From assembly GCA_039815375.1 (NCBI GenBank), contig JBCBZJ010000040.1, positions 1 to 18,990 of the forward strand: a stretch of 18,990 bases of DNA, written 5' to 3'. A program made the translations under genes and the position numbers. This stretch comes from Verrucomicrobiota bacterium. GTDB lineage: Bacteria > Verrucomicrobiota > Verrucomicrobiia > Opitutales > Coraliomargaritaceae. A model generated the notes under the pieces. It did not search any database, was not told where the DNA came from, and saw only the letters and a list, made by a program, of their open reading frames with translations. This document shows, in pieces, positions 1 to 18,990 of this stretch (positions are counted from its first letter, which is position 1; every line of letters begins with the position of its first letter).

Positions 1-141
1 ACCGGGCCCGGTAAGCCCAATCCAAGAGTGCGCATGGAAGCCAGACAGAAAGGATTCCAGTCTCGGCCAAGCTTCAGGTAGACAATATCAGCTACAAAAT
101 TGAAATTTTCACATTAAACTTGAGATGCCTTCACATGGAAG
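1..141 (+). mobile_element. Putative non-coding right end of an IS110/IS1111-type element inserted in an attC
   Basis: It replaces the expected xxxxAACC of the first attC (...CATGGAAG|TCGAGATAG versus the usual AACCAG|TCG). The terminal CATGGAAG (134-141) is repeated internally at 33-40 next to a stem. No transposase is in the window, so the family is inferred. Confidence 0.45.
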
Positions 142-197
142 TCGAGATAGCCAACACCTAGGCTGCGCCTAGGCGTCGGCTACTCTATACGTTCACG
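141..197 (+). repeat. attC site, R'' end missing
   Basis: GTCGAGATAGCCAACACCTAGGCTGCGCCTAGGCGTCGGCTACTCTATAC-GTTCACG; internal palindrome CCTAGG/CCTAGG and TAGCC/GGCTA; R' at 191-197. Confidence 0.8.
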
Positions 198-201
198 GGA
201 A

Positions 202-502
202 ATGATGAAACTATATCTAGTATGCTCAGTGGTCGCATTCAGCATCCCTGTCGTAAACTTCATCGTCCTCGGTATCATCCAAAATTTAATGGAGGGAAAT
301 GATGCATTCAGCTGGATAGCGTTCACTTTGAAGACGATTGTTGTCGCGGAGATTTCCTTGCTGTTCTGGATACCTGCCAGTTTGATTGCGCTTATTCTAG
401 CGGTTTCACTTCCAGAAAAAAGAAACAGAATGAAAAGAAGTTGCCTAGCCTTTCCGATTCTAGTGACACTCTTGATCTACACCTGTGGGACATACGTTGG
501 AC

Positions 503-507
<5 letters not shown>
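202..507 (+). CDS. Cassette 1: hypothetical membrane protein (~3 hydrophobic segments)
   Basis: ORF between attC sites; stop overlaps R''; hydrophobic stretches. Confidence 0.8.
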
Positions 508-606
<99 letters not shown>

Positions 607-613
607 AATAAGA

Positions 614-1078
614 ATGAGCATCGAAATCAAAGATATTGCAGAGCTTTCCTCCGCATTGCTCACCCCTGTAATCGGGGTTGTGACTACAATTATTTTAGTA
701 AATCAATATCGCTTAGAGAAAAGAAAATGGAAACTAGATCTCTTCGACAAGCGATACGCAGTTTATCGAGCAACACTGGAGTTTATTGCTGCAATGATGC
801 GACACGGGAAATGCACCCCCGAATCACAAGGACAATTTTTGCAGGGGACAAGAGACCGCGGTCTCTTCTTCGAAAAAGAAGTAGATGAAATCCTAGATGA
901 AGTCTGGCACCTTGGGGTAGACCTCGAAATGCATCAAGACATCTTCAAAGATCTACCCGTTGGAGAGGAAAGAAGTAAACACGTCAGAGCAGCAGGCGAG
1001 TTAAAGAAGTCTTTGCCAAGCCTAGGAAAGAAAGTTCAGGACAGATTTGCAGATTACATTCAACTCAAAGAAAAATGA
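614..1078 (+). CDS. Cassette 2: hypothetical protein with N-terminal TM helix and helical soluble domain
   Basis: 154 aa ORF filling the cassette; hydrophobic N-terminus followed by KLDLFDKRYAVY. Confidence 0.85.
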   Translation: MSIEIKDIAELSSALLTPVIGVVTTIILVNQYRLEKRKWKLDLFDKRYAVYRATLEFIAAMMRHGKCTPESQGQFLQGTRDRGLFFEKEVDEILDEVWHLGVDLEMHQDIFKDLPVGEERSKHVRAAGELKKSLPSLGKKVQDRFADYIQLKEK

Positions 1079-1149
1079 CCCTAACCAGGCGGTGGTCTCA
1101 ATTCCTTTCGCGCTCCGCGCTTCAGTCTTGAGACACCCCATCGTTCAGC
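1079..1149 (+). repeat. attC site (71 bp recurrent type)
   Basis: CCCTAAC...GTCTCAA..GCGCTCCGCGC..TTGAGAC...GTTCAGC. Confidence 0.92.
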
Positions 1150-1155
1150 AAAGTA

Positions 1156-1464
1156 ATGAATAAAGAAACCGGAGATCGAATTGATGCCTGCACCGACGTA
1201 GAGGAAATAGGAAAGATCCTCCACGGAAATAGACCCGACTCCGTAACATGGTCTCGGGCAAAAATGAGACTAGATGCGATTCGTTTTGCAGAAAACCAAA
1301 TCGAGCAGAGAAAAACAAATGCACTAACTAGATTCATGTTATGGCTTACTATTGGCATTTTCATTCTTACCGTGATTCTCGTTCTTACAGAGTTTAATAT
1401 AATCCCAACCAGCTCTAACGGCCATAATGAAGCAAAAGAAAGCACCAGCGAACAACACCCATAA
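1156..1464 (+). CDS. Cassette 3: hypothetical protein with one C-proximal TM helix
   Basis: 102 aa ORF between attC sites; FMLWLTIGIFILTVILVL. Confidence 0.8.
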   Translation: MNKETGDRIDACTDVEEIGKILHGNRPDSVTWSRAKMRLDAIRFAENQIEQRKTNALTRFMLWLTIGIFILTVILVLTEFNIIPTSSNGHNEAKESTSEQHP

Positions 1465-1479
1465 GGCTAGACTTGAAGG

Positions 1480-1545
1480 GCTGAACAAAGCGGAGATATC
1501 AACTGCATTCGCTGCGCTCATTTGCGATATTTCTCATCGTTGGGT
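1480..1545 (+). repeat. attC site (66 bp)
   Basis: GCTGAAC 1480-1486 ... GAGATATC/GATATTTCTC arms ... GTTGGGT 1539-1545. Confidence 0.9.
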
Positions 1546-1552
1546 AGAAAGA

Positions 1553-2206
<654 letters not shown>

Positions 2207-2215
2207 AAGAGAATT

Positions 2216-2674
2216 ATGAAACAAACGATACTGTTCACGCTCGCGACTCTGGTTGTGATTCTACAAATTGGCTGTGCCACAGCTACAACCGGCGCTCGCT
2301 CTGCTGACTTGCAGAGGTCTTACACTGTCGAAAAGGGAACGGTCGTAAGCGTTACTGAAGTGACCATCGACAATACGAAAGGAAATCACTCAGGAGCGAT
2401 AACTGGAGCAGGTTCTGGTGCTCTTTCTGGAGCTTTTATCGATGAAAGTATAGAAGGTGCAATTGCAGGCGCTATAGTCGGAGGCTTGATGGGAAGCACT
2501 ATTGAGAACCTAACTGGAAAGCAGAAAGGATATGAACTCGATATAAGAAAAACTGACGGAACCATAGTTAGAATTCTCCAGCGGAAGCAGACCTTAGAGG
2601 GGATAAGCGTTAATGAAGAGATTGAACTCATGACTGATTCCGACGGCACAACTATCGTCAAGCGTCTCAAGTGA
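2216..2674 (+). CDS. Cassette 5 ORF1: glycine-zipper outer-membrane lipoprotein (SlyB/Pcp-like)
   Basis: Lipobox IGC; GTVVSVTEVTI strand; GAITGAGSGALSGA...GAIAGAIVGGLMGS glycine zipper; GYELDIRKTDG. Confidence 0.8.
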   Translation: MKQTILFTLATLVVILQIGCATATTGARSADLQRSYTVEKGTVVSVTEVTIDNTKGNHSGAITGAGSGALSGAFIDESIEGAIAGAIVGGLMGSTIENLTGKQKGYELDIRKTDGTIVRILQRKQTLEGISVNEEIELMTDSDGTTIVKRLK

Positions 2675-2877
2675 ATGTAGAGAATGTTAGCCCTACGTTT
2701 ACGATCTTAGAAGTGAATCGTTTTGCTTTCGACTTAGGGAATCAGCCAGCATTCTTCTCGGTAGACGTTATCAGGGAGGGAAACAGAACCTTAGTTAGAC
2801 TTCGAGAAGGAAAGCCGAGCTATGGAAAAAACGAAAATATATCGGCTAAGGTTAAAACTTTGCTCTTACAAATGTGA
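2671..2877 (+). CDS. Cassette 5 ORF2: small hypothetical protein
   Basis: GTGA overlap with the upstream stop; ends at the attC R''; no recognisable motif. Confidence 0.45.
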   Translation: MNVENVSPTFTILEVNRFAFDLGNQPAFFSVDVIREGNRTLVRLREGKPSYGKNENISAKVKTLLLQM

Positions 2878-2982
2878 TCGAACCAGGCGAGGTAGTCAAT
2901 GCGAGTTCAGCCGCCGAATTATCCGAGAACCGCTTGCACGATTGACCCGTTAGGCTCGCATCGACTACTCTTCACGTTCGGT
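2877..2982 (+). repeat. attC site (long type, 106 bp)
   Basis: ATCGAAC 2877-2883; GTAGTCAATGCGAG / CTCGCATCGACTAC arms; GTTCGGT 2976-2982. Confidence 0.88.
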
Positions 2983-2988
2983 AAGAAA

Positions 2989-3332
2989 ATGAAAAATCTA
3001 CTGCTAGCCTTAATCCCATTTCTCCTCATCGGATGCGCTAGTGTTGAAATAGAAGAGAATAAAACTCTTCGATACCACGGACACTACAACGTCGGGTTCG
3101 AAGTGAATGAATTCAAGCCATGCGGAATAGACGAAATGTGGTGGATTGGAGCATGGCCAGAAGAAGAGAAAATAGAATTTGGAGCGAGTCCTGAATATCT
3201 AGAAGTTTTTGGAACCGTCACACCTCGAGGGAGATACGGACACCTCGGAGCGTATAAAAGAGAAATCCATATATACAAAATCATTGTTCGAGACATTCCT
3301 CGCAAGGATTGCAATCAACCTGAAAATAAATG

Positions 3333-3333
<1 letters not shown>
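2989..3333 (+). CDS. Cassette 6: hypothetical lipoprotein (start corrected from 2899 to 2989)
   Basis: MKNLLLALIPFLLIGC lipobox; GFEVNEFKPC and GRYGHLGAYKRE motifs. Confidence 0.85.
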
Positions 3334-3397
<64 letters not shown>

Positions 3398-3402
3398 GAA
3401 AA

Positions 3403-3621
3403 ATGATCGAGCTACCATATCTCGTGACAATCATTGTCGTAGCCGCGTTGCTATTGGCATTAATCCCTCTTCTCATCGCATCTGCTCCACTACTTCTTTC
3501 ATTCTTAGCAGCTCTTCTCTTTCGATGTGTAATTGAAATCCGAAATAAAAGAGAAAAAAAGAGAATGGAATCTATTCCTACCGAAAGAGGATCATACGAT
3601 ACGGAAAAGAAACCACTCTGA
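3403..3621 (+). CDS. Cassette 7: small membrane protein
   Basis: Long hydrophobic N-terminal half, basic C-terminal tail. Confidence 0.7.
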   Translation: MIELPYLVTIIVVAALLLALIPLLIASAPLLLSFLAALLFRCVIEIRNKREKKRMESIPTERGSYDTEKKPL

Positions 3622-3666
3622 TGAAACAGAATTCCTCCGACGTTCGAAACCAACAGACTCGACCGG

Positions 3667-3726
3667 GTAGAACCAGTCGGAGTAGCGAACGACTAAGCTT
3701 CGCTTAGTCGCAGCTATCCTCTACGT
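3667..3726 (+). repeat. attC site interrupted by IS1182 (R' GTTCTAC displaced to 5414-5420)
   Basis: GTAGAAC 3667-3673; CGACTAAGC-TTC-GCTTAGTCG hairpin; ends CTCTACGT at the IS junction. Confidence 0.9.
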
Positions 3727-5411
3727 GAGTCTGTGTCAAAAAGTAGCTCCAATGAAGTGTAATCTGTGTTGCTGCTCACTGTCTCGAAGCTATGCTTTAG
3801 TTCGCTTATATCGAACCTTAAAAATGAGTTACCTTGAAGGAGAGCACCGCGATCAAGAACTGTTATTACCGGAGCGTTTAGACGGCTATATCTCAGAAGA
3901 TAACCCGGTTCGTTTTATCGACGCGTTCGTAGACCAATTGGACTTGAGCGCTTGCGGCTTCGAGGCGCAGCGGACAGACACCCGCGGTCGTCCGGGGTAT
4001 GCGCCAGCAGACATGCTCAAGCTGTATCTGTATGGCTATAGCAATCGAACTCGTTCGAGTCGGCAACTCGAGCGTGCTTGTCACATCAACATGGAAGTGA
4101 TCTGGCTGATGCGGCGTCTGAAGCCCGATCACAAGACGATTGCGGAGTTTCGTCGCAAACACCCGAAGTCCTTCAAGAAGGTGTTCCGCCAGTTCGTCTT
4201 TCTGTGCCGTAGGCTCGGTCTGGTTGCTGGAGAGCTCGTTGCCATCGACGGCACACAACTCAAAGCGGTGAACAACCCGAGCAAGAATCTGACGCGCACC
4301 CGCTTGCAGCGTCAGATCAAAGATGCCGACCAGAAGATCGACGCCTATCTCGCACAACTCGACGACGAGGACGCACGCGAAAAAGGCGGACGCAAACTCA
4401 ACCGCTCGAAGCTGCGCGAGAAGATGGGGCGACTCAAGGCTGAGCTGGACTCGATGAAAGAACTCGATTCGGCCATGGAGCAAGCAGGTGTCAAACAAGT
4501 CTCCCAGACCGACCCAGAAAGCCGTTCGATGGCCAAGAACCCACGCATCGCGGTCGGCTACAACGCACAGGCTAGCGCGGACGAAAAGCACGGCATCATC
4601 GTCGCCGAAGACTTAAGCAACGACGTGCAGGACTACGATCAACTAGAGCCCATGGCACGTCAGTCCAAAGAGAATCTTGGCGATCCGAAGGACTTGGATG
4701 TGACCGCCGACAAAGGCTACGACAAAGCCAGTCAGATCAAAGCCGTTGAACAGATGGGTGCGCGTTGCCACGTGCCCAGTCGCCGCAATAGCGTTAAAGG
4801 CGGCAAGCACTACACCAAGGATGCCTTCGGTTATCTAAAAACCAAAGACGCCTACCGTTGCCCCGCAGGCAAGCTACTGCACCGCAGTTATGAATCACAA
4901 GTAAACGGCAAAACGATCTATACCTACAACAACTCAAAAGCCTGCCAAGGCTGTCGCCTCTTCGATCGCTGCACGACGAAAGAGCGCGGTCGTAACATTA
5001 TCCGAGGCGAAGACGAAGCGACCGTCGAAGTAGTCCGCAAGCGGATGGCAAAAGAGCCTGAGAAGTATAAACGCCGAGGAGCGACCATTGAAAAAGTCTT
5101 CGGCACAATCAAATGGGCGATGGGAGCTGAAAGTTTATTAATGAAAGGCGTCGAAAAATCACGCGGCGAATGGTCTCTACTATGCGCTTGTTACAACTTG
5201 AAGCGCCTTATCACTCTGGTCGGCGTCAAAGGCCTCCTAGAGGCCCTAGATGGCCTTGTTTTTGAGCGAAGAATCGCCTTATATCCGAAAATGCCAATCC
5301 AACTCGTTAATCATGCGAACCCTTTCGAAAATCTACGAAGTGTCGGAAATTTAGATACAAATCAACGCTACCAAATTGCCGCGTAATTAACGCTGTTTTT
5401 AACACAAACTC
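3727..5411 (+). mobile_element. IS1182-family insertion sequence, 1685 bp, 4-bp target duplication ACGT
   Basis: IRs GAGTCTGTGTCAAAAA (3727) and reverse-complement GAGTTTGTGTTAAAAA (ending 5411), 14/16 identical; ACGT at 3723-3726 and 5412-5415. Confidence 0.93.
3824..5386 (+). CDS. IS1182-family DDE transposase (probable start ATG 3824)
   Basis: GRPGYAPADMLKLYLYGY, PDHKTIAEFRR, AIDGTQLKA, GYNAQ, ADKGY, YRCPAG, R...IEKVFGTIK motifs. Confidence 0.93.
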   Translation: MSYLEGEHRDQELLLPERLDGYISEDNPVRFIDAFVDQLDLSACGFEAQRTDTRGRPGYAPADMLKLYLYGYSNRTRSSRQLERACHINMEVIWLMRRLKPDHKTIAEFRRKHPKSFKKVFRQFVFLCRRLGLVAGELVAIDGTQLKAVNNPSKNLTRTRLQRQIKDADQKIDAYLAQLDDEDAREKGGRKLNRSKLREKMGRLKAELDSMKELDSAMEQAGVKQVSQTDPESRSMAKNPRIAVGYNAQASADEKHGIIVAEDLSNDVQDYDQLEPMARQSKENLGDPKDLDVTADKGYDKASQIKAVEQMGARCHVPSRRNSVKGGKHYTKDAFGYLKTKDAYRCPAGKLLHRSYESQVNGKTIYTYNNSKACQGCRLFDRCTTKERGRNIIRGEDEATVEVVRKRMAKEPEKYKRRGATIEKVFGTIKWAMGAESLLMKGVEKSRGEWSLLCACYNLKRLITLVGVKGLLEALDGLVFERRIALYPKMPIQLVNHANPFENLRSVGNLDTNQRYQIAA

Positions 5412-5426
5412 ACGTTCTACAAAAAA

Positions 5427-6110
5427 ATGAATCGCATTGAGCCAAAGTATTATGCAACCAGCTTAAAAGTCCTAAGCATTGGAGAATTCTTGAGACTAAG
5501 CCCAGGTCCAATATCTGGCTTCGTATCATGGATTATAGGGCGATTTCTCCCGCCTCAGGGAAAAGAACTGATGCCTACTGACTACGACAAAATCGAATCT
5601 ACTTTGGAGGACATGAGCGAGATGTTGTCCGAAAAGTTGGTTTTTGCTTCATCTTGTTTTGAAGAGAACGAGTTTGCGCCTATCGGCTGGCAGAGGCTCC
5701 CGTCCGACCAACAAGAGATAATAGACTCTGGGAGTGTGATATGCCTGTCGTCATGCGGTCATTTTGTAGGTGTTTTTTCGACCGTAATAAGAGAAAGCGA
5801 AGACACTCCAGATGGTTATATTTATACTGAAGCTAGTAGCATATCCTGTTACTATCCCGATGAAACATATATTTGCGTAGCTGATACGAATATACAACTC
5901 GACCCGATTCCCTCTGAAACTAGCATATGCCTAAAAGGGGAATCCGTTTACTCGCTCAAAGAGAGAATAGAGAAAGAGTTATCGAAGCGACCCGAAGCAA
6001 TCAAACTCAGCAACTGGAATGAAGTCAGGAAAGTGATGGAACTTCACGACACGAAAGCATTCCTATACCGCAAGGATCAACGAAAGCTATTTGTAGAAAT
6101 AGACAAGTAG
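5427..6110 (+). CDS. Cassette 8: hypothetical protein
   Basis: 227 aa ORF from R' 5414 to a stop overlapping R'' 6107. Confidence 0.85.
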   Translation: MNRIEPKYYATSLKVLSIGEFLRLSPGPISGFVSWIIGRFLPPQGKELMPTDYDKIESTLEDMSEMLSEKLVFASSCFEENEFAPIGWQRLPSDQQEIIDSGSVICLSSCGHFVGVFSTVIRESEDTPDGYIYTEASSISCYYPDETYICVADTNIQLDPIPSETSICLKGESVYSLKERIEKELSKRPEAIKLSNWNEVRKVMELHDTKAFLYRKDQRKLFVEIDK

Positions 6111-6161
6111 AACCAGTCGTGAGAGGCAACGCCTTTGGCGCGCCTCCACTTGACGTTGTGT
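6107..6161 (+). repeat. attC site (55 bp, minimal)
   Basis: GTAGAAC ... GAGGCAACGCC-TTT-GGCGCGCCTC ... GTTGTGT. Confidence 0.9.
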
Positions 6162-6166
6162 AAGAA

Positions 6167-6658
6167 ATGACTACGCAGGAAAGAATAAACAAATTCCTCC
6201 TAGAACTCGGGGAATTCATCGAAAAATACTACTCGATGGGTGTTGATTCAGTATCAAATGAAACGCATGAAGACTGGATTAAAGTCTTCATCAATGGGCC
6301 TGCTGAATCTTCGATAGAACTTTGGTCGCAAGGGAAAGAAGTAACTGTAGCTTTCGGAGAGTCTCACTGGCATATAGGCGACTACAATGATCCTGTCGAT
6401 TTAGAGAATATATACGAACCAACAGTCGATAGCGTCATCGAGATCCTTAGTGGAAAGGTAGGAACATATTCCGCATGGAATGAAGAGAAAGCACTAGGTG
6501 GCGGAAGCTACGAAGGAGAAACTATCGAGGCTGCTATCTTGGCGTCGAAAGCACACTTCTCAAAAGCGACTCACCTAAAAGTCAAAACCTGGGCCAACGA
6601 AACGAAGACACAACCAGTCGGTAGTCTCAATTCAGTTACGCGCTCCGCGCTACACTGA
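6167..6658 (+). CDS. Cassette 9: acidic hypothetical protein; reads through most of its attC
   Basis: 163 aa ORF; stop at 6656-6658 inside attC 6608-6681. Confidence 0.82.
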   Translation: MTTQERINKFLLELGEFIEKYYSMGVDSVSNETHEDWIKVFINGPAESSIELWSQGKEVTVAFGESHWHIGDYNDPVDLENIYEPTVDSVIEILSGKVGTYSAWNEEKALGGGSYEGETIEAAILASKAHFSKATHLKVKTWANETKTQPVGSLNSVTRSALH

Positions 6659-6681
6659 ATCGAGACACCTCTACGTTCTGC
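6608..6681 (+). repeat. attC site (74 bp)
   Basis: ACACAAC ... GTCTCAATTCAGT / ACTGAATCGAGAC ... GTTCTGC. Confidence 0.92.
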
Positions 6682-6689
6682 TAAAAAAT

Positions 6690-6923
6690 ATGACTACACC
6701 TAAACAGTTTGCAGTCTTCATCCGGAAAGTCGCCAATGGAACTGCGACAAAAGAAGAATGGGACAGATGCGCTGTTAACCACTACGCCAATGAGAAAATG
6801 GAAGCATCTAGGTCAGAGCTTGTTCGGTTGAAGTTGGGATACACCACAGAAGAAGAAAAGAAGAGTGAACTGAATGAGCTTTTGAACTCTCTCGCTGACC
6901 GTCTTGAAAAACATGAAAACTAA
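6690..6923 (+). CDS. Cassette 10: small helical hypothetical protein
   Basis: 77 aa ORF filling the cassette. Confidence 0.78.
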   Translation: MTTPKQFAVFIRKVANGTATKEEWDRCAVNHYANEKMEASRSELVRLKLGYTTEEEKKSELNELLNSLADRLEKHEN

Positions 6924-6925
6924 AG

Positions 6926-6996
<71 letters not shown>

Positions 6997-7009
6997 GAAA
7001 AAATAATAC

Positions 7010-7558
7010 ATGCTTTTCTTAACACAGAAAGACATCGATGATCTAAGATCACGTGGGTTCGAAGAAGAGAATATCTATTCCACTCCCTCACCAGAGCGAA
7101 TTGAACAGGCAAAGCAGATAGCAGAGCACGTTACAAAAACCTTTCGAGGCATAAAACTCGGTTGCGGCATTGGGCTCCACGAGGGGCAAGCCATTGATGA
7201 CTACGAGTCCGACAAAGAGAGAAAAAGCAAAAGAAAGAAAGACGAGAAAGAGAATTGGTCAGCAATCAGGTCGGATACTCTGAACACTTGCAACAGCAGC
7301 TTGTCATTCTTTGACGCAGCTGGAATGCGCTTTCACTTACCAGCATTTATTTGCTCCGACCTTCGAGGTGAATATGACCAGAGTCTAGAGTTTTCACTCA
7401 CAGATCTAAGCGATTGGATGAAAGAAAAATTCATGCTCTTCACAAATAAAGAGAAAGAAGCAGTTGCCTTGTATCTTGAGTTCTTGGCGGATGACATTGA
7501 TTCAGAATTCTCGAGAGAATCGATATTTCAGGCACTTGAAGAATATTGGAAAAAATGA
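7010..7558 (+). CDS. Cassette 11: DUF6714-like protein
   Basis: LG.GIGLHEGQAIDDY, W..I, SLSFFDAAGMRFHLPAFI motifs recognised from memory of the family; not searched. Confidence 0.65.
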   Translation: MLFLTQKDIDDLRSRGFEEENIYSTPSPERIEQAKQIAEHVTKTFRGIKLGCGIGLHEGQAIDDYESDKERKSKRKKDEKENWSAIRSDTLNTCNSSLSFFDAAGMRFHLPAFICSDLRGEYDQSLEFSLTDLSDWMKEKFMLFTNKEKEAVALYLEFLADDIDSEFSRESIFQALEEYWKK

Positions 7559-7567
7559 AGAAACTGA

Positions 7568-7641
<74 letters not shown>

Positions 7642-7648
7642 AAAAAGA

Positions 7649-8002
7649 ATGAAACTAACAATCTACCTTGATGGTGATCCAACCAATACCTTGAGCAAGG
7701 AGATCTACTCACTTGATCTTACTGAAAAAGAAGAAGCTGATATCATTCTAAACAAAGAGAAAATAGAATTACCAGGCTATGAGAATCCATACCTCTTCAT
7801 CAGCAAACCATGTGGTCCAGGATATCACATTGCAATTTGGGATGGAGAGAAGCCCTTAGTCTCAACAGCCTCTTGGGTACACGAACATTATTCCAACACA
7901 AGAGTCCACATGACTCCAGACTACTACCTCAACATTCACATTGAAAAGAATGGGATCCAACCAGTCGAGACGCTCAATTCCGAGGCTGCGCCTCAGAATT
8001 AG
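7649..8002 (+). CDS. Cassette 12: hypothetical protein; stop inside attC
   Basis: 117 aa ORF. Confidence 0.78.
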   Translation: MKLTIYLDGDPTNTLSKEIYSLDLTEKEEADIILNKEKIELPGYENPYLFISKPCGPGYHIAIWDGEKPLVSTASWVHEHYSNTRVHMTPDYYLNIHIEKNGIQPVETLNSEAAPQN

Positions 8003-8019
8003 CGCTCCCTACGTTGTAT
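7955..8019 (+). repeat. attC site (65 bp)
   Basis: ATCCAAC ... CGCTCAATTCCGAGG / CCTCAGAATTAGCG ... GTTGTAT. Confidence 0.9.
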
Positions 8020-8293
8020 GAAGAAAACGATTCAGACCATTTACTTCATCATCCTGCTCTCTCTCATCGCAGGATGTGCTCTGAATGAAGAGGAACGGGA
8101 ATCCATTGGTTCTGTGGAAATGAAAGAAGATGGAACTCTTGCGTTTATGCTCAGAGCCGAATCGCAAGAAGGAGCTATCGGCCAGAGTTACTTCGAAGTG
8201 GAAAAAGAAGAAGAGAACTACGAGGAGTATTTATCTCATGTTGCACCGATAGAAGTCGGAGAATCGAAAGCAGTTAAACCATGGAAAAACTAA
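8018..8293 (+). CDS. Cassette 13: small hypothetical lipoprotein
   Basis: Lipobox IAGC; IGSVEMKEDGTL.F.LRAE...VKPW; ATG overlaps the R' box. Confidence 0.82.
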   Translation: MKKTIQTIYFIILLSLIAGCALNEEERESIGSVEMKEDGTLAFMLRAESQEGAIGQSYFEVEKEEENYEEYLSHVAPIEVGESKAVKPWKN

Positions 8294-8296
8294 AGG

Positions 8297-8357
8297 ATAC
8301 AACCAGTCGCAAGACTCAATGTCGCTAACGCGCCATCGAGTCAGCTCTACGTTATAT
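8297..8357 (+). repeat. attC site (61 bp)
   Basis: ATACAAC ... GACTCAATG / CATCGAGTC ... GTTATAT. Confidence 0.9.
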
Positions 8358-8706
8358 GAAGAAATTAGAAAAACAGCGCATACTTCTTTATGCTATCGTC
8401 TGTTTTGTGGCTTTGTTCTTCTTCATTTCGATCAGCGTAGACGAGGGAATTCAGAACTACGAAGAACGAACAAAAGAAGCAGGAATACAGAATAATCTAC
8501 GAACAATAGCTTCGAGTGCTGACCAACACTTTCTAACTACCGAATCAGAAAAAATTGAAGTGAATGAAATGATTACTCTTGGGTATTTCGATTCACTGGA
8601 AAATTTTGATGGTGAAGACTACTCCACCATTTTGGTAGAGAAAGGTTTCGAGAGAATTTCAGTCTCTACAAGAGATGGAACCATCTATACCTATGGAGCG
8701 AATTGA
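8356..8706 (+). CDS. Cassette 14: membrane-anchored pilin-like protein
   Basis: N-terminal TM helix then IQNNLRTIASSADQHFL...GEDY, resembling the pilin-like helix of Verrucomicrobia prepilin proteins; no GFTLIE cleavage motif. Confidence 0.6.
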   Translation: MKKLEKQRILLYAIVCFVALFFFISISVDEGIQNYEERTKEAGIQNNLRTIASSADQHFLTTESEKIEVNEMITLGYFDSLENFDGEDYSTILVEKGFERISVSTRDGTIYTYGAN

Positions 8707-8770
8707 TATAACCAGTCGACATACTCAATTCAGTGCCTACAGCACTTCTTGAGTAGTCTCCACGTTACAC
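8706..8770 (+). repeat. attC site (65 bp)
   Basis: ATATAAC ... TACTCAATTCAGTGC / GCACTTCTTGAGTA ... GTTACAC. Confidence 0.9.
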
Positions 8771-8773
8771 GGA

Positions 8774-9448
8774 ATGAAATACATCATCTTTCTCACCGCC
8801 CTAGCGCTACTAAGTGGTTGCAACACGACCCGCCCGTGGTTCTTCGGAAAAGATGCTGCGCAAATAAGACCAGAGCAGGGATACATTGTCGGAACCATCA
8901 CTCAAACAGACCCCGAAATCGCCAATGGACATACCACGATTAATATTCAAAAATCAGACTCACACAACTCTTTAAGCGACTTGGTTAATCGGTTTCAGAA
9001 AATTGAACTGAATTATTCTAGCTATCTAGACCGAAACGACACTGACTTCTCCAACAAGAAAGGGAGATGCTTTCTAAAAGAATTAGGTGAAGGAACATAT
9101 TATGTAACACAATGGAATGTTCAATCGAATGACATGAGTAGCTTCTGGCCTGTGGACGTAATAGCCTACCCTATTAAGATCAAAGCAGGAGAGATCTACT
9201 ACATCGGCAATTTCGACGTTACAGTGACACCCGGAGTTCCTGACTCTTTTGGTTTTCCTAGAATCACCCGTGCTTGGCTAGAAGTGAAAGATGAATACAA
9301 TAATGATATCGATGATATTCTCAGAGTTTTCCCCTTCATTAAAGGCCAGGAAATCGAGAATTATTCTATCAAGATGGATGAATGGATCAGATCCGATAGA
9401 GTTAGAACTGGAACGATCAAACCTGTGCCCTTCCCTGAAGAAAAATGA
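8774..9448 (+). CDS. Cassette 15: hypothetical lipoprotein
   Basis: MKYIIFLTALALLSGC lipobox; beta-rich body with GTYYVTQW and IKAGEIYYIGNF. Confidence 0.85.
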   Translation: MKYIIFLTALALLSGCNTTRPWFFGKDAAQIRPEQGYIVGTITQTDPEIANGHTTINIQKSDSHNSLSDLVNRFQKIELNYSSYLDRNDTDFSNKKGRCFLKELGEGTYYVTQWNVQSNDMSSFWPVDVIAYPIKIKAGEIYYIGNFDVTVTPGVPDSFGFPRITRAWLEVKDEYNNDIDDILRVFPFIKGQEIENYSIKMDEWIRSDRVRTGTIKPVPFPEEK

Positions 9449-9519
<71 letters not shown>

Positions 9520-9570
9520 AAACTGGTCCATTTCAAGAGTTAGTCTGTTGTGTTAAAATGACAACAGACC

Positions 9571-9840
9571 ATGAAAGGCAAAAGATATAAAACTGAACAA
9601 AAAATCCGGATTCTGCGCCTTGCAGATCAGGCAGATAAAACAATCTTGGATGTATGCCGTGAATCAGGCATCAGTGAGCAAACGTTCCATCGTTGGAAAC
9701 GTGAGTTCGGCATGATGGATATGGATCAGGCTAAGCAGCTCAAGGAGCTCCAAAAAGAGAATGCTCGATTGAAGCGTATGCTTGCCGATGAGATGCTGGG
9801 TAAAGAGCTGTTGAAGGAGGCTCTGGAAAAAAAGCTGTGA
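9571..9840 (+). CDS. IS3-family transposase OrfA (HTH plus leucine zipper)
   Basis: VCRESGISEQTFHRWKREF; LKELQKENARLKRMLAD; A7G slippery run at 9827-9834. Confidence 0.92.
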   Translation: MKGKRYKTEQKIRILRLADQADKTILDVCRESGISEQTFHRWKREFGMMDMDQAKQLKELQKENARLKRMLADEMLGKELLKEALEKKL

Positions 9841-10796
9841 GCCCCGGTCACAAGCGGCAGCTTGCTGTTGATTTTGTGGACCAGGGGCGTTGCACAGCAA
9901 GAGTGGCATGTCGGCATTTTGGCCTGCACCGCTCTACTTTTTCGTACAAGGCAAAGAAGACCAGCCTATGGCTGAGCGATCTCAAAGACCGTTTGACGAA
10001 GCTGTCGAGGTTGTTTCCTGAGCTGGGTTATGCAAAGATAGCTCGGTTGCTGAAGAATGAAGGCTGGGCTGTCGGTGCTCGATTGATCCAGCGTTTACGC
10101 AGAGAGCTTGGTTTAATGGTTCCTCCGAAACGTAAACGCCAGCGCCGCAAAGGCCCTTCAACGGGCTTACCAACGGCGGCGCAGCATCGCGGCCACGTCT
10201 GGACCTGGGACTTTGTTCATGACTCCACTGTGCGAGGTGGAAAACTTCGTATGCTTAATATCATCGATGAATACACTCGAGAGTGCTTGTGCATCCATGT
10301 AGATCGCAAGATCAATGCTCGTAAGGTGCGTGGCGTGCTTCAGCGACTTATCAAAGATCATGGAGCTCCCGGCTATATCCGTAGCGATAATGGCAGTGAG
10401 TTCATCGAAAAAGAGCTCCGCGCCTGGATCGCAGGTGCTGGTATCAAAACGATCTATATCGATCCCGGAAGCCCTTGGCAGAATGGATATATCGAATCAT
10501 TCAACGCGAGATTACGCGACGAATGCCTAGATCGCGAACTGCTATTTACCCTGACCGAGGCTCGCGTAGTCCTCGAGGACTGGCGCTGGAAATACAATCA
10601 CGTTCGTCCGCATCGAAGTCTTGGATACATGACGCCACTGAGCTTCGCAGAACAAGAATCAACACCTTCCAGTCCCTGCTGGGTCTCCGGTCAGGCTCCG
10701 CCTTTCCTCCAACCCAGCATTGACTTCTTAAACCACCTATACCAACCCATTAACCACAGCAGCAGACTAACGAACATTGTGGCCCAGTTTGGGTAA
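9837..10796 (+). CDS. IS3-family transposase OrfB (rve/DDE), -1 frame relative to OrfA
   Basis: WTWDF, IIDEYTRECL, IRSDNGSEF, PGSPWQNGYIESFNARLRDECL, YNHVRPHRSLGYMTP. Confidence 0.95.
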   Translation: MSPGHKRQLAVDFVDQGRCTARVACRHFGLHRSTFSYKAKKTSLWLSDLKDRLTKLSRLFPELGYAKIARLLKNEGWAVGARLIQRLRRELGLMVPPKRKRQRRKGPSTGLPTAAQHRGHVWTWDFVHDSTVRGGKLRMLNIIDEYTRECLCIHVDRKINARKVRGVLQRLIKDHGAPGYIRSDNGSEFIEKELRAWIAGAGIKTIYIDPGSPWQNGYIESFNARLRDECLDRELLFTLTEARVVLEDWRWKYNHVRPHRSLGYMTPLSFAEQESTPSSPCWVSGQAPPFLQPSIDFLNHLYQPINHSSRLTNIVAQFG

Positions 10797-10804
10797 CTCG
10801 ATCA

Positions 10805-11219
10805 GTCGTGTGTTGAAAGAGTGTTCGCTGCTAATCAAATCACGAGCGTCACAAATGTTAGCGTTACATTTACTGGTGTGACACTGCCGGATCGGACTGA
10901 TCCCAATACAAAACCCCCGCCATTTCTTTTGTTGAATGTTAACTTTGAGCTTAGCTTAACTGTTTCTGGATTCGCTTTCTGCACAAAAATATGTAGCGAC
11001 TGCACAATTCTTAAAAAAACCTCTCCGGGCGTAACTGTTCCTTTGTCTGGGATTCAAGTATCCGTTCCGGTCGGAGCAAGTCCGACAAACATTCCGGCAG
11101 CAATAAAAAAAGCTAACTTGCTTCTATCGGGAGGCGCTCGTTTGTCTAAATTGCCTTCAGTCGTAGCTGGATTCAAGGTTAAGTCAGGGCTTGATAAAAT
11201 CTGTGAAAGTTTATTTTGA
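10805..11219 (+). pseudogene. Probably 5'-truncated ORF (Cys-containing C-terminal fragment) cut by IS3
   Basis: The frame is open from the IS junction (TCG TGT GTT GAA AGA GTG...), with only a GTG start at 10821 and no clear RBS. Confidence 0.5.
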
Positions 11220-11841
11220 AGTCGTTGTGAGAGTATATTTTATTACAGGCATATTTCTTATTTGTGGTTTAATTTTGGGAGCTCCCGAGGTGGCGACCCT
11301 AGATTTCGAATATGTATTTGATGGTGACCAAGTTTCCGAAGATGAGGTTGTCTCCGCAATAAATACAAGTGCCACGACCATGAATCTAGGCGGCTTAAGT
11401 ATCTTTTCTTTTCAAGAGCAGAATCGGAATTACATTACCTTTGCCGTGCCGTTAGAACAGTATGAAAATCTCAAAGACTCTGTGGACTTGGATTGGATCA
11501 AAGAATCGATGTTTAAGCAGGGAATCAACTCTGTTGAATTTAGGAACGTAAAACCTATAGGCCAAAAAACGTTTTCGCTGGAAAGTAAGAAAGTTGATTT
11601 TCTACCAGATTTCACGATTTCTATAATTAGGCCTTTCCGTGATGACTTCGAGAATGAGTTGGAAACGTTTCTCATTGGTTATATTCAAAAAGACCAATAC
11701 AGTTTTGGTCTGATGAGGAGTGACTGTTGTATTTGTATTTCGATTAAAGACTTAGATGATCCATCAGAATTTTTGACGGAGTTCGACTTTGGGAATATGA
11801 TAAGTCATCGGGAAACTGCGTATGTTTATGTTCACGAATAG
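11191..11841 (+). CDS. Hypothetical exported or membrane-anchored acidic protein
   Basis: 216 aa; hydrophobic N-terminus; overlaps the upstream ORF end; start uncertain. Confidence 0.65.
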   Translation: MIKSVKVYFEVVVRVYFITGIFLICGLILGAPEVATLDFEYVFDGDQVSEDEVVSAINTSATTMNLGGLSIFSFQEQNRNYITFAVPLEQYENLKDSVDLDWIKESMFKQGINSVEFRNVKPIGQKTFSLESKKVDFLPDFTISIIRPFRDDFENELETFLIGYIQKDQYSFGLMRSDCCICISIKDLDDPSEFLTEFDFGNMISHRETAYVYVHE

Positions 11842-11868
11842 GGTCTTTTTGATCTGTCTTAGCTGAGT

Positions 11869-12087
11869 ATGATGAGTAAAGCGTTTGGAGTCATTGTAGG
11901 AGGAATATCAGGCGCACTATTGTTTTTGGTATTAAGGCTGCTTCTAGGGTGGGGTCTGACCTTTTACCCTCTGCTTAGTTTGCTTTTCGAATTACTTCCA
12001 GGCCTTGTTCTAGGTATGTTTGCAGGTTTTAAATTCCATCGGCGTATTAATAGCTTAATAGATCATCTTTGGATCACAGGAGGTTGA
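11869..12087 (+). CDS. Small 2-TM hypothetical protein
   Basis: 72 aa, Gly-rich hydrophobic helices. Confidence 0.55.
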   Translation: MMSKAFGVIVGGISGALLFLVLRLLLGWGLTFYPLLSLLFELLPGLVLGMFAGFKFHRRINSLIDHLWITGG

Positions 12088-12356
12088 AATTCGGGTAGAA
12101 AAATACTCACATGCGTGATCGAAATGATGCAAGAAAATCGACCCGAATTAGAGCCGTCTAAGGAGGGGAGAGGGCGTAATTTCGCTCAACTTGATCGAAA
12201 TAAAGAACGACGTAATAGCCGAAGACCCCTTTAAATAAGGGCTCTGGAAGGTGTTAACCACTTTGCTGCGATTTCGGTCAGTTCGACTTTGTCAGCGCGT
12301 TTAGCCAGCCACGGAGTGGCAGAGGCTTACGCCGTGCCACACGTTGACTTTCTAGA

Positions 12357-12379
12357 GCCGAGCATTTTGCTCGGTTTTT
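12357..12379 (+). terminator. Rho-independent terminator-like hairpin
   Basis: CCGAGCA-TTT-TGCTCGG followed by TTTTT. Confidence 0.55.
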
Positions 12380-12400
12380 GTGTTCCAAAAGTTTGGTTTC

Positions 12401-12603
12401 AGGGGACAAAAAGGGACAAAAGTTGGCTATTTTAGGGTATTTTACGGCATTTTAAGCCGAATGGGCGAAATTGATGGATTCTGTAAAAGTTTTATCTCCA
12501 ACATAATACATAATATTTTAATTTCTGCTTGTGTGACATGGATTCAAAAAATCGCCGGTGATTACCAATTGTTTGCGAAATCTAGGGGTCAAAAAAGGGT
12601 CAA
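12401..12603. repeat. Two pairs of GGG(A/T)CAA direct repeats flanking an AT-rich spacer (att-like)
   Basis: AGGGGACAAAAAGGGACAAAA 12401-12421 and AGGGGTCAAAAAAGGGTCAA 12584-12603. Confidence 0.55.
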
Positions 12604-12693
12604 TTGAGTAACCACCATGAATCCCTCTCGCCGATATATGCGAAATTCTGAGCCGCTTTAGCCAAAAAGTTTGATTGTGACTCAAATATTTTA

Positions 12694-12711
12694 AGTGTAA
12701 ATTTGTTCACT
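12694..12711. promoter_or_regulatory. Imperfect palindrome upstream of imuA, candidate LexA/SOS operator
   Basis: AGTGTAAA-TT-TGTTCACT (6/8 symmetric), contains a TGTTC half-site, 35 bp before imuA. Confidence 0.35.
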
Positions 12712-12745
12712 ATTAAGTTGCCAAGATAATTCACCTACCTTCCAG

Positions 12746-13459
12746 TTGTCGTTCGTGGCAAGAGAGGATACGGCAGGCATTTTTAAAGCATTGGCGGGCA
12801 AGACAGGAATGTGTCCGGCTACCGCGTTACTTGATCCGGTGAAGGTCGCTGAACAGCCTATCGGGGCTGATTATGGCGGTGCATCACTGCTTAGTACTGA
12901 AGGTAAGAGCCCCGCATGGGAACTACCCCAAAGGCAAATGATCGAATGCGTCTGCACTGGCCCTTCTGTAGGCGGTCAGAGTTTTTTGGAGTGCCTGATT
13001 AATGCATCCTGGCCATCTGGTGTTTTTACTGCCCTTGTCGATGCCGGTCATGGATTTGACCCGGGCAGTCTAAAAACCGGACCTGATAATCACTTTTTTT
13101 GGGTTCAGGTTCGCAGCTGTAAGCAGCTAACCAAGGCTTTAGATATCATCCTGCGGGACGATAATTTCGCATTTGTAGCCGCTGATCTGCGCGGTCTTTC
13201 CAATGCCCAGCTCCAAACAATCCAGCCTTTTGTCTGGTATCGTTTGCAGCGTTTGGCCCATCAAAGAGCAGGCGGCTGCGTGGTCTTTACAAGGAAGCCC
13301 AGTGTGCGTTGCGCGGATCGGCGTATTGCCCTGTCAAGGGCCCGCTGTCTGGATGATCTCGATCAAAGTCGGGAAACCCTGCTCACCGATATCCAGAATT
13401 CGGTTCACTATATGAACCGTGGACAGGTGACCATCCCCGAAGCTGCAATAGCAGGCTAG
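12746..13459 (+). CDS. imuA: ImuA-like RecA-fold mutasome protein (start uncertain)
   Basis: Degenerate Walker A (GPSVGGQS), ALVDAGHGFDPGSL, DIILRDDNF, WYRLQRLA; first gene of the operon with imuB-dnaE2. Confidence 0.8.
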   Translation: MSFVAREDTAGIFKALAGKTGMCPATALLDPVKVAEQPIGADYGGASLLSTEGKSPAWELPQRQMIECVCTGPSVGGQSFLECLINASWPSGVFTALVDAGHGFDPGSLKTGPDNHFFWVQVRSCKQLTKALDIILRDDNFAFVAADLRGLSNAQLQTIQPFVWYRLQRLAHQRAGGCVVFTRKPSVRCADRRIALSRARCLDDLDQSRETLLTDIQNSVHYMNRGQVTIPEAAIAG

Positions 13460-13486
13460 CACCCCTCTTTATGAAACGCTGCCCGC

Positions 13487-14974
13487 ATGTATCTGCGCAT
13501 CCACATCGAAAATTTCGCTCTCGCGGCGGCGCTACGTTTCCAGCCGGGCAAGCAACGCGGACCGGTAGCCCTGGTAGATCATCAGGGCCGGGTTTTTGAA
13601 TGTAACAGCGCAGCACAGGGGAAAGATATTCTGCCGGGGATGAGCATGGCCAAGGCGCTCTCGCGCTGCGGCAGTCTGCAGATTATCAATCAGGATATGC
13701 AGGCCGAGCGGGTAGCAAAACGCCTGCTTTGGAATGTAGCCTGGCAAATCACCCCTCAGATTGAGCTGGGTCAGGGACAAGATATGGGCTGCGCAACGTT
13801 GGAGCTGGTACGTCCCGATTTTCAGAAGCTCACCCTACAGATTGATCGGCTTTTGAGCACTCTGCGCCGCTATGACCTAACTGCACGCGCGGGGCTCGCA
13901 GAGACCCCAGAATGGGCTGTGTTTGCAGCAATTGCCGCTGAACGCAGCTGCTTTAAAATAATCCCCAATAAAGAACGGGCGCAGGAATTGATGGCCTGTT
14001 TGCCATTGCCGGTCCTGGAAGCTTTAAGTGCGGAGCATTGCGCCATACTTGAAGGCTGGGGCATTCATACTTTGGCTGCTCTTGCAAAGTTACCGCGGCA
14101 GGCGCTGGGTGAACGGATTGGACAGGCCGGGCTTCAAGCCTGGGACATCTTAAACGGTCAAGAAAAGCGCAGACTGCACTTTTCAGAGATCGAGCCTGAT
14201 TATAGCCAGCGCTTTGATCTGGAAGATCCTATCGTCGATCTGGAGGGGATTTGTTTTTTGATCCAGCGTGCTTCGGAAAGTCTGGAGCTCCAACTTGAAC
14301 AAGCGGGCAAGATGGCACGCTCAGTTTTTCTCTATCTGAAACTGGAGAACGGGAGGACGGAGCAAAAAACCATCCGTCTCCCCGAAGCCACCAGCCGCGC
14401 TGATTTACTGGAGCGCTTACTGCGCAATTATCTGGAACAGCTTAGATTGAAGGCACCGGTTTGTGTCTTGCAGCTGGGAGTGGAGCCGGTTGATCCGCTG
14501 TCCCGGCAGGCCGGGTTATTTGAACGCAGTGTGCGCAATCCCTGGCGCTTACAGGAAACGCTTGATCAATTGGCCGGGCTGTTAGGTCCGGATGCTTTCG
14601 GCTGCCCACGCCCATCTGATACCCATCATCCTGACAGATTTAGATTGGAAGCCCTTTCAACGGACGAACCGGATACGCATTCGAATAGCTCTACCTATCC
14701 AGAAGGTCCACCAGAGATGGGGCCACCGATGCGCCGCTTTTATCCTCCGCTTGCTGCTAAAGTCCTGATACGGAAAGGGCGTCCTGTTCATATTGCCACC
14801 GATATAGTCCAAGGCGATGTAGAACGTTGTAATGGGCCCTACTGCCTTAGCGGAGATTGGGCTGATAAGGAGATATGGGCTTTGGCGGAGTGGGATGTGG
14901 AGATTACCCAAGCCGGTGTTTATTGCCTGCGCTGGCAAAAAGAGCGTTGGCAACTGATCGGAGCATACGACTAG
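13487..14974 (+). CDS. imuB: ImuB, catalytically inactive Y-family polymerase
   Basis: CNSAAQGKDILPGMSMAKALSRC, WGIHTLAALAKLPRQALGERIG, GPYCLSGDW, WQLIGAYD; acidic catalytic motifs degenerate. Confidence 0.9.
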   Translation: MYLRIHIENFALAAALRFQPGKQRGPVALVDHQGRVFECNSAAQGKDILPGMSMAKALSRCGSLQIINQDMQAERVAKRLLWNVAWQITPQIELGQGQDMGCATLELVRPDFQKLTLQIDRLLSTLRRYDLTARAGLAETPEWAVFAAIAAERSCFKIIPNKERAQELMACLPLPVLEALSAEHCAILEGWGIHTLAALAKLPRQALGERIGQAGLQAWDILNGQEKRRLHFSEIEPDYSQRFDLEDPIVDLEGICFLIQRASESLELQLEQAGKMARSVFLYLKLENGRTEQKTIRLPEATSRADLLERLLRNYLEQLRLKAPVCVLQLGVEPVDPLSRQAGLFERSVRNPWRLQETLDQLAGLLGPDAFGCPRPSDTHHPDRFRLEALSTDEPDTHSNSSTYPEGPPEMGPPMRRFYPPLAAKVLIRKGRPVHIATDIVQGDVERCNGPYCLSGDWADKEIWALAEWDVEITQAGVYCLRWQKERWQLIGAYD

Positions 14975-14976
14975 CG

Positions 14977-17900
14977 ATGGAAGGCTATGCTGAACTCCAT
15001 GCCCGCAGTGCTTATAATTTTCTGCGGGGAGCTTTGCCGCCTAAAGCCATGATCCGCGAGATGCGGGAAGCCGGAATTAGCCATGCGGCCATGCCTGACC
15101 GGAACGGCTTTTACGGCGCGCCTGATTTTCAGTTTGGTGCCGAGGAGCTGGGATTTGAGGCAATTGTCAGCACTGAGCTGACCTTAGCGCGCGATCTATC
15201 TCACGATTGGCTAGAGGGCGATTATCTCGGCCATCTACCGCTCCTTGTTGAAAACCGCACCGGCTATAGCAATCTCTGCCAACTGCTCACACGCATGCAT
15301 CTGCGCTGGCGCAAATCCTCCGGTCCACGACCCGGTCAAAGCGGTGCGTATCCGGCTGCTGAACTTTCAGAACTGGCCGCTCACAGTGAGGGGCTTTTTG
15401 CTTTAACCGGAGATAGCGAAGGGCCTTTAGCAATTGCTTGGCATGCCGGGGGAGCGAAAGCGATGGAGAAAGCCATTGATGCACTCTGCGCAGTCTTTCC
15501 TAAAGATAGGCTCTACCTTGAAATCCAGCGTCATTTGCTGCGCACTGAGCGCCATTATAACCGTGCTCTTGTAGAGTTGGCTGAAAAGAAGGGGCTTTCT
15601 CTGATTGCGACAAATGCTCCGACCTATGCCACCAATACAGGTCGCAACGTTTTGGATATATTTACCTGCCTGCGCTATCATACGACGCTGGATCGGGCCG
15701 GACGCTTGCTTGAGGCCAATACTGAAAGGCGCATCAAAAGTGCGGCCGAGATGCGCATGCTTTTTGCCGATTTGCCTCAAGCCGTCGAGAACACGGTCCG
15801 GCTGGCACAGCGTCTGCCCTTTCGTTTACGCGATTTAGGTTACCGCTTCCCCAGCTTTCCGGTGCCCCCGGGTGAGAGCATGGATAGCTTCCTTCGTAAA
15901 CTCACCTTGTTTGGAGCACAGAACCGCTATGGTACGATCAGCCCTAAAGTGCGTCGCCAATTAGAACATGAGCTGGCGATTATTGAGAAGCTAGGCTTTG
16001 CCGGTTACTTCCTGATTGTTTGGGATATCACTAATTACTGCGCGGAACGCGATATCCTCTGTCAGGGTCGCGGCAGTGCAGCCAATAGTGCGGTTTGTTA
16101 TAGCCTGGGTATTACAGCAATTGATCCGATTGCCGGAGGCCTTCTCTTTGAGCGGTTTTTAAGCGAAGGGCGGCAAGGCTGGCCGGATATTGATATTGAT
16201 TTGCCCAGCGGAGAAAAGCGCGAGCAGGTTATTCAGGAAGTTTATCAGCGCTACGGAAAAAACAGCGCTGCGATGACGGCGAATGTTAACCATTACCGTG
16301 GCCGCTCCTCCATGCGTGAAATCGGTAAGGTGCTGGGGCTACCCTTGGATATTGTTGATCGATTTAATGCGCTCTTTGCCCGTGGTGATTTTCCGCATAC
16401 GCTGACTCTTGACGACCAAATCAAGCAGGCAGGAATCGATTGGAGTAATCCGCGTCACCGGGCCGCCTTAACCAGCTTTAATGCAATCACCGGTTTGCCC
16501 CGTAACTTAGGTCAGCATAGCGGCGGCATGGTCATTTGTAATGATGCGCTGCATCATTTTGTGCCATTAGAAAATGCTTCCATGGAAGGCCGTGTAGTGC
16601 TTCAGTGGAATAAGGATGCCTGTGAGGATTTGGGCATGGTTAAAATTGATCTGCTGGGGCTTGGGATGATGGCGGTGATGCAGGACTGTATCGAGCTGAC
16701 CCATCATCGCGGGCGTGGAGTTGATCTGGCCCGCATCGATAAAACAGATACAGAGACTTATGATCTGTTGTGCCGTGCTGAAACCATCGGGGTCTTTCAA
16801 GTCGAAAGCCGTGCGCAGATGGCAACATTGCCGCGCATGAGGCCGCGTAGCTTTTATGATTTGGCGATTGAAGTGGCAATCATTCGCCCTGGTCCGATCG
16901 CCGGCGAACTTGCTAATCCTTACCTCAATCGGCGCAACGGTATTGAAGAGGTGACCTATATTGATGAAAGGCTGCGACCGATCCTAGAACGCACGCTGGG
17001 TATTCCGATGTTTCAGGAGCAGGTGCTTAAAATGGGCATCGTAATGGCCGGGCTGGATGCCAGTGAATCCGAGCAACTGCGCCGGGCTCTTGGTTTTACC
17101 CGTGATGAAGAGCGGGTGAATAAAGCCAAGGATACGCTACGCAAACGTTTGGCGGATAATGGTATCTCCGGAGATAAGGCCGAATGGCTGGTCAATACGA
17201 TTGATAGTTTTGCGCTCTATGGTTTTCCCGAAAGCCATGCGATCAGCTTTGCCCTGATTGCTTACAGCTCGGCCTGGATGAAAGTGCACCGCACTGAGGA
17301 GTTCTTTTGTGCCTTGCTCAATAACCAGCCGATGGGCTTTTACGGCCCGGCTACGCTGATTCAGGATGCCAGACGCTATGGGCTGCGTTTCCTGCCGCCC
17401 GATGTGACGGCTTCAGAGTGGGACTGCACAATAGAGGATTACGAGGAACGTCCCTGTGTGCGGATTGGTCTGAAGATGATTAAGGCGCTTTCTGCAACCA
17501 ACACGCAAATGATGCTGGAGGAACGATCCCGGGAGCCTTTTATGTCTTTGCGGCAATTCCGTTTGCGAACGTGTTTTAAAAAGGATGAGATGCGTGTTCT
17601 GGCCGCAGCAGGTTCACTGAATGCCCTTGTTCAAAGTCGTCGTCAGGCGCTCTGGGAAATTGAGCAACCTATGGAGCTGGATTTGTTTTCGGCGGTTGAG
17701 TTGGAAGCGCAGGCTGATGAGGATGAAATACCTTCCAAGACCCCTCTGCCGGAAATGACCAATTGGGAGCGGCTTTGTGCGGATTTTGCCACCACAACAA
17801 TCACCGTTGGCGCACATCCGATGCAGCAAATTAGGCCTCAACTAAAGAGAAGCTATCAGACCGCTGAAGACCTTAAATCCCTAAAGGACGGAAAAATGGT

Positions 17901-18171
17901 GGATGTGGCTGGAGCGGTTATTTGCCGTCAGCGCCCCGGCACGGCAAAGGGTGTGTTCTTTCTCTCTCTGGAGGACGAGACCGGGATCGTAAATTGCGTC
18001 TTATGGCCTAATCTTTTTGAGCGAAACCGATTGTTGGTTGCTCAGGAACTATATATTGCAGCACGAGGGAAGCTGCAAAAATCACAGGGCACTATCCACG
18101 TCATTGCACGGCAGGTGGAGCGGCTCGAAATTGATGGTGCCCCGGCTTCAGCCAGCCATGATTTTCATTAG
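14977..18171 (+). CDS. dnaE2: Error-prone DNA polymerase III alpha DnaE2 (ImuC); start corrected to ATG 14977
   Basis: YAELHARSAYNFLRGA PHP start, GRGSAANSAVCY, PDIDID, KIDLLGLG, YGFPESHA, RQRPGTAKG, C-terminal SHDFH tail. Confidence 0.96.
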   Translation: MEGYAELHARSAYNFLRGALPPKAMIREMREAGISHAAMPDRNGFYGAPDFQFGAEELGFEAIVSTELTLARDLSHDWLEGDYLGHLPLLVENRTGYSNLCQLLTRMHLRWRKSSGPRPGQSGAYPAAELSELAAHSEGLFALTGDSEGPLAIAWHAGGAKAMEKAIDALCAVFPKDRLYLEIQRHLLRTERHYNRALVELAEKKGLSLIATNAPTYATNTGRNVLDIFTCLRYHTTLDRAGRLLEANTERRIKSAAEMRMLFADLPQAVENTVRLAQRLPFRLRDLGYRFPSFPVPPGESMDSFLRKLTLFGAQNRYGTISPKVRRQLEHELAIIEKLGFAGYFLIVWDITNYCAERDILCQGRGSAANSAVCYSLGITAIDPIAGGLLFERFLSEGRQGWPDIDIDLPSGEKREQVIQEVYQRYGKNSAAMTANVNHYRGRSSMREIGKVLGLPLDIVDRFNALFARGDFPHTLTLDDQIKQAGIDWSNPRHRAALTSFNAITGLPRNLGQHSGGMVICNDALHHFVPLENASMEGRVVLQWNKDACEDLGMVKIDLLGLGMMAVMQDCIELTHHRGRGVDLARIDKTDTETYDLLCRAETIGVFQVESRAQMATLPRMRPRSFYDLAIEVAIIRPGPIAGELANPYLNRRNGIEEVTYIDERLRPILERTLGIPMFQEQVLKMGIVMAGLDASESEQLRRALGFTRDEERVNKAKDTLRKRLADNGISGDKAEWLVNTIDSFALYGFPESHAISFALIAYSSAWMKVHRTEEFFCALLNNQPMGFYGPATLIQDARRYGLRFLPPDVTASEWDCTIEDYEERPCVRIGLKMIKALSATNTQMMLEERSREPFMSLRQFRLRTCFKKDEMRVLAAAGSLNALVQSRRQALWEIEQPMELDLFSAVELEAQADEDEIPSKTPLPEMTNWERLCADFATTTITVGAHPMQQIRPQLKRSYQTAEDLKSLKDGKMVDVAGAVICRQRPGTAKGVFFLSLEDETGIVNCVLWPNLFERNRLLVAQELYIAARGKLQKSQGTIHVIARQVERLEIDGAPASASHDFH

Positions 18172-18181
18172 GAGGGCTGGC

Positions 18182-18568
18182 TTATTGAAACTCTTCTTCC
18201 CACGCACGGATTGCCAGAACATCAATTTGTAGTCCGTAATGCTCGATAATCGAATTGACGCGCAGCAGGTGTCTCTCATCTGCCCTAGTCTCGATTATGA
18301 GTAGAATACCCGCCCGCTTATTCGTCTGAAATCCATAGTTAAGGCTCTGACCAATTGCCTCAGCCCACTTGTCGGCAAAGTCTACCTCGATTGCGTGCTT
18401 TTCTGTGACGATGTCACAGCGGGTGCCATCGGGCATGGCGACTTCAGTCTCACCACCATATTTTTCGGCGGCGATTTTCTGATAGTATGATTCTGGCTGT
18501 ATTCGTTCTGAAAAAAGCGCTACCGGGAACAGTGTAAGGACGAAAATTCTAAGGTCATAAACTCTCAT
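18182..18568 (-). CDS. Small PD-(D/E)XK-fold-like hypothetical protein with hydrophobic N-terminus
   Basis: E...DGTRCDIVTEKHAIEVDFADKWAEAIGQSLNY pattern; convergent with dnaE2. Confidence 0.65.
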   Translation of the reverse strand: MRVYDLRIFVLTLFPVALFSERIQPESYYQKIAAEKYGGETEVAMPDGTRCDIVTEKHAIEVDFADKWAEAIGQSLNYGFQTNKRAGILLIIETRADERHLLRVNSIIEHYGLQIDVLAIRAWEEEFQ

Positions 18569-18858
18569 GAAATCTAGAAATCACTGGTGGTTTCAACGAA
18601 TCAAAAAATGAGCAAAAATTATTCGTTGGAGAGTATCTTATAGTGTTGAAGAAGTGAAAAGTATCTTAAAAGACTTTTCTATAAACACTATATGCAATTT
18701 CTTTATTTTGACTAGTCTTTCGCAGGAGACGAGGTATTGACGCAAGGCAAGGGGAGACACTAGCATCGGATGTAGTGCTTTTCGTTCAAGATGTGGCCTG
18801 GAAGTTATTGCCGAGACCAATGGCGGCAGCATCTTGACGGGCTGGGCAGAGTGCAAGG

Positions 18859-18990
18859 TCAACTGGCCATTTTCTCCAAGGGACTGATCACGCTTCTGGC
18901 ATCCGACTGAGATGTGAGGTGAAGATACCTTCTGGTCGTTTCCAGACAAGTATGTCCCAGCAGTTCCTGAACCGAACGCACGTTCGCTCC
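18859..18990 (-). CDS. C-terminal end of a tyrosine recombinase, integron-integrase-like (partial, runs off the window)
   Basis: Manual translation GANVRSVQELLGHTCLETTRRYLHLTSQSDARSVISPLEKMAS*: box II LLGH...TT..Y plus V.SPL(D/E) tail. Confidence 0.85.
   Translation of the reverse strand, partial: GANVRSVQELLGHTCLETTRRYLHLTSQSDARSVISPLEKMAS

Follow-up and report, generated by a model that had tools for sequence, protein, structure and literature searches.

Several insertion sequences of the IS1111 group are known to target the attC sites of integrons. The IS1111-attC group comprises ISPa21, ISPst6, ISKpn4, and ISPa25 (Tetu and Holmes 2008, Post and Hall 2009, via PMC3001079, PMC11187229), and PMC3001079 describes it as monophyletic and inserted antisense to the cassettes. 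For ISKpn4, ISPst6, and ISPa25, attC targeting with seekRNAs has already been published (PMC11187229), and the same source defines the guide order of IS1111 RNAs. For IS621, double-stranded excision has been reported (PMC13626964), as has single-stranded copy-out. In ISPpu10, a stem-loop in the target gates insertion (10.64898/2026.03.19.712850).

Here, we describe an element of this kind in a stretch of 18,990 nt (the window), which is the whole of contig C30. Its first 141 nt are the right end of an element of the IS1111 group (IS110 family) sitting in an attC, in agreement with the original prediction made from the letters alone. We assign a probability of about 0.9 to the reading as a whole, that is, an IS1111-group element in the attC spacer, whose right-end RNA guides the recombinase to an AG core. 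The letters on which the prediction relied are all in place: CATGGAAG at 33-40 and 134-141, GCCAGAC at 40-46 opposite GTCTCGGC at 60-67, CAAGCT at 68-73, and TTGAGA at 120-125. What it overlooked is a subterminal inverted repeat at 125-136, and also that position 1 is the contig end, so that the upstream DNA is not directly readable.

The first attC indeed lacks the AAC found in 15/15 of the other attC-like sites in window positions 1-9600, 14 of which read AACC-AG. Its R'' box is absent, while the right half, L''/L'/R', is intact (L box 7/7), and the bottom-strand hairpin of this half has a z-score of -5.2. The remainder of the interrupted site occupies 142-197 on the plus strand (spacer 142-143, L'' 144-151, L' 179-185, R' 191-197) and is followed at 202-507 by a plus-strand ORF of 101 aa with no Pfam match, the next cassette and the first of a same-strand array. 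The insertion point is the AG core, three bases past the R'' box, and the element sits near the 5' end of attC, as in ISKpn4, ISPst6, and ISPa25, with attC targeting of the seekRNA type (PMC11187229).

The AG core (140-141, plus strand) is common to both junctions: AG starts 101 of the 102 left ends of related elements and comes right after 87 of the 90 right ends. Upstream of it are a 3-bp right terminal extension, GGA (137-139), present in 79+3 of 90 right ends, and the 12-bp right subterminal inverted repeat (125-136), which is perfectly complementary to the left-end repeat at C11:422946. The 12-mer occurs four times in the genome, at three right ends and one left end, and both end repeats carry one shared change relative to the family consensus repeat. 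Among the relatives, the subterminal repeats are perfect over 8-13 bp in 78/80 cases. The left extension at C11 is 7 bp, giving the 7-bp left and 3-bp right extensions of the IS1111 group. These extensions, the repeat, and the downstream non-coding region resemble ISEc11, ISPa11, and ISKpn4, which have 11-13 bp repeats and 7+3 extensions (Siddiquee et al. 2024, PMC11187229).

Positions 1-141 of the window are identical to C5:1-141 and ∼95% identical to the end of C58. Past the same AG, each of the three right ends continues into an attC half that differs from the others, and all three pass a strict attC-half test. Contigs of the assembly overlap by 141 nt, and therefore window 1-141 is a collapsed repeat. 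In run X1, we recovered one 478-nt contig with the depth of 46.3, compared with 13.8, 13.7, and 9.4 for its neighbors, which extends beyond the C58 end. It differs from the C58 end by six substitutions and one gap, all giving the letters of the window, and by none in the upstream 120 nt; therefore, window-type copies share the target loop of C58. This link of the window to the upstream part of the RNA rests on X1, a single run that may itself be the source of the assembly; runs X2 and X3, from the same study, yielded little. The copy number in the genome would then be three to four.

The left end was found at the 3' end of C11, where a cassette gene is followed by AACC-AG, TAGGA, the 12-bp repeat, and the start (126 codons) of a gene for a DEDD transposase. 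The predicted left junction, AACC-AG followed by CTTG, thus stands in its first half, whereas the second half reads TAGGA, and none of the 102 left ends carries CTTG. The expected transposase is also there, as the C11 fragment scores above the PF01548 cut-off (E = 1e-13); it is tied to the window end by the shared 12-bp repeat rather than by contiguous DNA. The C-terminal transposase domain, PF02371, is absent from this assembly; it is present in a relative that is 66% identical over the N-terminal 126 aa. Hence one could see in the window copy a dead or internally deleted remnant retaining the right end with the RNA tail and mobile at most in trans, all the more so as deleted copies are common among the relatives. 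Three of them, in two relatives (L153, L154, L149), lack the transposase end and the right target guide, the interior of the transposase being fused to the RNA gene, apparently via a short sequence that both share; in L157, the left end is joined to the right end. We nevertheless find a remnant rather unlikely, as the C11 frame stays open up to the contig end, and the collapsed multi-copy repeat evident from the 141-nt overlaps and the depth in X1 accounts for the gap.

The predicted bridge/seek RNA gene reaches into the window with its 3' part (1-54, plus strand), comprising the second half of the donor loop and the closing arms, as seen from the alignment of relatives and the pair counts. 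The target loop and the right donor guide belong to its 5' 120 nt, which lie beyond the contig edge, upstream of the window. There, as had been foreseen, we found a target loop that carries an AACCAG guide together with one for the right flank. The guides are arranged as right target, left target, right donor, left donor, with the top-strand guide 5' of the bottom-strand guide, as the IS1111 group requires and as in ISEc11, ISPa11, and ISKpn4 (PMC11187229). Within the window, 1-31 form the inner stem of the donor loop (positions 1-3 pair with 26 and 28-29, while the partners of 30-31 are located just upstream of position 1) and a small hairpin, 4-7/15-18; helix 5 is 97.5% paired, and helix 6, with changes on both sides, 63.9%. 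The left donor guide at 33-40 is a copy of the right end of the element plus the AG core, and the closing arms at 44-54 (44-47 and 50-54) pair with the 5' leader of the RNA both in the MFE fold and in the alignment, where helix 1 is 93.5% paired with 13 two-sided changes at one pair. The fold of the C58 copy of the RNA has a z-score of -2.55.

The assignment of 33-40 as a donor guide, made in the original prediction, is borne out by 88 of 91 rows in which the guide matches the right end of its own element, including variant ends (seven AGA-AG, one GGG-AG, and one GGA-GG); three rows disagree. The repeat of CATGGAAG is weak evidence by itself, as this 8-mer is frequent, with 5 copies in the window (0.81 expected) and 169 in the genome; it acquires its meaning because of the covariation in relatives. 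The frequency of the 8-mer is also what could be said for regarding 1-140 as the end of an ordinary cassette, or as an attI/intI region, with a chance repeat, the outcome named in advance as fatal to the prediction. However, homologous DNA is found immediately after IS110 transposase genes, the repeat at the end of the region pairs with that of a left end, and the C58 extension contains no long reading frame. We give this explanation practically no credence.

The reading of the window as a donor loop is correct insofar as it contains the left donor guide, but the partner guide lies ∼10 bases upstream of position 1, because the guides run in the IS1111 order. CAAGCT at 68-73 had been proposed as this partner, and it is not: the left end reads TAGGA, with CTTG in 0/102, and the C58 copy differs at these positions. 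The proposed stem 40-46/60-67 fares no better, with 39.9% of pairs formed against 39.1% in shuffled controls in an alignment of relatives that is poor in this region. The stem does appear in the fold of window 1-80, yet shuffled sequences fold equally well (z = +0.43). Positions 60-73 are not conserved and fall outside the functional model. In an alignment-free test of the stem, pairing downstream of the donor guide had a mean z of -0.04, with 8/57 clusters below -1.5, mostly those of the closest relatives, and a 5/6 match to the left end downstream of the guide occurs in 8/77 rows only. A short-duplex test on the 5' leader was likewise weak (mean z = -0.61, 10/57 clusters), and the leader helix therefore rests on the pair counts of the six-helix model.

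In that model, scored on 32 sequences (31 relatives, from 57 cluster sequences, and the window), 90.2% of the pairs are formed and 15/28 pairs show two-sided changes; none of the 500 shuffles did as well, and slid controls gave 29-43%. The choice of helices 22-25/131-134 and 16-19/195-198 was drawn from the same alignment and so leans towards it; the RNAalifold pairing of columns 17-20 with 131-134 was set aside in their favor. The donor guides are placed in a multi-loop, as in the IS1111 orthologues of PMC11208160. The Rfam search yielded no matches.

The covariation of the guides with their sites is seen for all four guides. The set comprised 91 right ends (90 and C58, with one element entering twice; for C58, the left flank of C11 was used), with one representative per 85% cluster, which reduces but does not remove relatedness. 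The left target guide matched its own site at 5.09 of 7 positions compared to 2.37 in permutations (46 clusters), with the identity of 0.91-0.98 at the four core-adjacent positions; the right target guide, at 4.77 of 9 compared to 2.68 (53 clusters); the right donor guide, at 3.74 of 5 compared to 2.14 (50 clusters); and the left donor guide, at 2.98 of 3 compared to 2.79 (57 clusters). For each guide, 0/5000 permutations reached the observed value. Among attC targeters alone (18 clusters), the left and right target guides still track their own sites (5/5000 and 0/5000). The presence of target and donor guides and a 2-nt core is shared with the IS621 bridge RNA and the predicted IS1111 bridge RNAs (Durrant et al. 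2024, PMC11208160); unlike in IS621, the RNA is in the right end, the guide order is reversed relative to the IS110 type, the subterminal repeat is long, and the core is AG. Compared to the seekRNAs of ISEc11, ISPa11, and ISKpn4, as described in PMC11187229, the predicted RNA here has donor guides that are also readable and covary.

The -35-like hexamer at 120-125 (5/6, plus strand) is a family feature, as a hexamer matching at 5-6 of 6 positions occurs 15-23 nt before the end of the repeat in 58/76 distinct right ends, and it is a candidate half of a circle-junction promoter. The -10 contributed by the left end would match at 3/6 positions only, the closest relatives have no -35, and a promoter scan of window 1-260 gave no complete promoter. 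Because of this weak -10 and the relatives without a -35, transcription of the cassette array, to which the element is in sense, might instead express the element. Just upstream of the -35 box, at 96-109, is a palindrome with 5-nt arms around TGAA and compensating changes in close relatives; the loop is TGAA in the close clade and CCACGT in others. It may be an operator or a terminator-like signal.

The right target half (141-149, plus strand) is an exact complement of the right target guide (9/9). The occupied right halves match the guide at 9, 8, and 6 of 9 positions, the last being the C58 insertion, while 31 free AG-core sites match at 4.9 positions on average and 8 of 9 at best (occupied vs. 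free, P = 0.005; the attC census, with 34 sites, is incomplete). Against the 15-nt target that the guides define, every free genomic site has at least two mismatches; there are 12 sites with two and 89 with three, and most of these are not attC. In the relatives, the strict attC-half test is passed by 16/27 distinct AAC-flanked insertions and 0/33 others. Guide pairing alone does not account for the strict use of attC: since all observed insertions are in attC though non-attC sites fit the guides, either the guides drifted after insertion, or the attC hairpin adds specificity. One can go further and suppose that a protein reading the folded attC hairpin is the main determinant, with RNA guides merely tuning the choice. 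Insertion of 3/3 copies in attC despite many non-attC sites equal to the weakest guide match, and the stem-loop gating of ISPpu10 (10.64898/2026.03.19.712850), point in that direction; the base-by-base covariation of guides and sites, observed also in non-attC targeters (0/33 pass the attC test), points away from it. Dominance of structure is thus not supported, and we consider it improbable, although a second layer of specificity besides the guides is likely. The element resembles ISPpu10 in that a repeated stem-loop target is recognized by guide pairing, and differs in that the structural gate was tested there and is inferred here. An attC at about 4550 on C2 (G000), nearly identical to that of the window, is uninterrupted and has AACC-AA in place of the AG core; it is unoccupied, as expected of an immune site. 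Matching left to right junctions by R''/R' complementarity was tried and abandoned because R' is part of the next cassette.

Full elements were found in 10/101 genomes of the family, 13/401 of the order, and 13/401 of the phylum (overlapping sets), and 80 of 572 metagenome loci were retained. A separate scan of genome contigs with the 126-aa transposase fragment yielded just four distant loci, which were left aside. The 116 hit rows include 102 with a left end and 90 with a right end having >100 nt of non-coding DNA; the non-coding region downstream of the transposase gene has the median length of 284 nt over these 90 right ends. A full-length relative exceeds the cut-offs for PF01548, PF02371, and NF033542, and the annotations of the best named homologues place them in Coraliomargarita and Puniceicoccaceae. 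By the features that can be scored in sequence, the element belongs to the IS1111 group. Of the 8000 protein clusters scored, at least 1538 belong to its clade at E 1e-80. In a quick tree of 75 transposases, unrooted, with no outgroup and without the ISPa21/ISPst6 proteins, a single 30-row branch (SH-aLRT 99) unites 25 of the 26 attC-labelled rows with five non-attC rows. Several individual loci deserve mention. One complete genome carries two full copies in consecutive attC sites 2.2 kb apart (L023/L034), L044 has a tandem repeat of the right end, and a metagenome sister subclade (L088, L092, L093, L099, and kin) has a recurring non-attC target, TTCT(C/A)(C/G)GA-AG-TTCG.

The right target guide varies faster than third codon positions in a small sample of six copies from three genomes, two of them identical and the set not independent, with the transposase genes differing at 30-49 of 1074 nt. 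Variable columns make up 7/10 of this guide, 67/357 of third codon positions, and 6/240 of the other right-end columns (guide vs. third codon positions, Fisher P = 0.0008, or 0.017 without one copy whose change may be a slip). Four alleles of the guide, differing at 3-7 of 10 positions, occur in copies that are 95-97% identical in the transposase gene, and the copies match their own flanks at 9, 9, 8, 6, 4, and 3 of 9 positions. One allele is present in three copies with three different flanks, which argues against rewriting of the guide at each insertion, and one copy sits in a site fitting the allele of its sister, suggesting that guides are used in trans. The four alleles among near-identical copies, 3/6 of which match their own flank at 8-9 of 9 positions, could be seen as support for an independently arisen attC-targeting IS1111 lineage in which the right target guide is occasionally rewritten blockwise from host attC (target-templated reprogramming). 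We regard this combined scenario as improbable too; diversifying selection on point changes would be simpler. Target-templated reprogramming, if true, would let the element follow a changing attC repertoire.

An element of the IS1182 family (NF033551, over cut-off) at 3728-5411 has landed at the R' box of another attC (3667). It is bordered by ACGT on either side, has imperfect terminal repeats, and is a second attC-associated insertion sequence, at the opposite end of the site. An IS3-family element (9522-10796) lies immediately past the last attC of the array. The array adjoins a mutagenesis cassette (12746-18171) with imuA-like, imuB (IMS), and dnaE2-type polymerase genes, and a C-terminal fragment of a tyrosine recombinase (18868-18990, minus strand) recurs on C4 and at the beginning of C17. 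The integron-integrase cut-off is passed by three genes, all of them on other contigs, and the assembly connects none of these to the array.

The element is most likely an insertion sequence of ∼1.4 kb with a short left end, a DEDD recombinase gene, and a long right end, placed in the R''-L'' spacer of attC and oriented like the cassettes. Its right end would encode and express an RNA of ∼170 nt with four guides: right target, left target, right donor, and left donor. In the recombinase-RNA complex, the donor guides would pair with the joined termini of the element, and the target guides, with ∼5 bases to the left and 8 bases to the right of the AG core in attC. A circle, excised or copied out, would form, and the recombinase would catalyze recombination of its joined ends with attC at AG, leaving AG at both junctions. 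Such an insertion cuts R'' off L''/L'/R' and so should disable the site and freeze the upstream cassette; disabling of the site has likewise been proposed for ISPa21 (PMC11616780).

The transposase, the upstream cassette, and the downstream cassettes are all on one strand, so the insertion is in sense, unlike in the IS1111-attC group, and again unlike in that group, the nearest kin of this transposase target other sequences. Plasmid transposases are at most 34.4% identical among the 25 matches listed, and all 5000 counted are below 60%. Five of six peptides characteristic of the clade are absent from the ISfinder sequence file of PMC11187229, where a control peptide was found; the sixth occurs there once, in an unrelated protein. 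The transposase lineage is, by sequence comparison, distant and nested among non-attC targeters, and because of the sense orientation, the low identity to plasmid transposases, and the absent marker peptides, it likely acquired attC targeting independently of the ISPa21/ISPst6 group. A literature search, with subscription journals, bioRxiv supplements, and part of the PMC11187229 supplement outside its coverage, returned no description of this lineage or of fast guide change. The mechanism is known; what appears to be new is the separate lineage, the sense orientation, and the fast change of the guide.

This large environmental clade of RNA-guided recombinases, with four readable guides and naturally reprogrammed to many targets, offers orthologues usable for bridge editing. 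Elements that are nearly identical but differ in their guides form a natural series in which guide evolution is directly testable. The element suggests that attC sites became a safe target on at least two occasions, in opposite orientations, and such insertions would lock cassettes within integron arrays.
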